From Candidatus Parcubacteria bacterium (GTDB lineage: Bacteria > Patescibacteriota > Minisyncoccia > Phycocordibacterales > UBA2100): a stretch of 57,289 nucleotides of DNA. Below the pieces are notes generated by a model. That model saw nothing but the letters and a program-made list of their open reading frames with translations. It was not told where the DNA came from and ran no database searches. Positions within the stretch are counted from its first letter, which is position 1; each line of letters starts with the position of its first letter. Location of the stretch: the NCBI GenBank assembly GCA_003599175.1, contig QZIY01000013.1, positions 1 to 57,289 of the forward strand, given 5' to 3'. Both the position numbers and the translations under genes were made by a program. This document shows positions 1 to 57,289 of this stretch, in pieces.

Positions 1-140
1 AATGATGTTCTTGGTACCCATATTCATACGTGGGCACGGTATCAGCAATTATGAGCTCCCCGAGAGGGTCATGGTTGCATTATTTGTGAGCTACAGCGCT
101 TGCTTGACCGGAAATACTGCGCAGGTTAGAGTGTTGTCTC

Positions 141-296
141 ATGTCGCAGGATCAACTCATAATGCTCAAACACGCAGCCACGGGCGAAGTGTATTGGACA
201 CGCAAGAACAAGAAGCTCGTGACCCGCAAAATCGAGCTCAAAAAGTACAGCAAAAAACTTCGCAAGCATGTTGTCTTCAAGGAAGCGAAAAAGTAG
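141..296 (+). CDS. rpmG: 50S ribosomal protein bL33 (51 aa, below the ORF-track cutoff)
   Basis: Manual translation MSQDQLIMLKHAATGEVYWTRKNKKLVTRKIELKKYSKKLRKHVVFKEAKK*. The Y-x-T-x-KN ... ELKKY..RKH..FKE pattern is the bL33 signature. tRNA-Trp follows, a common rpmG neighbourhood. Confidence 0.85.
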   Translation: MSQDQLIMLKHAATGEVYWTRKNKKLVTRKIELKKYSKKLRKHVVFKEAKK

Positions 297-349
297 GTTA
301 CAGGTGATAGCTTTCAGCTTGCAGTAAAATACATTAGAATTCGCCACAA

Positions 350-1724
<1,375 letters not shown>

Positions 1725-1768
1725 ATTTCCGCTACACCAAATCGTAGCTATAGCTACACTTTGGTGTA

Positions 1769-2650
1769 TCAGAGCAAGGTGCGAATTTTCTTAAAAATGG
1801 CGGCGTTTGAATTTGGGAAGAACCACTCTATATCTTTATTGCGGCGCCAGTAGGTTTTCTGGCGTTTTGCATACTGCCAAATCGCGCTCTGTAATTCCGA
1901 TTCCATTTCCTCTTTTGAAATAATTCCTTTGAGATGTCGTGCGAGTGAACGATACTCAAGCCCGAGAGATTCCATGCGTTTGTAAGAAAGCCCCGCTTTC
2001 TTGAGACGCTTCGCCTCCGCAATCATTCCCGTCTTTATACGATCACGAAGTCGTACATCGATCCGCCTGCGCAATTCGTCCCGCTCCGGCGCAATCCCAA
2101 CCCATATCACGTCATACCCCCTAAGGTCGGACCTTAGGGGGTCGGACTTTGGAGACTGGGCGATCTCGAGCGCGCGGATAAGGCGGCGTTTGTTGTGCTG
2201 ATCGATCGACTGCGCTCGATTTTGATCACGACGTTTGAGTATTGTGAACAACTGTTCCGCGGTTTTTTTGTCGAGCTCCGCGCGAAGTTTTTTATTTGCG
2301 GGGACGTCCGAGAGGGTAATGCGGCCGACGAGTGCATCGATATAGAATCCGGTGCCACCACAGATGATCGGAAGTTTGCCGCGAGATGCTATGTCGTCGA
2401 TCGCTTTCCGTCCGCGCACGACAAAATCATGTGCGGTGAACGTCTTTTTTGGTGAGTAGACGTCGAGAAGGTGATGCGGTACGCCTTTCATCTCACGCTT
2501 GGTGATTTTGCCTGTGCCGATATCGAGTCCCTTGTAGACCTGCCTTGAATCGGCAGAAATGACCTCGCCGCTAAGCTTTTTGGCGAGTTCGACGGCGAGA
2601 GCGCTTTTGCCCGATGAGGTCGGGCCAACGATTACGATAATTTTCTGCAT
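1769..2650 (-). CDS. miaA: tRNA dimethylallyltransferase
   Basis: 293 aa. P-loop GPTSSGKSALAVELAK, then ISADSRQVYKGLDIGTGK, typical of MiaA. Confidence 0.95.
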   Translation of the reverse strand: MQKIIVIVGPTSSGKSALAVELAKKLSGEVISADSRQVYKGLDIGTGKITKREMKGVPHHLLDVYSPKKTFTAHDFVVRGRKAIDDIASRGKLPIICGGTGFYIDALVGRITLSDVPANKKLRAELDKKTAEQLFTILKRRDQNRAQSIDQHNKRRLIRALEIAQSPKSDPLRSDLRGYDVIWVGIAPERDELRRRIDVRLRDRIKTGMIAEAKRLKKAGLSYKRMESLGLEYRSLARHLKGIISKEEMESELQSAIWQYAKRQKTYWRRNKDIEWFFPNSNAAIFKKIRTLL

Positions 2651-2661
2651 AGGAGAGGAAG

Positions 2662-3246
2662 TCAGCGTTTGTGTAGACCTATCAATGCAATAAGTTTCTC
2701 GACTTCAAGTTTACGTGCAAAACGTACAGTATATTTGGGTCGCCGTAAATCCATCGTTTTTGACACCATTGGCCGAAGTCCTAAACACTTCGACATTTCA
2801 GCCACGTCTTCAATAAGTTCTTGGGTTTGATTCGTAAAATTGATCATACGATAACCTCGGTCTTCGTAAATACTCCCGTCAGTTTGTATAAGACCTCGGA
2901 GACATGCTGACATGTAAACGGTGTTGCATTTTATCCAATCTGGTACGCGGGCTTTTTGGGCATATTTAGTACCCAAGCCGACCTTCCACGGCATTAATTC
3001 ACTCAGCTTATTTGAGTATATTGATATATTATGGAAAGTGTTCTTTCCTGGAACTCTGACTATCGAAATGCGATTATTGGGCAAGATCATCTTCAGATTC
3101 TTCTGAATTTCCTCGGATACACCTGAATACTTTGTATCGCAGGTAATTCTTAATCGTATCGCTCGACTGACTTTTGATAAGTTACCGTCCCCCAATGCGA
3201 CGCCTACGATATACGCTAAAGCGACCTTTTCGGGGTCAGCATACAT
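2662..3246 (-). CDS. free-standing double-motif LAGLIDADG homing endonuclease (194 aa)
   Basis: Two LAGLIDADG motifs (YIVGVALGDGNLS and LRGLIQTDGSIY). Start moved to the Met at 3246 because the upstream part of the tracked ORF (to 3396) is the tRNA-Leu gene. Visibly AT-richer than neighbours. Confidence 0.8.
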   Translation of the reverse strand: MYADPEKVALAYIVGVALGDGNLSKVSRAIRLRITCDTKYSGVSEEIQKNLKMILPNNRISIVRVPGKNTFHNISIYSNKLSELMPWKVGLGTKYAQKARVPDWIKCNTVYMSACLRGLIQTDGSIYEDRGYRMINFTNQTQELIEDVAEMSKCLGLRPMVSKTMDLRRPKYTVRFARKLEVEKLIALIGLHKR

Positions 3247-3248
3247 AA

Positions 3249-3329
3249 TGCCGGAGGAGGGACTCGAACCCTCACGAGTTGCCTCAATCGATTTTGAGTC
3301 GATCGCGTATACCATTCCGCCACTCCGGC
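3249..3329 (-). tRNA. tRNA-Leu (anticodon CAA), class II with long variable arm
   Basis: 81-nt cloverleaf on the minus strand: acceptor GCCGGAG/CTCCGGC, anticodon stem ATCGA/TCGAT with loop CTCAAAA, variable arm GAG-GCAA-CTC, T arm GAGGG-TTCGAGT-CCCTC, discriminator A. Confidence 0.85.
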
Positions 3330-3379
3330 AATAATGGCTAGTGTACGAGTTTTGCGACGAAAAACAAATATATGCAACA

Positions 3380-3388
3380 TGGTATAAT
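3380..3388 (+). promoter_or_regulatory. extended -10 (TGGTATAAT) 6 nt upstream of the parB ATG
   Basis: CATGGTATAATCGCGGCATG. Spacing leaves no room for a leader or SD. Confidence 0.55.
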
Positions 3389-3394
3389 CGCGGC

Positions 3395-4405
3395 ATGCCA
3401 GCGAGCCCCTACAGACAAGACTCGATTTTTTGGGTGGAGGTGGAGCGGATAGAGCCCAATCCATACCAGCCGCGCAAGGTATTCGACGAGGCGGCACTCA
3501 ATTCACTCGCTGAATCCATTCGCCAATATGGCGTCTTGCAGCCCCTCACCGTTACCCGCAAAGAGATCGAGCGACCGGGAGAGGGGATTTCTGTGCACTA
3601 TGAACTGATCGCAGGAGAGCGACGCTTGCGTGCCGCCAAAATCGCGGGAATTGTGCAAGTGCCGGTTGTCATCCGAAGCGGCGAAGACGATGATCGATTG
3701 AAGCTCGAGCTTGCCATCATCGAGAATTTGCAGCGCGAGGATTTGAATGCGATCGATCGCGCACTCGCGTTTCAGCAGCTCGCCACGCAATTCGGTCTTA
3801 CGCACATGCAGATAGGGAAGCGCGTCGGCAAAAGCCGCGAATACGTATCCAACAGTTTGCGCATGCTCCTTTTGCCGCAGGAGATGCAGGAGGCCGTGCG
3901 CAGCGGGGAAATCAGCGAAGGTCACACACGCCCGCTCCTCATGCTCATGGACCGCCCGCAGGAGCAGAAGACGTTTTTCCAAGAACTTTTGCTTCGCAAG
4001 ATTACCGTGCGCGACGCCGAGCAGCTCGCGCGCCGCATCGCCACGGAAAAGACGCGCAAGCCCGATCTCACGCCGGAGCTCCTCCTCTTTGAGCGCGAGC
4101 TTACCGAGAAATTGGGTACACGCGTCCGTATCGAAAAGAAAGATCAAGGCGGAAAGGTGGTGATCGACTTTTTCTCAGTCGATGATTTGGCGCAGATTCG
4201 CACGCTGCTTTCGGAGGCGGGAATTAAGGCAGTGGCAGCGCCCGTGGTGAGGAAGCAGGAAGAGCCCGTTCTTTCTGAAGCGCCGGAAGCCGAACCGCAG
4301 CCAGAGAGAATACCTGAAGAGACCAAAAGGGACGAAAGGGTAGAAGGGGAGAAAAGGGATGAAAAGGAAGACGAGTTGTACTCGATCAGTAATTTCAGCG
4401 TGTAA
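3395..4405 (+). CDS. parB: ParB/Spo0J-family partition protein with acidic/Lys-rich C-terminal tail
   Basis: ParB boxes: EPNPYQPRKVFDEAALNSLAESIRQYGVLQPLTV and LIAGERRLRAAKIAG. Start set at the Met after the -10 box. No parA is adjacent. Confidence 0.9.
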   Translation: MPASPYRQDSIFWVEVERIEPNPYQPRKVFDEAALNSLAESIRQYGVLQPLTVTRKEIERPGEGISVHYELIAGERRLRAAKIAGIVQVPVVIRSGEDDDRLKLELAIIENLQREDLNAIDRALAFQQLATQFGLTHMQIGKRVGKSREYVSNSLRMLLLPQEMQEAVRSGEISEGHTRPLLMLMDRPQEQKTFFQELLLRKITVRDAEQLARRIATEKTRKPDLTPELLLFERELTEKLGTRVRIEKKDQGGKVVIDFFSVDDLAQIRTLLSEAGIKAVAAPVVRKQEEPVLSEAPEAEPQPERIPEETKRDERVEGEKRDEKEDELYSISNFSV

Positions 4406-4416
4406 AGTGTTATGCG

Positions 4417-4520
4417 TTATTCGGCAGCGCGGCGCGTATCGGTAGACGGCATCCGACGTGCGTCAACGTTTGCCGCGAGCCGTGAGTCGCTGACGCGCAG
4501 CGCTGCCGTATACCGTATTA
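4417..4520. repeat. structured intergenic element (SIE family, reverse orientation) between convergent parB and RSH
   Basis: Outer arms CGGCAGCGCGGCGCGT / ACGCGCAGCGCTGCCG. The reverse complement carries CGCGTCAGCGACTCACGGC, resembling the SIE core CGCGTCTGCGGGACTCGTGGC. Confidence 0.4.
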
Positions 4521-6059
4521 CGAATTTTTCTTCTCGCGCGCTGCAAGCGCCGCACGGATATGCTTTTTCGCCATGTTGGTCTTTGCGATGTCGTGCCACT
4601 TGCGCGACGGCTTGCCGAGCGGGCGATTGATGATTTCTACCACATCGCCGTTTCGAAGCTCAGTGTCGAGCGCGACCATCTTGCCGTTGACCTTGGCACC
4701 CGACATTGTGTTGCCGATATCTGAGTGCACTGCGTATGCAAAATCGATCGGTGTCGCCGAGACGGGCAAGTCGATGACATCGCCCTTGGGGGTGAAGACG
4801 AAAATGCGGTGACTGAAAAAGTCAGTCTTCAGCGTATCGAGGTATTCCTCCGATGCAGCGCTGCCGCCGTGCGCGTGTGAGAGCTCTTTGACCCACTGCG
4901 GGATCGTTTCCGCCGCATCGTCTTTTTCACGCAGCGTCGTCTCCGTACCTTTCCCTAGCGGGAAAAATTGCCGTACCCAATCGAGAGAGCCGCGGCGCGG
5001 CACATTGCCTTCCTGTGTTTCCTTGTATGCGAGGTGCGAGGCGATACCGAACTGCGCTTCTTGGTGTTGACCTTCCGTGCGAAGCTGGATTTCGAGCGCC
5101 CCTCCGTCGCCTGTGTAGACGGTCGTGTGAATTGATTGATAGCCGTTGGGCTTTGGGAAGGCAATATAATCCTTGATCTTGCCTGGTACCGGGCGCCAGT
5201 GGGCATGAATGATGCCGAGTGCGCTATAGCAATCCGCAACTGCGGGGAAAATGACGCGGAGCGCGATGATGTCGTAGATTTTGTTAATATCCCAATCTTT
5301 GCGCTCGAGTTTGCGGTATAAGCTGTAGAGTCCTTTCTTGCGTGCCTCCATGCTGAAATTGCGCAGACCCGCATCGGCAAACTCGCGCTTCAGTACTTTT
5401 TCGGTTTTCTCTAAGCGTTTTTCGTTCTCATGGCCGCGTTCTTTCAAAAGCTCGCGCGTCTTTTCATATTCTTCAGGGTAGCCGTAGGGGAATGCAGCGT
5501 CTTCCAATTCCTGCTTCAAAACGCTCATACCGAGTCGGTCCGCTATCGGCGCATAAATTTCGAGCGTTTCGAGCGCGATGCGTTGGCGTTTCTCGGGCTT
5601 GGGGACGTGTTTCAGGGTCTTCGCGTTGTGGAGACGATCCATCAATTTCACAATCAAGACACGGATATCCTTTGCGGTGGCGGCGAAGAGATTGCGGAGC
5701 GATTCGGTATGGCGTTCGAGCCCGCGATAGCGGAGCGCGCCGAGCTTTGTCACTCCTTCGACCAGATACAAGACTTCAGCACCGAAGTGTTCCTCAATCT
5801 CCTTGGCGCCGACTCCCGCGTCTTCGATGGTGTCGTGCAAGAGTCCCGCTGCTATTGTCTGTGCGTCGAGCCCTGCCTCGGCGAGGAAGAAGCCCACATT
5901 GGTCGTGTGCACGGTGTATGGGTCGCCCGAATAGCGCTTCTGATTTTTGTGTGCTTCGACTGAGAAATCATATGCTCGCGTCACCAGATCCACGTCACTC
6001 TCCGTCTTGTTCGGCATCGCGTCGATGATTGTTTTGAGTGGGATGGTTTGATTGAGCAT
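4518..6059 (-). CDS. RelA/SpoT homologue (HD hydrolase + synthetase + TGS), truncated after TGS
   Basis: 513 aa. HD motif LLHDTIEDAG, synthetase region YQSIHTTV, TGS region IFVFTPKGDVIDLP. Ends about 60 aa after TGS, so no ZFD/ACT regions. Confidence 0.9.
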   Translation of the reverse strand: MLNQTIPLKTIIDAMPNKTESDVDLVTRAYDFSVEAHKNQKRYSGDPYTVHTTNVGFFLAEAGLDAQTIAAGLLHDTIEDAGVGAKEIEEHFGAEVLYLVEGVTKLGALRYRGLERHTESLRNLFAATAKDIRVLIVKLMDRLHNAKTLKHVPKPEKRQRIALETLEIYAPIADRLGMSVLKQELEDAAFPYGYPEEYEKTRELLKERGHENEKRLEKTEKVLKREFADAGLRNFSMEARKKGLYSLYRKLERKDWDINKIYDIIALRVIFPAVADCYSALGIIHAHWRPVPGKIKDYIAFPKPNGYQSIHTTVYTGDGGALEIQLRTEGQHQEAQFGIASHLAYKETQEGNVPRRGSLDWVRQFFPLGKGTETTLREKDDAAETIPQWVKELSHAHGGSAASEEYLDTLKTDFFSHRIFVFTPKGDVIDLPVSATPIDFAYAVHSDIGNTMSGAKVNGKMVALDTELRNGDVVEIINRPLGKPSRKWHDIAKTNMAKKHIRAALAAREKKNS

Positions 6060-6254
6060 ACGTCTATATAAAGATAGTACTCTATATGTCTTTGGTCACA
6101 AGCTTCAAATATTCTATCGTTTTCGGTCACGAATAATTTCCTCGCCGTCGCTCGGAAATTTTCGCGACCCCGGCTCGCGGTTCCGCCTGCTGGCGGAACA
6201 TCGCTGCGCCTCACAAAGACCATGCGCAGGCAAAGCAGTTTGCCTGCTGCCGAG

Positions 6255-8465
6255 TTACTTTGCCGCTAATTTGTGCGGATTATGATTTGGACATTGCTTA
6301 TTGCTACAACGCTCGGGGATGGTCTTTGTGCCTTCCATCATGAGAGACCCACACATCGTACAAATCTTACCGGTCGGGCGAGCTTTGATGGTGTTTTTGC
6401 AGTCGGGATAGTTTGAGCACGCGAAGAATGGTCCGAAGCGACCACGCTTTTCTACCATTTCACCCTTGCCGCAGACGGGGCATTGCACGCCGGTCTTTGC
6501 GCGGGCTTCTTCCTCCGGATCTTTTTTCACAAACTTGCACTTGGGGTAGTTGGAGCAGGCGATAAAGCGGCCGAAGCGCCCTTCGCGCTCAATCTGTTTG
6601 CCGTCTTTGCACAGGGGGCACGCTTCGCCGATCTCTTTGGGCGGCGCGATTTCGCTACCGTCTTCTTTGCGAGCGCCGAGACAATTGGGGAACTTTTTGC
6701 ACGACATAAAGCGACCGTTCTTTGACAGCTTGTATTCCATCGGGCCCTTGCAGATGGGGCAGGGGAATTCTTCTGGGGCATCGCCCATTGAGGTGATTTT
6801 CGGGATTTTTTCTTTGCCCTTCACCGCTTTTTTAAACGGCGAGTAGAAATCTTTGAGTGTCTTTTCATATCCGCGCTTGCCCTCGGCGATTTCGTCGAGC
6901 TCGTCTTCCATCTCTGCGGTAAAGGTGTCGGAAATATAGTCACCAAAATTGTTTTCGATAAAGGTGGAGACAACATCGCCCGTTGCGGTCGGGATGAGCG
7001 TGCGACCCTGTTTTTCCACGTAGCCGCGCGTTTCGAGCGTCTGGATGATCGACGCATAAGTGGACGGGCGGCCGATACCACGCTTTTCAAGCTCCTTCAC
7101 GAGCCCTGCTTCCGAATAGCGCGGAGGCGGCTGAGTTTCTTTTTCCTCCGTATGTGCTTCAACGAGCGTAAGCGGATCCTGTGCGACTACCTTTGGCAAC
7201 TCAACATCTTCGCCGCGTGCGCCGGGATCGGCTTTGAGCCAGCCGTCGAAGACGACGCGCGAGCCATTGGCCGCAAAATCGGGAATATTTTTCGTGTCTT
7301 TAGGAAGCGCGGAGATCTTGGTACGCAAAATTTTTGCATCGGTCATCTGACTCGCCACGGCACGCGCACGAATGAGTTCGTACAATTTTTTCTGCTCGTC
7401 ATTATGACCAGCGCTACGTTTTTTGGAGTCGGTCGGGCGGATCGCCTCGTGCGCTTCTTGCGCGCTCTTGGATTTCGTCTTATATACGCGCGGTGAAAGA
7501 TACTGCTCGCCGTATTCGCTCTTTACGACACCGATGATATTGCCCTGCGCTTCTTTGGCGAGATTCGTGGAGTCGGTGCGCATGTAGGTGATGAATCCGC
7601 CTTCGTACAATTTTTGGGCGATGCGCATCGTGCGAGAAGGGGAGAAGCCGAGGCGTGTCGATGCGGCTTGCTGCAAAGTGGAAGTAGTGAAAGGCGCGCG
7701 GGGAGAGCGCGAGGCCTCTGTTTCATCGACGGAGATGACACTCCACTCCTTATTTTGCGCAGCTTCGTAAATGCGCTTCGCCTCTTTTTCATCGCGCGGC
7801 TCTTCAGCACAGATGACGGTAAATTGCTCGCCCCCGCCTCGCGTCGGCTCGCCGTCGCGAGTCGAGGCGGGCTTCTTCGTCTTTATATCCGCAGAAAGCA
7901 CCCAGAATTTTTCCGGGACGAATGCGCGGATCTCGCGCTCCTTTTCCATCAAGATGCGAAGAGCAGGGGATTGCACGCGGCCGGCGGAGAGGCCATAGCG
8001 TACTTTTTTCCAGATGAGGCCGGAGAGATCGTAGCCGAAAAGGCGATCGAGAACGCGGCGCGCTTCCTGTGCCTTTACCAATTCGTCATCAATCTTGCGT
8101 GGATTCGCGAGTGCTTCCTGTACCGCATGCTCGGTGATTTCATGGAAGACGATACGCTTGGGTTTTTTGAGTTTGATCGTTTCGGCCAAGTGCCACGCGA
8201 TCGCTTCGCCCTCGCGATCGGGGTCTGTCGCAAGGATCACTTCATCGGCCTTTTTAGCGTCGCGCTGGAGGCCGTCGATCACGTGCTGCTTGAGCGCAAC
8301 GATTTGATACTTGGGTTTGAAGCCATTTTCGATGTCTACCGCGTCTTTGTTGCTCTTGGGCAAATCACGAATATGCCCGACTGATGCGCGGACGGTGAAC
8401 CCCTTGCCGAGGTATTTTTCGATTGTTTTCGCCTTTGCCGGCGACTCTACGATCACTAATTTCAT
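6255..8465 (-). CDS. topA: DNA topoisomerase I with C-terminal Zn-ribbon repeats
   Basis: 736 aa. TOPRIM start MKLVIVESPAKAKTIEKYLG, ITYMRTDS active-site region, and four CxxC...C..C modules at the C-terminus. Confidence 0.97.
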   Translation of the reverse strand: MKLVIVESPAKAKTIEKYLGKGFTVRASVGHIRDLPKSNKDAVDIENGFKPKYQIVALKQHVIDGLQRDAKKADEVILATDPDREGEAIAWHLAETIKLKKPKRIVFHEITEHAVQEALANPRKIDDELVKAQEARRVLDRLFGYDLSGLIWKKVRYGLSAGRVQSPALRILMEKEREIRAFVPEKFWVLSADIKTKKPASTRDGEPTRGGGEQFTVICAEEPRDEKEAKRIYEAAQNKEWSVISVDETEASRSPRAPFTTSTLQQAASTRLGFSPSRTMRIAQKLYEGGFITYMRTDSTNLAKEAQGNIIGVVKSEYGEQYLSPRVYKTKSKSAQEAHEAIRPTDSKKRSAGHNDEQKKLYELIRARAVASQMTDAKILRTKISALPKDTKNIPDFAANGSRVVFDGWLKADPGARGEDVELPKVVAQDPLTLVEAHTEEKETQPPPRYSEAGLVKELEKRGIGRPSTYASIIQTLETRGYVEKQGRTLIPTATGDVVSTFIENNFGDYISDTFTAEMEDELDEIAEGKRGYEKTLKDFYSPFKKAVKGKEKIPKITSMGDAPEEFPCPICKGPMEYKLSKNGRFMSCKKFPNCLGARKEDGSEIAPPKEIGEACPLCKDGKQIEREGRFGRFIACSNYPKCKFVKKDPEEEARAKTGVQCPVCGKGEMVEKRGRFGPFFACSNYPDCKNTIKARPTGKICTMCGSLMMEGTKTIPERCSNKQCPNHNPHKLAAK

Positions 8466-8564
8466 ATACTATATATAGAAGAGGTTTACACACATTCGCG
8501 CTGAATGCAAAAAAAGTAACGAAACAACCCACGGAACGGATTGTTCCGTAGGCTGCAATCTTCA

Positions 8565-10321
<1,757 letters not shown>

Positions 10322-10567
10322 ATGAGTGCAAATACTTTCCATCTCGTCATTGCATCTGTCGGCGACACCAAATTCGACGCCGCAGCGGAAAGCGCGACGC
10401 TCCCGGGTGTCGACGGCATCATGACTATCCTTCCTCACCACGAACCATTCGTGACGATTCTCAAAAAGGGGAAGGTGAGCGTGAAAGCAAGCGGGGAACA
10501 CAAAGAATTTGATATCGAAGGCGGGGTGCTTGAGTGCAGTGGAAATCGCGCCGTTGTGCTTCTCTAG
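10322..10567 (+). CDS. atpC: F-type ATP synthase epsilon subunit, beta-sandwich domain only (81 aa)
   Basis: Matches the epsilon N-domain pattern (LPGVDGIMTILPHHEPFVTILKKGKV...GGVLEC...VVLL). No C-terminal helical hairpin. Confidence 0.85.
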   Translation: MSANTFHLVIASVGDTKFDAAAESATLPGVDGIMTILPHHEPFVTILKKGKVSVKASGEHKEFDIEGGVLECSGNRAVVLL

Positions 10568-10584
10568 TACGTTACAATAATCGC

Positions 10585-12735
10585 ATGCGCATCATGCGGC
10601 TCTTAGCCGCTCTGGCGGTTTTTTCTATACCGTTTTCTGCTTTTGCAGCCGCTGTTCCTACCGGCGGATCGCCATTTTCGCAGGTGAATCCGTTTTCATT
10701 TATTACTGATTCCTCGCATGCTCCCATAAGTGCTACGATCACTCCTTCTGCGCAAGTCGCCGCAACAGAAGCGACCCAACAAGCAACAAACGTAGGCACG
10801 AGCGACATTTGTTATGACGAAGCGGTTTCTATTAAAGATGGGAAGCAAGTGGCGACCCCATCCAAGGGAAAAAATTTTGATGAGTGCAAAAAACAGAAGA
10901 TTACGAAAGCAGATTGTTCCAACAAAACAAAAGCAGCCCTCGTCGGTAAGACGACCTACACGGTACTTGGCTCTGATAAACCAACGACGATTAGCCGTTG
11001 CGAGAAACAGCCGACTTCCAGCGCGTCAAAATGCGTTGCGATCGGAGACAGTCTTGCACTTGGTGCCGTGAAAGCAGGTTGCAACAGTGGCGGTAGTGTT
11101 TCGAGCAGCGGGTGTGATGTTGCGAAAATGGGACCTTCACTTGATCGGCTTGCATGCGGAAGCCGCAACCCGCAAGGGGTTTTGGATGCTATTAAAAATG
11201 CCAGTCCGGAACAATTGAAAGACGCGACAATTGTGCTTTCTCCGGGATGTTCAAACGGTGCGGCTATGTGTAAAGCGTGCGCCAATGACTCTTCCTGCAT
11301 CATTTCGCAGCAATTGAAGGAGCTTGAAAATAAGGGAGTTGATCTCGCAAACGTAAAAGTGATGGGTGTTTCTGAAACGCACGGCACCGTCAACACGGGA
11401 TACCTTGATGGTGTCAATGGTGGGGTAGGGCAAATAGTTAAAGACACTGGTGCCGAATTCCTCGGGCCCCTTCAGAACGTTGCAGGAGACGGCGTGCATG
11501 CGAATAATTATGGCTGGGTTCTCAACGAGATTGGACCTCCAACAGTTGCTATGCAAAACGGCGATTTCGGGAGCCCATTTACTGAGGGTGCCTCGGTGCA
11601 AACGGCAACCGGACCGGATGCTTCAGGCGTGGCTCAAAACTTGGCGCCGATGTGCGATAGTCTCGGTGGTTGCGGTTCAGCCGCATGTAATGTGCCAAAC
11701 CCAAGTCTGACATGTCGCACGAACAATCCGGGCGCTCTCACTTATGCGCCGTGGCAGGCCAAATACGGCGGTGTCCCATGTGGTATGGACAACAACACAA
11801 CTTGTTTCCCCACTATGGAACAGGGAATTGCCGCTCACGGTGGACTTCTCGTTGGTCCCAAATATTACGGATCTGGTGAGGGCACGATCGGTGACGCTGC
11901 AACGAGGTATTCAACGGCGAATCAATCCCAATATGCATCTTTTGTTTCCAACGCCACTGGTATCGGCGTGAACCAACCCGTGGATCCTTCGAACCCTCAA
12001 CAGCTTGGCAGCATTATGATGGCGCAATCGAGATTTGAGAATGGAAGGGGTGTGATATATACTCCCGAACAATTGGAAGCCGGTCTCGCGCTTATGTACA
12101 GCTCACAAACCACGCCTGTTGGATCAAATATCGTTCCGCTCGGCGGTGTTTCGAGCGGATTGGTGGGCAGCACTGTATCTACTCCCGCATCCTCGGGCAC
12201 TCTGACTGGTGAGTGGTCCGCGAGACAGAGCAGCACGAATGTTGTGACAGCTGAACCATATACACCGCCGACTGTGGTTAAGCCGGACTCTGAGACGAAA
12301 GAATATGTCGTTACGTACAAACCATACGAAAGCTCAAATGGTTGGGGTGGGATGAACTCGATGATGATGGGCAACTCTCTCGGCAGTTCGCTCGGCGGAG
12401 GCCTTTTTGGGTCTTCGTGGTCACAACCTTCGTACTCTAATCAAGGGCAATATCGAAATCCGCCTCCGCCACCGGCGAGCGTTTCGATCACGGCAGCACC
12501 TTCAACGGTCAAAAAAGGTGAGCAGATTGCAGTCAATTGGACATCCGAAGCGACGCTTCTCAATCCGCCATGTCGCGTCACCCAAAACGGCACCATTATT
12601 TCAGAATCTAATGCGGGTAGTCGTACCGTCACGACAAGCAGCTCCACGCCATCCACGCTCACGTTCCTCCTGCAGTGCAAAGCGGCGCGCGATGGGCAGA
12701 CTATCCAGCAGCAGGCAGCGGTCAGCGTGCAATAA
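10585..12735 (+). CDS. large secreted Cys-rich protein with GDSL/SGNH-like motif, Pro-rich linker and Ig-like C-terminus
   Basis: Signal peptide MRIMRLLAALAVFSIPFSAFAAAV. Motifs AIGDSLALG, TNNPGALTYAPW, PPPPPA linker. Function unknown. Confidence 0.7.
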   Translation: MRIMRLLAALAVFSIPFSAFAAAVPTGGSPFSQVNPFSFITDSSHAPISATITPSAQVAATEATQQATNVGTSDICYDEAVSIKDGKQVATPSKGKNFDECKKQKITKADCSNKTKAALVGKTTYTVLGSDKPTTISRCEKQPTSSASKCVAIGDSLALGAVKAGCNSGGSVSSSGCDVAKMGPSLDRLACGSRNPQGVLDAIKNASPEQLKDATIVLSPGCSNGAAMCKACANDSSCIISQQLKELENKGVDLANVKVMGVSETHGTVNTGYLDGVNGGVGQIVKDTGAEFLGPLQNVAGDGVHANNYGWVLNEIGPPTVAMQNGDFGSPFTEGASVQTATGPDASGVAQNLAPMCDSLGGCGSAACNVPNPSLTCRTNNPGALTYAPWQAKYGGVPCGMDNNTTCFPTMEQGIAAHGGLLVGPKYYGSGEGTIGDAATRYSTANQSQYASFVSNATGIGVNQPVDPSNPQQLGSIMMAQSRFENGRGVIYTPEQLEAGLALMYSSQTTPVGSNIVPLGGVSSGLVGSTVSTPASSGTLTGEWSARQSSTNVVTAEPYTPPTVVKPDSETKEYVVTYKPYESSNGWGGMNSMMMGNSLGSSLGGGLFGSSWSQPSYSNQGQYRNPPPPPASVSITAAPSTVKKGEQIAVNWTSEATLLNPPCRVTQNGTIISESNAGSRTVTTSSSTPSTLTFLLQCKAARDGQTIQQQAAVSVQ

Positions 12736-12761
12736 TTCAGAAGTTGGTCTACTATCGAGAG

Positions 12762-13190
12762 ATGGCCAAGAAATTTCAAAGGCGAGTCGAAAATTTTCCC
12801 TGCCAGCACTGCGGTGCTCTCGTGGTTGGCAATGGCTATACCAATCACTGCCCGCGCTGTCTTTGGAGTAAGCATGTGGATACCTACCCCGGCGATCGCG
12901 CGGCGAGCTGTGGCGGCATGATGGAGCCCGTTTTGCTTGAAGGCCCAAGTCCCAATTACCGCATTTTGCACAAATGTACTATTTGTGGCGCCGAACGCGT
13001 GAACAAAGTACAAGCCGAAGATTCCACAGAAGCGCTTCTGAACCTCGCCAATAATCCGCATGCGCCGCTCGGCAAGAGTTTCAATGTGGTTACTGGTGAG
13101 GAATTCGATCCGCTCAAAGTAGAGCGCAGTTATGAAAATCCGGACGCTGACATCGGCGATATGGAATCGAATCTTCGGAAAAAGCGCTGA
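12762..13190 (+). CDS. RNHCP-domain Zn-binding protein
   Basis: CQHCG...YTNHCPRCLWSKHVD..PGDRAASCGGMM...CTICG matches my memory of the RNHCP domain. Start set at MAKKFQRR. Confidence 0.65.
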   Translation: MAKKFQRRVENFPCQHCGALVVGNGYTNHCPRCLWSKHVDTYPGDRAASCGGMMEPVLLEGPSPNYRILHKCTICGAERVNKVQAEDSTEALLNLANNPHAPLGKSFNVVTGEEFDPLKVERSYENPDADIGDMESNLRKKR

Positions 13191-13228
13191 TTGCGCCCCG
13201 CGACGGATGTGTCATCATTACATTATCT

Positions 13229-13822
13229 ATGCAATCGAAAAAAATATTCATCCTCCTCGGACATCCTGACAAAAGTGGCATGTGCGGTTCCTTGGCGGAT
13301 GCCTACGAAAAAGGAGCGCGCGACGCGGGGCACACCGTGGAGCGTATGAATATCGGGGAGATGCAGTTTGATCCGATTTTGCACAAAGGGTATCGCGCAA
13401 TGCAGGAGCTCGAACCGGATTTGAAGCGTTTTCAAGAGCTCGTCACCAATTCTGATCATTTTGTCGTGATTTACCCTGTGTGGTGGGTGGGCATGCCCGC
13501 AATTCTCAAAGGCCTGTTCGACCGCGCGTGGCTTCCGGGCTCCGCATTTCGCTATATCAAGACGAAGGCGGGAAAGCGGACAATATTTTGGCACCGCCTT
13601 TTCCGCGGGAAGACGTCTCGTATCATTATGACCAGTGGTACCGCACCCATCTTGGTGCGATTCTTGCCGGGCAACGTCAACGCGCAGCTGCGCTGGGGTA
13701 TTCTCTGGTTTGCCGGATTCAAAGTACGCACCACCTGGTACGGCCCGGCCGAAAACACGCCCGAGCCGACCAAAATGCGCTGGATTAATCAGGTGACTGA
13801 GCTTGGCCGCCGCGGGTGTTAA
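13229..13822 (+). CDS. flavodoxin-like NAD(P)H dehydrogenase (quinone) family protein
   Basis: KIFILLGHPDKSGMCGSLADAYEKGARDAGHTV...FDPIL...HFVVIYPVWW is typical of the Flavodoxin_2/KefF-like fold. Confidence 0.8.
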   Translation: MQSKKIFILLGHPDKSGMCGSLADAYEKGARDAGHTVERMNIGEMQFDPILHKGYRAMQELEPDLKRFQELVTNSDHFVVIYPVWWVGMPAILKGLFDRAWLPGSAFRYIKTKAGKRTIFWHRLFRGKTSRIIMTSGTAPILVRFLPGNVNAQLRWGILWFAGFKVRTTWYGPAENTPEPTKMRWINQVTELGRRGC

Positions 13823-13860
13823 ATGCGTAGTGTCAGGCAAATGAGCAGCGTGTTAAGATA

Positions 13861-13904
13861 ATAACCGTGAATGAGAGCCAATTTGCTTAGATATTCACGA
13901 TTAT
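13861..13904 (+). promoter_or_regulatory. 12-bp inverted repeat (terminator of the upstream gene or fic operator)
   Basis: ATAACCGTGAAT-N20-ATTCACGATTAT (11/12 complementary). A T-run lies 7 nt further on, and TGCTAATAT (-10) lies 8 nt before the fic ATG. Confidence 0.35.
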
Positions 13905-13943
13905 CCTTGCCTTTTTCGTGAAAGAATGCTAATATGGTGCATT

Positions 13944-14822
13944 ATGGCTCGGAAATTCAGTGTATTCGATCAAGTTGCAAAACTGCGCGAACGCTACTAT
14001 CGGGCGTTGCCGGGCAAAGAGTCGCTTATCAAAGTCATTAATGAAGCGGAGATTCCCGAACACGTATACAATTCCAATGCTATTGAAAACAGCACGTTGT
14101 CGCTTGAGGAAACTGAAAAAATTCTTCTTCAAATCGATCTCGATCGTTTTGTGAGCGAGCGCGAACTCTTCGAGGCAAAAAACCTCGCGCGTGTAATGGA
14201 TTATATTGATACAAAAGCGAAAGACGCGGAATTGTCGTTGTCACAGATCCTCTTTTTACATAAAATGCTCATTTCAAATATTCGCGACGAAATCGCGGGG
14301 CGGTTTCGCGCGGAAGGCGAGTGGGTGCGCGTGGGGACCCATATCGGGGCGGATCCGAATGATATTGATCGCTTGCTGACTGATATGCTTATCGAATACC
14401 ACGCCACTAAGGATGCACATATCGTTTCGCGGATTGCAAAATTGCATCTTTCATTCGAATATATCCATCCGTTTTGCGATGGCAATGGCCGTATTGGACG
14501 TGCTGTAAACAACTATGAGCTTATTCGTGAAGGATATGTTCCGATAAACATTGCATTCGCACATCGCGCACGCTACTACGAAGCATTCCGAGAACACGAA
14601 CAGCGCGGGAGCGTGCACATCATGGAAGAAATTATCGGACGCGCGCTCACGGAAAGCTACCACAGACGACTCGCATATATGGAAGGAAAACACGTCATCT
14701 CTCTTCCGGAATACGCGAAAGCTCATAAGCAGAGCTTGTCGAATGTAATCAACAAAGCGCATCGCCAGACGATTCCCGCATTTCGTGAAAAAGGGGAATG
14801 GAAGATAGCTGCCGATGCATAA
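13944..14822 (+). CDS. fic: Fic-domain protein (AMPylase-type), class II with N-terminal inhibitory motif
   Basis: Fic motif HPFCDGNGRIGR. Auto-inhibitory (S/T)xxxE(G/N) present as SNAIEN near the N-terminus. Confidence 0.9.
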   Translation: MARKFSVFDQVAKLRERYYRALPGKESLIKVINEAEIPEHVYNSNAIENSTLSLEETEKILLQIDLDRFVSERELFEAKNLARVMDYIDTKAKDAELSLSQILFLHKMLISNIRDEIAGRFRAEGEWVRVGTHIGADPNDIDRLLTDMLIEYHATKDAHIVSRIAKLHLSFEYIHPFCDGNGRIGRAVNNYELIREGYVPINIAFAHRARYYEAFREHEQRGSVHIMEEIIGRALTESYHRRLAYMEGKHVISLPEYAKAHKQSLSNVINKAHRQTIPAFREKGEWKIAADA

Positions 14823-14836
14823 TTGAAAAAATCTTT

Positions 14837-15940
14837 ATGGCTTCGATACAAATCGGACTTGTGGGGCTCCCGAATGTGGGGAAATCCACGCTTTTTAATG
14901 CGCTGACGCGCAAGGGGGTTTTGATTGCCAATTACCCGTTTGCCACGATCGATCCGTCGGTCGGCGTCGTGGCCGTACCGGATCACCGCCTGGATGCACT
15001 CACCAAGATGAGCAGCTCCGCGAAGCGTGTGCCTGCAATTGTCGAATTCGTCGACATCGCCGGGCTCGTCAAAGGTGCTTCGGAAGGAGAGGGACTGGGT
15101 AATCAATTCCTCTCACATATTCGCGAAGTCGATGCGATTCTTGAAGTCGTCCGCATTTTCGAAGACGAGGATGTGCATCACGTCGCAGGTAGTGTAGATC
15201 CTCGCTATGACGCAGAAGTGATCGACCTCGAATTGATCCAATCGGATTTGCAGAGCGCGCAGAAGCGCCTGGAGCGACTTGAGCGCGATGCGCGGGGAGG
15301 AGACAAGGATATTATTGCGGAGCGAGATGTGCTTAGAAAAATCGTCCCCGTGCTTGAGCAAAACAAACCAGCCCGCACCGTGAGTCTCTCCGAAGAAGAA
15401 AAGAAAATTTCACGCACTTTGCATCTCCTCACCATGAAGCCGGTCCTCTACGCGCTCAATAGGAAGAGTGGCGCGCTCAACATCGATGCGGAAGCAGGGG
15501 AGCGGTGGCGACAGCTCCAGCAATACTTCGAAGATCAGGGTGCGCAGTATGTGTTTGTCGACGCGGGCGTTGAGAACGAGCTGGCCGATGTAGGAGACGA
15601 CGAACGCGCGGATTTCCGCCGCGAGCTGGGCGTATCCGAAGACGGACTCGATGCACTGATTCGCGCGAGCTACCGACTTCTCGATCTGATTTCATTTTTC
15701 ACGACTGGTCCGACAGAATCACGGGCATGGACGATAAAGCGCGGCTCTACGGCGCCCGAAGCCGGTGCAGCCATTCACACCGATTTCCGCGACAAATTCA
15801 TCCGCGCAGAAGTCGTTGTCTGGGACAAACTGCTTGAGGCCGGCAGCTGGGGCAAGGCGCGCGAAAAAGCGACGCTCCGCACTGAGGGTAAGGAATACAT
15901 CGTCCAGGATGGCGATGTCATAGAGTTTTTGCACAGCTAA
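14837..15940 (+). CDS. ychF: ribosome-binding ATPase YchF
   Basis: MASIQIGLVGLPNVGKSTLFNALT, plus C-terminal TGPTESRAWTIKRGSTAPEAGAAIHTDF. Confidence 0.95.
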   Translation: MASIQIGLVGLPNVGKSTLFNALTRKGVLIANYPFATIDPSVGVVAVPDHRLDALTKMSSSAKRVPAIVEFVDIAGLVKGASEGEGLGNQFLSHIREVDAILEVVRIFEDEDVHHVAGSVDPRYDAEVIDLELIQSDLQSAQKRLERLERDARGGDKDIIAERDVLRKIVPVLEQNKPARTVSLSEEEKKISRTLHLLTMKPVLYALNRKSGALNIDAEAGERWRQLQQYFEDQGAQYVFVDAGVENELADVGDDERADFRRELGVSEDGLDALIRASYRLLDLISFFTTGPTESRAWTIKRGSTAPEAGAAIHTDFRDKFIRAEVVVWDKLLEAGSWGKAREKATLRTEGKEYIVQDGDVIEFLHS

Positions 15941-15967
15941 CTATATCTTTGTGATATATTTATACAT

Positions 15968-16207
15968 ATGAAGAGATTGAGTCTAGAAGGGAAGGTTGAT
16001 CTAATTTTGAAAACTGTCGTGACAATGGGAGAAGAGGTGCGGGAGATCAAAGAAACGATGGCCACAAAGGATTATGTTGATCAGAAAACAGGAGAGGTCA
16101 TTAGAGAAGTTCGAGCAATTTCAAAAGCTGTCGACAAAGATGCTGTGACTATAATCAATCACGAAAAACGCATCACTAGAATAGAAAAGCGCTTTGCATT
16201 GAAATAA
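15968..16207 (+). CDS. small coiled-coil protein, paralogue family member 1 (79 aa)
   Basis: C-terminal block ISKAVDKDAVTIINHEKRITRIEKR is shared with ORFs at 45847-46200, 42168-42488 and (weaker) 40495-40749. 1-nt gap to the next gene. Confidence 0.6.
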   Translation: MKRLSLEGKVDLILKTVVTMGEEVREIKETMATKDYVDQKTGEVIREVRAISKAVDKDAVTIINHEKRITRIEKRFALK

Positions 16208-16208
16208 C

Positions 16209-17174
16209 ATGGAACATAAAGCAAAGGTAACTCCTAAGGATTTCTTTTTGTGGGTCGGGGCAATGGTGGCGCTCTACGCGGGTGTCGTTGCATTCGTCTC
16301 GCTTATCTTCGATTACATCAATTACGTCTTCCCGAGCCGCATAAGCAACGCGTACTACTACGCCAATCCCTACGATTCGATTAGCTACGAAATGGCGTCG
16401 CTCATCGTGCTCACGCCGCTTGCCCTCTTTCTTATGCGCACCATCCGCAAGGGTATGGCGGCAGATCATTCACGCCGCGACATTTGGATTCGCCGCTGGG
16501 CACTCTATCTCACCGTCTTTATCGCGGGCGTCACCTTTGTCATCGACCTTATCGTGCTCCTCAATACATATCTCCAGGGCGAAGATCTCACCATCGGCTT
16601 CCTCCTCAAGGTACTCACAGTACTTCTCGTCGCAGGTCTCGGCTTCATGCACTTCCTCGCCGATATCTGGGGCTATTGGGATAAACACCCTGAATACGCA
16701 AAGTCGGTCAATTATGCCGTCGGCGCTCTGATCATTGTCTCGATCATCGCCGGGTTCTTTATCGTCGGCTCGCCACAAGAGATGCGTGAGCGCAAGCAAG
16801 ATGCCGTGCGCCTCGATCACTTGCAGCAGATCCAGTGGCAGATCGTGAATCACTGGCAGCAAAAGGAGCGCTTGCCGATGACACTCGCAGATCTCAATGA
16901 TGCAATCAGTGGCTTTCAGGCACCCGTAGATCCGAAGACGGGCGAACAATACCAGTATCGCCAGAGCGGCGCCATGTCGTTCGAATTGTGCGCGACGTTT
17001 GCGAAGGATGGCGGCAATCAAGGAGGCAGGATGGAATTCGCTGTTGATTCAATGGCGCCGGTCAAGGGTGTCTCCGATAATTGGCAGCACGGTGCAGGTC
17101 GCTCCTGCTTCGAGCGCACCATCGATCCCGAGCTCTATCCGCCCGTATCAAAAACGCGTCCTGTCGCGATGTAG
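16209..17174 (+). CDS. multi-TM membrane protein (DUF5671-like N-terminus) with pilin-like C-terminal domain
   Basis: Several hydrophobic helices. The start KDFFLWVGAMVALYAGVVAFVSLIFDYINYVFP resembles DUF5671 proteins common in Parcubacteria. C-terminus LPMTLADLND...PVDPKTGEQYQY...FELCATF. Confidence 0.65.
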   Translation: MEHKAKVTPKDFFLWVGAMVALYAGVVAFVSLIFDYINYVFPSRISNAYYYANPYDSISYEMASLIVLTPLALFLMRTIRKGMAADHSRRDIWIRRWALYLTVFIAGVTFVIDLIVLLNTYLQGEDLTIGFLLKVLTVLLVAGLGFMHFLADIWGYWDKHPEYAKSVNYAVGALIIVSIIAGFFIVGSPQEMRERKQDAVRLDHLQQIQWQIVNHWQQKERLPMTLADLNDAISGFQAPVDPKTGEQYQYRQSGAMSFELCATFAKDGGNQGGRMEFAVDSMAPVKGVSDNWQHGAGRSCFERTIDPELYPPVSKTRPVAM

Positions 17175-17211
17175 TTTTTCGGCTTCACTAAGCTTGTGAT
17201 AGTGTGTCTCC

Positions 17212-20200
17212 ATGAAGCAGTACGATCATACAAAGATCGAAAAAAAGTGGCAGAAAGCTTGGGCGGATGCGGAACAGTATAAGACTCCCGATCAGGTAAA
17301 AGGAAAAGATAATTTCTACCTCCTCGTCGAATTCCCGTACCCATCGGGCAATCTCCACGTAGGACACTGGTACGCTTTTGCGGTGCCCGATATGCTCGCG
17401 CGCTTGCACCGGATGAACGGGAAAAATGTGATGTATCCGATCGGCTTCGATGCTTTTGGCCTACCGGCAGAAAACGCAGCGATCAAAAATAAACTCAATC
17501 CGCGCACATGGACCGAGCAGAATATCGCGCACATGAAAAATCAGATTGCGTCGATGGGTACATCTTTCGACCTCTCGCGCATGGTTTCCACCATCGACCC
17601 TGCGTACTACAAATGGACACAGTGGCAGTTCCTCCAGTTCTTCAAAAAAGGATTGGCGTATCAGAAAGACACGCCGGTCAATTGGTGCCCCAATGACAAG
17701 ACCGTCTTGGCCAACGAGCAGGTGGTGACCCGTTCGACAAGCTCAGGGCAAGTGGCAACATGCGAACGCTGTGGCCACGAAGTGGTGCAAAAGCAAATGC
17801 TCCAGTGGAACATCAAGATCACCGACTATGCCGATCGGCTCGTCGATGATCTCGACCCCCTGGATTGGCCGAATGAAATCAAAGAATCCCAGCGCAATTG
17901 GATCGGCCGCTCGGAAGGTGCGGAGATCGATTTCCCGCTTGAAATTGGCGACAACAAAAAATACAAGTATGTGATTTTGCATGGCTTCCAGAGCAGCCCC
18001 GATCGTCCACGTTGGCTGTGGCTCAAATCAGAACTCGAAAAATCAGGGCACGAAGTCGTTATGCCTTCGCTTCCGAATCCTGATGACCCGAGCGAACAGG
18101 AGTGGGTTGAAACAGCCATCAATGCCACGACATATGATGAAAACACGGTACTGGTTGGACATAGTCTTGGCGCTGTCACCGCCCTTAAGGTCGTAGAGCG
18201 ACTCAAGAAACCAATTTTCCGTCTTGTCACGGTCGGTGGATTCGCGAACCGCGAATTTAAAGATAAGAAACGTCCGTTTGAGGAAACGTGGAAATGGGAA
18301 TTCGACGGAGAAAAGATTCGCTCAAAAACTAAAGCAATAACCGTTTTACATGATCCCAAAGATCACGCGATTTCAGATGCGCAAGCCAAAAAACTTGCCG
18401 ATTTACTTGGTGTTGCGGTAACCACAGGCACCTCAACAAAGTCGCATTTTGCAGGCGATAAGGAACCAGATGTGTTGATGTGGCTACGCCCGACGATTCG
18501 TGTCTTTACGACGCGCCCTGACACCCTCTTCGGCGCCACCTATCTCGTCCTTGCTCCTGAACATCCGTGGGTCGCGCTCGCGCTTCAGCACAAGACCGTA
18601 CTGAAGAACAACGACGAAGTGCAGAAGTACGTCGATAAGGCTAATAAGAAGACTGATCTGGAGAGGCAGGAGAGCAAGGAGAAAACAGGCGTGAAGCTCG
18701 AGGGAATCGAAGCGATCAATCCGGCGAGTGGAGAAAAAATCCCGCTCTTCGTGGCCGACTACGTACTTAGTCACTATGGCACCGGCGCGATTATGGCCGT
18801 GCCCGCGCACGACGAGCGCGACTTTGAATTTGCGCAAAAATTCGATTTGCCAATTCCGCAAGTCGTTGCTCCCGTTATTCACGTGACAAAGGGCGGGGAC
18901 GCGGTACGAGAAGGCGAGCCAATGAAGAAGCGCGATGCGGTGATGGCAATAGTGAAGCATTGGGAGAAGGATGAATACCTATGTATCGAATGGAAGGAGT
19001 TTGATGAGATTCGCACCTTTATCTCAGGAGGTATTGAGGAGGGCGAAGATGTTGTTGAGGCAGGGAAGCGAGAGATTGCGGAAGAATCGGGTTACAAGAA
19101 CGCAAAGTTCATCCGGAGCGTAGGACAGGTGCAATTTGTCGAGTTCTACCACCAGGCGAAGAAGGGGAACGTTCGAGCCAAAATGCACTACCTCTATTTT
19201 GAGTTGGAAAATGGAGAGCAAGAACCGCTTTCGGCGGAGGAAGATGCAAAGCACTCAATCGTGTGGAAGAAGCGCGACGAAGTCAGATCATTTCTTACCA
19301 TCAACGAAATCGGTCTCATTTGGGACCAGCTCGAACATGGCAATAGGCCCTACGTGGGTGCTGGAGAACTCATCAATTCGGGTGAATTTGATGGTCTTTC
19401 TATTGAGGGAGCGAAAAAGAAAATGACAGCCGCGTTTGGACGGGAAAAGAAGACCTATCGATTGCGAGATTGGATCGTGTCGCGACAGCGCTATTGGGGT
19501 GTGCCGATCCCTATTGTGCACTGCGATAATTGCGGCCCTGTGGCCGTGCCAGATGATCAGCTCCCTGTCAGGTTGCCGGATGTGGAGGATTATCTGCCGA
19601 GCGGGGAAGGGAAGTCACCGCTTGCGAAAGTCGATTCATTCGTACATACCACATGCCCGAAATGCGGCGGGGAAGCGAAGCGGGAGACAGACACACTCGA
19701 TACATTCGTCGATTCATCCTGGTACTTCCTCCGCTATACCGATCCGCATAACAGTGAACAGTTTGCAGAGAACAGTAAACAGAAGAATTGGATGCCGATC
19801 GATTTATATAGCGGCGGCGCAGAACACACGACGATGCACGTCCTCTACAGCCGTTTCTGGCACAAGGCGCTTTTCGATCTCGGCCTCGTCGCCGATGCGG
19901 AGCCGTATACGCGCCGCATGAATCGCAGCATCATTCTTGGTCCTGATGGTCAGAAAATGAGTAAATCCCGTGGCAACGTGATCGATCCTGATGCGGTCGT
20001 CGCACAGCTTGGCGCCGATACGGTGCGCATGTATTTGGCATTTATTGGGCCGTACAACGAAGTGGGGAGCTATCCGTGGAATCCCGATGGGGTGGTGGGC
20101 GTCCGCCGCTTTTTGGAGCGCTTATGGAAGGCGCAGCAATATGTGCAAAAAGAGGAAGTGGCTTCGCTTCAGAATGTGCTCCACAAGACGATCAAAAAAG

Positions 20201-20622
20201 TGGGCGAGGATGCGACACAGATGAAATTCAACACCGCAATCGCGCAGCTCATGGTATTCCTCAATGCGCTGGAGAAAGAGAAAAAGATCGGAGAGAGTCA
20301 ATGGAAAACGCTCCTTATGCTCGTCGCTCCTTTTGCGCCGCATATAGCAGAAGAGCTCTGGAGCGAACTGGGCGACCAGACTTCGGTGCATGCACAGAGC
20401 TGGCCGGAATTTGATCCGAAGCTGATGGTTGATGACGAGAAAGAGGTGGCGATTCAGATCGACGGCAAGACGCGCGGCACGATCGTGCTTCCTACCGCTG
20501 TATCGAAAGATGAAATAGAAAAACAAGCGCGCCTCAAGATTGAAGTGCGGCTCAAGGGCGTAAAGGTGGCACGGGTCATCGTCGTCCCTGGCCGCCTCAT
20601 CAATTTCGTGACTACCCGATAA
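17212..20622 (+). CDS. leuS: leucyl-tRNA synthetase, 1136 aa, with two inserted hydrolase domains
   Basis: HIGH-type PYPSGNLHVGH, editing-domain TTRPDT and GTGAIMAVPAHDERD, KMSKS present. About 300 aa longer than typical bacterial LeuRS. Confidence 0.95.
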   Translation: MKQYDHTKIEKKWQKAWADAEQYKTPDQVKGKDNFYLLVEFPYPSGNLHVGHWYAFAVPDMLARLHRMNGKNVMYPIGFDAFGLPAENAAIKNKLNPRTWTEQNIAHMKNQIASMGTSFDLSRMVSTIDPAYYKWTQWQFLQFFKKGLAYQKDTPVNWCPNDKTVLANEQVVTRSTSSGQVATCERCGHEVVQKQMLQWNIKITDYADRLVDDLDPLDWPNEIKESQRNWIGRSEGAEIDFPLEIGDNKKYKYVILHGFQSSPDRPRWLWLKSELEKSGHEVVMPSLPNPDDPSEQEWVETAINATTYDENTVLVGHSLGAVTALKVVERLKKPIFRLVTVGGFANREFKDKKRPFEETWKWEFDGEKIRSKTKAITVLHDPKDHAISDAQAKKLADLLGVAVTTGTSTKSHFAGDKEPDVLMWLRPTIRVFTTRPDTLFGATYLVLAPEHPWVALALQHKTVLKNNDEVQKYVDKANKKTDLERQESKEKTGVKLEGIEAINPASGEKIPLFVADYVLSHYGTGAIMAVPAHDERDFEFAQKFDLPIPQVVAPVIHVTKGGDAVREGEPMKKRDAVMAIVKHWEKDEYLCIEWKEFDEIRTFISGGIEEGEDVVEAGKREIAEESGYKNAKFIRSVGQVQFVEFYHQAKKGNVRAKMHYLYFELENGEQEPLSAEEDAKHSIVWKKRDEVRSFLTINEIGLIWDQLEHGNRPYVGAGELINSGEFDGLSIEGAKKKMTAAFGREKKTYRLRDWIVSRQRYWGVPIPIVHCDNCGPVAVPDDQLPVRLPDVEDYLPSGEGKSPLAKVDSFVHTTCPKCGGEAKRETDTLDTFVDSSWYFLRYTDPHNSEQFAENSKQKNWMPIDLYSGGAEHTTMHVLYSRFWHKALFDLGLVADAEPYTRRMNRSIILGPDGQKMSKSRGNVIDPDAVVAQLGADTVRMYLAFIGPYNEVGSYPWNPDGVVGVRRFLERLWKAQQYVQKEEVASLQNVLHKTIKKVGEDATQMKFNTAIAQLMVFLNALEKEKKIGESQWKTLLMLVAPFAPHIAEELWSELGDQTSVHAQSWPEFDPKLMVDDEKEVAIQIDGKTRGTIVLPTAVSKDEIEKQARLKIEVRLKGVKVARVIVVPGRLINFVTTR
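17962..18489 (+). other. in-frame RBBP9/YdeN-type alpha/beta serine-hydrolase domain inside leuS (residues ~251-426)
   Basis: YVILHGFQSSPDRPRWLWL...PSLPNPDDPSEQEW...VLVGHSLGAV...VLHDPKDHAI...KSHF, bounded by LeuRS landmarks NWIGRSEGAEIDF and VFTTRPDT. Confidence 0.75.
18883..19356 (+). other. in-frame Nudix hydrolase domain inside leuS (residues ~558-715)
   Basis: Perfect Nudix box GX5EX7REUXEEXGU = GGIEEGEDVVEAGKREIAEESGY (19027-19095), bounded by LeuRS landmarks AHDERDFEFAQKFDLPI and LINSGEFDGL. Confidence 0.8.
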
Positions 20623-20658
20623 TACGCATATTTTGTCCGATCGGACAAAATATGCGTA
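20623..20658. terminator. perfect palindrome between convergent leuS and cysS (bidirectional terminator candidate)
   Basis: TACGCATATTTTGTCCGA|TCGGACAAAATATGCGTA, with 18-nt arms and no mismatches. Confidence 0.65.
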
Positions 20659-20669
20659 AGAAGGTACTG

Positions 20670-22277
20670 TTACTTTGCGGCGGAAATACTGACACCAGCG
20701 TCAGTATCTTTGACTGTATAACCTTTCTTCTCAATCTGTTCTCGCAGCTCGTCGGCTTTCGTCCATTCTTTACTTGCCCGCGCCGCCTCCCGCTCGTCGA
20801 CAAGCGCCTTCACATCTGCTGGTAATGCAGCAACGCTGATTTCTTTGCCCGATAAGCGCTGCGCCAGTTCATCCGGTTCGTGGAGATTGAGACCGAGCAC
20901 CTTGTCCATTTCGATTATTCCTGCCAAGAGATCTCCGGCGGAGAGCGACGTATCTTTCGTCATATCCCACAATACCGCGAGTGCGCCCGGCGTATCGAGA
21001 TCGTCGTTGATGTGCGAGCGGAATTTTTTCATCCATGCGGCGGGTGGGGTGCCGGGATTATTGTTGGATGCTGCGACTGCTTTCCCCGCAATCGAAAGAA
21101 GATTCGCAAGCGCATTTTGCGATGCGGTGAGTGCCTCCCAGCTAAAATTCGACGGTGTACGGTAGTGCGCGCCAAGGAAGAGGTAGCGGAGCGCCAGGGG
21201 GTGAAATCCTTTCTCGATGATTTCCGAAAGATAGACGACATTGCCCTGCGACTTGGCGATCTTGCCACCGTCGATCTGGATATGCTGACGATGGAGCCAA
21301 AAGCGTGAGAAGGGGCGCTTGCCGGTCGCGCATTCAGACTGCGCGATTTCGTTGTTGTGGTGGATCGGGATGTGCTCGATGCCGCCCGTGTGGATATCGA
21401 TTTTCTCCCCGAGACAGACGCGCGCCATCGCAGAGCATTCGATGTGCCAGCCGGGATACCCCTTGCCCCACGGGGAGTCCCACCCCTGAAGTCGCCCAGA
21501 AATCTCATCTGCATCGTTGCGGGTCCCTTGCGCCGCCCTCGTTGTATTCTTTGATACGCCTCGTGCGCCGCCTTTCCCGCGCCTCGCAGCTGAAGCTTTC
21601 TGAGCTACTTCAGCAACACGGCTGAATTTCCATAGTGCAAAATCCGCCGCGTTGCGTTTTCCTTCCACCACGGCGACGCGTGCACCTTCTTTCTGCCCCT
21701 CGCGATCAATACCGCCGAGCTGTCCGTAGCGAGGGAACTTTTCGGTATCAAAATAGACGCCATCAGCGATTTTGTATGCATACCCTTTTTCCTCGAGTGT
21801 TTTGATCATCGCGATTTGTGCAGGGATGTGATCACTTGCGCGCGGGAATTGGATGCGAGATGTATCGATATTGAGTTTGCCAATGTCCTCAATAAAAATG
21901 CCCGCGTACTTGTCGGCGAGGAGGCGCATATTTTCGAGTGTGAGCTTCATCTTTTCGCGCTTGAGACCGAGTGTCATTTTGTCCTCGCCCGCGTCTGCAT
22001 CCGACGAAAGGTGCCCGACATCGGTGATATTGATGACCTGCTTCACTTCGTAGCCGTTTTGTTCGAGCGTACGGCGCAGAATATCGGTGAAGACGAACAT
22101 CGAGAGATTGCCGATGTGCTGCACGCCATAGACCGTGGGTCCGCAGTTGTACATGCGGACCCTTTTTGCGGGTGCGGGCAGCTGAAAGGCCTCTTTTTGC
22201 TTGGTGAGTGTGTTGTAGAAGGAGAGGGAAGAGACGTGGCCAAAGGGGAGCTTTTGAAAGAGTTTCTGGAACCACAT
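20670..22277 (-). CDS. cysS: cysteinyl-tRNA synthetase with a basic low-complexity insertion
   Basis: MYNCGPTVYGVQHIGN (HIGH), WDSPWGKGYPGWHIECSAM, KIAKSQGN (KMSKS-like). 535 aa. Confidence 0.95.
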   Translation of the reverse strand: MWFQKLFQKLPFGHVSSLSFYNTLTKQKEAFQLPAPAKRVRMYNCGPTVYGVQHIGNLSMFVFTDILRRTLEQNGYEVKQVINITDVGHLSSDADAGEDKMTLGLKREKMKLTLENMRLLADKYAGIFIEDIGKLNIDTSRIQFPRASDHIPAQIAMIKTLEEKGYAYKIADGVYFDTEKFPRYGQLGGIDREGQKEGARVAVVEGKRNAADFALWKFSRVAEVAQKASAARRGKGGARGVSKNTTRAAQGTRNDADEISGRLQGWDSPWGKGYPGWHIECSAMARVCLGEKIDIHTGGIEHIPIHHNNEIAQSECATGKRPFSRFWLHRQHIQIDGGKIAKSQGNVVYLSEIIEKGFHPLALRYLFLGAHYRTPSNFSWEALTASQNALANLLSIAGKAVAASNNNPGTPPAAWMKKFRSHINDDLDTPGALAVLWDMTKDTSLSAGDLLAGIIEMDKVLGLNLHEPDELAQRLSGKEISVAALPADVKALVDEREAARASKEWTKADELREQIEKKGYTVKDTDAGVSISAAK

Positions 22278-22322
22278 GAAGATCTATTGTACCGCGTTGC
22301 TGTGCGAGCTAAAACCACCCGT

Positions 22323-23234
22323 CTACAGCCACTTCTTGTGTTTGAAGTAGCCGAACATGAGAGAGATGCAGCCAAGGATGATTGCGAGCATGATCCAGAA
22401 GTCATGCGCTTTGCCGTGAATTGGGTTATAGGGGCTTTCAAAAGCGATGATGTCGATGAGAAGCGCGAGCGGGAAGGTGAAGAACGCCATGATCGTGAAG
22501 ATTTTCATCGTTTCGTTTTGCTTGGTGGACAGGAGGGAATTGTTGGTCTCGCGGAGCTCGTGAAGGGAATCGGTCGTGCGGATGATGTGGTTGTGGACGC
22601 GATAGTATTCGTTGGAAAGGTCGCGCAAGAATCGCGTGAATTCCTCGCCAAAAAAATCTTGGCCGTTTTCTTCGAGCGAGTGCAAGATTTCTCGGTGCGG
22701 TTCGATCGTTTGGCGCAGATTGAGGAGGCCGCGGGCGCTTCGTGATATCGCAGCGACCATTTCGACTTCGCGTCCGGAAAATATATGCTCCTCGATCACC
22801 GTGAGCTCATGGCGGATGTAGTCGATCTCGTTGTCGAGTCCTTGGTAGATCTTGCGCAGCATATAGTAGAAGAAAAAGCCGGCGTGTTCGACAGAGCTAC
22901 CCGCATTGAGCGCTGCCTGCGCTTCGAAGACCTTTGAGAATTTGTGCATCGCGTCCACGGTGTCGTAGCGTGCGGTGATGATGAAATTTTCGCCGATGAC
23001 AAAATCGATCTCCTGCTGGCGATTTTTGTGCGAGTGCTTGAGGGCGGGGAATTGGAGTACAAGATAGATGTAGTCGGGGTAAAATTCCGCGCGGGCCTTG
23101 GTGGTAGGGGAGATGAGCTCTTCCGCGACCGGCTCGGCGATATCAAACTCCGCTGCTATCTGCCTCACTTCGAGCGCATTGGGGGATTCGAGATCTACCC
23201 AGGTGATTCCTGCGTGTTGGTGTCGTGCGTGCAT
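22323..23234 (-). CDS. CorA-like divalent-cation transporter homologue lacking the GMN motif
   Basis: CorA architecture: cytoplasmic domain plus two C-terminal TM helices ending KHKKWL. The position of YGMNF reads IIAFES. Start set at Met 23234. Confidence 0.7.
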   Translation of the reverse strand: MHARHQHAGITWVDLESPNALEVRQIAAEFDIAEPVAEELISPTTKARAEFYPDYIYLVLQFPALKHSHKNRQQEIDFVIGENFIITARYDTVDAMHKFSKVFEAQAALNAGSSVEHAGFFFYYMLRKIYQGLDNEIDYIRHELTVIEEHIFSGREVEMVAAISRSARGLLNLRQTIEPHREILHSLEENGQDFFGEEFTRFLRDLSNEYYRVHNHIIRTTDSLHELRETNNSLLSTKQNETMKIFTIMAFFTFPLALLIDIIAFESPYNPIHGKAHDFWIMLAIILGCISLMFGYFKHKKWL

Positions 23235-23273
23235 GACAGTAAGTATAGCGTATGGAGTATAGAGTATGGAGGG
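23235..23273 (-). repeat. G-poor heptad-repeat leader directly upstream of the corA-like ATG
   Basis: Sense strand CCCTCCATACTCTATACTCCATACGCTATACTTACTGTC-ATG. Units are YYYATAC. The last TATACT is 7 nt from the ATG. Confidence 0.55.
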
Positions 23274-23440
23274 AATATGCGAACTGGATTTTGTGCAGCG
23301 CGAGTCGCGTGCGATAATTGCGCGAATGCGTCCCGTTAGAAATCGCGGACGCAAACAATACATGCTTTCTGGTGTCGAAATTATAAAACGTAGCAAAGTA
23401 GGGCTCGGCGAGATGTCGTCCGCGTCCTATTTCTAACGGG

Positions 23441-24709
23441 ATGCGCAGCGAAGAAAGGAAAATCATCATCTCTGTGGCGGCTGCGATGATCGCCACCGTC
23501 GTGCTTCTCATCGGGGGATTCTTGGGGGGATACTTTTTGGCGGTCAATCAGGCACATCGCGGCGTAGGGCTTGCGGCAGGTGCGCCGGAGGGCGTGGATC
23601 TTTCACCGGTCTGGAAGGCCTGGTACACGATCGATGAGAAATTCGTTCCCGCATCCGTCTCGACATCGACTCCGATGGCTACGACCACGGCCGAACTCAA
23701 TCAAGAAAAAGTGTGGGGCATGATCCAAGGTCTCACGGCATCCTTGAACGATCCATACACCTATTTCATGCCGCCGGTGGAGAACGAGCAGTTTGCGACC
23801 GAAATGCAGGGTTCCTTCGAGGGTGTGGGTATGGAAATTGATGTGAAGGACGGCATTCTCACGGTCGTCTCTCCGCTCAAGGGATCTCCTGCAGAGCGCG
23901 CGGGGGTGCGAGCGGGCGACCACATTCTCAAGATCGATGGTGAGACGACTGAGGGCATGGATACGGGATCGGCGGTGCGCAAGATTCGCGGCGAGAAGGG
24001 GACCAAGGTGGTGCTCACACTCCGCGGCGAGGAGGACAGCCAGTCGCGGGAGGTTTCCGTGACGCGCGATGTGATCAATATCCCGATCGTCACCACCGAG
24101 AGCCGGCAAGACGGCATCTTCGTGATCCAGATCGCGGAATTCACCGCCAATGCGCCGGATCTCTTCCGCAAAGCACTCCGTGAATTTATGGAATCGGGCG
24201 ATTCGAAACTCATCATCGATCTTCGCGGCAACCCGGGTGGCTACCTCGAGGGCGCGGTGGAGATCAGCAGCTGGTTCCTCCCATCAGGTGCCATCGTAGT
24301 GTCTGAAGATTATGCGGGACACGCATCGAATATCGATCATCGCTCATACGGCTACGATATCTTTACAGACAAGCTCCAGATGATCATTTTGGTCGACAAG
24401 GGATCCGCATCGGCCTCTGAAATTATGGCGGGCGCACTCCGACACCATGGCGATGCAAAATTGGTCGGTACGAATACATTTGGCAAGGGTTCGGTGCAGG
24501 AACTGGTGCCGATCACCTCGGATACCTCGCTCAAGATTACGGTCGCGCGCTGGCTCGGCCCCGATGGCGAGCAAATCCCGCGTGACGGTATCGCACCCGA
24601 TTACGAAGTCGAAGTTACCGAAGAAGATCGCGAAGCGAAGAAAGATCCCCAATTGGCGAAAGCAGTGGAACTCCTTGGGGGCAATCCGGCGGTTGGGTCT
24701 GCAAATTAA
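23441..24709 (+). CDS. ctpA: S41 C-terminal processing peptidase with PDZ domain and N-terminal membrane anchor
   Basis: PDZ region GSPAERAGVRAGDHILKIDG, S41 motifs DLRGNPGG and GSASASEI. Confidence 0.9.
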   Translation: MRSEERKIIISVAAAMIATVVLLIGGFLGGYFLAVNQAHRGVGLAAGAPEGVDLSPVWKAWYTIDEKFVPASVSTSTPMATTTAELNQEKVWGMIQGLTASLNDPYTYFMPPVENEQFATEMQGSFEGVGMEIDVKDGILTVVSPLKGSPAERAGVRAGDHILKIDGETTEGMDTGSAVRKIRGEKGTKVVLTLRGEEDSQSREVSVTRDVINIPIVTTESRQDGIFVIQIAEFTANAPDLFRKALREFMESGDSKLIIDLRGNPGGYLEGAVEISSWFLPSGAIVVSEDYAGHASNIDHRSYGYDIFTDKLQMIILVDKGSASASEIMAGALRHHGDAKLVGTNTFGKGSVQELVPITSDTSLKITVARWLGPDGEQIPRDGIAPDYEVEVTEEDREAKKDPQLAKAVELLGGNPAVGSAN

Positions 24710-24713
24710 ATAA

Positions 24714-24840
24714 CCGCGGGATGGAATGTTTTCGCGTCTGCGGGACTCGTGGCGTCCTAAACACCGTTGGGCGTTACCAACTGGTGTTTAGGCGCTACTC
24801 GAACAAGGTCCTCGACGCAAAAAGCACTCCATCCTGCGGG
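24714..24840. repeat. structured intergenic element SIE-1 (127 nt)
   Basis: Outer stem CCGCGGGATGGAATG/CACTCCATCCTGCGGG, core TTTTCGCGTCTGCGGGACT, inner hairpin GCGTCCTAAACACC...GGTGTTTAGGCGC, 3' core CTCGAACAAGGTCCTCGACGCAAAAAG. Confidence 0.55.
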
Positions 24841-24878
24841 CGCTTGCTTCACTTCGTTGGCCGCGGTACAAAAAGGAG

Positions 24879-25325
24879 ATGAAAGTCCTCTTTATAAAAG
24901 ACGTGGGTGGTGTGGGGCGAAAAGGGGAGATCAAGGACGTGGCCGATGGATACGCTTTGAATGCGCTCATTCCGAGCGGCAAGGCTGTGCAGGCGACTCC
25001 AGCAGCTGTCGCTGCGCATGAGAAGCAGACGGCGCAAAATAAGGAGGCCGAAGCCAAACACATGGCTGCGATGAAGGCGAAGCTGCAGAGCTTGGAGGGC
25101 AAAAAGATAGTGATCAAAGTGCGTGCCAATGAAAAGGGTCATCTTTTCAAAAGCATCAATGCGAGAGAAATTCTCGATGCGATCAAGAAGGAAACTGGTG
25201 AACAATTTTCCGAGCAATCACTTAAGGGAAATGAGCTTCCGCTTCGCGGGGTAGGGGAACATCCGCTACACATAGAAATGGCCGGCGCAAAAGCGAAGGT
25301 TACGTTTTCAATTCAAGCGGCTTGA
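24879..25325 (+). CDS. rplI: 50S ribosomal protein bL9
   Basis: [32 protein letters not shown] is the canonical L9 N-domain. Confidence 0.9.
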
Positions 25326-25329
25326 TGAC

Positions 25330-25458
25330 CTAGTGTGTCTTTAAAAATCCTCAGATACGAGGCGCGGGGAAAAGAAAAGCCGAAACGTATATAGATATAC
25401 GGCGAGGCTTTTCTAGGGGCCCCGCAACGATGTAGCTGAGATTTTTAAAACGCACTAG
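25330..25458. repeat. 129-nt nested imperfect palindrome between convergent rplI and rpmA
   Basis: Outer arms CTAGTGTGTCTTTAAAAATCCTCAGATAC / GTAGCTGAGATTTTTAAAACGCACTAG, with inner stems GCGGGG/CCCCGC, GAAAAGCC/GGCTTTTC and CGTATAT/ATATACG. The 3' arm overlaps the rpmA stop. Confidence 0.55.
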
Positions 25459-25727
25459 AGCACTTCGGCCATTTGGCGAGTCGTTTTTTGTCCGTCGTAG
25501 TTGGTCTTGCGAACGCGGCGAAACTTTACAGTCCCCGCTGCAAGTGCAAAAAGTGTGTGATCCTTGCCCACACCGATGTTTTTGCCTGCCATGATCTTGG
25601 TACCGCGCTGGCGCACGATGACTTCACCCACACCAACCTTTTGACCATCGGAGCGTTTGACGCCGAGGTACTTCGGATTTGAATCATTCAGGTTTTTTGC
25701 TGATCCGCCTGCTTTTGTATGTGCCAT
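25455..25727 (-). CDS. rpmA: 50S ribosomal protein bL27
   Basis: [31 protein letters not shown]...IVRQRGTK is the canonical L27. Confidence 0.95.
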
Positions 25728-25734
25728 ATAAGAA

Positions 25735-25766
25735 AGTATGGAGTATGAAGTATGGGGTATAGAGGG
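25735..25766 (-). repeat. G-poor heptad-repeat leader upstream of rpmA
   Basis: Sense strand CCCTCTATACCCCATACTTCATACTCCATACT-TTCTTAT-ATG. Confidence 0.55.
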
Positions 25767-25798
25767 TAAAATGCACTCAATATCCCACTCAAACTCGT

Positions 25799-26164
25799 AT
25801 GCAGAGAATACATGAATATTCGGGCAAGATCAAGGGCGTATTGGACCAGGGGCTCTCCGAGTGGGGCATCTTTGCCATCGTGGTCCTCGTAGGGCTTATT
25901 TCCTTTGGTTTGGGCCGTTTATCGGCCTTAGAGGAGGCCAGACCCCCGGTATCCGTCTCTATGGCGGCCGCCGTGGCCGCCCCTGCCCCTGTAGCCCCTG
26001 GGGGCCTCGTGGTGGCGTCGAGGGGAGGGAGTAGCTACTACTACCCCTGGTGCGGCGGGGCGCAGAATATAGCGGAGGGGAATAAGGTCTGGTTCGACTC
26101 GGAAAAGGAGGCTGAGGCAGCCGGATATGTACCTGCGAAGAATTGCAAAGGTCTAGAAAAATAA
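25799..26164 (+). CDS. membrane-anchored small protein with C-terminal Cys motif domain
   Basis: One TM helix ([18 protein letters not shown]), Ala/Pro linker, C-terminus [35 protein letters not shown]. Confidence 0.6.
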
Positions 26165-26328
26165 CGAGCGAAGCGACTATATTTTTCTTGATCCCGCCCC
26201 AATTTTGAACCTTCGGATAAATGTGCAAGACTGATGATAATTGGAGACGAGAAAGAGCATATGATCATCGAATTTACAAAGTCGAAATTGGGGCGGGATG
26301 TAAGAGCTTCTAAGCTCGCTTCGCTCGC
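26165..26328. repeat. 164-nt nested hairpin between the 25799 gene and the exonuclease gene
   Basis: Outer CGAGCGAAGCGA/TCGCTTCGCTCG and inner GATCCCGCCCCAATTTTGA/TCGAAATTGGGGCGGGAT, with a 73-nt apical region. Confidence 0.5.
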
Positions 26329-26342
26329 TAAGAATCTCTAAC

Positions 26343-26936
26343 ATGTTAGTCGTAGACGTAGAGGCCTCCGGAACAGACTATTCGAAACACTCGATCGTAT
26401 CAGTGGGTGCGCTCGATTTTGCCAATCCGCAGAATCGTTTTTATGAGGAATGCCGGATTTGGGACGGGGCTCATATCATGGATGAGGCGCTCAAGGTCAA
26501 TGGTTTTACCAAAGAGGAGATCACGGATCCCAAGAAGCAATCCGAAGCCGATCTCGTGCATGGATTTCTCGCATGGGCCGATAAGCTCGAGGAGCGCACG
26601 CTTGCCGGGCAGAATGTCTCTTTCGATCGCGACTTTTTGAAGCACGCAGCGGAGAGGGCAGGGCACACCGACTGGCCTTTTGCCTATCGCACCATCGACA
26701 TCCATTCGCTTGCGTACATGCACATGGTCAATCGGGGCCTGCAGATCCCTGTCGTCCATCGCCGATCGGCACTCGATCTCGATGCCATTATGAAATACTG
26801 CGGCATTCCGGAAGAGCCAATGCCACACAATGCGCTCACCGGCGCGCTCTCGCACGCCGAAGTCATTTCGAGACTCCTCTTTGGCCGCAAACTCCTGCCC
26901 GAATTCACCGACTTCCCGATTCCTTGGAAAGCATAA
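26343..26936 (+). CDS. DnaQ-like 3'-5' exonuclease (DEDDh)
   Basis: ExoI VVDVEASG, ExoII NVSFDRDFL, ExoIII H..LTGALSHAEV. Confidence 0.8.
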   Translation: MLVVDVEASGTDYSKHSIVSVGALDFANPQNRFYEECRIWDGAHIMDEALKVNGFTKEEITDPKKQSEADLVHGFLAWADKLEERTLAGQNVSFDRDFLKHAAERAGHTDWPFAYRTIDIHSLAYMHMVNRGLQIPVVHRRSALDLDAIMKYCGIPEEPMPHNALTGALSHAEVISRLLFGRKLLPEFTDFPIPWKA

Positions 26937-27138
26937 GGTTGAAAAACAAAAAGCTGCGCGATTCTTCCGTCAAAGAATTCGCGCAGCAAGCGCGGCACGC
27001 CCGCGCAAGAACTTCAACGGACTCGCACTTCCTGGGGGTGTCGGGGGTGGAAGTGCTATTGCCGGGACGGGTTTCAATGCTAGCAATTGAATATAAAGAT
27101 CGAGTTAAATTTTTATGTCGCCTTTATGCTACGCTCTA

Positions 27139-27394
27139 CCTGTCTCCCCGCGGAGATCTCCAATGCGCTTCTGCCCGTAGGGTAGGGGGACGGCATCGGA
27201 GTCTGTAGCAGCAACGGAGGCAGCAATGCCGATCGCTTGCATCGGTCAGGTCGAAAAGCGCCACGAGCCGTGCGCATCGACCGAGACCACCATCGCCCTC
27301 TGGCCAGAGCTCTAAGCACCATCCCGCATTGAGCATCTGAGCAAGAGGAAGGCCGGCACCTTACCGCCAATTGGGTACCGGCCCTCTCTTTTGC
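27139..27394 (+). ncRNA. candidate structured RNA of unknown class with its own terminator
   Basis: GC-rich ~255-nt non-coding block preceded by an AT-rich promoter-like stretch (27080-27130). Strong hairpin at 27244-27288. Ends in GGCCGGCACC-N13-GGTACCGGCC followed by CTCTCTTTTG. No credible ORF. Confidence 0.4.
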
Positions 27395-27425
27395 TGCGAT
27401 CGAAAACGCCTCCTTGTGGGGTCTA

Positions 27426-28394
27426 ATGAAGAGCGTAGAATGGCGGGGCATGGCGATTACAATAGAACAGCTGGATAATAGATATCGAGAGAAAAATGCC
27501 ACGATCATTCTTGGGGAAAATATTTTATTGAAATTTGTTCCGGAAAAATCAGTATTTGATCGAAATGACTCTCTTCGAGAATTAATCAGTACGCAAAATT
27601 TTCTTCTGGGTGAAGGTCCTAAAAACATTGGCCAAATGGTCAATCTGTCGAACAGGATCAAAAAAAGACTTGAGCATCATATTCAGTCCCAGGAACTCGC
27701 AGGTTCCTTTTTAAAGAAAGACAGATCAGGCAAGCCTGATATCGGTTTTTTTGAAAGACATATTAAACCCGACTTGATCGCGGGGGTAAAAAAACTTGAA
27801 GACTTGAGCCAGGCCGTGGATAAGTTAGAGGATTCTTTCCCACGTCGTCTTGGTCGCTCGGCGCCACATTATTTTTGTGATAACTGTATCGCCTATATCG
27901 GAACAGATATAGCACCGAGCAAATGCACGATTTGTGGAAGTGCTATAAATATTCATAGCGCTGTTCGCAATTTGCGATACTTAGAGCCAGATGTCTTTGA
28001 TTATCTCGGCGGGAAATGGTTTGAGGATTACATCGGAAAGATCTTCGAGTCCAATGGATGGAAGGTTTGGAAGCATGGATCAGTTATGGGGACTTCAGGT
28101 GAAAAGCATCCAATCGACGTATTAGCTGCAAACAATAAGACTGCAAACGTTCTAGTTGCGGAATGCAAAATCTCCCAGGATAGTTTTGCTGACAAAGACA
28201 TGCTCGCTTTCAAAGCGAGATGGCACGAAATTAGTGCGGCTCACGGTTTTTTCATCGTGCTAGGTAATGATGAGAGAGGTGAACTACAGACAAAAAGAAT
28301 ATTTGCTCGGACACCGGGCCTCTGCTTTCTGAGTGGCATGGGCGGCATGACTGACGCGCAAATCTACGAACAAATAACAAGTGAAATAGCTTAA
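27426..28394 (+). CDS. Zn-ribbon + PD-(D/E)xK (Mrr-cat-like) restriction-endonuclease-fold protein
   Basis: CDNC...CTIC ribbon, then WFEDYIGKIFESNGWKV...HPIDVLAANNKTANVLVAECK (D...ExK). The ORF opens at TTG 27414, with ATGs at 27426 and 27450. AT-rich relative to flanks. Confidence 0.65.
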   Translation: MKSVEWRGMAITIEQLDNRYREKNATIILGENILLKFVPEKSVFDRNDSLRELISTQNFLLGEGPKNIGQMVNLSNRIKKRLEHHIQSQELAGSFLKKDRSGKPDIGFFERHIKPDLIAGVKKLEDLSQAVDKLEDSFPRRLGRSAPHYFCDNCIAYIGTDIAPSKCTICGSAINIHSAVRNLRYLEPDVFDYLGGKWFEDYIGKIFESNGWKVWKHGSVMGTSGEKHPIDVLAANNKTANVLVAECKISQDSFADKDMLAFKARWHEISAAHGFFIVLGNDERGELQTKRIFARTPGLCFLSGMGGMTDAQIYEQITSEIA

Positions 28395-28402
28395 TTTTAT
28401 GA

Positions 28403-28702
28403 ATGTGTAAAAATACCGATATGAATGGCGTTAAGGAACAGTCCGGAATATTGACGTGGACAAGAGACAATATAAAAGACGCACCTGAAACCTGCGGTGT
28501 ACTTGTGCTTAGATTTTCACCAGTTAATGGTGACATTCTTTTAATTGAGGCTAGCGAGAATATCAACATTGCTTTGCGTACCCATTTGGAAAAGGAGGAA
28601 CCCGATTCGAAAATTAAATTTTTTGAATGGTACTCTACGAATAAACGAGAAGAAGCAGAAGCACTAGCAAATTTCTTACTAGAAAAGCATAGCTTGCACT
28701 AG
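28403..28702 (+). CDS. small protein with degenerate GIY-YIG-like layout (99 aa)
   Basis: CGVLVLRFSPVNGDILLIEASENINIALRTHL...EEAEALANFLLEKH mirrors GVY..-..YIG...L..R...H...E..LI, but the Tyr residues are replaced. 8-nt gap after the nuclease gene. Confidence 0.4.
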   Translation: MCKNTDMNGVKEQSGILTWTRDNIKDAPETCGVLVLRFSPVNGDILLIEASENINIALRTHLEKEEPDSKIKFFEWYSTNKREEAEALANFLLEKHSLH

Positions 28703-29223
28703 TCGGAAAAGCTAACTTCCCCGTGCGCACCAAAAGAGGGGAGCGAGTGAGCTTGGATTGCAATCGCCGAAATATTTTTGTCGTGGAAATTTTATGGCAG
28801 ATAGTTTGAGGGGAGAGAGGAGAAAAGTTTTAATTGGACAGGTGTTGACATACCTGTGGATAACTATGGTGTAATACTAGGGAGGGCGAGAACTTCTTCA
28901 TTTACGTAGCGCGCACAATATATCTTTTGCGACATTACTCTATCTACAAAGGGGCTTTGCTAAGCCTCAGCCACGGCCCGCGTGAGCCTCTAGGAGCCTC
29001 TCCAGTGCCCGCCTCCCATGCCTTGCGTATCATTCATCCCCCACTCATATCTCCGATTTCTACGGCGGCGGTTCCCTGAATCTTCTAATCCGATATTTCT
29101 TCCGAGCCCTGGGTATTTCCGATTAGCGACTCCCCCGCCTGTCTCAAATTTTTGAATCATTGGGGAAGTCACGAGATTTGTTTTTTTGGAATTTTCACCG
29201 ATTTAAATGCGATATAGGCTTCG

Positions 29224-29709
29224 TTAATCTTTCGAGTCGATACTTTGGCCGTTCAAAATTTCTCTAAATTGCTCCAGCGGTATCGTTCTTTCCTCTAACC
29301 AGATTGCCAAATCATCTACAGCTTTTTCTATTGGTAATTCTGTTTGAGCGAGCCACAGAGCTTTGTCACGTAATTCACCGCGACCAGCAACGACCGCTAC
29401 ATTGTTTATGTATAGAAAAACGATTGTGGCAGCAACGGAAAGCCTTTTGTTCCCGTTACCAAACGCGTGATTTCTATTAAAGGCATAAAACGTGATGGCG
29501 GCTTTTTTGTAGATTCCCGAATAAAGTTCCTGACCAAAGACTGCCTGTCTCGGCAAATTCAAACAAGAATCAAGTTTCGCTTGATCGTGGTCCTCATATA
29601 AGCCCATCGGCTCCTCCTCTTGGAAGAGCCGAGATGCTATATCGTGGCAAAGATCCTTCAGGATCTCTTTGTCGAGATAATTAACGGGAGAATCGTTCTC
29701 CTTTATCAT
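29224..29709 (-). CDS. doc: Doc (death-on-curing) family Fic-fold toxin
   Basis: Doc-type motif HAFGNGNKR. Confidence 0.9.
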   Translation of the reverse strand: MIKENDSPVNYLDKEILKDLCHDIASRLFQEEEPMGLYEDHDQAKLDSCLNLPRQAVFGQELYSGIYKKAAITFYAFNRNHAFGNGNKRLSVAATIVFLYINNVAVVAGRGELRDKALWLAQTELPIEKAVDDLAIWLEERTIPLEQFREILNGQSIDSKD

Positions 29710-29836
29710 AGCGGGCTAGATCTTTGAGCGTTTCGCCGTACTGACGAATAGCAAAATCGATACCAGCTTTTGCTTTCTGGTCTTTAGTTACAAAGTTGCC
29801 CGTTTTGCGGCTTTTCCTGAACATTCTCCAAAACAT
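29681..29836 (-). CDS. putative antitoxin of doc (51 aa)
   Basis: Small basic ORF (MFWRMFRKSRKTGNFVTKDQKAKAGIDFAIRQYGETLKDLARYDKGERFSR) overlapping the doc start by 29 nt. TATAAT lies 6 nt upstream of its ATG. Direct repeat CGTCTGTCA x2 lies upstream. Family not recognised. Confidence 0.45.
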   Translation of the reverse strand: MFWRMFRKSRKTGNFVTKDQKAKAGIDFAIRQYGETLKDLARYDKGERFSR

Positions 29837-29974
29837 ATACAAATTATAGCATATTCGTGTTCTGACAGACGTATGCTGTTGACAGACGATTCCCCAATTA
29901 CGTCGCAAAATATTTAAAATATTTCCCGACATAACTCTATAGCAGGGTAGGTCCCCTACTCGGTACAATGCGGT

Positions 29975-30631
29975 ATGCGATATGGCGACCGGATCAAGAA
30001 GCTTCTGACTCCTCTTGAGCACGCGATTTTTAAGAAGCTCAATACGCCGCAGAAGATTCAGGATTATTTGGATCGCCTCCCAATCAATTTTGAGATGGAC
30101 GGGGAGACATACCTCTCCCCTCGCCTCGTGATGAGGCAGGGGACGGCGCATTGCTTTGAAGGCGCGGTATTTGCAGCGACTGCACTCGCCTATCATGGCG
30201 AGCGGCCGCTCTTACTCGATCTGAAGACGAAGAAGCCGGATGTGGATCATGTCGTCGCACTCTTCAAGCAAAACGGCTACTGGGGCTCGATTAGCAAAAC
30301 CAATCGCAATATTTTGCGCTGGCGCGATCCGGTCTACACATCGGTGCGCGAGCTCGCACTTACCTATTTTAACGAATATTTTTACGACGACGGCCGCAAA
30401 ACGCTCGTCTCCTATTCGAGGCCCTTCGACCTCTCACAATTTCGCCCGGAAGAATGGGTGATTGCGGAAGAGGATTTGGATGATATCGCCCTTCGGCTCG
30501 ATAAGAGCCCTCACTTCCCTATCGTGCCCGCCAAAAATAAAAAGCTTTTGCGGAAGGCATCGAAGGTAGAGATCGATGCGATGAAAATCGTCGAGTGGAA
30601 GGTGCCCAAGGGGTATAAGGCGGGTATTTAG
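29975..30631 (+). CDS. hypothetical protein, possible papain/transglutaminase-like Cys-His fold
   Basis: GTAHCFEGAVFAATALAYHG ... DVDHVVALF ... suggests a Cys/His pair. No firm family call. Confidence 0.5.
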   Translation: MRYGDRIKKLLTPLEHAIFKKLNTPQKIQDYLDRLPINFEMDGETYLSPRLVMRQGTAHCFEGAVFAATALAYHGERPLLLDLKTKKPDVDHVVALFKQNGYWGSISKTNRNILRWRDPVYTSVRELALTYFNEYFYDDGRKTLVSYSRPFDLSQFRPEEWVIAEEDLDDIALRLDKSPHFPIVPAKNKKLLRKASKVEIDAMKIVEWKVPKGYKAGI

Positions 30632-30651
30632 CATTGCGGTATAATTGGCGT

Positions 30652-31539
30652 ATGCAACAACAGAAGTCTCATGAGACAGTCGTCATTTCGCTCTCCATTG
30701 CGCTCGCTGCCCTTACAGTAGCCGTAGCCATTGGTGCGTGGATGGGCTATGAGCGCTTTATGGCACTCTCAATGCGTGTGGAGACACTCGAAGCCGAGGT
30801 GGCTACGACGACCGATCGCTTGGCTCGCGGCCTCGAGGAGACGCATAGCACGCTCGCGAGTGCACTCGAAGAAGAGCAAGAGCGATCGGAAAAATTGCAG
30901 ACGCAATTTGGCACGATTTCGGATAGCGTTGATGTTTTGGAAAAATTGAGCACACTCGATGGTCAGCTTCTCAAAAAATATTCCAAAGTCTACTTCCTCA
31001 ATGAAAACTACATGCCCGAGCAGCTCTCGGTCATCCCCAAAGAATATACATACAATGAAGAGCGCGAGTATTCTGTAGCTTCTCCCATTCTCCGCGATCT
31101 CACCAACATGCTCCGCGCCGCAAAACGCGCGGGGATCGAGATCTATGTCGCTTCCGCGTACCGCTCTTTTGGCGAGCAAGGCGCACTCAAGGGTCAGTAT
31201 TCTATGACGTATGGCGAAGGTAGTGCAGGACAATTTTCAGCAGATCAGGGCTATTCCGAACACCAGTTGGGCACGACGCTCGATTTCACCACGACGGGTC
31301 TTGGTGGCGGGCTTGCGGGTTTCGGTAACACACCGGCCTTTGAGTGGCTCCAGGAAAACGCATACAAATACGGCTTCATTCTCTCGTATCCCGAGGGCAA
31401 TCAGTACTACATGTATGAGCCGTGGCATTGGCGATTTGTCGGTGAGGACTTGGCCGACGATCTCCACGATGAAGGCATGAACTTCTACGACATGGATCAG
31501 CGTGAGCTTGATAAGTATCTGGCGACCATCTTCGATTAA
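30652..31539 (+). CDS. VanY/M15B D-alanyl-D-alanine carboxypeptidase, membrane anchored
   Basis: SEHQLGTTLDF and EPWHWRFVG zinc-ligand motifs. TATAAT (30640-30645) lies 6 nt before the ATG at 30652. Confidence 0.85.
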   Translation: MQQQKSHETVVISLSIALAALTVAVAIGAWMGYERFMALSMRVETLEAEVATTTDRLARGLEETHSTLASALEEEQERSEKLQTQFGTISDSVDVLEKLSTLDGQLLKKYSKVYFLNENYMPEQLSVIPKEYTYNEEREYSVASPILRDLTNMLRAAKRAGIEIYVASAYRSFGEQGALKGQYSMTYGEGSAGQFSADQGYSEHQLGTTLDFTTTGLGGGLAGFGNTPAFEWLQENAYKYGFILSYPEGNQYYMYEPWHWRFVGEDLADDLHDEGMNFYDMDQRELDKYLATIFD

Positions 31540-31548
31540 AAGTGGGCG

Positions 31549-31674
31549 GGAGGCAAGGTGCTTTTCGTGTCTGCGGAACTAGCCGAGTCTTGAACATCGC
31601 TCGACGTTACGAGCGATGTTCAAGCTCTGCGTCGGACAAAAACCCCCTCGCCACAGAAAAGCCACCTTACCTCC
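31549..31674. repeat. structured intergenic element SIE-2 (126 nt)
   Basis: Outer stem GGAGGCAAGGTGCTTTTC/GAAAAGCCACCTTACCTCC, core TTTTCGTGTCTGCGGAACT, inner hairpin GAGTCTTGAACATCGCTCG/CGAGCGATGTTCAAGCTC, 3' core GTCGGACAAAAACCCCCTCGCCACAGAAAAG. Confidence 0.55.
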
Positions 31675-31689
31675 TCTAGAGTTCGTGCA

Positions 31690-32979
31690 TTAGAGATAGT
31701 TCATCGGATTAAGATATCCGGCCTTATCCCGTGGTACTGGCATCGTTGCGCTGCCACACGCTTTCGCGCTCGCGCTTGCTTCGGAAAGTTTTACGATTGA
31801 TGTCACTGATGTCGCATATACTCCGAAGTGAAGATGCGGCCCGGTCGCATAACCCGTCTCTCCGCTGTATCCGATAGGTTGGCCCGTATACACCTGCTGT
31901 CCTGTTGAGACCGAAATTTGTGAGAGATGCGCATACATTGTACTGAGCCCGTTAGCATGTTTGATCATGACCCATCTACCAAATGAATAACACCCAGATG
32001 CGCCACCGCGCGATGGATCGCCAGTGTCTCCTGTTCCTATGACAGTACCTGCCAAAGCAGCCTTTATTGGTGTTCCAATGGGTACACCGAAGTCGATGCC
32101 GTTGTGGCCGTTGCCGTTATAGGCACCACTCGCGGCAAATGCAGTGTTACCGAAATATTGCGTTATTCGCACGTTATCGACCGGATACTTGAGGACTCCT
32201 TTGCCTGCAGGTGTAATTTGAGAAGGATTGAGTACTTGCTGATATTGGGCGTTTAGATTGGAAAGCGCCTGCTCAAATGCTTGCTGCTGCATCTTTTTTT
32301 GCGCAATAATCTTTTGATAGTTGGCCTCCTGCGATTTTGTCTCCGCTAAAAGATCAGCCTGTGCCGATTTCTGCGCACTCAAGGAACCCTGCTGCGTCTT
32401 CAGCGTTTGCTGTTGTTTTATCAGTTCATTTTGTTTTGCCTGCGTTGTGGTACGCGCGTCGGTGTATTCTTGCTTCGCATCTGCAAGATTTTTGATATTG
32501 GTGCGCACGGCACCCTGCACGGTCTGCGACATCACGATGTCATCCCAGACATCTTGCGTACCCACCGAGAGAAGCTGTGCTGCCATCGTCTGTGATTCGG
32601 CGATCGCGAGTGCGCGGATCGATTCGCTGAGTCCCTGGCTGTTTACATCGATCGACTGCTGCGCAGTTTGAATGTTGCCCGAGAGTTTTTTGATCTCGAG
32701 CCGCGTCGCGTCGATTTTGTTTTCCGTCTGGCTGATTTCTGCGTTCTTTTTCTTTATTTGAAGATTGAGTTCATCGAGCTTCGCCTGCAACGTATTTTTG
32801 CGGGCCGAGGTTTCGGTGAGCTGCTTCTGGTATTGGGCGATTTCCTCATCGAGTTTCTTGATTTCGTTGTTGTGATTGTTGATCTGTGCCTGGATTTCAG
32901 CTGCGCTCTGCGCCGATACCAAAAAAGGACTTCCCAAGAGTAAGAGTGCAATAAAAAGTGCGGTTGAGCGTTTTGTCAT
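31690..32979 (-). CDS. secreted M23 peptidase with N-terminal coiled coil (EnvC-like)
   Basis: Signal peptide, long Q/K-rich coiled coil, and M23 motifs HNGIDF and GPHLHFGVY. Confidence 0.9.
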   Translation of the reverse strand: MTKRSTALFIALLLLGSPFLVSAQSAAEIQAQINNHNNEIKKLDEEIAQYQKQLTETSARKNTLQAKLDELNLQIKKKNAEISQTENKIDATRLEIKKLSGNIQTAQQSIDVNSQGLSESIRALAIAESQTMAAQLLSVGTQDVWDDIVMSQTVQGAVRTNIKNLADAKQEYTDARTTTQAKQNELIKQQQTLKTQQGSLSAQKSAQADLLAETKSQEANYQKIIAQKKMQQQAFEQALSNLNAQYQQVLNPSQITPAGKGVLKYPVDNVRITQYFGNTAFAASGAYNGNGHNGIDFGVPIGTPIKAALAGTVIGTGDTGDPSRGGASGCYSFGRWVMIKHANGLSTMYAHLSQISVSTGQQVYTGQPIGYSGETGYATGPHLHFGVYATSVTSIVKLSEASASAKACGSATMPVPRDKAGYLNPMNYL

Positions 32980-34328
32980 GCGGCAAGTACTGTGCGAGCG
33001 TCATCTATGCGTGCGAGCGTCGATTCACGGCCGATAATCGAAGCAATGAGAAACGGATCGGGACTTTTGTCGCGACCCGAGAGCGCGTAGCGAAGCGGCC
33101 ACAAGACAGCGCCTCGTCCTTCGGCTGTCGCATACTCCCAGAGTGCATCCTTGATCCCCTCTGCGGTCCATGCGGAATCGGAGATCTCTGTAAGCGCATC
33201 TCGCGCGAATGAAAGATGCTTCAGAGCCGCTCCCGCTTCTGATTTTTTATCAGGAATTCGTGCAGGATCAAGAGTCGGCTTAATGAAAAAGAAATCAAAC
33301 TCCCCTTCCGCGACCGCTTCCTTTATGTCGCTCGCGACGTCGATCCGCTCACGTAGGAGCGATAGGAGTTTCCCTGCCAATCTTTCATCATAGCTATTCC
33401 CCTTCTCTTCGAGCGCGGATTTAAAAACGGGCAGTGCGTATTGCGCAAACTCGTCTTCATTCATGCGCTCTACATACTGACGATTAAACCAGCGCAACTT
33501 TTCAAGATCAAAGACTGCGGCACTCTTGTGGAGATCATGCAAGTCGAATTCCGCGATCATTTCATCGATATTCATGATTTCCCTACCCGATGGCGGTGTC
33601 CACCCAAGCATCGCGAGGTAGTTGAGGAGTGCTTCCGGGAGAAATCCTTTCTCACGATATGAGCGCACGGCGACGTCCCCTTTTCGCTTTGAGAGCTTGG
33701 ATTTGTCGGCAGCAAGATGCAGCGGAAAGTGAGCGTATTCTGGCCGACTGTATCCGAGCGCTTCTTGGATCAGAATTTGCCGCGGCGTATTGGAAATATG
33801 ATCCTCACCGCGAATCACATGGGTGATGCCCATCAAGGCATCGTCGATGACGACGGTGAGATGGTAGAGCGGGTCATCTACGGCGCGGGCAATCGCAAAA
33901 TCGCCGAGCTCGGTCGTGTCGAAGGTGATGTCGCCGCGGATAATGTCGGTAAAGGTGATCGATTTGCCGGGATTGCGCAGACGGACAACTTCGACCTCGA
34001 TGCTCGGATCTTTTTTGCTTGGCTCTTTCGAGAGGTACGCCTTGTCCTCATCAATCAATCGTTGAAGCTCCCTCGTATAGGTGGGCGTGCGCTCTGATTG
34101 GCGGTAAAACTCATCCCATTCCAGCCCGAGCCACTTCAATTCATGGACGATATCTTCCTCGAATTCCTTGGTGCTGCGCTCGCGATCGGTGTCTTCGCTG
34201 CGGAAGACGATCGTGCCGCCCATCTTTTTGGCGAACATATAGTTTAAGACCGCCATGCGGGCGGTCCCGACGTGACAATAGCCAGTCGGACTCGGTGGAA
34301 ATCGTACTTTTATCGCTTTTAAACTCAT
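32976..34328 (-). CDS. gltX: glutamyl-tRNA synthetase
   Basis: VRFPPSPTGYCHVGTAR (HIGH) and KLSKRKG (KMSKS). Start set at Met 34328. 4-nt overlap with the M23 gene. Confidence 0.95.
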   Translation of the reverse strand: MSLKAIKVRFPPSPTGYCHVGTARMAVLNYMFAKKMGGTIVFRSEDTDRERSTKEFEEDIVHELKWLGLEWDEFYRQSERTPTYTRELQRLIDEDKAYLSKEPSKKDPSIEVEVVRLRNPGKSITFTDIIRGDITFDTTELGDFAIARAVDDPLYHLTVVIDDALMGITHVIRGEDHISNTPRQILIQEALGYSRPEYAHFPLHLAADKSKLSKRKGDVAVRSYREKGFLPEALLNYLAMLGWTPPSGREIMNIDEMIAEFDLHDLHKSAAVFDLEKLRWFNRQYVERMNEDEFAQYALPVFKSALEEKGNSYDERLAGKLLSLLRERIDVASDIKEAVAEGEFDFFFIKPTLDPARIPDKKSEAGAALKHLSFARDALTEISDSAWTAEGIKDALWEYATAEGRGAVLWPLRYALSGRDKSPDPFLIASIIGRESTLARIDDARTVLAA

Positions 34329-34459
34329 AAGGCGATAAAAGAATACCCAATAACCAAGATACAAACACCAAACAAATTCCAAATAGCAATGTCAGAATTT
34401 CCAATTTGAATATTGGATCTTGAATATTGTTTGGTTATTGTCTCTTGTATCTTGTTCAT
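34325..34459 (-). CDS. 44-aa tail-anchored micro-protein (not in ORF track as such)
   Basis: MNKIQETITKQYSRSNIQIGNSDIAIWNLFGVCILVIGYSFIAL*. GAGGAG lies 8 nt upstream. Starts 5 nt after the murG stop, and its TGA overlaps the gltX ATG (ATGA). Confidence 0.45.
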   Translation of the reverse strand: MNKIQETITKQYSRSNIQIGNSDIAIWNLFGVCILVIGYSFIAL

Positions 34460-34463
34460 GTTG

Positions 34464-35609
34464 CTACTCCTCTGGTTCGTGCTCAAGCCCCACATCGAGG
34501 AGCATACGAGCGATTTTACGCGCTGCATCAGGACGTGCAAATTGCTGCGCCGCCTTTTGCATTTTGCCCTTGAGCTCGGCGTTGCCGATAAGACGGTCGA
34601 TTTCGGCCGCAAGAAGATGCGGCGTGAGATTATGCTGCTCGATCACCACTGCAGCGCCCGAACGGGCGTATGAAAAGGCGTTTTCCGTCTGATCATGCGA
34701 GACATCGGGCGGAATGGGCACCAGGATCGCTGGAATGGCCCAGGACGCGATTTCGAAGATGGTACCGCTTCCTGCACGGGCCACGATGATGCTCGCGGCC
34801 CCAGCGGCCATGCGCAAGGAGAGCGTATTCAAGAGGCCAAATGCGCGGTACCGGTCCCCATGCTCCACGCCGCGCAGGACGACGGATGAAATTTTCGTCA
34901 CCTCATCGATATTGGCTTTACCTGTCTGATGCACGACATTGTATTTTTGGAGGAGTTGCGGAAGCGCATCCAAGACGGCTTCATTGATCGCCTTGGCACC
35001 TTGCGATCCGCCCATGAAAAAGACGGTCGGCACCGATGAATCGAGATGCAAGAATTCGTATCCGCCTTCCTTTGCGACGCCCAAAATCTCCTTGCGAATC
35101 GGGTGCCCGGTGCGTGCGATATTGTGGCGGACCTTTTCTGGAAACTCTGCTGCGGCTTCCGGGTGTGCCACGGCGATTGCACGCGCAAACTTTGCCGACC
35201 AGAGCGACACGCGGCCGGGCTTTGCGTCGGCATCATAAATAATGACGGGGATCTTAAGGATGCGTGCCGCGACAAGCGTGGGGAATGCTGCATAACCGCC
35301 CGTGGAGAAGACGACATCGGGATAGATCGAGAAGAGTTGCGGGATGGCGCGGACGATGCCGAATGCGGTACGGAAATAATCGAGGAAATTCAATACGCTG
35401 CCGTAGCGGCGCATGCGGCCGGCCGAGGTAGGTTTGAAAATAATGTTGTGCTCGAAGATCGCTTCGCTATCGAAGACGCTGGGGCTTATGTAGATAAGCT
35501 GCGGCTCCAAGAGTCGCTTTTCTTCACAGATGTCTTCAATCGCCTCCGCAACCGCGATGAGCGGATAGAAATGACCTCCTGTTCCCCCACCGACGAGTGC
35601 GATCTTCAT
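34464..35609 (-). CDS. murG: UDP-GlcNAc:lipid I GlcNAc transferase
   Basis: MKIALVGGGTGGHFYPLIAVAE and the overall MurG pattern. Sits in the dcw context. Confidence 0.95.
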   Translation of the reverse strand: MKIALVGGGTGGHFYPLIAVAEAIEDICEEKRLLEPQLIYISPSVFDSEAIFEHNIIFKPTSAGRMRRYGSVLNFLDYFRTAFGIVRAIPQLFSIYPDVVFSTGGYAAFPTLVAARILKIPVIIYDADAKPGRVSLWSAKFARAIAVAHPEAAAEFPEKVRHNIARTGHPIRKEILGVAKEGGYEFLHLDSSVPTVFFMGGSQGAKAINEAVLDALPQLLQKYNVVHQTGKANIDEVTKISSVVLRGVEHGDRYRAFGLLNTLSLRMAAGAASIIVARAGSGTIFEIASWAIPAILVPIPPDVSHDQTENAFSYARSGAAVVIEQHNLTPHLLAAEIDRLIGNAELKGKMQKAAQQFARPDAARKIARMLLDVGLEHEPEE

Positions 35610-36739
35610 TACCCGCTCATTTTACCACTTTTTGCCCGGAACTTTGACACATTGAGGAGAATTCCCGCGCTCGCGAGCGAGATCATCATGGCGCTACCGC
35701 CTTGCGACACGAAGGTGAGCGGTATACCGGTAAGCGGCACGATAGAAAGCATAGCCGCGATGTTGATGAATGCTTGTGTGACGAGCCCGGCGGATATGCC
35801 TGCGGCAAGGAGTGCGCCAAAAAGATCAGGTGCGTGTGCCGCAATGAAGAAACCGCGAAGCGCGAGCCCGAGGAAGACGAGGATCAGAAGCGCTCCGCCT
35901 GCAAAGCCAAGTTCTTCTCCTGCGACTGCGAAGATCGAGTCGCCCATCGGCTCGGGGAGGTATGTGAATTTTTGTACGCCTTGCCCGAAGCCGCGGCCGA
36001 ATACGCCGCCGGAGCCGATCGCGATGAGTGATTGGCGGATCTGATAGCCCTCCTGCTGCTGATTGTGCGATGGGTTGATGAAGGTGATGATGCGGTCGCG
36101 CACATAGGGGCGGATTGCCGCGAGAAGCGCGAGCGCCAAGAGGCCGGCAAGAATGATGATGAGGATGTCGCGCCAGCGTGCCCCCGCCATGAAAAAGACA
36201 GTGCCAATACCCGCGAGGACGATGCCGAGCGTGCCAAGATCTGGCTGCAAGATAAGGAGCAAGACCGGAAGCGCGATAATCGCAAGAAATCCGCCGACGG
36301 CCCACTGATATGTCGCAATTTTCCCGCGTATAGTGGCAAAGTATGCGGCGGCGGCGATGATACCGGTGATCTTGAGCATTTCCGCGGGTTGAAAGGTGTG
36401 ACCACCGATCAAAATCCAGCGTGTGCCACCGCCATGCGAAAAGCCGAGGCCCGGTACGAAGACGAGCGCGGTGCCGATGATCGCGAGCCCGAAGACGTAT
36501 GGTGCAAACTGCCGCCAGCGGTGGTAGTCGATCTGCATGACCGTCAGGAGAAAGACGAGACCGATACCGAGGCCACCAATGAGATGATTGAACACAACAG
36601 ACGACATGCCTGCCTCCCCTCTCGCGACGAGGCCGAATGCGGCAGAGGTGAAAATCATGGCACCCGCCACGACCAAAAGCGCAATCAACAAAAGCAGAAC
36701 CTTATCGGCTTTGATCCGAGGGGCGCGCATTGCGCTCAT
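35609..36739 (-). CDS. ftsW: SEDS-family peptidoglycan polymerase FtsW/RodA
   Basis: About 10 TM helices with the conserved PEPMGDSIFAVAGEELGF block. Lies between mraY and murG. The tracked ORF opens at GTG 36760; the first ATG is at 36739. Confidence 0.88.
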   Translation of the reverse strand: MSAMRAPRIKADKVLLLLIALLVVAGAMIFTSAAFGLVARGEAGMSSVVFNHLIGGLGIGLVFLLTVMQIDYHRWRQFAPYVFGLAIIGTALVFVPGLGFSHGGGTRWILIGGHTFQPAEMLKITGIIAAAAYFATIRGKIATYQWAVGGFLAIIALPVLLLILQPDLGTLGIVLAGIGTVFFMAGARWRDILIIILAGLLALALLAAIRPYVRDRIITFINPSHNQQQEGYQIRQSLIAIGSGGVFGRGFGQGVQKFTYLPEPMGDSIFAVAGEELGFAGGALLILVFLGLALRGFFIAAHAPDLFGALLAAGISAGLVTQAFINIAAMLSIVPLTGIPLTFVSQGGSAMMISLASAGILLNVSKFRAKSGKMSG

Positions 36740-36770
36740 TGTACCGTATTCGTAAGGCACCGTTCGCTGC

Positions 36771-36883
36771 GAGGCGGCGGAACATTTCCGTGCCTGCGGG
36801 GCTTGTAGCGTCCGATCGTGTCCAGAGGCACGATAGGCGCTACTTCGGACAAAGTCCTCGTCACAGAAACGTTCCGCCGCCTC
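36771..36883. repeat. structured intergenic element SIE-3 (113 nt) between mraY and ftsW
   Basis: Outer stem GAGGCGGCGGAAC/GTTCCGCCGCCTC, core TTTCCGTGCCTGCGGGGCT, inner hairpin TAGCGTCCGATCGTGTC/GCACGATAGGCGCTA, 3' core TTCGGACAAAGTCCTCGTCACAGAAACG. Confidence 0.55.
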
Positions 36884-36886
36884 TCC

Positions 36887-37960
36887 CTACTGCGCTGAAA
36901 GGGCAAAAATCACGCCCATGAATGCAAACATGATCGAGAGCACCCAGTATCGCATTGTGACTTTGTATCCCGGCCAGCCCATTGCCTCGAAGTGATGATG
37001 GAGCGGCGCGATGAGAAAGAGTTTCTTGCCGAATACCTTTTTCCAGAACATTTGCATGAGATTTGAAGCGACGGTCGCGACGAGAAGCGCACCTATGATG
37101 GGGAGCGGCGCGATACCCATCCCTTCCCCTAGGGTGTCTGTCATGAAAACGATTACGCCGAGCGCCAGGGTGAGCGCCATCGTGCCCGTGTCGCTCATGT
37201 AAAAGCGCGCGGGCGGAATGTTGAACCAGAGGAACGCAAGGAGGCCGCCCACCACTGCCCCGCAAAATGCAGCGAGGTCTATTTGATTTTGCATGAAGGC
37301 GATGATCGCGTACGCGGAGAAAATGGAGGCGAAGACGCCGCCGGAGAGCCCGTCGATACCGTCGATCACGCCGGATGCGTAGAGTGATAGAGAAACGAGC
37401 ACGAAAAGCGGCACGATGAGCCAACCGATCTCAAGTGGCACGCCAAATGGAATCGCGACGGTGGTGACATCGAGTTTGAGCCAGAACCACAGCCCGATGA
37501 CGATCGAAAGTCCGAACACAAGGAAGAGGCGGAAGCGGAGCGGCAATCCTTCGCCGCCCGGGCGGATGATGAGCATGTCGTCGATGAAACCCCATATGGC
37601 ACCCACGATGAGCGCCGCGAGCGGGACCCACGTCTCGCTGCGGGAGAGGAAGTTGAGCTGCTCAAATGTCGGAATGGGCAGTATCCATGCGAGTGCGGCG
37701 ATGCCGACGGTGGTGAGAAGAGTGCTCACCCAGATCACGATGCCGCCCATGCGCGGAGCGCGCACCTCGTGCTCCTGGTGCAAGCGGTTGAATTGCTCGG
37801 CTGTAGTGCCATCGAGCGATTTTTTGCCTGCCGCCTTTTTCCAGGTTTTGTATTGGTAGAGATAGTGAGTGACGATAGGAGTGATCGCCATCCCGATAAG
37901 GAACGAGATTGTGGCTGGTACCAATATTTGCAGCGTCGGCGAAATCATGGTCTGTATCAT
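36887..37960 (-). CDS. mraY: phospho-N-acetylmuramoyl-pentapeptide transferase
   Basis: 357-aa polytopic protein with MraY blocks (GGIVIW, DDMLIIR, DGIDGLSGG, APLHHHFE). Confidence 0.95.
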   Translation of the reverse strand: MIQTMISPTLQILVPATISFLIGMAITPIVTHYLYQYKTWKKAAGKKSLDGTTAEQFNRLHQEHEVRAPRMGGIVIWVSTLLTTVGIAALAWILPIPTFEQLNFLSRSETWVPLAALIVGAIWGFIDDMLIIRPGGEGLPLRFRLFLVFGLSIVIGLWFWLKLDVTTVAIPFGVPLEIGWLIVPLFVLVSLSLYASGVIDGIDGLSGGVFASIFSAYAIIAFMQNQIDLAAFCGAVVGGLLAFLWFNIPPARFYMSDTGTMALTLALGVIVFMTDTLGEGMGIAPLPIIGALLVATVASNLMQMFWKKVFGKKLFLIAPLHHHFEAMGWPGYKVTMRYWVLSIMFAFMGVIFALSAQ

Positions 37961-37990
37961 ACCCCGCTTCCTGCCTCGCTAAAAGGCACT

Positions 37991-39121
37991 CTATTGACCC
38001 GATTTGAGTGCCTCCTTCGTCGTCGAAACAAGTTTTCGCATATCGTCGAAGCGTCCGTTTTGGGTCGAGCCAAGGACAACTGCGCTGATGCGGTGCCCCT
38101 CCACCTCAAACACGATTGCGAGATTGCCACCCGCAAGGTCGGTATAGCCGGTTTTGCCCAAAATGGCACCTGGAATGTCGGGAAGCGCCTCATCGGTATT
38201 GATGGCCGTGGATTCGGTGCCGTCGAGCGATTGCAGGCGGAAATTTTCTTTCGTTGTCGCGGCAAAGAGCGCGGAGTTGGTGTTGGCTGCGTGAGCAAAA
38301 AGCTTTGCCATGTCGCGTGCTGATCCATAAGCGCCGGCTTGGGTGGTGCTTTCGTCGAGTCCCGTCGCATTTACAAAGTATGTATGCGTGAGGCCGATGT
38401 TTTGGACGAGCTGATTCATGCGCCATACGGCAGCATCCTCTGCGGGTGCACCCAAGTACCGTTCCTGGATTGATTTTTCGGCCGCAGAAGCAAGGATATC
38501 GGCGCCGGTGTTGGAAGAAACCGCAAGCGTGAAGTCGATCACGTCTTGCAGGCGCCAGCGCTCCCCTTTGCGAAGCTTCTGGCTGGTCTCGTACGGAGAC
38601 GTATCGTATGGAATCGTGATGATGGTCGATTCGGGTAATGCTTCATACACCGCGAGCGTGAGTGGGACTTTGGTGAGCGACGCGAGCGGTAGCGGCGCGT
38701 CCGCATTCAATTCATAGAGTGTACGGTCGTCGGTGAGATCGACGACGATCGCTCCTTTGGCCTGCAACGTGATATTTTCAAAAATCGCGGGCGGGGGTGG
38801 CGGAGGGGGCGGCTCGGGTGTTGCCTGCGCTGCAGCGGCAACCGATACCGGAGCGGTCGGCAGATCGCGCTCCGAGAGAAATACCCACGTAAATGAGGCG
38901 CCTGCAAAGAAAATGAGTACTAAGGAAACGATGCCCGCAGTGCGGCCATCGAGACTATTGTGTATTTGGAGCGCCTTCTCCGCCGGTGTGGGCGCTGGAG
39001 TTTTCGGCTCCTCCAGTTGTGGCTTGGCTTCCACTGCCGGCGCTTCTGGTTTCGGAATTTCCGGAGCCGTCTCCGGTTTCGACTCCTCCGTGGTGTACGT
39101 CATTGGTGTTTGATCGTCCAT
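37991..39121 (-). CDS. S11 D-alanyl-D-alanine carboxypeptidase (PBP5/6-like) with Pro/Glu-rich N-terminus and TM anchor
   Basis: SLTK, SSN and KTG motifs in order. Start set at Met 39121. The tracked 509-aa ORF extends further only as antisense/out-of-frame read-through of scpB. Confidence 0.85.
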   Translation of the reverse strand: MDDQTPMTYTTEESKPETAPEIPKPEAPAVEAKPQLEEPKTPAPTPAEKALQIHNSLDGRTAGIVSLVLIFFAGASFTWVFLSERDLPTAPVSVAAAAQATPEPPPPPPPPAIFENITLQAKGAIVVDLTDDRTLYELNADAPLPLASLTKVPLTLAVYEALPESTIITIPYDTSPYETSQKLRKGERWRLQDVIDFTLAVSSNTGADILASAAEKSIQERYLGAPAEDAAVWRMNQLVQNIGLTHTYFVNATGLDESTTQAGAYGSARDMAKLFAHAANTNSALFAATTKENFRLQSLDGTESTAINTDEALPDIPGAILGKTGYTDLAGGNLAIVFEVEGHRISAVVLGSTQNGRFDDMRKLVSTTKEALKSGQ

Positions 39122-39671
39122 TGTGTTCAAACGGCGCCGCAGTCTTTTCGAATGCTGCGAGTTCGGAAGAGATTGTACCATAATCAGGAAGCTCCTCTGC
39201 GGTTTGTACACCGAGATGTGCGAGTAATTCCGTGGTCGCGCGGTAAAGATATTCACGAGAATCCTCCGGGTTCGATACGCGCTCGAGAAGACCGCGCGAA
39301 AGCAGATTGCGGACGGTCGAGCTTGTATTGACGCCGCGGATGTAATCGATTTGCGCGCGCGTGGATGCGCCGCGATAGAGGACGGTCGCCAAGACTTCGA
39401 GCCCGGCTTCGCCGATGTCGCGCTGCAGTTGTTCTTCAAAAGTGGCTTTGATCGTATCGCTGACGCGCGGTGCCGTGACGAGGGCGACTTCCCGCTCCGT
39501 CTGTGCGAGCGCAAGACCACTGCCTTCGATCGCTGCTTTGAGTTCGCTTATCGCTGCTTGCGTCTCGCTTTCGGTGCAGCCGAGAAGCTGCGACAGCTTT
39601 TTCATGCTCAAAGAGCCCCCTTCGATAAAAAGGTAGCTTTGAGCGAGTGCTGCGCGGTCAGATAGTTGCAT
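38955..39671 (-). CDS. scpB: segregation and condensation protein B with a ~55-aa C-terminal tail
   Basis: ScpB pattern (LFIEGGSLSMKKLSQLL...GLALAQTEREVALVT...RGVNTSSTVRNLLSRGLLER). The tail overlaps the dac start out of frame by 167 nt. Confidence 0.85.
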   Translation of the reverse strand: MQLSDRAALAQSYLFIEGGSLSMKKLSQLLGCTESETQAAISELKAAIEGSGLALAQTEREVALVTAPRVSDTIKATFEEQLQRDIGEAGLEVLATVLYRGASTRAQIDYIRGVNTSSTVRNLLSRGLLERVSNPEDSREYLYRATTELLAHLGVQTAEELPDYGTISSELAAFEKTAAPFEHNGRSNTNDVHHGGVETGDGSGNSETRSAGSGSQATTGGAENSSAHTGGEGAPNTQ

Positions 39672-39674
39672 AAA

Positions 39675-39770
39675 GCGTATAGAGTATAGAGTATAGGGTA
39701 TAGGGGGAAATACGAAATACGCAGTAATTGAGTTGGTCTCCCTCCATACTCAATACCCTATACTCCATAC
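39675..39770 (-). repeat. inverted heptad-repeat arrays bridging the scpA stop and the scpB start
   Basis: Plus strand GCGTATAGAGTATAGAGTATAGGGTATAGGGGG (39675-39707) and CCCTCCATACTCAATACCCTATACTCCATAC (39740-39770, contains the scpA stop at 39758-39760). About 25/31 complementary. Confidence 0.65.
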
Positions 39771-40483
39771 TTCGGGACTCCTGCATTCTCTATTTCAATC
39801 TCAATATCAGAAAAGAGTTTTTCTTGCGTCACCGAAGCGGAGCCGCTTCTCACAAGTTCGAGCATTGCGAGGAAGTAGACTATGGTGTCGTGACGATTGG
39901 CTGATTTGGTGAGCTCGCTGAATTTTGCGCGAATGGCGCGTGTGAGGCGGTTGTGCACTTGCTTGATCACGTCTTCGAGTGCGAGGACGGGCGCGACGCT
40001 CGCCTCCGCGAGACTCGCGGGTGTCGGAATGGTCGAAAGAATCCTCTTTGCCGCGGCAAGAAGCGTATCGCGGCGTGATTCTCCCGGGCTAAAGACGAGT
40101 GGCCGCGCAGGCGCGCTTTTGGGGAGCATGAGAGGTTTCGCACCCCAATTTTTCTTCAGAAGTTTCGCTGCCTTGCGGACGAGTGCCAAGCGTGCGAGAC
40201 GTCGCTCAAGCTCATGAACGCTCTCGCGTTCGTCTTCGGTCATCTCCATCGTCGGCAAGAGCGTGCGGGATTTGATCAAGAGAAGCGTCGATGCAACGAG
40301 GATGAATTGCGATGTCTCCGCAAGCGGCAGTTCCGGCAATTTTTCGATGTACGCAAGGTAGCTATCGCACACTTCCGCCATACTCACTTCAGAAATCGAA
40401 AGCTTTCGTCCCTCGATCATGTCGAGAAGCGCCTCAAGCGGCCCCTCAAATTGTTCTCTCTTCAGTACAAACTTTTCAGGCAT
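39758..40483 (-). CDS. scpA: segregation and condensation protein A
   Basis: FEGPLEALLDMIEGRKLSISEVSMAEVCDSYLAYIE is the ScpA N-terminal signature. Confidence 0.9.
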   Translation of the reverse strand: MPEKFVLKREQFEGPLEALLDMIEGRKLSISEVSMAEVCDSYLAYIEKLPELPLAETSQFILVASTLLLIKSRTLLPTMEMTEDERESVHELERRLARLALVRKAAKLLKKNWGAKPLMLPKSAPARPLVFSPGESRRDTLLAAAKRILSTIPTPASLAEASVAPVLALEDVIKQVHNRLTRAIRAKFSELTKSANRHDTIVYFLAMLELVRSGSASVTQEKLFSDIEIEIENAGVPKYGV

Positions 40484-40494
40484 GCCGCTTTCTT

Positions 40495-40749
40495 TTAAGC
40501 GTCCGCGAGCTTGATGTCGCTTTTCTTCGCTATCTGTTTGATCCAGCCGTCGTGGCGGGAAAGCTGCGCGTCGCGGGCGGCGTTTTCGAATGTTTCTTGA
40601 TCTGTTTTAGAAGCTGCACTTTCTTGAATATGCAGAAGTTTGCGCACCATTTCTTCCGTTGGCGCTATTTCTTCACGAACGATAGTTCGGACCCGATCTT
40701 CTGTTACAAAAACTTTCGTTAGCTTGTCGATATCCTTATCGTTCAACAT
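40495..40749 (-). CDS. small coiled-coil protein, distant member of the paralogue family (84 aa)
   Basis: C-terminal RDAQLSRHDGWIKQIAKK aligns loosely with DKDAVTIINHEKRITRIEKR. Tightly packed between aspS and scpA. Confidence 0.5.
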   Translation of the reverse strand: MLNDKDIDKLTKVFVTEDRVRTIVREEIAPTEEMVRKLLHIQESAASKTDQETFENAARDAQLSRHDGWIKQIAKKSDIKLADA

Positions 40750-40770
40750 AAGGCCATAGTAACACAACTG

Positions 40771-42171
40771 CTATTTATCCGACTCTTTTTTTGTCGCGAT
40801 ACCAAGTTCCTTGAGCTGTTTATCGACAAGCGGTTTCGGGGCTTTCATGACTGCCGTCTGACCACCACGGGTCATCGGGAACGCCTGCACTTCACGCAGG
40901 TACGATTCTCCCGTGAGGTTCATCACGTTGCGTTCGATACCAAGCGCGATGCCGCCATGCGGTGGCGCGCCGTATTTGAATGCTTCGAGCATGTGGCCCA
41001 CGCTTGTCTCCGTCTCCTCCGGCGAGTAGCCCATTACCTCGTACGTGGCGCGCAGAATTTCTGGGCGATGCGCACGGATTGAGCCGCCGCCTGTTTCGAA
41101 TCCGTTGCAGACGAGGTCGTACTGCGTGGTCAAAATGTTTGCAATGTCCTCTTTGTTTAAGAGTTTCTCCACGTGCTCTTTGATCGGCATGGAGAACGGA
41201 TTGTGCGTAAAGGTCCAGCCACCCTCGTCGGTTTTTTCGAAGAATGGGAATTTGTAGACCCATGCGTATGCCAAGACACCGCGCGCTTTCTCTTCTTCGG
41301 TGCGAAGATCGAATTTGTCCGCACCAAACTTTTCCATCGCCTCCTGGTAGGTAAATCGCGGGAACGGTTTTTCTTTGATCTCAAAGCCGAGAGACTCTAC
41401 CGTTTCGGTAATCATGCGCTCGATCATGTTCATCACATCCTCCTGCTCCACGAACGACATCTCGATATCTACCTGGCTATGCTCAAAGCCGCGATCGGCA
41501 CGGAGATCTTCGTCGCGCACGCAACGCGCGATTTGGAAGTAGCGCTCAAAGCCGCCGACCATGAGGAGCTGCTTGTACTGCTGTGGTGATTGCGGAAGTG
41601 CGTAGAAGTGGCCCGGGTGGAGGCGTGACGGCACGACGAAATCGCGCGAACCCTCGGGCGTCGATTCGGTGAGAATCGGCGTCTCGATTTCGATGAATTT
41701 ATTTTTAAAGAGGAATTCGCGCACTTTTTGTACAAAGGCGCTTCGCATACGCATATTTTTCTGCATGCGGTCGCTGCGCAAATCGAGATAGCGGTACTTG
41801 AGACGTACCTCCTCCCCTACCCCGGCCGTATCGCTCGAGATGTCGAATGGTACGGGCTCGGATGCATTCAAAATCTCGATCGCTTCGATCTGCAATTCGA
41901 TATCGCCGTTTTGTTTATCGGCCTGGACATTTTTCTCCGGCCGCGCATTGACGAGACCACTCACTTGTACGGCATATTGCTGACGCACATCCTTGGCCAC
42001 ATCCATCGCAGGGCTCTTCGGCAACACGACGCCCTGTACGACGCCGGTCATATCCTTGAAATCGAAGAAAACCATCTTGCCCTGATCGCGACGGACATCT
42101 ACCCAGCCACAAATCGATACTTGCGAGCCAGTGTGTTCTTTCAAATCTCCGATATATACCCGATCTTTCAT
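40771..42171 (-). CDS. aspS: aspartyl-tRNA synthetase, bacterial-type motifs but no GAD insertion (466 aa)
   Basis: OB-fold N-terminus, FQIARCVRDEDLRADR (bacterial AspRS motif 2 region), GGGSIR, and PPHGGIALGIER motif 3. Confidence 0.88.
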   Translation of the reverse strand: MKDRVYIGDLKEHTGSQVSICGWVDVRRDQGKMVFFDFKDMTGVVQGVVLPKSPAMDVAKDVRQQYAVQVSGLVNARPEKNVQADKQNGDIELQIEAIEILNASEPVPFDISSDTAGVGEEVRLKYRYLDLRSDRMQKNMRMRSAFVQKVREFLFKNKFIEIETPILTESTPEGSRDFVVPSRLHPGHFYALPQSPQQYKQLLMVGGFERYFQIARCVRDEDLRADRGFEHSQVDIEMSFVEQEDVMNMIERMITETVESLGFEIKEKPFPRFTYQEAMEKFGADKFDLRTEEEKARGVLAYAWVYKFPFFEKTDEGGWTFTHNPFSMPIKEHVEKLLNKEDIANILTTQYDLVCNGFETGGGSIRAHRPEILRATYEVMGYSPEETETSVGHMLEAFKYGAPPHGGIALGIERNVMNLTGESYLREVQAFPMTRGGQTAVMKAPKPLVDKQLKELGIATKKESDK

Positions 42172-42488
42172 GACAGAGAGGTCGCCGTACTTTTCTTTTC
42201 AAGTACCCCGAGGCGCACCTCGTGATTGCCAAGCTGTGTGCCGTGCTTCACGGTGGTCTCGGCGTCTCTATCAACCGCTTTCGACATAAGATTGATGACT
42301 TCGAGCAGTTCCTCCTTGGCCCTATCCACCTTCCCGTCCACGATTTCTTTCACTTCGTGCAAGACTTCCAGCTTCATATTTTGCAAATCTTCTTTCGTTG
42401 CCATCCGCTCTTCCATTCGTATCGCTCTTTGATCCATCTCCAGAAGGAGTGTATAGATCTTCTCCGTTTTGTCCTCGCCTTCTGCCAT
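42168..42488 (-). CDS. small coiled-coil protein, paralogue family member (106 aa)
   Basis: MSKAVDRDAETTVKHGTQLGNHEVRLGVLEKK matches the family block. Its stop overlaps the aspS ATG (ATGA). Confidence 0.6.
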   Translation of the reverse strand: MAEGEDKTEKIYTLLLEMDQRAIRMEERMATKEDLQNMKLEVLHEVKEIVDGKVDRAKEELLEVINLMSKAVDRDAETTVKHGTQLGNHEVRLGVLEKKSTATSLS

Positions 42489-42500
42489 AATCCAACTATA

Positions 42501-43436
42501 TCACAAGGCCACTCCGACCTTCTTTCGGACGTCTGCCATCTTGGCGGCCGCGAGTGTCTTTGCCTTTTCCTTACCTTCTCGAAGAACCGTCTTCACGTCT
42601 TCGTCCGATATATTCGCGCGGCGCTCACGCATCGGGCCGATGACCGATTCAATATCCTCGACAAGCGCATCCTTGAGCGCCTTGTATTTGCCCTTATTTT
42701 CTTTGTAGAGCGATGAGAGCGCCTCGCCTTTCCTAAAGAGTGCATGGATGTTGTACACGTGCTCCGGGCTCTCCCCTTTTGAATCCGTGACGATGCTCAT
42801 CACGGCTTTGGCGATCTCATCTTTGGTTCCAAAAAGCGGGATCGTATTGCCATAGCTCTTGCTCATTTTCTTGCCGTCGGTACCCGGAATCACACCGACG
42901 CTGGTCATAATGTGTTCCTTGGGCTCTATAAACGTCTCGCCATAGGTATTGTTGAATTTTGCTGCTGCCTCGCGTGCGTATTCTATGTGCTGGCGTTGAT
43001 CTTCGCCTACCGGGACGATGACCGTGTCATACAGCAAAATATCCGCCGCCATAAGCATGGGGTATGTCAGAAGTCCGGCATTGGCCTCGAGACCTTTGGC
43101 GATCTTGTCTTTGTAGGCGTGGCCTTGCTGCAAAAATGGCACAGTCACGAGACAATCAAAGATCCATCCCAGCTCAGTATGCTCGGATACATCGGATTGT
43201 TTGAAGATGATGGCCTTATTTGAATCGACACCGGCTGCAAGATAATCGCGTACGGAATTATAGATGCTCCCGCTCACCTTTTTGGGATCCTTAAGGGATG
43301 TAAGTGAGTGATAGTCGGCGACCATCAAGAGGCTTTCGTATTTGGGATACAAATCGAGAAAAGGTTTCAGTGCGCCAAAATAGTTGCCGATATGCAAATC
43401 CCCCGAAGATTGTAATCCTGTCAAAAGTCGCTGCAT
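42501..43436 (-). CDS. trpS: tryptophanyl-tRNA synthetase
   Basis: MQRLLTGLQSSGDLHIGNYFGA (HIGH-type) and KMSKSYGN. Start set at Met 43436. Confidence 0.95.
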   Translation of the reverse strand: MQRLLTGLQSSGDLHIGNYFGALKPFLDLYPKYESLLMVADYHSLTSLKDPKKVSGSIYNSVRDYLAAGVDSNKAIIFKQSDVSEHTELGWIFDCLVTVPFLQQGHAYKDKIAKGLEANAGLLTYPMLMAADILLYDTVIVPVGEDQRQHIEYAREAAAKFNNTYGETFIEPKEHIMTSVGVIPGTDGKKMSKSYGNTIPLFGTKDEIAKAVMSIVTDSKGESPEHVYNIHALFRKGEALSSLYKENKGKYKALKDALVEDIESVIGPMRERRANISDEDVKTVLREGKEKAKTLAAAKMADVRKKVGVAL

Positions 43437-43455
43437 AACTATGGCTGCTGCAGCA

Positions 43456-43614
43456 TTAAACGCCGTAAACGATCTTGTCAACCACTTCGCTCACGCGGCG
43501 CTTTTTTTTATTGTTTGTCGGTATGATGTAATCCCGCCAGCTTACCTTTTTGCGGGAGACGCGCGCTCGTACCATGTACCCTGCCGCGCCGCTCTGGTGT
43601 GCGACCTTAGTCAT
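43456..43614 (-). CDS. possible 52-aa basic small protein
   Basis: MTKVAHQSGAAGYMVRARVSRKKVSWRDYIIPTNNKKKRRVSEVVDKIVYGV*. TATACT lies 8 nt upstream of the ATG, fitting the local leaderless pattern. No family recognised. Confidence 0.3.
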   Translation of the reverse strand: MTKVAHQSGAAGYMVRARVSRKKVSWRDYIIPTNNKKKRRVSEVVDKIVYGV

Positions 43615-43693
43615 ACGTACATAGTATACCGCACACCCACAAAAAACAACACAAAAAAACGGCATCTCACCGCTATCGTTTTTTTAGTGGGTG

Positions 43694-43820
43694 TCAAGCC
43701 GTCAAAAGAAATTCCACGATAAATCGTGTACCCTTCCCTGCCCCACTGCTTAATCGCCCCGAAATAGTTGCCGATATGGAGCGCCCCGGAGGGTTGCAAG
43801 CCAGTCAATAACCGTTGCAT
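43694..43820 (-). pseudogene. chimeric fossil: 5' fragment of a second trpS fused out of frame to a histidine-kinase 3' end fragment
   Basis: 43820-43743 encodes MQRLLTGLQPSGALHIGNYFGAIKQW (compare the real TrpRS N-terminus). 43744-43694 encodes, in another frame, GAGKGTRFIVEFLLTA*, matching the end of the HK at 49026 (about 28/31 nt identical over the core). Confidence 0.6.
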
Positions 43821-43931
43821 GAAGGGCATTGTAGCAGAAAATGACTCGCCGGTTAGGCGTTCAAGAGAACTTTACTAAAGCTACTTTAAATTGCATAATA
43901 GAAAAAGTTCAAATCAATCGGAGCTTGATCG

Positions 43932-44945
43932 ATGCCTACAGAACGAATCGTCACGGCAGGTCTCAATGGCCTTGGGCGTTTTGGTCTCAATCTGTTGCGC
44001 TGGTGGCTACAAGACGCGAATGCGTCGTATGAAATTCGGTACATAAATGATCCGGGTCTCTCGCCTGAGCTCATTCTGCAGATCCTGAAGACTGATGACG
44101 TTGTGGATGAATTTCAAAGCTGCTCCTTGCAGCTGGAAGGTGATGTACTGCGGATCGATGCGCCGAATCGAAGTGTGTCGGTGAAATTGTCACAAACAAA
44201 GCTCGCCGAGGTCCCGTGGCGCGGCGCTGTTCATATGGTGCTCGAGTGCACAGGAGTACCCAAACGGGGTAGCGAATGCTGGCCACTTCTTCGAGGTCAA
44301 ACGGAGACCATACTCTTATCGGCCAATATTCCCGAGGTTGATGCCACGCTGCTCTACGGTTTTAACCATACGGAATACGATGCGCGGTTGCACAAGGTAA
44401 TATCCTTTGGCTCCTGCACCTCGCATCCGGCGGTACTGCTTACAACGGCAATTGCGAAACAATTTGACGTGCGCGACTGCCTCGTCAACATTATTCACAG
44501 TGTGCCGCAGAGGTATATCAGCTCCGGCGCATTTCAGACGCTCTCAAGGAAGTTTTGCACGCTTGAACGCACGGGTCCCATGCTGCTGCCCACTATGCGT
44601 CCAGATCGCTTCAAAGTGAATTATACTTTCGTTCCTTGGGGTGGAGCATCGATAATGGACTTCGCCTTTCGATTTAAGCCCCGGAGTCGGAAACCGCGTG
44701 ACAAGGATGAGGCAATAGCTCATATGCGGAGCCAGATTGCTGGCGCATTGAATGGATTGTTCGAGCTAGTGCCTGAAGATCCCGGACCTCAACCCTTCGT
44801 GCGTTCGTCTCTATCCGGAAGTATCGTCGAATCGAGTTTCGATTTGCGGGGTGATACGCTGCATTTCTTCCTGTACACCAACAACGAAGGAAGCAGCATT
44901 CGGATGCATGAGCTCGCATCCTATATCGCGGGCAGATTGCCGTAG
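43932..44945 (+). CDS. highly divergent GAPDH-family dehydrogenase
   Basis: LNGLGRFGLN (compare INGFGRIGR), INDPGLSPELILQILKTDD, SFGSCTSHPAVLL (compare SNASCTTN, catalytic Cys kept), NIIHSVPQ. SD GGAG lies 9 nt upstream. Confidence 0.65.
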   Translation: MPTERIVTAGLNGLGRFGLNLLRWWLQDANASYEIRYINDPGLSPELILQILKTDDVVDEFQSCSLQLEGDVLRIDAPNRSVSVKLSQTKLAEVPWRGAVHMVLECTGVPKRGSECWPLLRGQTETILLSANIPEVDATLLYGFNHTEYDARLHKVISFGSCTSHPAVLLTTAIAKQFDVRDCLVNIIHSVPQRYISSGAFQTLSRKFCTLERTGPMLLPTMRPDRFKVNYTFVPWGGASIMDFAFRFKPRSRKPRDKDEAIAHMRSQIAGALNGLFELVPEDPGPQPFVRSSLSGSIVESSFDLRGDTLHFFLYTNNEGSSIRMHELASYIAGRLP

Positions 44946-45007
44946 CATTTTGAGTTCTTGAACCTTCAGTCCCCGCGTGCCATGCTTGCATGCGGGGACA
45001 AAATTTT

Positions 45008-45760
45008 ATGACTCCTATTAAAAAAATATCCTTTACAAATTCCCGAAATATATCGCTTGTCGGAAGTTTTTTTGATGCCGCATCAGATCGCGGAGTCGTA
45101 ATGGCGCATGGTTTTTATGGCGACAGAACTCGTCACGGGCGTTTTGATGCGCTCGGGTCAGCGTTGCAAAATAGGGATATAGCCGCACTGTCTTTCGATT
45201 TCAGTGGGTGCGGAGAAAGCGGTGACGACACGATTGATATTGAAAAGGAGGTCGATGATATGCATGCTGCGATTGCGTGGCTCCGTGCACAAGGTAAAAC
45301 TCGCATCGGCTTACTTGGCTATAGTCTTGGAGCGCTGATTGCGGCTCGCGTGTGGAGCGAGGATATTCGCTGTCTCGTCCTTTGGGCGCCGGTATCGCGC
45401 ACCAAAAATGACCCGAGGAAAGGATTTTCTCAGGAAGAGCTGGCAGAGCTTGATGCAAAAGGATATATCACCAAGCACCTTAGAAGCTCCAGCCGGTCTA
45501 CCGTTGTTATTGATAAGGATTATTTGCCGCAAAGGAAAGCAGTCGATCAGAAAACGTTGTTAGAGAATATTACGTCACCAGTCCTGATAATGCATGGGGA
45601 TGCAGATGAAAAACAGTCGATAGAAAATTCAATCTCTGCTATGCAGTACCTCAATCAAAACTCGAAATTAGAAATTATTAAGGGCGGCAAACATGACCTT
45701 ACTGCACATATGAAGCAATATATTGATCTCTCGGTGGGGTGGTTTATAAGACACCTTTAA
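45008..45760 (+). CDS. alpha/beta-fold hydrolase
   Basis: VVMAHGFYGD, nucleophile elbow GYSLGA, and late MHGDADE and H. The start at 45008 avoids the hairpin TCCCCGC...GCGGGGA. Confidence 0.8.
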   Translation: MTPIKKISFTNSRNISLVGSFFDAASDRGVVMAHGFYGDRTRHGRFDALGSALQNRDIAALSFDFSGCGESGDDTIDIEKEVDDMHAAIAWLRAQGKTRIGLLGYSLGALIAARVWSEDIRCLVLWAPVSRTKNDPRKGFSQEELAELDAKGYITKHLRSSSRSTVVIDKDYLPQRKAVDQKTLLENITSPVLIMHGDADEKQSIENSISAMQYLNQNSKLEIIKGGKHDLTAHMKQYIDLSVGWFIRHL

Positions 45761-45846
45761 TTGTTTGGTTGGCAAAGGTGTCAGGCACCATTTTTTAGCA
45801 ATAACCATTGTATGAAGATTATTCCAGCGAAAAACGGCCGAGAGAG

Positions 45847-46200
45847 CTATCTCATGCTTTTGTACTCGAGTCTTTTGATACGACGCTCATGATCAATCAC
45901 TTTGACCGAGTCTTTGTCTATAGCGCGCGAAATCCCACGTACGGTAGATTCAAGAGCATCAAACCGCTTGTCATGTTCGAGTTGCCCATGTCTTAAGTCG
46001 CGAACATCTTCAAGCACATCTTCCAGCATCTTGTTGTGTGTCACTAGAACGTCTTGTTGGAGGTTCAGGCGCTTATCGATACCATCAAAACGCTTGTCTA
46101 CGGAGTCAAATCGAACCTCAATTCGCTCGAAATGCTTCTTCATAAAGCCCATGAGTTCATCGAGACGATCGTCAGTTGATCGAGGATTCTTCCTTGTCAT
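45847..46200 (-). CDS. small coiled-coil protein, paralogue family member (117 aa)
   Basis: ISRAIDKDSVKVIDHERRIKRLEYK is 15/23 identical to the 15968 ORF block. Confidence 0.6.
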   Translation of the reverse strand: MTRKNPRSTDDRLDELMGFMKKHFERIEVRFDSVDKRFDGIDKRLNLQQDVLVTHNKMLEDVLEDVRDLRHGQLEHDKRFDALESTVRGISRAIDKDSVKVIDHERRIKRLEYKSMR

Positions 46201-46219
46201 GCAAAAGAGTATATCACGG

Positions 46220-46294
46220 TCAGATGAGTGGGAATTGGACGATAAATCGCGTGCCTTTCCCTGCTCCTTCGCTTTCCGCCCAGATTTTAAGCCG
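46220..46294 (-). pseudogene. orphan histidine-kinase 3' end (last 24 codons + stop)
   Basis: Encodes RLKIWAESEGAGKGTRFIVQFPLI*. About 70 nt align with the 3' end of the intact HK (49026-49094). It begins immediately after, and in frame with, the TAA of the DapF-like gene. Confidence 0.7.
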
Positions 46295-47044
46295 TTATGT
46301 AGTAATCAAACTTCCAGCGCGCTTACCTCGAATAGGAGCTTCAATTTTTAGCATGCCACCTCGTATTTCAGTTCGAAAAATTGCGCCACTAGGCTGTTTT
46401 ATGCGAAGTTTGCGCACGCCCTCAAGTTTCCAACAGCGGTAAGCTAAAGCAGCTGTGCCAGAGGCACATGCCGTTTCGTCGTAAAGTGTACGAATATCTC
46501 GTACCCATACAGTGGCGGTAATTTCGTATGCACCCTCTCTTGTCTTCTTGTACCCGATGACACCGGACGCTTTACGGGATAAGAGGTGCTTCGAACGCAA
46601 CATCTCTTTTGCCTTTCTTTTAGTGATACTTCTCGAATTGAGTATGTGTGTTATTCCAGGAAGTGAGCAGACATCTTTTTTAATGCGAAAGGCACTTAAG
46701 GGGAGAGTTACGGAGGATTTTCTCTGAGAGGCCTGTACTTTGACTGGCTCGCGCAAACCACTCGTTTCTAAGAAGAAAGATTTTTTTTTGTTGATAATCG
46801 ACGCAAGTGCACGTGTTGCATTCCCGCAAAATTCACCTCCCGCCATTTCTAATCTTCCAGCCGCCTTCTGTGTTTTTGCAGGCATCCAAAAACCAACTTG
46901 TTCTACTTTTTTGTTCGCATGAAGCAGATTGAGTGCGATTCTCTTCCTCTTTGCAATATTAAAAACTCCCGGCACTATTGCCGTTGTGTTCCCTCCTGGA
47001 TCTACAATGAAATATGGTATTTTTTTGCTCATGTCAGAAAACAA
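46295..47044 (-). CDS. DapF-like (diaminopimelate epimerase fold) epimerase/racemase
   Basis: Two pseudo-symmetric active-site Cys motifs: MAGGEFCGNATRALA and DETACASGTAALA. Confidence 0.6.
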   Translation of the reverse strand: MFSDMSKKIPYFIVDPGGNTTAIVPGVFNIAKRKRIALNLLHANKKVEQVGFWMPAKTQKAAGRLEMAGGEFCGNATRALASIINKKKSFFLETSGLREPVKVQASQRKSSVTLPLSAFRIKKDVCSLPGITHILNSRSITKRKAKEMLRSKHLLSRKASGVIGYKKTREGAYEITATVWVRDIRTLYDETACASGTAALAYRCWKLEGVRKLRIKQPSGAIFRTEIRGGMLKIEAPIRGKRAGSLITT

Positions 47045-47110
47045 GCGGACCCGTTGCGTGAAAGAATACTAACAGAAAGGTCCCAGTTTCTTAAGCGCAT
47101 GTAACTAGGC

Positions 47111-47143
47111 AAGAAAGACACCTCCGCTGCGAACGGAGGTGTC
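47111..47143 (-). terminator. rho-independent terminator after the ATP-grasp gene
   Basis: Minus strand GACACCTCCG-TTCGCAG-CGGAGGTGTC followed by TTTCTT. Confidence 0.6.
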
Positions 47144-47166
47144 AAAACGGCGCCCACATAACTGCA

Positions 47167-48363
47167 TTAGGCCGCAATGATAGGCATTTGTATGCAGTCT
47201 GGTGCTCCGTGAACTATTTTTTCAGGTCGGCCAGTGATTTTCATCCCTGCAACACCGTCTTTTTGCGCGTACACCGTCAGTCGGAAGTAATACGGTGAAC
47301 GAACTCGCTCATTACCATCGAAGACGATAACATCGAACGGTTTCTGATCGATTTCCTCTTGGATGATCCAGAGTGGTTTTTTAGCGTTGCGCTGTCCCCG
47401 AACGATTCGACTAAACATTTCGCCCTCGTCATATCGCACAATACCCTTGCATCCTGAGGAGCAGGTTGCCTTCAGGATGAAGCGTTTGTGTGTACTTGGC
47501 GGCGTGAAGGTGCATTTTTCGAGTTCCCCAGTGAGAAGAGCGGTTGCCGGTATGAGTCCTTGGAAACTTGGCTGGTTTGCGAAATACGGCAAGAATGCTT
47601 TTGACCCCAAATACGCCTTTGGTGGGTAGACAGCATACGTGTCGCCTTCTGTATATCGACGCAAAAGCTGATCACGTATGGCAGGCGTACGATCCAAATT
47701 CTCTGGGATGCACAGTACTTGTGATATATCCCTCACGCTGACCATGTCACGTTCGCGGAGGGTGTTAATTGAGATACCGCGTTCGCGTAAAAAACGCGAA
47801 AGTACATCATAGGACGTCTCATAATACATCTCCTTCTCGGACACGATGATGTGCCATTTTTCGGCCGCGTTAAGGTACTTTCCGAGCGCGTCAGTAAGTA
47901 TGCGCCCCGGGTGCATACCGGCGAGGAGTGCGATGGAATCCATGAGCGCAATGGTGCCGAGCGCGCGCGGGTTGTACGTGTCAATCTCGAGTACTTGCCA
48001 CCCGCTGTCAATACCATAGGCGAAATCAATCTTCACCATTGGCGGGACATCGTCGCATACGCTTCTGCCTGGCAGTGATAATCCATGTGAGGCAATTTTT
48101 GCCTGACGCAGGAAGAATGCTTCGTCATGCAGCAGACTCTTTTTCTGTCCGAGTACGTGGAGGTTTCGCTCGAGATTCTCAACAGCGGCATAAATGTTAC
48201 TCGCGGTCGCGGTAAGCGCTTCGCTGTCCAACACGAGCGCTGCGGGAGTGAGAGTGCAAGCATGTCGTGTACGTCTTTCAACTGTTTCCCAGTAGCCAGA
48301 ACGAACGAAATGTGCCTGAACATCATCAGGGGCCAAACCCAGGTCGATGACTGAAGGAAGCAT
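47167..48363 (-). CDS. glutathionylspermidine-synthase-like ATP-grasp amide ligase (tentative)
   Basis: MVKIDFAYGIDSGWQVLEIDTYNPRALGT (compare R.DF....g..kllEyNaDtP), YPPKAYLGSKAFLPYF, LKATCSSGCKGIV, WIIQEEI. Called from memory of PF03738-like patterns. Confidence 0.5.
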   Translation of the reverse strand: MLPSVIDLGLAPDDVQAHFVRSGYWETVERRTRHACTLTPAALVLDSEALTATASNIYAAVENLERNLHVLGQKKSLLHDEAFFLRQAKIASHGLSLPGRSVCDDVPPMVKIDFAYGIDSGWQVLEIDTYNPRALGTIALMDSIALLAGMHPGRILTDALGKYLNAAEKWHIIVSEKEMYYETSYDVLSRFLRERGISINTLRERDMVSVRDISQVLCIPENLDRTPAIRDQLLRRYTEGDTYAVYPPKAYLGSKAFLPYFANQPSFQGLIPATALLTGELEKCTFTPPSTHKRFILKATCSSGCKGIVRYDEGEMFSRIVRGQRNAKKPLWIIQEEIDQKPFDVIVFDGNERVRSPYYFRLTVYAQKDGVAGMKITGRPEKIVHGAPDCIQMPIIAA

Positions 48364-48446
48364 CGCTCAACCTTTTCTGTTGTGTGAAAGAGCAAGATGC
48401 CTCTTGGGCATCGCGCTGTCGGCTAGCTTGGCCAACAGCGCGCCGC

Positions 48447-48911
48447 TCACAAGGTAACACCAATCAAGGGCAAAACCTCTCTGAGGTGGGTGATAGTTTG
48501 CCACGGGGTATCGCTGACGGTCGCAGGTTCAAGGTCGGCAAATTTGCCCGATTTTAGCCAGATGGTCCGCATGCCCGACTGATTGCCTGAACGTATTTCC
48601 TTATGGAGATGGTCTCCAATCACATAGACATCTTTTGGCTGCAGATTCGTGTCCCGCAGGATCTCGAAGAAAAGAGCGGGTTCTTTTCGCTCCACAAAGA
48701 ATGTTTTTTGAAAGTAGTTCGCAAGACCCATCTCTTCTAAGACCTGCGGCCTGCTCTCTTCTGCCTTGGAGACAAGGTACATAGGGACTTGCTTTTCGTG
48801 AAGGAATCGAAGCAGGTCCTCAGCGCCGTCGATAAAATCATTTCGATCGGGATCATAAATAGTTCGGTTGAAATCAAAAATAACGGCTAAGCCGTTTTCT
48901 TTAGGATTCAT
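48447..48911 (-). CDS. HAD-superfamily hydrolase (motif I reads DFNRT)
   Basis: AVIFDFNRTIYD (motif I with Asn at the second Asp position), LVSKA, VIGDHLHKEIRSGNQSGMRTIWL. Confidence 0.75.
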   Translation of the reverse strand: MNPKENGLAVIFDFNRTIYDPDRNDFIDGAEDLLRFLHEKQVPMYLVSKAEESRPQVLEEMGLANYFQKTFFVERKEPALFFEILRDTNLQPKDVYVIGDHLHKEIRSGNQSGMRTIWLKSGKFADLEPATVSDTPWQTITHLREVLPLIGVTL

Positions 48912-49025
48912 ATAGTAAAGCTTAGTACGATTGCTCGTGATTTAAAAGCTCTTAAGGATAAATGATAACATGGTTTTATTGGCAGGTCGCAAGTTGTTTT
49001 CCGGACTGTGGATAACTAGAATGCC

Positions 49026-50672
49026 TTAGGAAAGCGGAAACTGAACGATAAATCGCGTGCCCTTCCCTGCCCCTTCGCTCTCTGCCCAAATTTTGCCGCC
49101 GTGGGCATCGACGATTTGTTTTGCGATGAAAAGGCCGTAGCCGGTCGAATGCACATTGATCTTGATCGAATCCTTGCCATGGCCGCCTTCGGTAAAAAGA
49201 TGCTTCATATCTTCTGGGGTAATGCCGATGCCGGTATCTTCGACGAGCATCTGCGCAAGATCGCCTTGTTTTGAAAGCGTGATGGTGACTGAGCCATGCT
49301 CCGTGTATTTGATCGAGTTGTCGATCACATTGCGAATCACGTGTCGTGCGATTTTATCTTTGTCCCCATTGATCGTGAGAACTTCCGCTGCAGGGTGGAA
49401 CTGGAGCGAGAGTCCACGTGCAGCTGCGGACTCTTGTAAATCATTCACCGACTCTTCGACAGTTTTCCCAAAATCAAAATTTTCTTTTTTATACGCCACC
49501 GTTCCCTTTTTCATATTGGACGCATCCAAAATATCCATGATCGTACTCACGCCCTTGCGTACCTCGGTGAGCGCCATCTGAGCCATGCCCTTCAAATCCT
49601 GCGAGACGTCGCCATAATCACCTTCGACGATCGCGGCAAACCCCGCTTCGCTCTTAGTAAGATACCCCTTCACCTCGTGGCTCATAAAGTGAAGGAGATT
49701 TTCTTGCTGTGCATTGGCAATCTCGAGTTCTCTTGCCTGTTTCTCGATAAGTTCGCGTTGCTTCACTTCTTTTTTTACACTCCGGATGAGGACCAGACCG
49801 ATTGCCCCGGTTAAGACGAGCGTTACTCCGATCAGCACGACGTTGTAAATATTATCGGCAAATGTAAACATCGATGCGATGAGAATAACGAGCGCAATAA
49901 CGAGTGCCTGTGCAGCAAGCATGCCGACGTTGAATGTTTTAAACCGTACAATCAGAGCCGCAATAAATGCCATAAATATGGGCATGCCAAAGAGCCCATA
50001 CAGCTCAATTCGAGAGTCTTTGAAAAGACCGATGTCAATGAGATATGAGGCCAAGAAGACCAAAGTGAAGAACAGGAAGAGGAAGAGTTCAATACCAAGA
50101 CCCATGTATACGATTTGCTTCCGGAAATCCGCTGTTGTCGTGCGATATCGGTGGACCAGGAGTCCAAGGATCCAGATCATGGCTATAGCTCCAAGCGAAA
50201 CGTAGTAGTACTTGTACCAGAATCCTTCGAAGAGGAACGCATCGCAATTTGTGAGATCAAAGCCCGCGACATTCCAGTCGGTCGGCGCAAGCAGGATCAT
50301 GGGGAGCATCAGCGCCAAAAAAACACCCTTGAGTTTTGGTGATACATCTTTTTCATACAGAAAGACATAGATGAAGTAGATGCTGAATATCGAAATCAAA
50401 CTCGAAAGGATGCGCAAGAACGACCAGGAGAAGAGTAGTGAGTCGCTATTCACGTTGGTCCACAGCGTGAGATTGATCGAGCACCAGAGCGAAAAGCTAA
50501 GCGCAATGACCAAAAGAAGTCGGCTCAATAAGAGATGCCTTGCGTTGAGGAATACGAAGAGCCCGACAAGAAGTGCGACGACGATTGCAGGAATATGTGA
50601 GTAGTACAAGAGCTCAGGTACGCCTTCCGCAAAAATAAAGAATGTCGGCTCTGGAAAATATGGACAGATCAT
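49026..50672 (-). CDS. sensor histidine kinase with ~8-TM N-terminal domain; no response regulator nearby
   Basis: H-box HFMSHEVKGYL, N box DNSIKYT, G1 DTGIGI, G2 GYGLFIAK. Confidence 0.9.
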   Translation of the reverse strand: MICPYFPEPTFFIFAEGVPELLYYSHIPAIVVALLVGLFVFLNARHLLLSRLLLVIALSFSLWCSINLTLWTNVNSDSLLFSWSFLRILSSLISIFSIYFIYVFLYEKDVSPKLKGVFLALMLPMILLAPTDWNVAGFDLTNCDAFLFEGFWYKYYYVSLGAIAMIWILGLLVHRYRTTTADFRKQIVYMGLGIELFLFLFFTLVFLASYLIDIGLFKDSRIELYGLFGMPIFMAFIAALIVRFKTFNVGMLAAQALVIALVILIASMFTFADNIYNVVLIGVTLVLTGAIGLVLIRSVKKEVKQRELIEKQARELEIANAQQENLLHFMSHEVKGYLTKSEAGFAAIVEGDYGDVSQDLKGMAQMALTEVRKGVSTIMDILDASNMKKGTVAYKKENFDFGKTVEESVNDLQESAAARGLSLQFHPAAEVLTINGDKDKIARHVIRNVIDNSIKYTEHGSVTITLSKQGDLAQMLVEDTGIGITPEDMKHLFTEGGHGKDSIKINVHSTGYGLFIAKQIVDAHGGKIWAESEGAGKGTRFIVQFPLS

Positions 50673-51115
50673 AGGTGAAGAATGTCCTCTCGAGGTGTAG
50701 TTGTAGCGTCCGTATGTTCAATTGAAGGAGCCTCTGGGATTGTTTCGACCACTCCAAAATTTTCAGCTGTAATGATCTCGCACAATTCGCCATCGATATC
50801 TGGATCGCAATAGAACTTTACGCAGTTGGTGTCATTTGTCGGCAGGCAGTGGTTGATTGACTCGCAGTCGGCGATGTACTTTCCGCACTGCGCGTACACA
50901 TCCGCCGCCGGTTTTTCTATAAGTGCATAATAGTACGTTGAAAGACACTCGTCGTCTTCGCAGCCAATGAAGCAGCTCGATGTTGCGGCATCGCATTCTG
51001 CTTCGTAGGCGACGACGTAATCACGCGCAACCATAAAGCGCGCATAGCCGACTACAACGACGAGAAGAATGAGTGCAACAAGCGAGTACTCGAAAAAATA
51101 TTCGCGAAATTTCAT
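50669..51115 (-). CDS. membrane-anchored Cys-rich extracytoplasmic protein (148 aa)
   Basis: One N-terminal TM helix, then 11 Cys in about 100 aa. Its stop overlaps the HK start (ATGA). Confidence 0.55.
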   Translation of the reverse strand: MKFREYFFEYSLVALILLVVVVGYARFMVARDYVVAYEAECDAATSSCFIGCEDDECLSTYYYALIEKPAADVYAQCGKYIADCESINHCLPTNDTNCVKFYCDPDIDGELCEIITAENFGVVETIPEAPSIEHTDATTTPREDILHL

Positions 51116-51175
51116 ATCGCAGGAGATCGCTCAAGTATAGCAGGAGTAGCCTCGCCAATATGACCACCTGTGCAA

Positions 51176-51706
51176 TCAGTGTGATTTTTTCGACTCGTTG
51201 ATTTTTTCTTCTATGAAATATTGGAAATACCCTTTGTACTTTTCCTGCAAATCGGGCTTCTCCCAGTCCGTGTCGGTAATCGTCTTTCGGCACGACTTCG
51301 TTCCACAGAGACAGGCGAGGCTGTAGGGCTTTGCGTTTTTGGAGCGAAAGAGTGTCATCGCGTAATCGAACGTAACCTCCTCCCCTTTCTGTATACCGCG
51401 CATTGCGACTAGAAAAATCTGACCTTTTATGCCGGCATTTGGGTCGCAGCTGTGGTTGAAGAAATTAATCCCACCGAGCTCCCCCTTCTTCGACGCGCAA
51501 ATCGAGAGATCTTCGGTGACCTGTATACCATTGTCTTGTAAACCCTCTGGTAATTGTTCTTCATCCTCAAGTCTCATCACGTAGCCTGAAAGGACGAGGA
51601 GACGCTCACCCTTTTTAATGTCGGCAACGGCAAACGTGCCGCGGTCATACTTTTCTGTATCCTTGACCTCGAGTTTGGGATTCAGCCAGTAGAATGCGTG
51701 TTGCAT
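51176..51706 (-). CDS. SET-domain (lysine) methyltransferase with post-SET Cys cluster
   Basis: NFFNHSCDPNA, EEVTFDY, CLCGTKSCRK. Start set at Met 51706 to clear the EamA gene. Confidence 0.8.
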   Translation of the reverse strand: MQHAFYWLNPKLEVKDTEKYDRGTFAVADIKKGERLLVLSGYVMRLEDEEQLPEGLQDNGIQVTEDLSICASKKGELGGINFFNHSCDPNAGIKGQIFLVAMRGIQKGEEVTFDYAMTLFRSKNAKPYSLACLCGTKSCRKTITDTDWEKPDLQEKYKGYFQYFIEEKINESKKSH

Positions 51707-51752
51707 AGGGACATGTGGTTGATCGATACTATAGCAAAAACCTACATGAGTA

Positions 51753-52679
51753 TCATATCCCGCCCGAGAGGAAGAGAAGATACGTCCCAAAAATAACAAT
51801 GCTCATAGCAAGTGCTTTCTGTACGAGGTGCTTGAGGTGAATTTTTTCTCTTGTGAAGTTTGGAAAAAAGAGAGTCAAAAAAATGCCTATGGCGAGTACA
51901 AAAATGGGCTGGAACGAGTCAACAAGGAGTATGAGGGAAATCGGGCCCAAAAGGTATGCGAACGAAAAGACTATATTGCCTAAGATATAGAGACCTTCAT
52001 TCAAAAAATTGAGAGACAGAATTGGAGCAGAGTTTGTTCGTAGCGCCGTTAAAAAATGCCGACGGTAAGACGGAATGCATGCAAATAGAAATACACCGAC
52101 GAGCACCAGCGTAAGATGTTCCCAAAAAAGTGATCGCCACACATTTTCCTCAAGCGCGATGTACTTGAAGAGCACCGAGCCAAGAGCCCAGAAGAAGGAG
52201 GCCGCAAGCATGAGCGTCACTGTTTCGCGACGAAGTTTGAAATTGTTCTCCACATCGATTTCAAATGAAATGATCGTCGCGCCCAAAATAATGATTGTCA
52301 TAGCAATAAACTGGAAGTGTGAAATCGTTTCGCTCAAGAGAAAGTAGCCCAGAATCAAGCCAAACACGGGTACAAGTTGGTAAAACACTATGGCAACAGA
52401 GGCCTCTTCCTTCCTAAGCGCGAGGAGATAGCACCACAGCACGGCCACATTGAGAATGCCAACCATCGCGAGCATAAAAACATGCTTTGAACTTACCGTG
52501 AGCGCTTGCGGGTCTGCCCAAAAAATAAACGGCAGAGCGGCGCCAGAAAGAAGCGACGAAAAGAGGACCAGCGTTCCGACACCGCCTTGTTTGAAGTGTT
52601 TATCGAGGAGATGTTTGTCGATGTGATTCGTGAGCGCATAGAGAAAGGGCCCAATGAGCGCAAAGAGAAACCAGCTCAT
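51753..52679 (-). CDS. EamA/DMT-family transporter (10 TM)
   Basis: Two EamA-like halves. Hydrophobic throughout. Confidence 0.85.
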   Translation of the reverse strand: MSWFLFALIGPFLYALTNHIDKHLLDKHFKQGGVGTLVLFSSLLSGAALPFIFWADPQALTVSSKHVFMLAMVGILNVAVLWCYLLALRKEEASVAIVFYQLVPVFGLILGYFLLSETISHFQFIAMTIIILGATIISFEIDVENNFKLRRETVTLMLAASFFWALGSVLFKYIALEENVWRSLFWEHLTLVLVGVFLFACIPSYRRHFLTALRTNSAPILSLNFLNEGLYILGNIVFSFAYLLGPISLILLVDSFQPIFVLAIGIFLTLFFPNFTREKIHLKHLVQKALAMSIVIFGTYLLFLSGGI

Positions 52680-53614
52680 ACAGTGATTTCCCGCTGTGTT
52701 TCAGAAACGATGTATTTCTTGAGAAATTCCGCGGGATGGTATGTACTCTTTGCCTTGCGCAGACCCTCCATATCGAGATCTTGCTCCCAATTCCACAGCT
52801 GCACGTTGTGCTTCAAGAGGTGCTGCGCAATTTTTTCGTTCATAAATTCATATATTCCCTTGTATTCGACATCTCCCTTAACAAAGTGAGAAATTGCGTA
52901 CGGTTTTTGCACAATCTCGTCGATTCCAAATCCAATAATGGCGTCCTTCCAAAAAACGCACGATACGAAAATGTCGCCTCCCCGAGCGAGAGCTTCCGCA
53001 TGGGCAAGAAGTCGAAGAATTGCCGCTTCCTCATGGGCAAGATCGTAGGCGCTGTTACGTGCCTTTTTCCGCTCGCCCCATCTTCGAAAGAGTGTCATCA
53101 GGTGTGGGTGGATGCTCGCATCTGTAATAGGCCGAATCTCAAATCGAGCTTCAGGGTGGAGCTCCGGAAATGTCCGCGCAAGACGATGTTTTACCTTCAG
53201 TCCCGCGTTTTCCGAGTTGGCGAGCTTTTCGATGGCATATACATAATCAAAATTGCGCCTATCTTCCCGCACAGTTAACCCTGATGTTTCGAGTTGTCGT
53301 GCGGACTCCTCCGGCACAAAATGCAGTTCTGGCCTCATCCCGGATGATTTTGCGAACTCCAAAAGCTTGTAAGCGGTATCCGGGCACTCATTCGTACCGA
53401 TAAAAGAAAGAAAGGACTCGCTCGTCACATAATCGGTAAATAAAAGAACGAGGTTGCCATTTAGATCACATATACTCCCCTTTTCCAGGAGATTCCACTC
53501 CCAAAGATTGGTGAAATTGAAATCCGAATACGGCTTGAAACGAACAGTATACGTTCCTACCTCAGCCCTTTGATCGGCCCGTATTTTTTGGAAGTCCGGA
53601 AACGAAGAGATCAT
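52676..53614 (-). CDS. DUF2156-like (MprF C-terminal-type) aminoacyl-tRNA-dependent transferase domain protein
   Basis: FNFTNLWEWN..., DYVY, KHRLARTF, HFVKGDVEYKGIYEF, NWEQDLDMEGLRKAKSTYHP follow the DUF2156 pattern (N.eqDlG..gLr..K.sy.P). Called from memory. Confidence 0.6.
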   Translation of the reverse strand: MISSFPDFQKIRADQRAEVGTYTVRFKPYSDFNFTNLWEWNLLEKGSICDLNGNLVLLFTDYVTSESFLSFIGTNECPDTAYKLLEFAKSSGMRPELHFVPEESARQLETSGLTVREDRRNFDYVYAIEKLANSENAGLKVKHRLARTFPELHPEARFEIRPITDASIHPHLMTLFRRWGERKKARNSAYDLAHEEAAILRLLAHAEALARGGDIFVSCVFWKDAIIGFGIDEIVQKPYAISHFVKGDVEYKGIYEFMNEKIAQHLLKHNVQLWNWEQDLDMEGLRKAKSTYHPAEFLKKYIVSETQREITV

Positions 53615-53666
53615 ACTGTTGGAGTTGTTGTGATGAAGAGTACCACGTGTAAGAATACTAATATGT

Positions 53667-54500
53667 TTATTGTTGCGGCTTGCTTTCCAAGGCAAGAGCC
53701 GCGTCTATTTTTTGCACGTTTTGCGCTACCGCATCATGGAACGTCGCAATCCCCTCGCCCGCGACAGCCGGATCGTTGCCCGGATAGCTGTGGAGCCACT
53801 CTTCCTTGCTGATGTTTTGTACCTGCGCCCATGCTTTTTGGACACGTTCGTGAGCTTTCTCTATGTCCCCTATTTCATAGAGAGCGATTGCGCTCGAGTT
53901 GAGGAGCCATGGATTTTCCGGAAAATGTTTCAGGCCCTCTTCGGTTGCACGAGCAGCTTCTTCGAATCGCTCGTCCTTAAGAAGCACCCACGCATAGTCA
54001 TTGATCGCCGCCCAGTTGTATGGAGCAACTTTCAAAAACTTTTCATAATCTTCCGCCGCGCTCGCATAGTCGCCCATATACCCTTCGATCAATCCCCGCA
54101 CGTAGTATGAATTGGGGGTGTCTTTGCCGTGCTTTTGGATTTGCAGATTGATATGAAAAAGTGCGGTACTAAAATCACCCTTCAAAAACGCGACTCGTGC
54201 CAATTGGTGATGCACATAAAGTAGATTGGGGTCTAACTTGACTGCCTGTTTCAAAAACGTCTCCGCTGCCTGGATATCATAGTGGCGAGGATCTTCTCCA
54301 TCCATATGCTGTGTCCCATATTTGTATGCACGGTCCCCAGACGGATCAATTTTCATCATGAGTCGCTCGTGTGCTATTTGCAACGTGAGCGGCGCCGAAG
54401 TTTGTGTTGTAATGACAGCAAGGATGAATACGATCACGAGACCACCCGTAATCCAGCGCAAATCAATCGAGGAAAAATTTTTCTTGCGCATACTATTCAT
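53667..54500 (-). CDS. TPR-repeat protein with N-terminal membrane anchor
   Basis: TM helix WITGGLVIVFILAVI followed by about 5 TPR-like repeats. Confidence 0.8.
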   Translation of the reverse strand: MNSMRKKNFSSIDLRWITGGLVIVFILAVITTQTSAPLTLQIAHERLMMKIDPSGDRAYKYGTQHMDGEDPRHYDIQAAETFLKQAVKLDPNLLYVHHQLARVAFLKGDFSTALFHINLQIQKHGKDTPNSYYVRGLIEGYMGDYASAAEDYEKFLKVAPYNWAAINDYAWVLLKDERFEEAARATEEGLKHFPENPWLLNSSAIALYEIGDIEKAHERVQKAWAQVQNISKEEWLHSYPGNDPAVAGEGIATFHDAVAQNVQKIDAALALESKPQQ

Positions 54501-54939
54501 TTACCTGCGTCCTCGCGTTTTCAATAGGCAGACCTTCTATCATCCAATTGCGCAACCCTCCCTCAATACGCCGCAAATTGAGAAAGCCTTGATGCTCGAG
54601 GTAGCCGTACGCAACGCCGGAGAGGCTGCCTCCCGTGCAAATGAGTACAATCGTCTTCCCTTTTTTTGGAAGTTCTCCATGTCGCTCAAAAAGTTTCTGG
54701 ATAGGAATATTAACTGAGCCTTGGGCGTGATTTTCTTCGTAATCCGCGACTTGGCGTACATCGATAAACAGATAGTTGTCGGGGTTTGCGCGGTAGTCTG
54801 TCCAGAATTCCACCGGATCGATGTCATTCGTCACTGGCTGGATGATATTCAAATTTTTGAGTGGCGTCAGATAGATCGCAAGCACGGTAACAACTATCGA
54901 TGCTATCGTCGGACCAACAATGACGTATGTATTTTTCAT
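54493..54939 (-). CDS. membrane-anchored rhodanese-domain protein
   Basis: Rhodanese layout with active-site loop LICTGGSLSG. Confidence 0.8.
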   Translation of the reverse strand: MKNTYVIVGPTIASIVVTVLAIYLTPLKNLNIIQPVTNDIDPVEFWTDYRANPDNYLFIDVRQVADYEENHAQGSVNIPIQKLFERHGELPKKGKTIVLICTGGSLSGVAYGYLEHQGFLNLRRIEGGLRNWMIEGLPIENARTQVNE

Positions 54940-54951
54940 GCAAACAGTGTA

Positions 54952-56580
54952 CTACACGTTTTCTTCCTTGTGCGGAGCCTTGTATTTCGAATATCTACCG
55001 GGCGACATAATATTGTCCGGATCCAACGCTTTTTTAATTTTCTCCGCCGTCTGCCAAAACGGATGATCCATATCCACGACCATATCCATCGCCGACGTAG
55101 GTGCGCGATACACATAAATACCCTTTTCTTTACACTTCACAAATAACTCCCGATAGCATGCATGCGCCCGCCTCGTCTCTTCTGGATCGTTTTTGTCAAA
55201 AAGTATCGGCAATGACATTCGAAGACATCGATCGGAAAAATTATTAAATGAAATCAGCGGTTCTATAGCATGTGTTGCGCAAATTTTTTCAGAAATCCTT
55301 ATTGCCTCTTCGACATAACTGCGAGAAATCGGTAAAACAATTGAGAAGAAGATTAACCCAGCATGTATATCGCGATCGTAGTCATTGTTTTCTACATTCG
55401 ACAGAAGTCGACCGCGTTTCCAAAAAGGCAACCTTGGTTTTTTAAAAGGCAGCATGCCAGAGCTAACTCTCAAGTAAGATCTCAATACAATTAGAAACAA
55501 AAATCGCTGACGGATTTTGGCAGGCAATTTCCTACAAAAAAACTCCATCCAACGAATTTTTTTATCATGTGCGAACATTATTTTTTGTGAGAACAATCGT
55601 CGCAATGATGTATGGGCCGCTTCCACAACTGGCCTCTCACCCTGCAATGTCCCGAGTATGATCCATCCGTCAAGTGAATGCAGTTTCAAAGCTTTTGTAA
55701 CAGAAGCGGGATCGAGAACGCCATTGTCAAGCACGTCTGCTTTAGAATATTCCTTTAGACGTGAGAAAGTGGTTGTAGGGCTTTGAATTCTAATACTTGT
55801 CAGAGTTGATCCAAGTGCAAAAAAAGCTTTTTGAATCAATGGAATAATTTTACAAAATTCTTCATATCTCTTGATACGTATCATGAAAACCTCCGTTCTT
55901 TCTGGAATTGGAGCAAGAGAAATTGTCATACGCGTTACGATCCCGAATCCACTTTCTCCAAATAAACCGTCAATATATGGTCCAACACCCCATCTAAAGA
56001 ATCCTCCTGTCGTCGATTCGTCTGCGAATGCAGAACGGTACACTGATCCATCTGCTAAAACCGCTTCAATATGCATGATGGTTGAAAACCGATCAATAAT
56101 GGCAGATGCACCATTACCTCTATCAAGGGCATTGCCGACAATGCTGACATTCGGTCCGGCGATCGACACAGGCGGCATATAAGGAGCGGAATTGCTAATC
56201 AAATAATCATGTAATTGCTTCGCTGTCACTCCTGGCTCAATGGTAATCAAACCTGAGTCAACGTCCATGTGTACAATCTTATTCATTTTTGAAAGATCAA
56301 GGACGATACAGGAGTCATCTGAAGGTACACGACTCCCATAGCCCCAATTATTGCCAATGCTTATTGGATACAGCGGAATTCTTTGCTTGGCGGCAATTTT
56401 TACAATCGCCGCGACTTCATAAGCATTCAAAGGGAAAGCGACGCCAATTATCTTCCTTTTTTTTGAACTGAGGGTTGAGGTTGTATATTTCTCTAATTTT
56501 TCTTGCGCCGTGAAAACTCTCTCGGTGCCCAAGGCGATCGCCAACTCTTCCAGTGCTTGCCGTCTCCTATCTGTAAGCAT
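54952..56580 (-). CDS. FAD-binding (PCMH/FAD_binding_4) oxidoreductase
   Basis: N-terminal FAD-binding module (VAFPLNAYEVAAIVKIAAKQRIPLYPISIGNNWGYG) and C-terminal ALDPDNIMSPGRY. Confidence 0.85.
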   Translation of the reverse strand: MLTDRRRQALEELAIALGTERVFTAQEKLEKYTTSTLSSKKRKIIGVAFPLNAYEVAAIVKIAAKQRIPLYPISIGNNWGYGSRVPSDDSCIVLDLSKMNKIVHMDVDSGLITIEPGVTAKQLHDYLISNSAPYMPPVSIAGPNVSIVGNALDRGNGASAIIDRFSTIMHIEAVLADGSVYRSAFADESTTGGFFRWGVGPYIDGLFGESGFGIVTRMTISLAPIPERTEVFMIRIKRYEEFCKIIPLIQKAFFALGSTLTSIRIQSPTTTFSRLKEYSKADVLDNGVLDPASVTKALKLHSLDGWIILGTLQGERPVVEAAHTSLRRLFSQKIMFAHDKKIRWMEFFCRKLPAKIRQRFLFLIVLRSYLRVSSGMLPFKKPRLPFWKRGRLLSNVENNDYDRDIHAGLIFFSIVLPISRSYVEEAIRISEKICATHAIEPLISFNNFSDRCLRMSLPILFDKNDPEETRRAHACYRELFVKCKEKGIYVYRAPTSAMDMVVDMDHPFWQTAEKIKKALDPDNIMSPGRYSKYKAPHKEENV

Positions 56581-56672
56581 GCGCTAAAAGTAGCATAAAC
56601 AAAACGACCGCTCCTCCGTGGAGTGCGGCCGTGCCCGATGTGCGCTCGAGCTTTGGGGAAAGATGGGACGAC

Positions 56673-57086
56673 TCACTGGCGCTTCATCGACAGCTTGAAC
56701 CAGTAGTTGGCTGTCTTGAGGTCACCCTCGCCGTTGGCGCCGGTTGTGTACGTTGCTGCGCCGATGGCCACGTACAGCCCCCCGCCGGAGCTGGGCTGGG
56801 CGGACGGCTTTTGGCCGTTGTGGGTGAACGTGCCAGTCGAGTTTATGCACCCGATCTGGTACGTCCCGGCCAGATAGCCGGATTGGTACACGCCCGTGAT
56901 GACAAACTCGGCTGGGTACGCCACCGCCCCACTGCAATCGCCGGTCTGGATCCATTTTCCCGCCAGCGTGCTCGGGAGCACGCTCTCCTGCGGGGTTCCG
57001 GGCGGCATAGTGCTGCCGGAGCCTTGAGCGTACGCCGCCGAGACCGATATCATCATTAAAGCAGCGCCGAACGCGAGCCTGATCAT
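56673..57086 (-). CDS. small secreted protein, GC-rich relative to the adjacent island
   Basis: Signal peptide MIRLAFGAALMMISVSAAYA. Gly/Thr/Tyr-rich mature part. No family recognised. Confidence 0.5.
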   Translation of the reverse strand: MIRLAFGAALMMISVSAAYAQGSGSTMPPGTPQESVLPSTLAGKWIQTGDCSGAVAYPAEFVITGVYQSGYLAGTYQIGCINSTGTFTHNGQKPSAQPSSGGGLYVAIGAATYTTGANGEGDLKTANYWFKLSMKRQ

Positions 57087-57289
57087 AATCGCCAACTCCT
57101 TCTGCGATTCGGACAATGAGCTTCAGTAGCCCATCATTCCTGCTGCGTAATACAGCAATATTAATAAAATGTCAATGAAGATGGTGCTAGTGTCAGAGCA
57201 AAGCGATTAGTGCATCTTGTGGAGTTTTAGCGGGCGTTGTGTGATTTTTTCGCAGTTTCTGCGGCCGCTGCCTTGCGCCACGGATGACC

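What the first reader, a model, noticed from the sequence alone, without database searches (positions are those of the whole stretch)
17962..18489. LeuRS carries a complete RBBP9/YdeN-type alpha/beta serine hydrolase inserted just before the CP1 editing domain
This LeuRS is 1136 aa, against roughly 800-880 aa for typical bacterial enzymes (established knowledge). The LeuRS landmarks are intact on both sides: ...NWIGRSEGAEIDFPLEIGDNKK | insert | [26 protein letters not shown]. In E. coli and T. thermophilus about 10 residues separate these landmarks; here about 176 aa intervene. The insert reads YKYVILHGFQSSPDRPRWLWLKSELEKSGHEVVMPSLPNPDDPSEQEW...VLVGHSLGAV...VLHDPKDHAI...KSHF. That gives an HG turn, a GHSLG nucleophile elbow, an acidic residue and a terminal His, in the order of the ~180-aa Ser_hydrolase fold. 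There is no stop, no frameshift and no intein-like boundary. An esterase grafted beside the tRNA-deacylating CP1 domain suggests an extra proofreading or aminoacyl-ester hydrolysing activity. I know of no described aaRS with this architecture, but I could not search.
Basis: partly seen in the sequence, partly recalled or inferred. Interest (0 to 1): 0.85.

Follow-up and report, generated by a model that had tools for sequence, protein, structure and literature searches.

The report
LeuRS carrying two extra hydrolase domains
A leucyl-tRNA synthetase from an uncultured ultra-small (Parcubacteria/CPR) bacterium carries two complete, apparently active extra enzymes, a serine hydrolase and a Nudix hydrolase, nested inside its proofreading domain; the design is shared by over a hundred relatives, no paper found describes it, and its function is untested.

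Summary
ORF 17212-20622 (+) encodes a 1136-aa bacterial-type LeuRS. Residues 251-426 are a complete YdeN/RBBP9-type serine hydrolase (PF06821, 46.9 bits; YdeN 1uxo E 6e-14).

Both sit inside CP1, not before it. The leucine-specific domain is absent.

The architecture is not an assembly artefact. About 100 clusters carry both inserts and about 30 species-level Patescibacteria genomes carry the hydrolase insert. The catalytic residues of both inserts are 95-100% conserved. So are the LeuRS HIGH, KMSKS and CP1 editing motifs.

The "extra proofreading" reading is only partly supported. The same hydrolase clade also occurs free-standing, at two other LeuRS loops, and in ValRS, an Fmt-like protein, Kae1, SecA and UvrA. 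Close relatives lack one insert or the other.

My best reading (about 0.4) is that both are dispensable accessory clean-up hydrolases. The serine hydrolase would cleave alpha-aminoacyl esters or amides, as RBBP9 does. The Nudix would cleave Ap4A-like by-products.

No paper found describes this architecture, and databases only auto-annotate it. I class it as a new variant of a known kind, interest about 0.7.

The parts
17212..20622 (+). leuS: complete 1136-aa bacterial-type leucyl-tRNA synthetase (stop codon included)
   Evidence: ORF. TIGR00396 946.7 bits. Foldseek TM 0.78-0.83 (normalised to the target) to solved bacterial LeuRS. Identical to public protein P0014.
17212..17943 (+). aa 1-244: N-terminal half of the catalytic Rossmann body, plus the first beta-strand of CP1. 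HIGH motif HVGH is at aa 49-52 (17356-17367).
   Evidence: Aligns to Tt LeuRS 1-237. PF00133 hit at 12-231. HVGH is 99-100% conserved.
17944..18495 (+). Insert 1 (aa 245-428): YdeN/RBBP9-type Ser-Asp-His alpha/beta hydrolase in the first beta-hairpin of CP1. The domain core is aa 251-426, which is 17962-18489.
   Evidence: PF06821 46.9 bits. YdeN 1uxo E 5.9e-14. pLDDT 92-98 with a six-strand alpha/beta pattern in the model. Replaces Tt238-242.
17980..17985 (+). H257-G258, the oxyanion-hole 'HG' turn after strand beta1
   Evidence: H257 100% and G258 96% in the 100 two-insert homologues. Shared with ordinary YdeN-like proteins.
18157..18171 (+). G316-H-S318-L-G320, the nucleophile elbow; S318 is the predicted nucleophile
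   Evidence: S318 100%, G320 100%, G316 98%. Aligns with the GHS elbow of YdeN and RBBP9.
18352..18363 (+). D381-P-K-D384, the acidic turn. D384 aligns with the catalytic Asp of RBBP9 (D138) and of YdeN.
   Evidence: D381 is D in 114 of 115 and E in 1. Position 384 is D in 99 and E in 16, so always acidic. Alignment.
18445..18447 (+). H412, the catalytic His
   Evidence: 100% conserved.
18256..18306 (+). aa 349-365, the 'lid' segment F-K-D-x-x-R-P-F...W-x-F-D. It is 3-4 residues longer and more basic than in ordinary free-standing YdeN-like proteins.
   Evidence: F349 in 102 of 115, D351 in 100, R354 in 107, D365 in 107. Specific to the embedded clade.
18463..18495 (+). aa 418-428, EPDVLMWLRPT: the C-terminal helix of the hydrolase, joined by 2-3 residues to CP1 strand IRVFTTR. 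A short, conserved junction.
   Evidence: E418 100%, P427 93%. Helix 419-425 then strand 428-433 in the model. The same junction occurs in P0001 and P0002 from other assemblies.
18496..18867 (+). aa 429-552: core of the CP1 editing domain, with T-rich motif TTRPDT (aa 433-438, 18508-18525) and AHDERD (aa 532-537, 18805-18822)
   Evidence: PF13603 185 bits, profile positions 22-144. Aligns to Tt243-362. Motifs 98-100% conserved.
18868..19341 (+). Insert 2 (aa 553-710): Nudix pyrophosphohydrolase domain nested in a CP1 loop. Nudix box G606...Y628 is at 19027-19095.
   Evidence: PF00293 38.5 bits. Replaces Tt363-373. G606 100%, E612 95%, R620 98%, E621, E624, E625 and G627 100%. Domain model pLDDT 94.4. 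Foldseek finds Nudix folds, closest to ApnA-hydrolase and RppH types.
19342..19953 (+). aa 711-914: C-terminal part of CP1 plus the second half of the catalytic body, including the HCxxCG zinc knuckle. 'Site 3', used by the hydrolase in other lineages, lies after aa 775.
   Evidence: Aligns to Tt374-579. Site 3 mapped.
19954..19968 (+). KMSKS loop (aa 915-919). The leucine-specific domain that precedes it in T. thermophilus (Tt580-636) is absent.
   Evidence: KMSKS 100% conserved. Query 910 to 915 corresponds to Tt579 to 637.
19969..20619 (+). aa 920-1136: anticodon-binding helical domain and C-terminal tRNA-binding domain
   Evidence: PF08264 hit at 988-1096. Aligns to Tt637-875.

Best explanation
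SHOWN. This is the housekeeping bacterial-type LeuRS of a Parcubacteria/Paceibacteria (Kaiserbacteria-related) CPR bacterium. Its CP1 editing domain, itself an insertion in the Rossmann fold, hosts two further complete enzyme domains. One is a YdeN/RBBP9-family Ser-Asp-His alpha/beta hydrolase in the turn of the first CP1 hairpin (aa 245-428). The other is a Nudix pyrophosphohydrolase in the loop about 18 residues after the editing-site Asp motif (aa 553-710). The catalytic residues of both inserts are conserved across more than 100 homologues. So are the LeuRS aminoacylation and CP1 editing motifs. The hydrolase belongs to a distinct clade of its family. In CPR bacteria, and in one archaeal-type Kae1, that clade occurs free-standing or grafted in-frame into surface loops of large housekeeping enzymes. 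Among the hits listed the host is mostly LeuRS (three different loops, in varying order with Nudix), but also ValRS, an Fmt-like protein, Kae1/TsaD, SecA and UvrA.

INFERRED (about 0.4). Both inserts are active accessory 'clean-up' hydrolases that ride on LeuRS. They are not new parts of the canonical CP1 editing mechanism. The serine hydrolase would take an alpha-aminoacyl group with a free amine onto S318 and release it by hydrolysis, as RBBP9 does with aminoacyl amides and an aminoacyl nucleoside ester. Candidate substrates are released or non-cognate aminoacyl-adenylates, aminoacyl-nucleotides, aminoacyl-tRNA ends or short peptides. The Nudix domain would cleave dinucleoside polyphosphates such as Ap4A, or related NDP-X by-products of adenylate chemistry. 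Both are useful but dispensable, since close relatives lack one or the other.
For: Architecture:
- ORF, Pfam, NCBIfam and PDB mapping.
- Full-length model with mean pLDDT 90.2, pTM 0.76 and both inserts at 92-98.
- LeuRS fold confirmed by Foldseek.

Reality and breadth:
- 100 clusters with both inserts, 15 with the hydrolase only, 5 with the Nudix only.
- About 30 GTDB species representatives, all Patescibacteria, including two closed chromosomes.
- Conserved synteny YchF, DUF5671, leuS, cysS in relatives with different insert content.

Active enzymes under selection:
- S318, H412 and H257 are 100% conserved, D381 99%, and position 384 is always acidic.
- The Nudix box is 95-100% conserved.
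- This holds although the inserts are only 42-47% identical pairwise, against 64-80% for the core.
- The LeuRS HIGH, KMSKS, T-rich and HDERD motifs are intact.

Family chemistry:
- RBBP9 is a serine aminopeptidase that needs a free alpha-amine and carries a single amino acid on its Ser (PMC8866121).
- RBBP9 is cited as a valacyclovir-activating enzyme, valacyclovir being a valyl ester of a nucleoside analogue (Shenoy 2020; seen only as a citation).
- ML-005, a YdeN-type protein, is a short-chain esterase (PMC6119806).

Nudix subtype:
- Low-rmsd structural neighbours are ApnA hydrolases and RppH: 3i7u, 4mpo, MutT1, Rv2985.
- The best PDB sequence hit is the Aquifex Ap4A hydrolase.

Hosts:
- Four of six host families handle tRNA, aminoacyl-tRNA or acyl-adenylates: LeuRS, ValRS, Fmt-like, Kae1.
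- Nudix and hydrolase recur together in LeuRS in at least four arrangements.

Accessory and dispensable:
- Presence or absence is clean among relatives with up to 84% core identity.
- Free-standing members of the same clade exist.
Against: - No substrate has been tested. All functional statements rest on analogy with distant relatives: about 25-30% identity to RBBP9 and YdeN, about 20% for the Nudix.
- SecA and UvrA hosts have no link to aminoacyl chemistry.
- The host census comes from the 150 best hits to a LeuRS-derived query, so LeuRS is over-sampled.
- The free-standing hydrolase-Nudix fusions belong to the other branch of the family, and their Nudix halves are not specifically related to the LeuRS Nudix.
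- In genomes whose LeuRS lacks one insert, no compensating gene lies beside leuS.
- The residue aligned with RBBP9's amine anchor E108 appears to be a conserved Arg (R354). The alignment there is uncertain, but a different substrate is possible.
- Structural neighbours do not fix Nudix specificity. All hits are near E 1e-8 and MutT and ADP-ribose enzymes are also listed.
Confidence: 0.4

Rival explanations
1. Second proofreading site acting in cis. The hydrolase sits beside CP1 so that the aminoacylated CCA end of tRNALeu, or an adenylate expelled from the synthetic site, reaches S318. It is deacylated there, widening or backing up CP1 editing. The Nudix would remove the nucleotide by-products.
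For: - The insert is anchored 5-10 residues before the T-rich editing motif, through a short and highly conserved junction (E418 100%; 2-3 linker residues).
- The family acts on alpha-aminoacyl groups with a free amine.
- LeuRS is by far the commonest host among the hits listed, and the module was retained at three LeuRS loops.
- ValRS and an Fmt-like protein, which also bind aminoacyl-tRNA ends, are hosts.
Against: - The CP1 editing motifs are fully conserved, so nothing suggests a need for replacement.
- LeuRS site 3 and the ValRS site lie in the catalytic body, not the editing domain.
- SecA, UvrA and free-standing forms belong to the same clade.
- The insert is missing from relatives with 84% core identity, with no visible change elsewhere.
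Confidence: 0.2
2. Pure piggy-backing. The hydrolase and the Nudix are general housekeeping enzymes, for example an esterase or aminopeptidase for scavenging and a nucleotide sanitiser. In tiny CPR genomes they became fused into permissive loops of large, constitutively expressed essential proteins. LeuRS is only a carrier and there is no chemical link to aminoacylation.
For: - The hosts are functionally diverse: SecA, UvrA, Kae1, an Fmt-like protein, ValRS and LeuRS.
- Free-standing members are interleaved in the same clade.
- Three different LeuRS loops are used.
- Another unrelated domain, an IS200-like Y1 transposase domain, occupies site 1 in P0202, so that loop simply tolerates inserts.
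- Gain and loss are frequent.
- The inserts evolve faster than the host.
Against: - LeuRS predominates, and Nudix recurs with the hydrolase within LeuRS in several arrangements.
- Four of six host families are tRNA or adenylate enzymes.
- The junction is conserved and rigid, not a floppy linker.
- The embedded clade has its own conserved features, a basic lid and the EPxxL helix, which suggest a specialised substrate.
Confidence: 0.25
3. Built-in immunity. The hydrolase destroys aminoacyl-adenylate-mimicking antibiotics that target LeuRS (microcin C, agrocin 84 or ascamycin-like compounds), analogous to MccF. It would cleave the aminoacyl-nucleotide bond at the target enzyme itself, and the Nudix would degrade the nucleotide moiety.
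For: - There are precedents for enzymatic detoxification of such compounds: MccF cleaves the aminoacyl-AMP carboxamide bond, MccE acetylates the alpha-amine, and HIT hydrolases also act, with Parcubacteria homologues tested (PMC7157772).
- NCBI curates an IleRS family with an embedded N-acetyltransferase domain (NF040702), listed.
- RBBP9-type enzymes need a free alpha-amine.
Against: - There is no homology to MccF (S66 peptidase), MccE or HIT proteins.
- SecA, UvrA and Kae1 hosts do not fit.
- No antibiotic cluster or transporter context surrounds leuS.
- No defence-system model matches convincingly.
Confidence: 0.08
4. Artefact or dead domain: a chimeric assembly, a pseudogene, or a catalytically inert structural spacer.
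For: The window is a single metagenome-assembled contig, and read mapping could not be done.
Against: - The same junctions occur in more than 100 independent clusters and about 30 species genomes, including closed chromosomes.
- The ORF is intact.
- The catalytic residues are 95-100% conserved although the inserts are only 42-47% identical pairwise.
- The folds are predicted with high confidence.
Confidence: 0.02

Closest known systems
Bacterial LeuRS with CP1 editing domain (T. thermophilus 1h3n/2bte, E. coli 4aq7/4arc)
   Same: Same enzyme family and fold: TM 0.78-0.83 (normalised to the target), about 30% identity. HIGH, KMSKS, T-rich and conserved-Asp editing motifs, zinc knuckles, and the anticodon-binding and C-terminal domains are all present.
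   Different: - About 184 and 158 extra residues form two additional catalytic domains nested in CP1 loops.
- The leucine-specific domain is absent.
- A 2026 survey of domain insertions found PF13603 to be exclusively an inserted module, never a host (PMC13114784). Here it is a host.
YdeN (B. subtilis, 1uxo) / RBBP9 (human, 2qs9) / ML-005: PF06821 Ser_hydrolase family
   Same: A minimal alpha/beta hydrolase of about 180 aa with HG turn, G-H-S-x-G elbow, Asp and His. Characterised members are an aminopeptidase needing a free alpha-amine (RBBP9) and a short-chain esterase (ML-005).
   Different: - It is embedded in-frame inside another enzyme instead of being a free-standing protein.
- It belongs to a separate clade with a longer, basic lid (F-K-D-x-x-R) and a conserved EPxxL C-terminal helix.
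- Its substrate is unknown.
Nudix ApnA hydrolases and RppH (Aquifex aq_158 3i7u, Chlamydia CT771 4mpo, M. tuberculosis Rv2985 9cxx, E. coli RppH)
   Same: Canonical Nudix box and fold. These are the lowest-rmsd structural neighbours (2.6-3.7 Å) and the best PDB sequence hit.
   Different: - Only about 20% identity.
- The domain is inserted in a CP1 loop.
- Specificity is not determinable from these matches. MutT-type and ADP-ribose enzymes are also listed.
IleRS with embedded N-acetyltransferase domain (NCBIfam NF040702 ileS_w_GNAT)
   Same: A class Ia aaRS that carries an extra catalytic domain and is recognised as a curated exception family. I saw the model name only.
   Different: - The extra domain is an acetyltransferase, not a hydrolase, and there is only one of it.
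- No corresponding NCBIfam model exists for this LeuRS architecture, and NCBI names for these proteins are inconsistent.
- I did not examine members of NF040702.
Free-standing or appended aa-tRNA editing hydrolases (CP1, INS/YbaK/ProX, AlaX, ThrRS N2, DTD). Named from established knowledge.
   Same: If the proofreading rival is right, the function would be analogous: hydrolysis of an aminoacyl ester on tRNA.
   Different: There is no sequence or fold relationship, and no such family was hit. As far as I know, none of the known editing domains uses an alpha/beta-hydrolase Ser-Asp-His triad.
MccF / MccE / MccH immunity enzymes against aminoacyl-nucleotide antibiotics
   Same: Enzymes that inactivate aminoacyl-adenylate mimics aimed at an aaRS.
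   Different: They belong to unrelated families, are encoded in antibiotic gene clusters, and are not fused to the target synthetase.

Membership tests
Bacterial leucyl-tRNA synthetase (TIGR00396 leuS_bact) | Whole-protein score above the curated equivalog cutoff | tested here: met
   946.7 bits against a cutoff of 548.4.
Bacterial leucyl-tRNA synthetase (TIGR00396 leuS_bact) | Class I signature motifs HIGH and KMSKS | tested here: met
   HVGH at aa 49-52 and KMSKS at aa 915-919, 99-100% conserved in 100 homologues.
Bacterial leucyl-tRNA synthetase (TIGR00396 leuS_bact) | CP1 editing domain with the T-rich motif and the conserved Asp | tested here: met
   PF13603 185 bits. TTRPDT at 433-438 and AHDERD at 532-537, 98-100% conserved.
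Bacterial leucyl-tRNA synthetase (TIGR00396 leuS_bact) | LeuRS three-dimensional fold | tested here: met
   Foldseek E 6e-78, TM (normalised to the target) 0.78-0.83 to 2bte, 5on2 and 4aq7.
Bacterial leucyl-tRNA synthetase (TIGR00396 leuS_bact) | Leucylation of tRNALeu, and being the only leuS in the genome | not testable with these tools
   Needs biochemistry and the whole genome. Conserved synteny with insert-variant orthologues suggests it is the housekeeping copy.
Ser_hydrolase PF06821 (YdeN/RBBP9 family) | Pfam score above the gathering threshold over most of the profile | tested here: met
   46.9 bits against 22, profile positions 1-154 of 172.
Ser_hydrolase PF06821 (YdeN/RBBP9 family) | Ser-Asp-His triad with a GxSxG elbow and HG oxyanion turn, in canonical order | tested here: met
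   H257-G258, G316-H-S318-L-G320, D381 and D384, H412. All 96-100% conserved, and aligned to YdeN and RBBP9.
Ser_hydrolase PF06821 (YdeN/RBBP9 family) | Significant similarity to solved family members | tested here: met
   1uxo E 5.9e-14; 2qs9 and 9fcr about 1e-8.
Ser_hydrolase PF06821 (YdeN/RBBP9 family) | Compact alpha/beta-hydrolase fold of about 180 aa | tested here: met
   The model shows alternating beta/alpha elements (strands 252-256, 281-283, 312-317, 335-341, 373-380, 403-405) at pLDDT 92-98. I did not fold-search the domain on its own.
Ser_hydrolase PF06821 (YdeN/RBBP9 family) | Hydrolytic activity, as esterase or aminopeptidase | not testable with these tools
   Needs enzyme assays with S318A as a control.
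NUDIX hydrolase PF00293 | Nudix box GX5EX7REUXEEXGU | tested here: met
   G606...E612...R620-E621...E624-E625-x-G627-Y628, 95-100% conserved.
NUDIX hydrolase PF00293 | Pfam gathering score and Nudix fold | tested here: met
   38.5 bits against 21.1. Model pLDDT 94.4. Foldseek probability 1.00 to many Nudix structures.
Nudix ApnA (diadenosine polyphosphate) hydrolase subfamily | Specific relationship to characterised Ap4A hydrolases, and the subfamily marker residues | tested here: inconclusive
   - The best PDB sequence hit is 3i7u at E 0.004.
- Low-rmsd neighbours are ApnA hydrolases and RppH, but MutT and ADP-ribose enzymes score similarly.
- An aromatic residue is always present 17-18 residues after the box. 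The marker rule is recalled from memory and was not verified.
Known aa-tRNA editing domain families (INS/YbaK, AlaX, DTD, ThrRS-N2) | Homology of the insert to any of them | tested here: not met
   No such Pfam or NCBIfam hit for aa 245-428 or aa 553-710.
Intein or other self-splicing or mobile insertion | Hint domain or splice-junction residues, homing endonuclease, flanking repeats | tested here: not met
   No Hint or LAGLIDADG hit. No repeats at the boundaries. No GC shift. The insert is conserved as part of the mature reading frame in more than 100 homologues.
Anti-phage defence systems (PADLOC) | Match to a defence protein model | tested here: not met
   Only a weak generic Nudix hit to candidate PDC-S07 (E 2e-4). 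Nothing for the hydrolase or the whole protein.

The most novel reading that the evidence does not exclude
The grafted Ser-Asp-His hydrolase, with the Nudix as partner, is a genuine additional quality-control site of the synthetase. It would be the first aaRS to use an alpha/beta-hydrolase triad to hydrolyse mis-made aminoacyl esters or adenylates in cis. In addition, this hydrolase clade would be a portable catalytic cassette that CPR bacteria repeatedly plug into enzymes handling aminoacyl-tRNA or adenylates: LeuRS at three loops, ValRS, Fmt and Kae1.
Probability: 0.2. Interest if true: 0.9.

Novelty: new variant of a known kind. Interest (0 to 1): 0.7.

Why it matters
Aminoacyl-tRNA synthetases are among the most conserved and best-studied enzymes, and their editing domains define how translational fidelity is understood. 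Here a bacterial LeuRS carries four predicted active sites on one chain: synthetic, CP1 editing, serine hydrolase and Nudix. The last two are nested inside an already inserted domain.

The architecture is conserved across a whole CPR lineage but modular: close relatives have one insert, the other, or both. That gives a natural experiment.

- **If the extra sites act on aminoacyl or adenylate by-products,** this would be a new way of organising translational quality control, or adenylate and Ap4A housekeeping, in organisms with minimal genomes.
- **If they do not,** it is a clear case of catalytic domains hopping in-frame between loops of essential proteins. That bears on how reduced genomes keep accessory enzymes expressed.

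Two practical consequences follow:

- It would give the poorly understood YdeN/RBBP9 family a testable physiological context.
- It explains why annotation pipelines misname these essential LeuRS genes as "NUDIX domain-containing protein" or "alpha/beta fold hydrolase", which can make leuS look absent from CPR genomes.

Tried and rejected
1. **Chimeric assembly or frameshift: rejected.** The ORF is intact and the same junctions occur in more than 100 clusters and about 30 genomes.
2. **Intein or recent mobile insertion: rejected.** There is no Hint domain, no flanking repeats and no GC shift.
3. **Dead or structural domain: rejected.** The catalytic residues are 95-100% conserved.
4. **The hydrolase compensates for a degenerate CP1: rejected.** The CP1 motifs are intact.
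5. **Free-standing hydrolase-Nudix fusions as proof of a functional pair tied to LeuRS: weakened.** Their Nudix halves share only box-level similarity with the LeuRS Nudix, and their hydrolase halves fall in the other branch of the family.
6. **Gene-neighbourhood compensation: not found.** In genomes whose LeuRS lacks one insert, the 257-aa ORF upstream of leuS in L083 is unrelated. A nearby 167-aa Nudix occurs in both the Nudix-only and the hydrolase-only genome.
7. **Another copy of either insert in the window: none**.
8. **Measuring the distance from S318 to the editing site or CCA path: not possible.** The model coordinates are not exposed to scripts, and Foldseek on the whole model returns only LeuRS hits.
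9. **Counting independent losses: uncertain.** Parsimony on an NJ tree gives about 5 hydrolase and about 10 Nudix changes. But four of the five hydrolase-less forms share a homologous hairpin loop, so the count is unreliable.
10. **Defence-system membership: nothing meaningful**.
11. **Literature: no description of this architecture found.** Nine full-text searches covered LeuRS or aaRS with Nudix, CPR or Patescibacteria and domain insertion, plus YdeN and RBBP9. The Shenoy 2020 paper itself could not be read.
12. **Word-index search with the Nudix insert: only 3 hits.** The Nudix host range remains unknown.

Full report
**1. Observation.**

The window holds one uninterrupted ORF at 17212-20622 (+) encoding 1136 aa. 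It is a bacterial-type leucyl-tRNA synthetase: TIGR00396 scores 946.7 bits against a cutoff of 548. PF00133, PF13603 (CP1 editing) and PF08264 are all present. A full-length AlphaFold model (mean pLDDT 90.2, pTM 0.76) superposes on solved bacterial LeuRS structures with TM 0.78-0.83 normalised to the target.

On its own it matches PF06821 Ser_hydrolase at E 3.7e-12 (46.9 bits, gathering score 22) over profile positions 1-154 of 172. Its best solved relatives are B. subtilis YdeN (1uxo, E 5.9e-14) and human RBBP9 (about 1e-8). Aligned to T. thermophilus LeuRS, query 244 corresponds to Tt237 and query 429 to Tt243, so aa 245-428 replace a five-residue turn.

Base composition shows no anomaly. 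There is no Hint/intein hit and no repeat at the boundaries.

**2.

The extra length does not come from one insert. A second domain, NUDIX (PF00293, 38.5 bits, gathering score 21.1), fills aa 553-710 and replaces Tt363-373. The roughly 57-residue leucine-specific domain of T. thermophilus (Tt580-636) is absent.

Both inserts lie inside CP1, not before it:
- The PF13603 profile is matched only from position 22 onward after insert 1. In insert-free relatives it starts at position 1, about 20 residues earlier.
- Tt374-417, which follows insert 2, still belongs to the editing domain. That domain boundary is from my memory of the T. thermophilus structure papers.

So CP1, itself an insertion in the Rossmann fold, is host to two nested domains. 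A 2026 survey of 48,551 insertion events reported PF13603 as exclusively an inserted module with "zero instances of host function" (PMC13114784).

**3. It is real and lineage-wide.**

The identical protein is public: P0014, on a 57,289-bp contig from Candidatus Parcubacteria, named "NUDIX domain-containing protein". Among the 120 closest 90%-identity clusters, 100 have both inserts, 15 have only the hydrolase and 5 have only the Nudix. Each is a clean presence or absence.

A scan of GTDB species representatives found about 30 genomes with the site-1 hydrolase. All are Patescibacteria: Kaiserbacteria, Paceibacterota, Nomurabacteria, Uhrbacteria, Kerfeldbacteria and Magasanikbacteria, plus MAGs labelled Saccharibacteria. 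Two are closed chromosomes.

The neighbourhood YchF, DUF5671, leuS, cysS(-), CorA(-), S41 peptidase is the same in the window and in relatives whose LeuRS has only one insert. So this is the housekeeping leuS slot. A chimeric assembly is excluded.

**4. Both inserts look like active enzymes under selection.**

Conservation in the hydrolase-bearing homologues:

| Element | Residues and conservation |
|---|---|
| Hydrolase HG turn | H257 100%, G258 96% |
| Hydrolase elbow | G316 98%, S318 100%, G320 100% |
| Hydrolase acid | D381 is D in 114 of 115 and E in 1; position 384 is D in 99 and E in 16 |
| Hydrolase His | H412 100% |
| Nudix box | G606 100%, E612 95%, R620 98%, E621, E624, E625 and G627 100% |
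| LeuRS motifs | HVGH, KMSKS, TTRxDT and AHDERD about 99-100% |

D384 is the residue that aligns with the catalytic Asp of RBBP9 and YdeN.

This conservation holds although the inserts diverge faster than the host. Mean pairwise identity is 0.47 for the hydrolase and 0.42 for the Nudix insert, against 0.64-0.80 for the LeuRS segments. Because the LeuRS motifs are intact, the inserts add to canonical functions and do not replace them.

The C-terminal junction is short and conserved. Helix 419-425 (EPDVLMWL, E418 100%) is followed by only 2-3 residues before the CP1 strand IRVFTTR. That argues for a fixed attachment and against a floppy one.

**5. The hydrolase is a portable module.**

An exhaustive HMMER search of 1.84 billion representatives with the insert found 1594 relatives. 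Among the best 150, 87 are free-standing proteins of about 180 aa, 48 are embedded in LeuRS and 15 are other or longer proteins.

Within LeuRS the module occupies three different loops:

| Site | Position |
|---|---|
| 1 | First CP1 hairpin, as in this window |
| 2 | After the CP1 core |
| 3 | Directly after the HCxxCG zinc knuckle of the catalytic body |

It combines with Nudix in at least four arrangements:
- Hydrolase at site 1 with Nudix at site 2.
- Nudix and hydrolase both at site 1.
- Nudix at site 2 with hydrolase at site 3.
- Nudix inside CP1 with hydrolase at site 3.

Duplicated copies also occur.

Other hosts:

| Host | Protein | Details |
|---|---|---|
| ValRS | P0183 | Insert between Tt-ValRS 478 and 479, outside the editing domain |
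| Fmt-like formyltransferase | P0236 | Best match TIGR00460, below its cutoff |
| Archaeal-type Kae1 | P0159 | TIGR03722, above its cutoff |
| UvrA | P0177 | |
| SecA | P0162, P0009 | |

The SecA case is genuine. In L081 the gene is a single ORF of about 1240 codons once its four internal TGA codons are read as sense, so the host is a UGA-recoded CPR bacterium.

A rough NJ tree of 124 hydrolase domains separates ordinary free-standing YdeN-like proteins, which include five free-standing hydrolase-Nudix fusions, from a second clade. That clade holds every embedded copy plus some free-standing proteins of about 180 aa. Within it, host and site are not monophyletic.

The embedded clade has its own signature: a lid 3-4 residues longer and more basic (F349-K-D351-x-x-R354) and a conserved EPxxL C-terminal helix.

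Caveats: the tree has no support values. The census is also biased toward LeuRS, because the query came from LeuRS and only the top 150 hits are listed.

**6. The inserts are dispensable.**

On an NJ tree of the LeuRS core, Fitch parsimony infers both inserts at the root, with about 5 changes for the hydrolase and about 10 for the Nudix. The window protein's nearest core relative (P0025, 84% core identity) lacks the hydrolase and has an ordinary 11-residue hairpin.

Four of the five hydrolase-less forms share a homologous loop. So the number of independent events is uncertain.

No compensating hydrolase or Nudix gene sits beside leuS in the single-insert genomes.

**7. Mechanism.**

What is shown: there are four predicted catalytic centres on one chain, and the architecture is conserved but modular.

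What is inferred comes from family chemistry:
- RBBP9 is a serine aminopeptidase that requires a free alpha-amine and forms a single-amino-acid acyl-enzyme (PMC8866121).
- RBBP9 is cited as a valacyclovir-activating enzyme. Valacyclovir is a valyl ester of a nucleoside analogue. I saw this only as a citation and could not read the paper.
- A YdeN homologue, ML-005, is a short-chain esterase. YdeN lacks a hydrophobic lid, which suggests water-soluble esters or thioesters as substrates (PMC6119806).

Hydrolysis of an alpha-aminoacyl ester or amide is exactly the chemistry of aminoacyl-tRNA or aminoacyl-nucleotide cleavage.

The Nudix domain's lowest-rmsd neighbours are diadenosine-polyphosphate hydrolases and RppH (3i7u, 4mpo, MutT1, Rv2985). 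Its best PDB sequence hit is the Aquifex Ap4A hydrolase. It is established knowledge that aaRSs make Ap4A from aminoacyl-adenylate and ATP.

I therefore favour, at about 0.4, accessory clean-up hydrolases acting on aminoacyl and adenylate-derived by-products. They would be tethered to LeuRS but not integrated into CP1 editing.

Four findings weaken it:
- CP1 is intact.
- The site-3 and ValRS positions lie outside the editing domain.
- SecA, UvrA and free-standing forms belong to the same clade.
- Close relatives lack the insert.

Pure piggy-backing with no chemical link to aminoacylation is a serious rival (about 0.25). Built-in immunity against aminoacyl-adenylate mimics, analogous to MccF and MccE (PMC7157772), is a minor one (about 0.08).

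The decisive geometric test is the distance and orientation between S318 and the tRNA CCA path.

**8. Comparison with what is known, and novelty.**

- **As LeuRS:** all testable membership features are met.
- **As PF06821 and PF00293:** the sequence, motif and fold criteria are met. Activity is untestable here.
- **As other families:** it is not a member of any known editing-domain family, intein or defence system.

No solved LeuRS has such inserts. NCBIfam has no model for this architecture, although it curates an IleRS family with an embedded GNAT domain (NF040702, seen).

Public databases hold the sequences under inconsistent automatic names: "NUDIX domain-containing protein", "alpha/beta fold hydrolase", "class I tRNA ligase family protein" and "leucyl-tRNA synthetase/predicted esterase". 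Nine full-text literature searches found no description of it.

I classify it as a new variant of a known kind: an aaRS with two nested accessory catalytic domains. It also points to a portable hydrolase module in CPR bacteria, which no paper I found describes.

**9. Verdict.**

- **Observation:** confirmed.
- **Interpretation:** partly supported. The architecture is right, the second insert was missed, and the function is unproven and probably not a simple second editing site.
- **Interest:** 0.7. This would surprise aaRS specialists and can be tested directly with standard assays, but the function is unknown and the sequences are already public.

Noticed in passing
   Followed up: yes
window 19942-19953 (+), aa 911-914 of LeuRS: The leucine-specific domain of T. 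thermophilus LeuRS (Tt580-636, just before KMSKS) is absent. Only about 4 residues link the flanking segments.
   Followed up: partly
window 20673-22277 (-), CysRS: The adjacent CysRS is 535 aa, against 479-480 aa in syntenic relatives. It carries a basic, low-complexity insertion of about 42 aa (SRVAEVAQKASAARRGKGGARGVSKNTTRAAQGTRN...) inside the catalytic domain. The insertion coincides with a local GC rise to 0.58-0.61.
   Followed up: partly
P0202 (998-aa LeuRS from another organism), aa about 245-395: In this LeuRS the same site-1 hairpin holds an IS200-like HUH/Y1 transposase domain (PF01797, motif MPEHVHLLV) in-frame, and the hydrolase sits at site 3. The hairpin therefore accepts unrelated domains, possibly of mobile-element origin.
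   Followed up: partly
L081:3345-7025 (Logan DRR438495, 84-kb contig): SecA is called as five fragments, but it is one ORF of about 1240 codons if its four internal TGA codons are sense. So this is a UGA-recoded CPR bacterium. Its SecA carries the same hydrolase module in-frame in the scaffold/wing region.
   Followed up: yes
P0159 (508 aa), P0236 (545 aa), P0177 (1118 aa), P0183 (1260 aa): The same hydrolase clade is inserted in an archaeal-type Kae1 (TIGR03722, above its cutoff), an Fmt-like formyltransferase, UvrA and ValRS. The Kae1 host suggests the module also occurs in archaea, possibly DPANN. The organism was not identified.
   Followed up: partly
P0199, P0208, P0216, P0238, P0270 (318-369 aa): Free-standing two-domain Ser_hydrolase-NUDIX fusion proteins exist. 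They belong to the ordinary YdeN-like branch. Their Nudix halves are heterogeneous and not specifically related to the LeuRS Nudix.
   Followed up: partly
window 13926-14819 (+) and 14798-15937 (+): A Fic/DOC-domain protein lies directly upstream of the YchF GTPase gene and overlaps it by about 22 nt. It is absent from the syntenic loci L083 and L084.
   Followed up: no
window 10534-12732 (+) and 27414-28391 (+): Two long ORFs, 733 aa and 326 aa, have no Pfam match at E <= 1e-5.
   Followed up: no
window 350-421 (+) and 3248-3330 (-): tRNA-Trp(CCA) and tRNA-Leu(CAA) genes. The tRNA-Leu is the cognate substrate type of this LeuRS and looks ordinary to ARAGORN.
   Followed up: no
public annotation of P0014 and its homologues: These essential LeuRS genes are named inconsistently by pipelines: 'NUDIX domain-containing protein', 'alpha/beta fold hydrolase', 'class I tRNA ligase family protein' and 'hypothetical protein'. 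That could make leuS appear to be missing in metabolic reconstructions of CPR genomes.
   Followed up: no

Follow-up and report, generated by a model that had tools for sequence, protein, structure and literature searches.

What is a Nudix hydrolase doing inside a leucyl-tRNA synthetase (LeuRS)? This question is raised by leuS in a 57,289-nucleotide stretch of a metagenome-assembled contig (the window), whose LeuRS comes from an ultra-small bacterium, a Parcubacteria/Kaiserbacteria-like member of Patescibacteria (CPR). Few enzymes are as conserved as aminoacyl-tRNA synthetases, and bacteria rarely have new catalytic domains within the editing module of these proteins. An initial annotation had described a Nudix domain placed right after the CP1 editing domain of this LeuRS, with CP1 flanked by two foreign hydrolase modules. 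Herein, we show that a complete Nudix domain is present, that both modules are nested within CP1, and that the domain belongs to a family recruited repeatedly to LeuRS. The features of the gene are collected in Table 1.

Table 1. Features of the leuS gene in the window (Tt, T. thermophilus LeuRS numbering)
Feature	Position (nt)	Strand	Description
leuS ORF	17212..20622	+	1136 aa followed by a stop codon; leucyl-tRNA synthetase of the bacterial type with two nested foreign domains
Serine-hydrolase insert (alpha/beta-hydrolase, PF06821)	17944..18495	+	Residues 245-428; takes the place of Tt 238-242, just past the first CP1 strand
CP1 editing domain, first part	18496..18867	+	Residues 429-552, equivalent to Tt 243-362; Thr-rich TTRPDT and AHDERD motifs
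Nudix domain insert	18868..19341	+	Residues 553-710; in place of the 11-residue Tt 363-373 loop inside CP1
Nudix box GGIEEGEDVVEAGKREIAEESGY	19027..19095	+	Residues 606-628; metal-binding motif R620-E621...E624-E625
CP1 editing domain, last part	19342..19536	+	Residues 711-~775, ...GELINSGEFDGL...RLRDWIVSRQRYWG, then back to the catalytic core

An Intact LeuRS Carries Two Domains Nested in CP1

The host enzyme is, judging from its sequence, an intact LeuRS of the housekeeping type. The ORF scored 946.7 bits against the bacterial LeuRS equivalog model TIGR00396 (leuS_bact, NCBIfam; cut-off 548.4), which places it within that family, and T. thermophilus LeuRS (1h3n) aligned to it in four collinear blocks with an E-value of 8e-210. 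Pfam matched tRNA-synt_1 at residues 12-231 and also Anticodon_1. Across 72 full-length homologues, the HIGH motif (H49-H52) is invariant, with H52 nearly so, and the KMSKS motif (residues 915-919) is invariant. The CP1 editing residues T434, R435, T438, and G523-G525 are likewise invariant, and D534 and D537 are nearly invariant. The window protein has every catalytic and editing motif of canonical LeuRS from bacteria (T. thermophilus 1h3n/2byt, E. coli 4aq7). It differs from these enzymes in carrying a serine hydrolase at Tt 238-242 and a Nudix domain at Tt 363-373, and in missing the leucine-specific domain (Tt ~580-636). The LeuRS editing domain model PF13603 matched residues 428-556, covering profile positions 22-144 of 185 only, and window residues 711-910 align to Tt 374-579.

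The serine-hydrolase insert matched PF06821 at residues 253-412 with 42.4 bits. Its S318 and H412 are invariant and its D381 nearly invariant in the 72 homologues, and the full-length AlphaFold2 (AF2) model assigns it a pLDDT of about 88-96. Like the Nudix insert, it lies inside the CP1 fold. The isolated CP1 crystal constructs 3o0a and 2ajg begin ~24-33 residues ahead of the serine-hydrolase insertion point and run on for ~53 residues past the Nudix site; because these constructs reach beyond both sites, both inserts are nested within the fold. Together with the T. thermophilus alignment, this places both modules in CP1 loops and corrects the earlier description of a Nudix domain following the editing domain and of CP1 flanked on both sides. 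The three hydrolytic modules described at the outset do occur in sequence order, namely the serine hydrolase (S318/D381/H412), CP1 (Thr-rich and AHDxRD motifs), and the Nudix domain, with conserved motifs in each.

The Insert Is a Complete Nudix Domain with an Intact Catalytic Box

Residues ~553-710 form a complete folded Nudix domain with intact catalytic residues in a surface loop of CP1. Pfam NUDIX (PF00293) matched residues 589-691 with 38.5 bits (cut-off 21.1, E 1.4e-9), which assigns the insert to this family, and the envelope of an HMM built for the Nudix family described below covers residues 561-707 (nt 18892-19332). The interval first proposed for the domain, nt 18883-19356, is essentially the insert listed in Table 1. 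The length of 158 aa given with it holds for residues 558-715; the distance from the end of FDLPI (residue 548) to the start of GELINSG (residue 718) is 169 aa, where T. thermophilus LeuRS has only residues 363-373 unaligned. The Nudix box had been located exactly, and GGIEEGEDVVEAGKREIAEESGY fits the pattern GX5EX7REUXEEXGU as proposed; the final U position is taken by Tyr, which 241 of 276 family members also have there. This box is the sole match to the pattern across the six reading frames of the window. Its G606, E621, E624, E625, and G627 are invariant in the 72 full-length homologues.

Structure prediction bore out the full fold. The AF2 model of the insert reached a pLDDT of 93.6 and a pTM of 0.87 and places the box on a helix spanning positions 57-69 of the insert; the predicted structure is an alpha/beta/alpha sandwich with the box on a loop-helix-loop. 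In the full-length model, all domains fold, the insert has a pLDDT of 89-96, and the overall pTM is only 0.65. A Foldseek search with the insert model returned 587 PDB Nudix matches at E <= 1e-3, with TM scores of 0.7-0.82.

The Fusion Recurs across Patescibacteria

A metagenome-assembled contig could in principle yield an artificial LeuRS-Nudix fusion through a chimeric assembly or mis-join. The metagenomic origin is all that favors this explanation, and we regard its probability as negligible. The reading frame is unbroken, collinear LeuRS blocks lie on both sides of the insert, composition shows no break, and a protein identical to the window LeuRS is deposited at NCBI. More than 100 protein clusters, formed at 90% identity and drawn from independent studies, share this architecture, and at least 78 species-representative genomes of Patescibacteria encode it, with the Nudix domain inside leuS at 78 of 79 GTDB-species loci. 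The locus search, run from a five-sequence alignment, used two peptide patterns only, and these 79 loci are therefore a lower bound. Recurrence in independent clusters and genomes refutes the chimera explanation and makes the earlier concern about read support at the junctions moot. Recent horizontal transfer of the insert was also considered and rejected, as its GC content (0.49-0.51) shows no clear break from that of the rest of the gene (0.52-0.55).

A Dedicated Synthetase-Associated Nudix Family

Homology searches delineate a dedicated Nudix family associated with synthetases. An exhaustive search collected 342 cluster representatives, 170 of them with E < 1e-10, and the long ones are nearly all LeuRS. 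Signature motifs of the family are GxDAxR...R.AV.AIVKHW.EDKYL, NR.AHF, and H..VW. Within LeuRS, copies occupy at least four sites (A, A', B, and C), some in tandem, and three of these sites lie in or adjoin CP1. A ProRS also contains an inserted member, between its anticodon-binding domain and C-terminal domain, together with a free copy upstream; a search with this ProRS-embedded Nudix found one further protein only. The family has been built into LeuRS repeatedly, at no fewer than four sites, and into ProRS at least once.

Free-standing copies, annotated by their sources as generic MutT/NUDIX proteins, are interleaved with embedded ones in sequence space. In four of seven free copies examined, the gene lies 2-10 nt upstream of leuS (L002, the P0021 locus, L003, and L004/L005), and at L005 the adjoining leuS has no insert. 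The ancestral state of the family was probably a small gene translationally coupled directly upstream of leuS. Linkage to synthetases is strong but not universal, since the free copy of P0060 (L007/L008) has no synthetase adjoining it.

The active site is well preserved across the family. The metal-ligand glutamates E16, E19, and E20 are present in 271, 268, and 272 of 276 copies, respectively (~97-99%), R15 is present in 238 of 276, and the full E/R/E/E/E set is found in 185 of 211 copies within CP1. E7 to Q and R15 to A changes in the box occur in some copies, notably in the second member of tandem pairs and in part of the free-standing ones. Mean identity is 42% for the Nudix domain versus 66-76% for the LeuRS core. 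Retention of the glutamates on a scaffold that evolves faster than the LeuRS core reflects selection on the Nudix active site.

Literature searches found no prior description of a Nudix-in-LeuRS architecture or partnership. A comparable case is the IleRS that bears an N-acetyltransferase domain (NCBIfam NF040702), likewise a housekeeping class-I synthetase carrying an extra enzyme domain. Compared with that system, the LeuRS addition is a Nudix domain that sits within the editing domain, and members of its family are also found as free-standing operon partners and at several insertion sites.

Nearest Relatives and Likely Substrate Class

Among known enzymes, ApnA hydrolases, RppH, and decapping Nudix enzymes are the closest by similarity, with scores below every membership cut-off of these families. 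The top Foldseek matches were Aquifex Ap4A hydrolase (aq_158, 3i7u), M. smegmatis MutT1, Rv2985 (a diadenosine polyphosphatase of M. tuberculosis), and the Ap4A hydrolase CT771 of Chlamydia (4mpo). ApnA hydrolases hold most of the top ranks, above RppH, with the E-values of ADPRase, NudB, DIPP, and RppH falling within about one order of magnitude; RNA-bound RppH (4s2x) and an oomycete decapping Nudix (8zjb) were also among the matches. Identity to ApnA hydrolases and RppH is 15-24%, that is, at the superfamily level. A profile search of PDB sequences ranked the AvrM14 Nudix effectors first, with nearly the whole domain aligned, followed by lupin Ap4A hydrolase (1f3y).

A Tyr located 16-18 positions past the Nudix box marks ApnA hydrolases. 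In agreement with this rule, the window insert has aromatic residues at +17 (F) and +18 (Y), and across the family position +17 is F/Y in 258 of 276 copies and +18 is Y/F in 254 of 276. Besides these aromatics, the insert shares with ApnA hydrolases the fold (TM up to 0.82), a canonical box, and a single-domain size of ~145 aa. The family differs from them in its own signature motifs, with 17-22% identity, and in its setting, as ApnA hydrolases are free-standing or fused to a histidine phosphatase (MutT1/Rv2985) and never part of a synthetase.

RppH/NudH and the decapping Nudix enzymes (E. coli 4s2x; flax-rust AvrM14, 8dp8/8dp9) provide the most consistent curated-family match and the best profile match. 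Two RppH models were the NCBIfam families matched by most members (24/24 and 23/24, best E 7e-11), and matches to NudB, NudE, MutT, and ADPRase models were also present. All 24 members tested nevertheless fell below the RppH equivalog cut-offs; the window insert scored 26.6 versus 118 bits (NF001936) and 21.9 versus 116 bits (NF001938), four to five times under. It differs from RppH also in being embedded in a synthetase. The domain would most likely be an active pyrophosphohydrolase that works on Ap4A-type dinucleoside polyphosphates or on polyphosphate-linked RNA 5' ends.

Proposed Ap4A Clearance and Competing Explanations

Our leading proposal is that the LeuRS-embedded Nudix is an enzyme of the ApnA-hydrolase/RppH type that most probably would act on Ap4A-type substrates beside the retained editing function, a mechanism to which we assign somewhat less than an even chance. 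The Nudix domain would be a Mg2+-dependent hydrolase that cuts the polyphosphate bridge. Ap4A-type dinucleoside polyphosphates form when the enzyme-bound aminoacyl-adenylate reacts with ATP or another NTP, and a hydrolase tethered to the synthetase would remove them at their place of origin, with canonical CP1 post-transfer editing kept alongside. LeuRS is not known to rank with the strongest producers of Ap4A, and a class-II D/K/N-type synthetase in the window (nt 40774-42171) has no Nudix domain. Local Ap4A clearance alone therefore does not explain the preference for LeuRS. No second Nudix, ApaH, YqeK, or HIT gene was found in the window among the 40 largest ORFs or, for the Nudix box, in a six-frame scan. 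The insert as a stand-in for a missing alarmone system was considered and rejected, as a Rel homologue (HD_4, RelA_SpoT, and TGS) is encoded in the same window.

The activities suggested by the initial annotation fare differently. Ap4A hydrolysis and RNA decapping would both fit the closest relatives. An RNA 5'-end enzyme of the RppH or decapping type could act on RNA with a 5'-ppp end or with an Np4N or NAD cap, possibly on tRNA held by the synthetase itself, since the CCA at the 3' terminus, which enters CP1, adjoins the tRNA 5' end. The consistent RppH model matches, the first-ranked AvrM14, an mRNA-decapping Nudix effector, the presence of 4s2x and 8zjb among the structural matches, and the three insertion sites in or adjoining this acceptor-end module all point toward RNA ends. 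We nevertheless consider this explanation unlikely, with RppH scores far under the cut-offs, ApnA hydrolases structurally outranking RppH, and a ProRS copy located away from the acceptor end. In addition, a 5' monophosphate is normal for bacterial tRNAs after RNase P cleavage. Clearance of non-cognate adenylates, the remaining suggestion, would amount to pre-transfer editing in cis, in which the Nudix domain would hydrolyze Nva-AMP or Ile-AMP released from the synthetic site. Its appeal is positional, as the host is an editing synthetase and the domain sits within its proofreading module, and the other host, ProRS, is also error-prone. An aminoacyl-AMP, however, is a single-phosphate acyl-phosphate anhydride and not a nucleoside diphosphate-X; as an acyl-phosphate substrate with no diphosphate bridge, it would be chemically atypical for a Nudix enzyme. 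We know of no Nudix enzyme that hydrolyzes aminoacyl-adenylates, a reaction performed by HIT-family enzymes. The CP1 post-transfer editing residues are fully conserved, so there is no editing loss to compensate, and neither the free-standing forms nor the ProRS site puts the domain close to a synthetic site. This suggestion is accordingly very improbable.

The domain could instead be a housekeeping Nudix, acting on 8-oxo-(d)GTP, ADP-ribose, or NAD(H), that was co-transcribed with leuS and later fused into permissive loops as a genetic passenger uncoupled from aminoacylation. A free gene next to leuS provides a nearby donor, and the diverse insertion sites, the interleaving of free and embedded copies, the fast-evolving scaffold, the generic MutT/NUDIX annotation, and the NudB, NudE, MutT, and ADPRase matches are all consistent with such an origin. 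Persistent, repeated fusion specific to LeuRS (plus one ProRS) in many Patescibacteria lineages argues against it, as do co-retention of free and embedded copies and the occurrence of tandems; together these exceed what is expected of a neutral passenger. Translational coupling of free copies to leuS, with gaps of 2-4 nt, is typical of complex partners. This explanation stands about level with an RNA-end role, at a low probability. A non-catalytic module of the NrtR type, serving as a ligand sensor, dimerization domain, or structural domain that modulates LeuRS, would account for the tandem and free-plus-embedded pairs, which suggest Nudix-Nudix pairing, and for the loss of E7 and R15 in some copies. 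Non-catalytic Nudix domains typically lose their metal-binding glutamates, whereas 268-272 of the 276 family copies keep each of the three and the copy in the window is canonical throughout, which makes this role improbable.

A broader form of partnership can be envisaged, in which the Nudix works in physical complex with LeuRS, as a free subunit or built in, and adds a new catalytic step to the aminoacylation cycle. This step might be cleavage of polyphosphate-linked or capped tRNA 5' ends or the obligatory destruction of a nucleotide signal made by the synthetase, and LeuRS would then be a three-hydrolase hub for quality control or signaling rather than a passive fusion. This idea is speculative, and we rate it a little below the RNA-end and passenger explanations.

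Implications

LeuRS has repeatedly acquired members of one small Nudix family across a large part of Patescibacteria, with the Nudix active site preserved. Such recurrence is a 'Rosetta-stone' signal that tRNA charging is partnered functionally with hydrolysis of nucleotide polyphosphates or RNA 5' ends. Were the domain a passenger only, it would still illustrate the way in which small enzymes are packed into essential genes when genomes are streamlined. The family offers a directly testable entry point to the disposal of Ap4A and other synthetase by-products in bacteria with reduced genomes, to whether these bacteria process RNA ends on the synthetase, and to the grafting of domains into essential enzymes.

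Placement of the Nudix Domain within LeuRS

The window protein scored well above the cut-off of the equivalog model for bacterial leucine-tRNA ligase (NCBIfam TIGR00396; 946.7 bits, cut-off 548.4), and its synthetic and editing motifs were all intact. By sequence, it is a bacterial LeuRS. The initial annotation had placed a Nudix box inside this gene, which was borne out: the Pfam NUDIX match lies above its cut-off, and the box was the sole such motif in a six-frame translation of the 57-kb window.

Both inserts were located by alignment to T. thermophilus (Tt) LeuRS (1h3n) in four collinear blocks. The gaps between these blocks put the serine hydrolase in place of Tt residues 238-242 and the Nudix domain in place of Tt 363-373. 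Crystallized constructs of isolated CP1, the proofreading domain (3o0a, 2ajg), start 24-33 residues before the serine-hydrolase site and end ~53 residues past the Nudix site. Judged from this alignment, both domains lie within CP1, each inserted into a loop of its fold. The Nudix domain thus does not sit right after the editing domain, and CP1 is not flanked by two hydrolase modules, as first described. The leucine-specific domain (Tt ~580-636) is absent from the window LeuRS, with ~57 residues missing just before KMSKS; window residues 910 and 915 (nt ~19939-19956) pair with Tt 579 and 637.

Features of the window LeuRS and other genes in the window
Feature	Window position (nt)	Strand	LeuRS residues	Remarks
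leuS ORF	17212-20622	+		1136 aa; contains 18883-19356, the interval first assigned to the Nudix domain
Class-I catalytic domain			12-231	Pfam
Serine-hydrolase (PF06821) insert	17944-18495	+	245-428	after first CP1 strand
Serine hydrolase PF06821			253-412	Pfam
LeuRS editing domain PF13603			428-556	Pfam; covers only profile positions 22-144 of 185
Nudix insert	18868-19341	+	553-710	
NUDIX PF00293			589-691	Pfam; 38.5 bits, gathering score 21.1
Nudix box GGIEEGEDVVEAGKREIAEESGY	19027-19095	+	606-628	
Anticodon-binding domain				Pfam
Alignment block 1			1-244	Tt 1-237
Alignment block 2			429-552	Tt 243-362
Alignment block 3			711-910	Tt 374-579
Alignment block 4			915-1133	Tt 637-875
CysRS	20670-22277	-		535 aa
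Rel/SpoT homologue (HD_4 + RelA_SpoT + TGS), two Fic/DOC-family genes	4521-6059, 13926-14822, 29224-29709	-, +, -		
tRNA-Trp(CCA), tRNA-Leu(CAA)	350-421, 3248-3330	+, -		only RNA genes detected in window

Elsewhere in the window, the Pfam catalytic-domain match of CysRS falls in two stretches, split by a low-complexity basic insert of ~50 aa (...AAQKASAARRGKGGARGVSKNTTRAAQGTRND...). No extra domains were detected in the GluRS, class-II D/K/N-type and Trp/Tyr-type synthetases.

Fold and Conservation

AlphaFold2 modeled the 158-aa insert with a mean pLDDT of 93.6 and a pTM of 0.87 (24-sequence alignment), with the Nudix box on the expected helix. The full-length LeuRS model (72-sequence alignment) reached a mean pLDDT of 83.5 and a pTM of 0.65; pLDDT was ~85-96 in each of its serine-hydrolase, CP1 and Nudix parts. 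Foldseek returned 587 Nudix matches in the PDB for the insert model (E <= 1e-3), the best including the Aquifex Ap4A hydrolase 3i7u (TM 0.70/0.82), M. smegmatis MutT1, M. tuberculosis diadenosine polyphosphatase Rv2985 and Chlamydia Ap4A hydrolase CT771. The expectation that the box would lie within a Nudix fold therefore held, and everything that could be tested places the insert in the Nudix superfamily.

Among 276 family copies, the box positions E16 (271), E19 (268), E20 (272), R15 (238) and G1 (271) were nearly invariant, and G606, E621, E624, E625 and G627 were invariant across 72 full-length homologues. Mean identity to the window protein over 100 full-length homologues was 42% in the Nudix segment vs 66-76% in the LeuRS core. 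A scaffold that drifts around a retained active site is what a working enzyme, rather than a spacer, would be expected to show. The insert folds as a Nudix module, and purifying selection acts on its metal-binding site.

Recurrence of the Architecture

Under the title 'NUDIX domain-containing protein [Candidatus Parcubacteria bacterium]', NCBI lists an identical protein. The order serine hydrolase, CP1 and NUDIX was common to most of the best 120 LeuRS relatives, which come from NCBI, JGI, ENA and Logan assemblies, fall into over 100 clusters when grouped at 90% identity, and carry the names Candidatus Kaiserbacteria, Paceibacterota, Minisyncoccota or Patescibacteria. In some variants, the protein had the Nudix domain alone (~950-975 aa) or the hydrolase alone (~975-995 aa). 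Scanning one GTDB genome per species with two family-specific peptide patterns only, we found at least 79 loci spanning Nomura-, Kaiser-, Vogel-, Taylor-, Jorgensen-, Morani-, Doudna- and Buchananbacteria, CPR2 and others; the Nudix domain lay inside leuS in 78 of the 79. An assembly artefact as the source of the fusion has a negligible probability given more than 100 clusters and 78 species loci, and no clear break in GC content was found across the insert. One ENA locus (L001) is syntenic with the window (YchF-DUF5671-leuS-cysS-corA), its leuS having the Nudix insert without the serine hydrolase. Many frameshifts break leuS (L001:7163-10053) and the ATP-synthase genes on this contig, probably a noisy long-read assembly.

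The serine-hydrolase insert was rarer than the Nudix insert (19 of the 79 loci), and its putative triad S318/D381/H412 was conserved in 72 homologues. Other LeuRS (P0072, P0080, P0148, P0019) carry PF06821 at a different site, after window residue ~775-788, and a free PF06821 protein is encoded at L003:276-896 (-), near a free Nudix-leuS pair.

A Synthetase-Associated Nudix Family

Searching 1.84 billion representatives exhaustively with HMMER, using only the insert as query, we obtained 342 matches, 170 of them with E < 1e-10. When the best 150 of the 342 were mapped onto LeuRS, nearly every long protein was a LeuRS. Sorted by site in window numbering, 211 of 274 domain copies occupied the CP1 loop used in the window (site B), 14 lay ahead of CP1, between residues 215 and 216, frequently paired in tandem (site A), four at the position of the window's serine hydrolase (site A'), and five around residues 812-821 (site C). 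The remaining 40 had no LeuRS flank and were mostly proteins of 154-190 aa. Two or three copies occurred in some LeuRS, for example P0004 (three copies), P0005, P0007 and P0010, before CP1, and those at L063, L065, L066 and L070. In the second copy of the tandem pairs of the four named proteins, E7 of the Nudix box is replaced by Q or D and R15 by A, K or Q, while the three metal-binding Glu are retained; these altered copies may point to a pseudo-dimer.

Of the seven free copies whose context was inspected, four (L002, the P0021 locus, L003 and L004/L005) immediately precede a leuS in the same orientation, separated from it by 2-10 nt. At L002 and the P0021 locus, that leuS carries an embedded copy as well. 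At L005, a free Nudix gene (492-977) precedes a leuS (980-3217) whose product has no insert, probably the ancestral two-gene operon. The fifth copy, P0057, belongs to a metS-tatD-Nudix-...-HD-...-Nudix-leuS cluster. This cluster (L006:4001-8549; Candidatus Doudnabacteria JAHFJI010000005.1) runs on one strand as metS, an unknown gene, tatD, the family Nudix gene, small ORFs, an HD/YfbR-like gene, an unknown gene, a second Nudix gene of a different family, and leuS. The sixth, P0079 (L009:1533-2084), is two genes upstream of a ProRS (L009:2762-4693) that itself carries a domain of this family (family HMM, 191.7 bits), between its anticodon-binding (293-379) and C-terminal (575-643) Pfam domains; a search from this domain found one further relative only, P0036. 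No synthetase linkage was found at the locus of the seventh, P0060. The family is genetically tied to leuS, both fused and unfused. Free and embedded copies were interleaved by nearest-neighbour similarity, which suggests several fusion or insertion events.

Proposed Substrate Class and Role

Three independent comparisons link the insert to the clade of Nudix enzymes that cleave polyphosphate bridges at the 5' ends of nucleotides or RNA, and from these we infer its substrate class, every likeness to known Nudix enzymes being at the superfamily level. Foldseek ranked ApnA hydrolases first. A profile against PDB sequences ranked AvrM14 Nudix effectors, which we take to be decapping enzymes, first (4e-8, nearly the whole domain aligned) and lupin Ap4A hydrolase next. 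NCBIfam RppH models matched 23-24 of 24 family members. Neither the insert nor the family members reached the RppH cut-offs, and identity of the insert as RppH was rejected on that basis. Downstream of the box, the family keeps two aromatics, at +17 and +18, and a Lys, at +22; the marker Tyr of ApnA hydrolases falls in the +17/+18 region, which offers a lead only.

Ap4A and related Ap4N are formed from synthetase-bound aminoacyl-adenylate on reaction with ATP or another NTP. Since synthetases produce these compounds, a tethered ApnA hydrolase that would remove them is the simplest mechanism, and we tentatively predict this role for the insert. LeuRS is not known as a prominent Ap4A producer, and no Nudix domain was found in the window's CysRS, GluRS, class-II D/K/N or Trp/Tyr-type enzymes; both points weaken the ApnA reading. 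RppH-like action on RNA or tRNA 5' ends is a lesser candidate, and it is just as doubtful that a housekeeping Nudix enzyme was fused as a passenger. A non-catalytic role appears improbable. Clearing of adenylates by pre-transfer editing, proposed in the initial annotation, ranks lower still, because aminoacyl-AMP lacks a diphosphate bridge and editing by CP1 is intact.

LeuRS, the Nudix fold and the alpha/beta hydrolase fold are already known, and automated annotation already tags some such proteins 'NUDIX domain-containing'. A full-text literature search for a Nudix-bearing synthetase found neither a description nor an experimental study. Synthetases with an extra catalytic domain are a known kind, of which LeuRS-Nudix is a further example. 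What is unusual is that one dedicated Nudix family has been joined to LeuRS repeatedly, at multiple sites and with operon linkage, across Patescibacteria.

Follow-up and report, generated by a model that had tools for sequence, protein, structure and literature searches.

SIE-1, a small family of structured imperfect palindromes at gene ends in Kaiserbacteria-like Patescibacteria, tentatively assigned to the REP/ERIC/BOX-like repeats

SIE-1 consists of three non-coding elements on the plus strand of the window (the whole stretch of DNA that was analysed, 57,289 nt), at positions 24714-24840 (copy 1), 31548-31676 (copy 2) and 36771-36883 (copy 3), and of a fourth copy in a related genome. The elements are 113 to 158 bp long (113-129 nt for the three window copies), carry no conserved ORF and are paralogous over their full length. 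Compensatory substitutions beyond those of the controls support a structure under pairing constraint. SIE-1 is tentatively regarded as a small family of non-coding imperfect-palindrome repeats in Kaiserbacteria-like Patescibacteria, of the general kind of REP/REPIN, ERIC, BOX and MITE sequences. With the same reserve, it is read as a palindromic repeat of REP/ERIC/BOX-like type that is restricted to one lineage, keeps its single-strand hairpin and is passively co-transcribed at the 3' ends of genes, a plausible reading that we hold without full conviction.

On the basis of CtpA, MraY and RelA homologs, the window belongs to Candidatus Kaiserbacteria/Paceibacterota (Patescibacteria, CPR), and its closest database relatives have 85-91% protein identity. 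A full-text literature search combining Patescibacteria, Parcubacteria or CPR with MITE, palindromic or structured RNA returned nothing relevant. The evidence base on copy number, orientation, strand, wobble asymmetry and gene association comprises four copies, a very small sample.

Position, sequence and fold of the copies

Copy 1 (127 nt, plus strand) starts 4 nt past the ctpA stop codon and ends 38 nt ahead of the rplI start codon, and its location between ctpA (S41 peptidase) and rplI on the coding strand of both, as given in the preliminary description, was confirmed. All its parts are described on the plus strand. The outer stem P1 is formed by a purine-rich 5' arm (24714-24728) and a pyrimidine-rich 3' arm (24825-24839), which pair over 12 bp, an A/C mismatch and additional pairs. 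The 5' core TTTTCGCGTCTGCGGGACT (24729-24747) comprises a U-run (P2), GYN (P3), the YCU bulge, GCG (P4) and GGACU (P5). The inner hairpin (24749-24798) is composed of P6 (GTGGCG/CGCTAC), a conserved bulged T, the P7 stem and the apical loop GCGTTA. It is followed by the unpaired 3' internal loop TCGAACAA (24799-24806; family consensus TCGRACA) and by the 3' core GGTCCTCGACGCAAAAAG (24807-24824), which holds the partner strands of P5, P4, P3 and P2.

Copy 2 (approximately 129 nt, plus strand) is located between the convergent genes of VanY (plus strand) and an M23 peptidase (minus strand), 8 nt past the VanY stop and 13 nt past the M23 stop, with the 5' core at 31562-31580 and the loop TCGGACAA at 31632-31639, both on the plus strand. 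Copy 3 (113 nt, plus strand) is situated between mraY and ftsW, both on the minus strand, 3 nt from the mraY stop; its 5' core (36785-36803) and its loop TCGGACAA (36845-36852) are likewise on the plus strand. Copy 1 is sense to its flanking operon and copy 3 is antisense to the mraY-ftsW operon. The copies are found 3-13 nt downstream of stop codons and the start region of the downstream gene is intact. The adjoining genes encode S41 CtpA and L9 (both plus strand), VanY (plus) and M23 (minus), and FtsW and MraY (both minus); all three window copies adjoin peptidoglycan-related genes (ctpA, vanY|M23 and mraY|ftsW), in a region that is itself a cell-wall gene cluster.

The 57,289 nt contain exactly three matches to the degenerate 5' core TTYCGYGYCTGCGGRRCT, always on the plus strand and with 0 mismatches, and 3/3 window copies have both the 3' core and the 3' loop TCGRACA(A); the loop is conserved in 4/4 members and unpaired in every fold. 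A covariance model built on copy 1 only (R1) recovered copies 2 and 3 from the window at 61.7 and 61.6 bits (E ~2e-10), and all other matches with the filters off were generic hairpins of at most 26 bits. A second model, built on the four members (R2), scored copies 1, 2 and 3 and the fourth copy at 96.6, 117, 88.7 and 59 bits, respectively, and reported no other match. The description of three loci in the same orientation with a single architecture and with conserved 5' and 3' cores was thus upheld, with the boundaries of copy 2 adjusted from 31549-31674 to 31548-31676.

It is scarcely credible that three unrelated hairpin terminators have become alike by chance or convergence. In these genomes a stop codon is often followed immediately by a hairpin, as at the LeuRS|CysS junction, where perfect palindromes of differing sequence are present in the window and in the related contig L011, and other long hairpins of the window lack the SIE-1 cores. 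However, the copies have in common cores of 18-19 nt and ~30 nt in the same order and spacing, their bulges are conserved, no U-tract follows them and the model E-values span 1e-10 to 1e-23; the core pattern and the R1 and R2 models effectively refute this reading.

Each copy folds as RNA into a single rod, with -77.2, -62.8 and -67.2 kcal/mol for copies 1, 2 and 3 (z of -10.3, -8.7 and -8.7, respectively), and 0/200 shuffles were as stable. The corresponding ssDNA folds have -40.1, -36.8 and -37.6 kcal/mol (z from -7.5 to -8.1). The reverse strands fold about equally well as RNA, as expected of an imperfect palindrome. From the outside inwards, the rod is formed by P1, P2, P3, the YCU bulge, P4, P5, P6, a bulged U and P7. 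P1 is an outer stem of 12-14 bp. P2 (UUUU/AAAA) is closed by covarying pairs (G-C, C-G or U.G). P3 is GCG/CGC in copy 1, GUG/CAC in copies 2 and 3 and GCU/AGC in the fourth copy, and the conserved 5' bulge YCU comes after it; P4 is GCG/CGN. P5 (GGRCU/RGUCC) is intact in copies 1 and 3 only, so that the pairing proposed between the 5' and 3' cores (GGAC/GTCC) was recovered in these two copies and is not intact in copy 2. P6 has 6 bp, covaries at three positions and is separated from P7 by the bulged U, which is conserved in all copies. The apical hairpin P7 bears the loop GCGUUA, ACGUUA or GCGUAA, and in copy 3 it is a different, shorter stem with the loop CAGA. The 3' return strand carries the conserved unpaired UCGRACA(A), a bulged U and a bulged A.

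The outer stems were described as differing in every copy while remaining complementary, which agrees with the 33-36% identity of P1 among the window copies; this has to be corrected in that all 5' arms are purine-rich and all 3' arms pyrimidine-rich. The inner hairpins, described as paired but different in sequence, are indeed paired, and that of copy 3 is different, whereas P7 plus loop is 69% identical between copies 1 and 2, with mostly compensatory differences.

In a structural alignment of the four members, made by hand and fitted to the structure, standard pairs occupy 93.5% of the pair cells (74% in shuffles) and 28 pairs are changed on both sides, against 12.5 ± 2.6 expected (0/500 shuffles; 2-7 in slid controls), values to be taken as strong support for pairing and not as calibrated probabilities, since the alignment is hand-fitted and has four rows only. 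Covariation is seen in P3, P6 and the inner hairpin. Hairpin-templated correction at the DNA level is another possible source of compensatory change in a palindrome, and covariation is therefore silent on which molecule folds.

Occurrence in related genomes and divergence

The search for further copies yielded one outside the window. This copy, L034e, is placed at 15981-16138 on the minus strand of contig L034 (GCA_964364365.1), in the VanY|M23 spacer, and is orthologous to copy 2; it scored 36 bits with R1 and 59 bits with R2. The L034 locus is inverted with respect to the window, so L034e has the same orientation as copy 2, and the flanks are similar. An extra (TGCC)n hairpin is nested in it at the bulged-U position. 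MraY+FtsW of L034 and of the window are 77% identical. Both models, run on ~480 kb of relatives' loci, detected no copy besides that of L034, and none was present in ~45 kb of the sister lineage; the density in the sampled DNA is 3 in 57 kb for the window and 1 in ~23 kb for L034.

Rfam 15, searched with the whole window at the gathering threshold, gave only 2 tRNAs, and copies 1 and 3 at E<=10 gave only noise of 12-18 bits, against gathering scores of 44-113 bits; no Rfam family was thus matched. Copy 1 had no blastn match in phage and plasmid collections. By eye, the core CUGCGGR is unlike those of the hammerhead (CUGANGA...GAAA) and hairpin ribozymes, and no Rfam ribozyme was matched. A strict two-core pattern matched 8 times in GTDB genomes, 17 times in JGI metagenomes and once in IMG/VR; these matches were judged to be due to chance by inspection and folding, their number being close to a rough chance expectation, and the pattern is too narrow, since the L034 copy would escape it. 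A looser three-block pattern gave 65 matches in IMG/VR, 0 of them confirmed by R2.

Other candidates in the window were discarded. A 113-nt hairpin at 4409-4521 obtained 25.6 bits with R1 and was unreported by R2, and the string TTTTTTCGCAGTTTCTGCGG near the window end (57245-57264) resembles the 5' core but has no model support. The loop motif TCGGACAA is also contained in a perfect palindrome at 20623-20658, a site at which a relative holds a different palindrome; as an 8-mer it was observed 5 times versus 2.3 expected (8/100 shuffles), which is not a significant enrichment.

The sister-lineage contigs compared were L010-L015 and L044 (CtpA 84-86% identical) and L033 (MraY 85%); they are syntenic with the window and lack all three elements. 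Contigs of the same lineage around the RelA gene (L048-L051) have no copy either. SIE-1-negative sister genomes include GCA_036516655.1, GCA_036516695.1 and GCA_001004655.1. The ctpA-rplI spacer has 169 nt in the window and 20-38 nt in L010-L015 according to gene calls (~38 nt in the read sequence of L010 and L011), and L044 is likewise without copy 1. The VanY|M23 spacer has 150 nt in the window and 1 nt in L010-L015 and L044. The mraY-ftsW spacer has ~126-147 nt in the window and 1-28 nt in L033, L034, L035, L039 and L046 (overlapping genes in L039, 28 nt in L033); a different hairpin occupies this site in L045. The elements are thus indels, with spacers of 126-169 nt here against 1-38 nt in the relatives, and the alignment of empty and filled sites shows that the inserted or deleted unit is the whole rod, including the outer stem. 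Comparison of copies 1-3 with the empty sites of relatives reveals no target-site duplication at the element junctions; the element boundaries are approximate because protein identity to the relatives is ~85%. The 5' arm of copy 1 matches the relative's GCGCGGCTTGAATG at 11/15 positions. One arm of the outer stem may perhaps derive from the ancestral spacer, for which this match is no more than suggestive at such a divergence.

The empty sites in sister genomes indicate that the family is gained and lost like a repeat element. SIE-1 is short, non-coding and polymorphic for presence or absence at orthologous sites, which is what is generally required of interspersed repeats and MITEs. The preliminary description had opposed a selected structure to recent MITE copies: the covariation and the old, divergent copies were borne out, whereas the contrast with mobile DNA fails, since all sites are empty in syntenic sisters.

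Core identity is 68-77% over all pairwise comparisons and 70-77% among the window copies. P7 is 64-69% identical among copies 1, 2 and L034e, and copy 3 differs from these, with 19-35%. P1 of copy 3 and L034e are 75% identical, partly as an effect of composition. These identities across the whole length indicate that the copies are homologous throughout and old. Their stems, though still paired, have come close to saturation by drift, unlike in a recent MITE burst, and the divergence pattern is compatible with long-lived REPIN-type repeats or with paralogous structured RNAs. REP sequences can persist vertically with compensatory changes in their hairpins.

Only the VanY|M23 copy, among the three of the window, has an ortholog that was found. 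Between copy 2 and L034e, 5/15 pairs of P7 are doubly substituted, all of them still Watson-Crick and 0 broken, and the element core is 73% identical; fourfold-degenerate sites of four flanking genes are 45% identical between the window and L034, that is, near saturation. Double compensatory changes at such a divergence place the hairpin under constraint. In a neighbour-joining tree of MraY+FtsW the window groups with L033, whose site is empty, and L034 branches outside. The simplest explanation is that the element entered the VanY|M23 site long ago and was later lost from the sister lineage. This would mean that the hairpin was long kept by selection or by hairpin-templated correction, and that the family is dispensable.

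Strand, transcription and possible functions

In the hand alignment, the plus strand has 13 G.T wobbles versus 7 A/C mismatches, the latter being wobbles on the other strand, and the minimum free energy folds have 20 G.U pairs on the plus strand versus 9 on the minus strand. L034e folds with -101 kcal/mol on the plus strand and -88 kcal/mol on the minus strand, and copy 1 shows a slight plus-strand preference in folding energy; in copies 2 and 3 the minus-strand fold is equally stable or more so. The same strand asymmetry is found in copy 3, where the only transcription that is evident goes the opposite way. GC skew is positive from position 1 to ~40 kb irrespective of gene direction, and the three copies are on that strand, which indicates that their common orientation is relative to replication and not to transcription. 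The same orientation of the three loci is thus also consistent with their lying on one replication strand. These observations, which amount to three or four data points, lean towards a strand-specific property at the DNA level together with a transcript hairpin that is independent of orientation.

No sigma-70-like promoter was found in a scan at the elements, and the terminator scan listed only an internal piece of copy 1. The sequences past the outer stems (GGGCGCTTGC, CTCTAGAGTT and TCCCTACTGC) have no U-tract on the plus strand, and SIE-1 was rejected as an intrinsic (Rho-independent) terminator, which is defined by a GC-rich stem with a U-tract after it on the transcribed strand.

Independent small RNA genes on the plus strand, forming a new family of rod-shaped ncRNAs of which copy 3 would be an antisense RNA over the mraY-ftsW junction, are a very unlikely explanation. 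They would account for the location of all copies on one strand, the conserved loops, the wobble bias and the slight plus-strand folding preference of copy 1 and L034e. On the other hand, no copy has a sigma-70-like promoter or a terminator, the minus strand gives an equal or more stable fold in copies 2 and 3, and the elements are dispensable in sister genomes; there is also no room for a promoter, since copy 1 begins 4 nt past a stop codon and copy 2 fills a convergent spacer.

A selected cis-acting RNA of cell-envelope genes, unlikely but the main rival, would be a 3'-UTR or intercistronic element that was spread by duplication and whose conserved loops (UCGRACA and YCU) bind a protein or a metabolite and coordinate the stability, processing or termination of peptidoglycan mRNAs. 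Conserved unpaired motifs within covarying helices agree with it, as do the orthologous copy kept with compensatory changes at near-saturated neutral divergence, the vicinity of each copy to peptidoglycan-related genes, cores diverged like those of old paralogous RNA motifs (70-77%) and the greater frequency of G.U pairs on the plus strand. Against it, copy 3 is antisense to the mraY-ftsW transcript, which speaks against a single cis-RNA function tied to one strand; the sister lineage has the same genes with no element at any of the three loci, and the mraY-ftsW site is empty also in L034, L035, L039 and L046; no U-tract follows the plus-strand stem and the terminator scan did not report full elements; Rfam gave no match; and the gene association was noted post hoc within a cell-wall cluster. 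A riboswitch or leader-like element, expected to have a fixed orientation and orthologous conservation, was rejected, as copy 1 is sense, copy 3 is antisense and the sister sites are empty.

Comparison with known repeats and proposed way of persistence

According to formal membership tests, SIE-1 is not a REP, not a classical MITE, not an attC site, not an intrinsic terminator and not a member of an Rfam family. Like REP/REPIN sequences, it is extragenic, non-coding and palindromic, folds as a single strand and is located at gene 3' ends and between convergent genes. REPs are 20-40 nt long, or ~70-100 nt as REPIN doublets, whereas SIE-1 is one rod of 113-158 nt with variable ends. REPs are mobilised by RAYT HUH transposases in proteobacteria, start with a conserved GT[AG]G and occur in tens to hundreds of near-identical copies by the RAYT gene. 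At the base of the inner hairpin, SIE-1 has GTGG in copy 1, GTAG in copy 3, GCCG in copy 2 and GCAA in L034e, so that the GT[AG]G expected in every copy of a REP is seen only in copies 1 and 3, at that position; and in place of many near-identical copies there are 3 in 57 kb, with cores 70-77% and outer stems 33-36% identical. No Y1_Tnp/RAYT protein is encoded among the 56 ORFs of the 57-kb window (Pfam), nor was a transposase, recombinase, reverse transcriptase or Cas protein detected among them.

ERIC/IRU (127-bp imperfect palindromes of enterobacteria) and the pneumococcal BOX, RUP and SPRITE repeats belong to the size class of SIE-1 (~110-130 bp). They resemble it in being imperfect palindromes of transcribed intergenic regions for which much secondary structure is predicted, in varying in presence among close relatives and in being confined to a narrow lineage; an influence on co-transcribed genes, exerted through their structure, has been proposed for them. 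They are high-copy and similar over their whole length, in contrast to SIE-1, which is low-copy in the sampled DNA and has stems that are near-random yet paired; BOX is, in addition, modular (boxA, B and C). Likeness in sequence between SIE-1 and these families would not be expected, and none was noticed, Rfam and the phage and plasmid blastn having given no match. The pneumococcal BOX, RUP and SPRITE repeats are species-restricted, structured and co-transcribed, and were judged to be parasitic (PMC3049150).

Bacterial MITEs such as Correia/NEMIS are, like SIE-1, short, non-autonomous and insertion-polymorphic, fold back and are located in tight intergenic spacers, but they are defined by conserved terminal inverted repeats and a target-site duplication, and SIE-1 shows neither: P1 pairs within each copy but is only 33-36% identical between the window copies, and no duplication was seen, so the element was rejected as a classical MITE. 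A second, clearly mobile MITE-like family is carried by the same genomes, with the terminal inverted repeat CCCGTTAGAAAT... and a duplicated ATGA or ATGCG.

The attC sites of integrons are sequence-variable, structure-conserved imperfect palindromes of 57-141 nt placed, like SIE-1, right after upstream stop codons, and their recognition involves the folded single strand and its extrahelical bases. An attC site is conserved in its outermost R''/R' boxes and variable in its centre; SIE-1 has the reverse pattern, with a conserved middle and the greatest variability in the outer stem. Neither R'' (RYYYAAC) nor R' (GTTRRRY) was read at the stem ends of the four sequences, and the window has no integrase, for which SIE-1 was rejected as an integron attC. 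The genes flanking SIE-1 are conserved core genes in fixed synteny, without a cassette array. A XerC/D-like integrase was seen in relatives and was not found in the window.

Equally improbable, or slightly more so than independent small RNA genes, is a DNA-level site, at which the folded single strand would serve recombination (attC-like) or priming (ssi/primosome-like), or to which a chromosome-organising protein would bind. The strongly favoured ssDNA folds and the single orientation relative to GC skew agree with such a site, and the conserved bases outside the helices are reminiscent of how attC and IS608 hairpins are recognised. The stem base, as read, has no attC boxes, however; there is no integron integrase or cassette array, the XerC/D-like integrase of relatives is absent from the window, and the outermost stem, conserved in attC, is what varies most in SIE-1.

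Under the preferred reading as a REP/ERIC/BOX-like repeat, SIE-1 would persist and spread by means of a trans-acting enzyme, encoded elsewhere in the genome, that recognises the folded single strand, in the way in which RAYT or IS200/IS605-type HUH enzymes act on REP and PATE hairpins. The folded strand would most simply be the plus strand, exposed on the lagging-strand template. Recognition of this strand-specific kind would account for the conservation of the asymmetric bulges and for the copies all pointing the same way relative to replication rather than to transcription. The copies may be tolerated, and perhaps be useful, directly after stop codons, because the transcript would form a very stable stem-loop in either orientation; hairpins at 3' ends or between cistrons could protect mRNA, direct its processing or insulate neighbouring genes. 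Some features count against this REP-like reading. A core identity of 70-77% would be unusual in an actively transposing family and seems more like that of old paralogous structured RNAs. The termini are not conserved (P1 33-36%), no target-site duplication is visible at the junctions, and the 56 scanned ORFs of the window include no transposase, recombinase or reverse transcriptase. Adjacency to peptidoglycan genes is predicted by a functional cis-element and not by a selfish repeat, yet the region is a cell-wall cluster.

A further, rather improbable reading is that SIE-1 represents a new class of functional structured nucleic acid in CPR, whose conserved unpaired motifs (UCGRACA, YCU and the bulged U's) a dedicated protein would recognise in trans. 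It would be either a 3'-UTR or antisense RNA module that coordinates the expression of peptidoglycan genes, or a folded-ssDNA substrate of an undescribed mobilisation or recombination enzyme that needs neither conserved termini nor a duplicated target.

The genomes of Patescibacteria are very small and densely packed, and in the sister lineage the same gene pairs are 1-38 nt apart or overlap. SIE-1 is noteworthy because its hairpins are inserted and deleted, yet structurally maintained, after the stop codons of such genomes; the significance is modest, since four copies constitute the evidence. SIE-1 departs from the usual definitions of REP and MITE in its conserved centre, its variable ends and the absence of a visible target duplication, a combination that could reflect a hitherto unrecognised mode by which folded single strands are propagated or used. 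Elements of this type can break MAG assemblies and can mislead ncRNA screens that equate covariation with RNA function. For the organisms themselves, the finding means that gene-end hairpins are a recurrent feature of these Patescibacteria genomes and that repeat dynamics operate even in streamlined genomes of this group.

Variable island and LAGLIDADG gene

The region of the window at about 27000-30000 is a variable island with a lower G+C content (0.47). It contains ORFs for an Mrr_cat-like restriction endonuclease (27414-28394) and a Fic/DOC protein (29224-29709), together with a weak DUF7508 ORF, and these three ORFs stand where relatives carry a gene for a XerC/D-like tyrosine recombinase. 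Elsewhere in the window, an ORF with a LAGLIDADG_3 domain (2662-3396) adjoins the tRNA-Leu(CAA) gene (3248-3330), which is overlapped by the longest reading of the ORF; relatives have kept this LAGLIDADG gene.

Insertions within and at the sites of SIE-1

The orthologous SIE-1 element (the intergenic rod-hairpin family) of the related genome GCA_964364365.1 (L034) contains a nested 27-nt (TGCC)n/GGCA hairpin at positions 16012-16038 of its contig. This hairpin was inserted at the bulged-U position between helices P5 and P4, indicating that the SIE-1 rod tolerates insertions at that bulge. The mraY-ftsW junction, which is the site of SIE-1 copy 3 in the window, is occupied in an 82%-identical relative (L045) by a 122-nt insertion (4424-4545) unlike copy 3, in which AGAACTTGG repeats form a hairpin accompanied by small GC hairpins. 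Different hairpin-forming sequences have hit the junction independently.

A string similar to the SIE-1 5' core, TTTTTTCGCAGTTTCTGCGG, was observed at window positions 57245-57264, some 25-45 nt short of the end of the contig. It could be a truncated or diverged SIE-1 copy at an assembly break; neither the single-copy nor the four-sequence covariance model supported it as a copy.

Hairpins at gene ends and in other spacers

The spacer between the convergent genes for a ParB-like protein (plus strand) and RelA/SpoT (minus strand) is filled by a 113-nt hairpin (4409-4521) with arms of 29 nt and 83% complementarity. The two genes overlap by 4 nt in the sister-lineage contig L048, and therefore this hairpin is also a lineage-specific insertion. 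Its likeness to SIE-1 was weak (25.6 bits with R1, the model built from copy 1 alone) and was unconfirmed by the four-sequence model, and it was rejected as a member of that family.

Directly 3' of the stop codon of a class-I tRNA synthetase gene (LeuRS-like by Pfam), at its junction with the convergent gene CysS, begins a perfect palindrome of 36 nt, TACGCATATTTTGTCCGA|TCGGACAAAATATGCGTA (20623-20658). The same junction in the sister-lineage contig L011 (1146-1179) carries a perfect 34-nt palindrome of unlike sequence. Where genes converge, the position of a hairpin seems to be conserved but its sequence does not.

Hairpins also lie in two other spacers of the window. Upstream of the S11 carboxypeptidase gene, a spacer of about 237 nt (39521-39757) separates it from a gene assigned by Pfam to ScpA (PF02616), and GTATAGR tandem repeats there form a hairpin with 19-bp arms (39676-39771); the S11 gene and its upstream neighbour, scpB, overlap in relatives. 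The 178-nt spacer upstream of an RNase T-like gene contains nested inverted repeats (26162-26330), with outer arms TAACGAGCGAAGCGA/TCGCTTCGCTCGCTA and inner arms ATCCCGCCCCAATTTTGA/TCGAAATTGGGGCGGGAT, constituting a further long intergenic hairpin without the SIE-1 cores.

A second intergenic family at start codons

An intergenic, MITE-like family distinct from SIE-1 was observed at window positions 23328-23444 and in three relatives (L033, 12213-12329; L047, 5692-5810; L035, about 13349-13455). Its terminal inverted repeats, TCCCGTTAGAAATCGCGGAC...GTCCGCGTCCTATTTCTAACGGGA, are conserved. Three of the genomes have the element placed exactly at a start codon and flanked on both sides by a direct repeat that includes the ATG: in the window this repeat is ATGCG, at the start of ctpA; in L033 it is ATGA, where the ftsW stop and the murG start overlap; and in L047 it is again ATGA, at the start of rplI. 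The start codon is consequently regenerated at the 3' end of each insertion (...CTAACGGGATG). The family has the look of a MITE for which ATG(A) gene junctions are either the target or the sequence that is duplicated, a neat match to the gene overlaps of compact CPR genomes.

Follow-up and report, generated by a model that had tools for sequence, protein, structure and literature searches.

A mobile gene pair of Patescibacteria encodes a Can2-type nuclease and a catalytically dead GIY-YIG partner and is probably a defence or toxin-immunity module

Type III CRISPR and signalling systems related to it employ the ancillary nucleases Can2, Card1 and Cdn1. In Can2 and Card1 the sensor of cyclic oligoadenylates is a Rossmann-like CARF domain, and binding of cA4 to this domain switches the nuclease on. 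Mrr (PF04471) has a nuclease domain with a D...ExK motif, which is accompanied by an N-terminal winged-helix domain for the binding of DNA or of modifications. A different fold, GIY-YIG, is present in the N-terminal domain of the repair enzyme UvrC (1ycz, 1yd6). Toxin-first toxin-antitoxin operons and nuclease-immunity operons are exemplified by higBA and by the colicin E DNases with their Im proteins. The ultra-small bacteria of the CPR, or Patescibacteria, account for a substantial part of bacterial diversity. Reportedly, recognised defence systems are few in them, and CRISPR-Cas is almost absent.

The gene pair described here is located on a Parcubacteria contig of 57,289 nucleotides (QZIY01000013.1), which was analysed at full length and is called the window in the following. 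A first-pass annotation, made from the sequence alone, had pointed to two adjacent reading frames. An ORF listing verified that both exist, and family alignments shifted the starts of both. The nuclease gene was found to start at ATG 27450 (MAITIEQLD...) and not at TTG 27414, and thus to encode 314 instead of 326 aa; the start MxITIExLD is common to all 25 full-length nuclease relatives, and the product of the gene caller also has 314 aa. The start of the partner gene was moved from 28403 to ATG 28421, which shortened the product from 99 to 93 aa. Therefore, the genes are separated by 26 nt, and not by 8 nt as had been claimed. Both genes together have a length of 1.25 kb. The locus has the following organisation:

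27450..28394, plus strand: nuclease gene, 314 aa (frame also open from TTG 27414, 326-aa form)
28395..28420, plus strand: spacer between nuclease and partner gene, 26 nt
28421..28702, plus strand: partner gene, 93 aa (frame also open from ATG 28403)
27400..29950, no strand: AT-rich island, GC 0.40-0.48 versus 0.50-0.60 in the flanks
26343..26936 and 29975..30631: island borders, an exonuclease gene and a conserved 218-aa gene, enclosing a genus-level variable hotspot
29224..29709, minus strand: Doc/Fic toxin gene, a neighbour outside of the pair, given for context only

The GC content is 0.41 for the pair, 0.43 for the island (27414-29960) and 0.513 for the whole window. The GC dip that had been noticed at first is real when the pair is compared with the flanks (0.50-0.60), while the value of 55-62% given for core genes was somewhat high. 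In agreement with the first reading, the ORF list and Pfam revealed no methyltransferase ORF within the island.

The large protein is composed of four parts, and the codons of its catalytic residues are listed last:

27450..27614, plus strand: N-terminal alpha/beta domain, residues 1-55, conserved, matching no known family
27615..27833, plus strand: antiparallel two-helix hairpin, residues 56-128, variable
27855..27980, plus strand: zinc ribbon with the four cysteines C143, C146, C159 and C162 (314-aa numbering)
27981..28391, plus strand: PD-(D/E)xK nuclease domain of the Mrr/Can2/AF1548 type, according to Pfam, profile and Foldseek matches
28116..28118, 28161..28163 and 28167..28169, plus strand: catalytic codons of D223, E238 and K240

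An Mrr-cat-like nuclease core had been proposed, and several approaches verified its presence. The Pfam model Mrr_cat (PF04471) matched residues 199-284 of the 326-aa form with 21.9 bits, which is marginal in comparison to the gathering threshold of 21 and is supported by profile matches to AF1548 (1y88, E = 1.5e-4) and Can2 (7bdv, E = 1.5e-3). The HxxD...ECK core (H220, D223, E238, C239, K240) is invariant in 25 relatives, and D223, E238 and K240 did not vary in alignments of 25, 9 and 8 sequences. In the AF2 model of the nuclease (pLDDT 84) the domain is built from helix 180-201, the strands 205-213, 219-228 and 233-240, helix 248-261 and strand 265-270, and it is thus predicted to adopt the restriction-endonuclease-like alpha-beta-beta-beta-alpha-beta fold. 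Cdn1, Can2 and Card1 ranked first among the Foldseek matches of the nuclease, ahead of VC1899 and AF1548 (probability 1.0). Taken together, these results identify the large protein as a PD-(D/E)xK nuclease with a zinc ribbon and an intact catalytic triad.

The nuclease domain is of the same type as those of Can2, Card1, Cdn1 and AF1548 (1y88) and has in common with them a first helix with GxWFExY, a strand with ExD and the motif ECK(T). In contrast to Can2 and Card1, the window nuclease has no CARF domain, and, differing from all three ancillary nucleases, it has no cyclase or CRISPR genes nearby and is accompanied by a protein partner in place of a cyclic-oligoadenylate signal. The D...ExK motif is common to Mrr as well, but the window nuclease is devoid of the winged-helix domain, has a different architecture and comes with an obligate small partner. 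PADLOC yielded weak CARF_PDDEXK/Csx1 matches (E 4e-6 to 4e-3) that were confined to the core, and most of what PADLOC and PDB matched lies in the zinc ribbon and the nuclease domain. A BFVD search with the nuclease retrieved only generic restriction-endonuclease domains, and a PHROGs search retrieved nothing meaningful.

About 150 N-terminal residues had been described as helical. This applies to the two-helix hairpin (helices 56-89 and 98-128 in the AF2 model), but the first 55 residues form an alpha/beta domain with the strands 2-4, 17-21 and 25-31 and short helices in the same model. This domain has a mean pairwise identity of 0.50 in 10 lineages, its HMM matches about 50 of the 87 nuclease relatives, and no match covering the 55 residues was found in Pfam, PDB or BFVD. 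The hairpin is the least conserved part of the nuclease (identity 0.26), and its length differs across the family. The CxxC...CxxC ribbon, which had been recognised correctly, has three invariant cysteines (C143, C146, C159) in 25 relatives, of which 90% or more also have C162. Short strands at 136-151 and 172-177 were predicted in this region (AF2), and RING and zinc-finger chains were weakly matched by the nuclease profile at positions 131-179. The possibility that the N-terminus is a CARF domain was rejected on the basis of the AF2 model, in which this part consists of a three-strand domain of 55 aa and the hairpin, and of a PDB profile search.

The small protein had been suspected to mimic a GIY-YIG layout with replacement of the eponymous tyrosines, and both fold and profile bore this out. 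Its AF2 model has a pLDDT of 89.6 and a pTM of 0.82. The top six Foldseek matches were UvrC GIY-YIG domains, led by 1ycz and 1yd6 (probability 1.0), with TM scores of 0.65-0.69, 83-85 aligned columns and 18-22% identity. When the partner profile was aligned with the N-termini of CPR UvrC proteins using hhalign, the match had a probability of 85.7% (E = 5.5e-6), and the UvrC equivalog model matched the partner at E = 0.0046. The small ORF is thus related to a nuclease family. PDB sequence searches with the single sequence and with the profile yielded only noise, so that the structure model and hhalign were needed to establish the GIY-YIG link. The partner and the UvrC domain have the same fold and size and a common register of APxxxGV(Y/F/L) and I(Y/x)I(G/E)xS, but the partner is a free-standing protein of 93 aa and not a domain of a repair enzyme.

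The active site is not retained. In the 10 lineages the first tyrosine position is occupied by L, F, F, F, F, Y, S, Y, F and L (Tyr in two) and the second by L, S, F, L, N, S, H, F, Y and L (Tyr in one). At the position of the catalytic arginine (equivalent to R39 of UvrC) the residues are A, D, A, D, D, D, S, E, D and D, and hence arginine is replaced in 10 of 10 lineages. The UvrC segment LE(N)NL with the metal-binding glutamate (E76) is opposite a gap in the hhalign alignment, and a manual alignment placed A, A, A, S, K, C, E, E, K and K at this position, with Glu in two lineages. The partner thus has a GIY-YIG fold that lacks the arginine and the glutamate of the active site and, in the majority of members, the two tyrosines as well. 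Its length is 90-94 aa across the family. The isoelectric point is 4.7-5.8 in 10 of 10 lineages, in contrast to 7.9-9.9 (basic to near-neutral) for UvrC GIY-YIG domains, which argues for binding of a protein over binding of DNA. An aromatic-rich surface including W13, F68, W70 and Y71 is invariant, as is R31 after strand 1. SNIPE and MMSYN1_0777 are cases without a relation to the partner.

It had been suggested to check the co-occurrence of the two genes in other genomes. In all 10 independent lineages with enough sequence for inspection, which comprise Parcubacteria, Saccharibacteria and metagenomes, the nuclease gene is followed by the partner gene on the same strand at a distance of 26-58 nt. 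The two proteins have diverged together, with a correlation of r = 0.71 between their pairwise identities (Mantel p = 2e-4). The mean identity is 0.46 for the partner and 0.43 for the nuclease. The partner is therefore at least as conserved as the nuclease, which is unusual for antitoxins and immunity proteins and fits a sensor or an activator equally well. No recurring third gene was found near the pair in the 10 lineages, and no fusion proteins of partner and nuclease were found.

The pair is rare and patchy, and so far it is almost confined to the CPR/Patescibacteria. An exhaustive HMMER search of 1.8 billion proteins (E <= 1e-3) yielded 87 representatives of the nuclease family. The nuclease was absent from all 60 genomes of the same genus. 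Among 400 genomes sampled from the phylum, no full-length relative besides the window copy was found, and four of these genomes gave only weak or partial matches (best 24% identity over residues 110-309, in genome G013). A word-index homologue search retrieved only the window's own copy of the nuclease, and, for the partner, itself and one contig of 905 bp. Sequence patterns of the partner had no match in GTDB genomes, and neither these nor a nuclease pattern had a match in IMG/VR, which lends no support to a link with phages. One relative of the nuclease (L014) retains the N-terminal domain and has no partner, which indicates that the nuclease is not necessarily lethal on its own.

The spacer contains the sequence TGTAAAAAT at 28406-28414, an extended -10-like element 6 nt before the ATG of the partner gene. 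Eight of 11 spacers, the window not being counted among them, have the motif TGnTAnnnT at a distance of 6-22 nt upstream of the ATG of the partner gene, and the spacers of L010, L015 and L016 contain a perfect TGnTATAAT. The window element is degenerate and deviates from TGnTAnnnT at the first base of the hexamer. A consensus promoter scan missed the element because it demands a -35 hexamer. The element may be a promoter of the partner gene.

Composition and location indicate that the pair is horizontally mobile: it is patchy, AT-rich and inserted in a variable hotspot. Four other genomes of the genus have a corresponding gap of 0.7-1.7 kb that is filled with other cargo and contains neither the nuclease nor the partner nor doc. 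In five of seven loci measured (window, L010, L015, L016, L018) the flanks have a higher GC content than the pair. tRNA genes directly precede the locus in L010, L016 and L014; the nucleases of L010 and L016 are 74% identical, and their shared tRNA-Trp context is thus a single event and not two independent ones. The pair of L026 is bracketed by perfect inverted repeats of 60 nt exactly at the contig ends, which may reflect the assembly graph. Around the window island no att-like direct repeats or target-site duplications were found, and Rfam searches of 26900-29300 yielded nothing, even at E <= 1. A GC-rich block at 27000-27400 was considered as a decayed NUDIX gene, which is found there in other genomes of the genus, and this was rejected.

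A doc toxin-antitoxin module had been reported beside the pair. The toxin was verified (Pfam Fic/Doc E = 6.4e-14, PADLOC PDC-S23 E = 9e-13, TIGR01550 37.7 bits and thus slightly below the cut-off of 38.65), but the antitoxin was not; the start of doc is overlapped only by an unrecognised ORF of 51 aa. Elsewhere, the neighbours are an AriA/OLD-like AAA_15 ATPase and an IS1595 transposase (L061) or a DUF3800 gene (L018), and distant relatives adjoin a PDC-S06 ATPase and a ThaI restriction-modification system. Several pairs are located amid housekeeping genes, e.g., among secE-nusG-rplK-tRNA-Trp in L010 and between ruvB and yebC-ruvC in L062, and the support that the neighbourhood gives to a defence function is thin.

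No named system for the pair was found in PADLOC-DB v2.0.0, Pfam, PDB or the literature searched; no system-specific PADLOC v2 model matches either protein, and the partner had no PADLOC-DB v2.0.0 match of any kind. As in higBA and the colicin E-Im operons, a nuclease gene is closely followed by a gene for a small acidic protein with an apparent promoter of its own. Like toxin-antitoxin operons, the pair is mobile, patchy and tightly linked, and it adjoins the toxin of another such system. In contrast to known antitoxin and immunity families, the partner is unusually conserved and has no sequence or fold relation to any of them.

The pair is probably a mobile defence or toxin-immunity module. 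The first gene would encode an active endonuclease, with its Can2/Mrr-type domain behind the 55-aa domain, a hairpin that is predicted to be a variable coiled coil, and the zinc ribbon. The second gene would encode an acidic pseudo-nuclease that has kept the GIY-YIG fold and may bind the nuclease as a non-catalytic regulatory subunit. The partner would most likely hold the nuclease inactive, which is the logic of toxin and immunity protein, and the putative extended -10 promoter in the spacer could secure its supply. Phage infection or loss of the module would then free the nuclease, which would cut DNA, and the result could be abortive infection or addiction. This scheme of a CPR nuclease module restrained by a pseudo-nuclease is given an even chance as a whole. 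The earlier structural reading of nuclease, partner and pairing was borne out, and none of the three findings that had been named as fatal to it turned up; a defence function is inferred from mobility, patchy distribution and modest neighbourhood evidence.

Alternatively, the partner could activate the nuclease. The dead GIY-YIG fold would then recognise a phage protein, a DNA structure or a nucleotide and switch the nuclease on, in analogy to the cA4-bound CARF domain of Can2 and Card1. The nearest relatives of the nuclease domain are indeed the signal-activated Can2, Card1 and Cdn1, the high conservation of the partner and its invariant aromatic-rich surface would suit a conserved ligand or interface, and the existence of partner-less relatives makes the nuclease appear self-restrained. 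However, the acidic partner no longer has the basic character with which GIY-YIG domains bind DNA, a cyclase or another signal generator is absent, and a separate promoter yielding an excess of partner fits an antidote better than a trigger, so that activation seems rather unlikely. A solitary restriction enzyme of type IV or a type II-like one, with the small protein as specificity or controller subunit, is unlikely. The Mrr_cat assignment, the absence of a methyltransferase from the island, a zinc ribbon that could contact DNA and Foldseek matches of the nuclease domain to MspJI, AspBHI, EcoO109I and EcoT38I would be in line with it. Yet these restriction-enzyme matches span only the generic catalytic core, an acidic protein would make a poor DNA-specificity subunit, and Pfam, PDB profile and Foldseek searches revealed no SRA, PUA, YTH, DUF3427, winged-helix or other modification reader in the N-terminal 130 residues. 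The modification-dependent (type IV) option that had been offered at first thus received no positive support, as the likeness to MspJI and AspBHI is restricted to the nuclease domain.

Mobility could also mean that the pair is a purely selfish cassette, i.e., a homing-type or transposon-borne nuclease with a helper and no benefit for the host. The AT-richness versus the host in most loci, the variable hotspot in the window, the positions directly after tRNA genes (L010, L016, L014), the IS1595 transposase of L061 and the perfect 60-nt inverted repeats of L026 could be read in this way. But the conserved unit includes no integrase or transposase, target-site duplications and flanking repeats are missing in the window, the insertion sites vary by lineage with the tRNA-Trp context of L010 and L016 counting as one event, and the L026 repeats at the contig ends possibly stem from the assembly graph; a selfish cassette is thus very unlikely. 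Highly improbable is a housekeeping factor for DNA repair or recombination in the CPR, i.e., a structure-specific nuclease with an accessory subunit derived from UvrC. The closest relatives of the partner are N-terminal domains of UvrC, and the L062 pair is flanked by the ruv genes, but a housekeeping factor is hard to reconcile with its absence from 60 of 60 same-genus genomes and with the lack of a further full-length relative in 400 phylum genomes. Moreover, the composition is foreign to the host, the location varies, and the partner has lost its catalytic and basic residues.

A conserved two-gene nuclease module that is mobile and specific to the CPR would enlarge the known immune or addiction repertoire of these bacteria. 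It would also be a clear case of a pseudo-enzyme, the dead GIY-YIG protein, that is reused as regulator of an unrelated nuclease, and it would show that something other than cyclic oligoadenylates can control a Can2-type effector domain. With a protein as switch, the pair would be the counterpart of the CARF nucleases, which are regulated by cyclic nucleotides, and it would occur in lineages with few recognised defences. That it is an undescribed, CPR-specific immune or addiction module, in which the dead GIY-YIG protein acts as inhibitor or infection sensor of a Can2-like nuclease and the N-terminal domain and zinc ribbon replace CARF, is a tentative view, with a probability somewhat below even.

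The best Pfam match of the partner is DUF7508 (PF24348). The window protein scored 20.1-20.3 bits, three of seven members of the partner family matched at E <= 1 (best E = 4.6e-5), and all of them were below the cut-off of 26 bits, so that membership is not established. A literature search on DUF7508 and on inactive GIY-YIG partners retrieved nothing relevant. The DUF7508 model cross-matches UvrC GIY-YIG domains in CPR genomes, and hence DUF7508 itself appears to be related to GIY-YIG.

The pair consists of two genes on the same strand, whose true starts were set from relatives:

27414-28394, forward strand: nuclease ORF, true start at ATG 27450 (314 aa, MAITIEQLD...)
28403-28702, forward strand: partner ORF, true start at ATG 28421 (93 aa)

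The gene caller of the protein database gives similar products (314 and 93 aa). With these starts the spacer between the genes is 26 nt, replacing the gap of 8 nt in the first-pass annotation. The low GC content described there was borne out: it is 0.40-0.44 over 27400-28800, compared with a window average of 0.513 and 0.50-0.60 in the flanks, and remains at or below 0.48 onward to about 29950. The host assembly (0.92 Mb, 40 contigs) is of the CPR type.

The co-occurrence of the two genes in other genomes was analyzed from both sides. With the nuclease as starting point, all five relatives with retrievable DNA proved to have a co-directional ORF of 90-94 aa, 29-47 nt downstream, and these five ORFs are 42-58% identical to the partner in the window. 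With the partner as starting point, a scan of metagenomes yielded five loci, and the nuclease was present in each one with enough upstream sequence; at the truncated locus L024 apparent last nuclease codons, read by eye from the spacer, precede the partner. In a second scan, a tighter nuclease alignment was run against GTDB genomes and detected the nuclease in three named MAGs (Parcubacteria GW2011_GWA2_36_10, one of Saccharibacteria and one unclassified), each of which has the partner downstream. The pair is real: the suspected co-occurrence was found in 10 of 10 distinct lineages. The pairwise identities of nuclease and partner correlate (r 0.71, Mantel p about 2e-4), and therefore both genes travel and diverge together. 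Nuclease-partner fusions and a third recurrent gene at the loci were searched for, and none was found.

A word-index search with the nuclease returned no protein besides itself. An exhaustive HMMER search of 1.84 billion representatives revealed 87 relatives at E<=1e-3, of which 16 reach E<=1e-30 and about 25 are full-length with 25-39% identity; genomic context covers about a dozen of the 87. The alignment of these roughly 25 relatives shows no variation at C143, C146, C159, W190, Y194, G214, G217, D223, E238, C239 and K240, and very little at C162 and H220. Together with a Pfam Mrr_cat match of 21.9 bits, marginally above the cut-off of 21, the invariant C143/C146/C159 and D223/E238/K240 verified the CxxC...CxxC ribbon and the Mrr-cat-like core that had been proposed. 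An AlphaFold2 model (pLDDT 84, pTM 0.82), calculated from a 9-sequence alignment, predicted the following parts of the nuclease:

residues 1-55: small alpha/beta domain
residues 56-89 and 98-128: two long antiparallel helices (hairpin)
residues ~136-177: zinc ribbon
residues 178-314: restriction-endonuclease fold

The N-terminal region of about 150 aa had been described as helical, which holds for the two long helices at 56-128, but not for residues 1-55. Over 10 lineages the hairpin is the least conserved part (identity 0.26), and the zinc ribbon (0.40) is less conserved than the N-terminal and nuclease domains (both 0.50).

In a Foldseek comparison of the nuclease with the PDB, Cdn1, Can2, Card1, VC1899 and AF1548 ranked first (prob 1.0), and lower matches (MspJI, EcoO109I, Bax1 and others) were confined to the core. 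Independently of Foldseek, a profile search of PDB sequences retrieved AF1548 (E 1.5e-4) and Can2 (E 1.5e-3), and the shared motifs are a GxWFExY helix, ExD and ECK. The N-terminal domain and the hairpin had no match in Pfam, PDB or BFVD, and their identification as a CARF domain was rejected. In contrast to the CARF nucleases, the protein is without a CARF domain, and it is thus not a CARF nuclease.

More distant nuclease relatives without the GIY-YIG-like partner were found at three loci. At L014 a solo nuclease follows a tRNA-Leu gene, and a ThaI R-M system lies at a distance of 2.5 kb. At L002 an AAA_13 ATPase comes after the nuclease; it matches the PADLOC candidate PDC-S06 (E 2e-90). L002 and the third locus, L022, have a mini-ORF of about 50 aa with CxxC...CxxC directly upstream, overlapping the nuclease start:

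L002:2483-2653, reverse strand: mini-ORF
L022:2243-2437, forward strand: mini-ORF

This mini-ORF differs from the GIY-YIG-like partner, and small partners seem to be swapped by the nuclease core.

By sequence alone, the partner gave only sub-threshold matches. It stays below the family cut-off of DUF7508 (26 bits) with 20.1 bits for the 99-aa ORF and 20.3 bits for the 93-aa form, and the UvrC equivalog model matches residues 18-72 of the 99-aa ORF (E 0.0046). The DUF7508 model also matches UvrC N-termini in many CPR genomes, which places it in the GIY-YIG neighbourhood. With an AlphaFold2 model from 7 sequences (pLDDT 89.6, pTM 0.82), the best six Foldseek matches in the PDB were UvrC GIY-YIG domains (1ycz series, 1yd6; prob 1.0, TM 0.65-0.69), followed by the GIY-YIG-like N-domain of a plant glutaredoxin. 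An hhalign comparison of the partner family with eight CPR UvrC N-termini gave 85.7% probability (E 5.5e-6, 77 columns).

The catalytic positions, as reportedly assigned for UvrC and I-TevI (Truglio et al. 2005), were read in this hhalign register over 10 lineages. The first Tyr position is occupied by L/F/S/Y (Tyr in two lineages), the second by L/S/F/N/H/Y (Tyr in one) and the catalytic Arg position by A/D/S/E (Arg in none); the metal-binding Glu falls into a gap, and manual alignment places a Glu there in two lineages. A GIY-YIG-like layout with replaced Tyr residues, as noticed earlier, was thus recovered by Foldseek and hhalign. The partner has the fold in common with GIY-YIG nucleases, but falls short of them at every catalytic residue. 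Its pI lies in the acidic range in each of the 10 lineages (4.7-5.8), compared with 7.9-9.9 for the eight UvrC domains. Strongly conserved are a KSGI-x-x-W N-terminal strand, N17, G26, R31, P34 and FF(D/E)WY. From the predicted fold and the residue losses we conclude that the partner is a pseudo-nuclease with a GIY-YIG fold, whose conserved surface has a role other than cutting DNA.

A TGnTAnnnT motif is located 6-22 nt ahead of the partner ATG in 8 of 11 spacers, the window not counted, and is a perfect extended -10 element (TGnTATAAT) 6-8 nt ahead of the ATG at L010, L015 and L016. The window has TGTAAAAAT at 28406-28414, 6 nt ahead of the ATG and in the same register as at L010 and L015. 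Judged from its sequence, the element is taken as a putative promoter inside the pair, from which the partner would be transcribed separately, perhaps as a leaderless mRNA. Because an A precedes it, the same motif forms a mini-ORF of 2-3 codons in most spacers, which may have a role in translational coupling.

The nuclease was absent from all 60 genomes of the same genus, which gave only weak matches to other Mrr-like cores. In a phylum sample four of 400 genomes besides the window's own gave matches, all weak or partial (best in genome G013). The genus has the syntenic order ctpA-rplI-rpmA-orf121-exonuclease, gap, orf218-M23 peptidase, and the gap of 0.7-1.7 kb has differing cargo and, in three of four genomes, a NUDIX gene; in the window it measures 3.0 kb and is occupied by the pair and doc in their place. 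Of seven paired loci measured, five have a pair that is richer in AT than the DNA around it:

GC content of the pair and of the rest of the locus
window: 0.41, 0.51
L010: 0.32, 0.38
L015: 0.28, 0.40
L016: 0.30, 0.39
L018: 0.30, 0.36

This was not seen in the two short contigs L021 and L026, and the solo nuclease relative at L014 is AT-rich, too (0.36 vs. 0.51). Neighbours of the defence or mobile type are Doc (window), IS1595 and an AriA/OLD-type AAA_15 ATPase (L061) and DUF3800 (L018); housekeeping neighbours are ruvB and yebC-ruvC (L062) and secE-nusG-rplK-tRNA-Trp (L010, L016). A search of IMG/VR found no relative. At three loci a tRNA gene stops 22-110 nt ahead of the nuclease start:

L010:5903-5974: tRNA-Trp(CCA), upstream of the nuclease
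L016:363-434: tRNA-Trp(CCA), upstream of the nuclease
L014:5803-5890: tRNA-Leu(GAG), upstream of the solo nuclease relative

This is compatible with tRNA-adjacent integration, in at most two independent events, because L010 and L016 are close relatives.

The pair is contained in no PADLOC v2 model, Pfam family or PDB entry, and no description was found in the literature searched; a named system that fits was not found. The pair is a candidate two-gene nuclease-based defence or toxin-immunity module, novel in its dead GIY-YIG partner, in its N-terminal domain and in being restricted to CPR lineages. The activity of an intact Can2/Mrr-type nuclease would be governed by a co-inherited, non-catalytic, acidic partner. 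A toxin-immunity logic (abortive infection or addiction) is the best single reading, with about even chances, because the nuclease gene comes first and the gene for the small acidic protein second, the second gene has an apparent separate promoter, the pair is mobile and patchily distributed, and Doc adjoins. The high conservation of the partner and the existence of nuclease relatives without it speak for the main rival, a partner that acts as sensor or activator, which is a tentative alternative. Ranked below it, a restriction enzyme of type IV or II that has the partner as specificity subunit appears unlikely, a purely selfish cassette more unlikely still, and housekeeping repair would be the most surprising outcome.

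The doc toxin-antitoxin module recognized earlier stands on the toxin side, but on the antitoxin side there is a sole, unrecognised candidate, which has no Pfam match:

29684-29836, reverse strand: candidate Doc antitoxin ORF (51 aa), overlapping the doc start

The exonuclease gene is separated from the AT-rich island by a GC-rich non-coding block (27000-27400) noticed earlier, which ends in a GC hairpin and a T-run directly ahead of the nuclease gene. It had no Rfam match even at E<=1, and comparison led to the rejection of the block as a remnant of the NUDIX gene found there in same-genus genomes. A gene for a VanY-type D-Ala-D-Ala carboxypeptidase (30634-31539, Pfam E 5e-33) lies between orf218 and the M23 peptidase gene; it had no counterpart in the same-genus syntenic blocks examined (L039-L043) and is probably another strain-specific insertion. 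In the 1455-bp metagenome contig L026, perfect 60-nt inverted repeats (1-60 and 1396-1455) bracket the pair exactly at both contig ends; they may represent terminal inverted repeats or an invertible segment, or may stem from the assembly graph. The palindromic site GTCGCA-N12-TGCGAC, in the window GCGCGCACAATATATCTTTTGCGAC (28912-28935), is kept at the same exonuclease/orf218 gap in three same-genus genomes (L039, L041, L043), and a degenerate inverted copy (29902-29916) is present across the doc cassette, on the other side. The site may act in the hotspot as an operator or in recombination.
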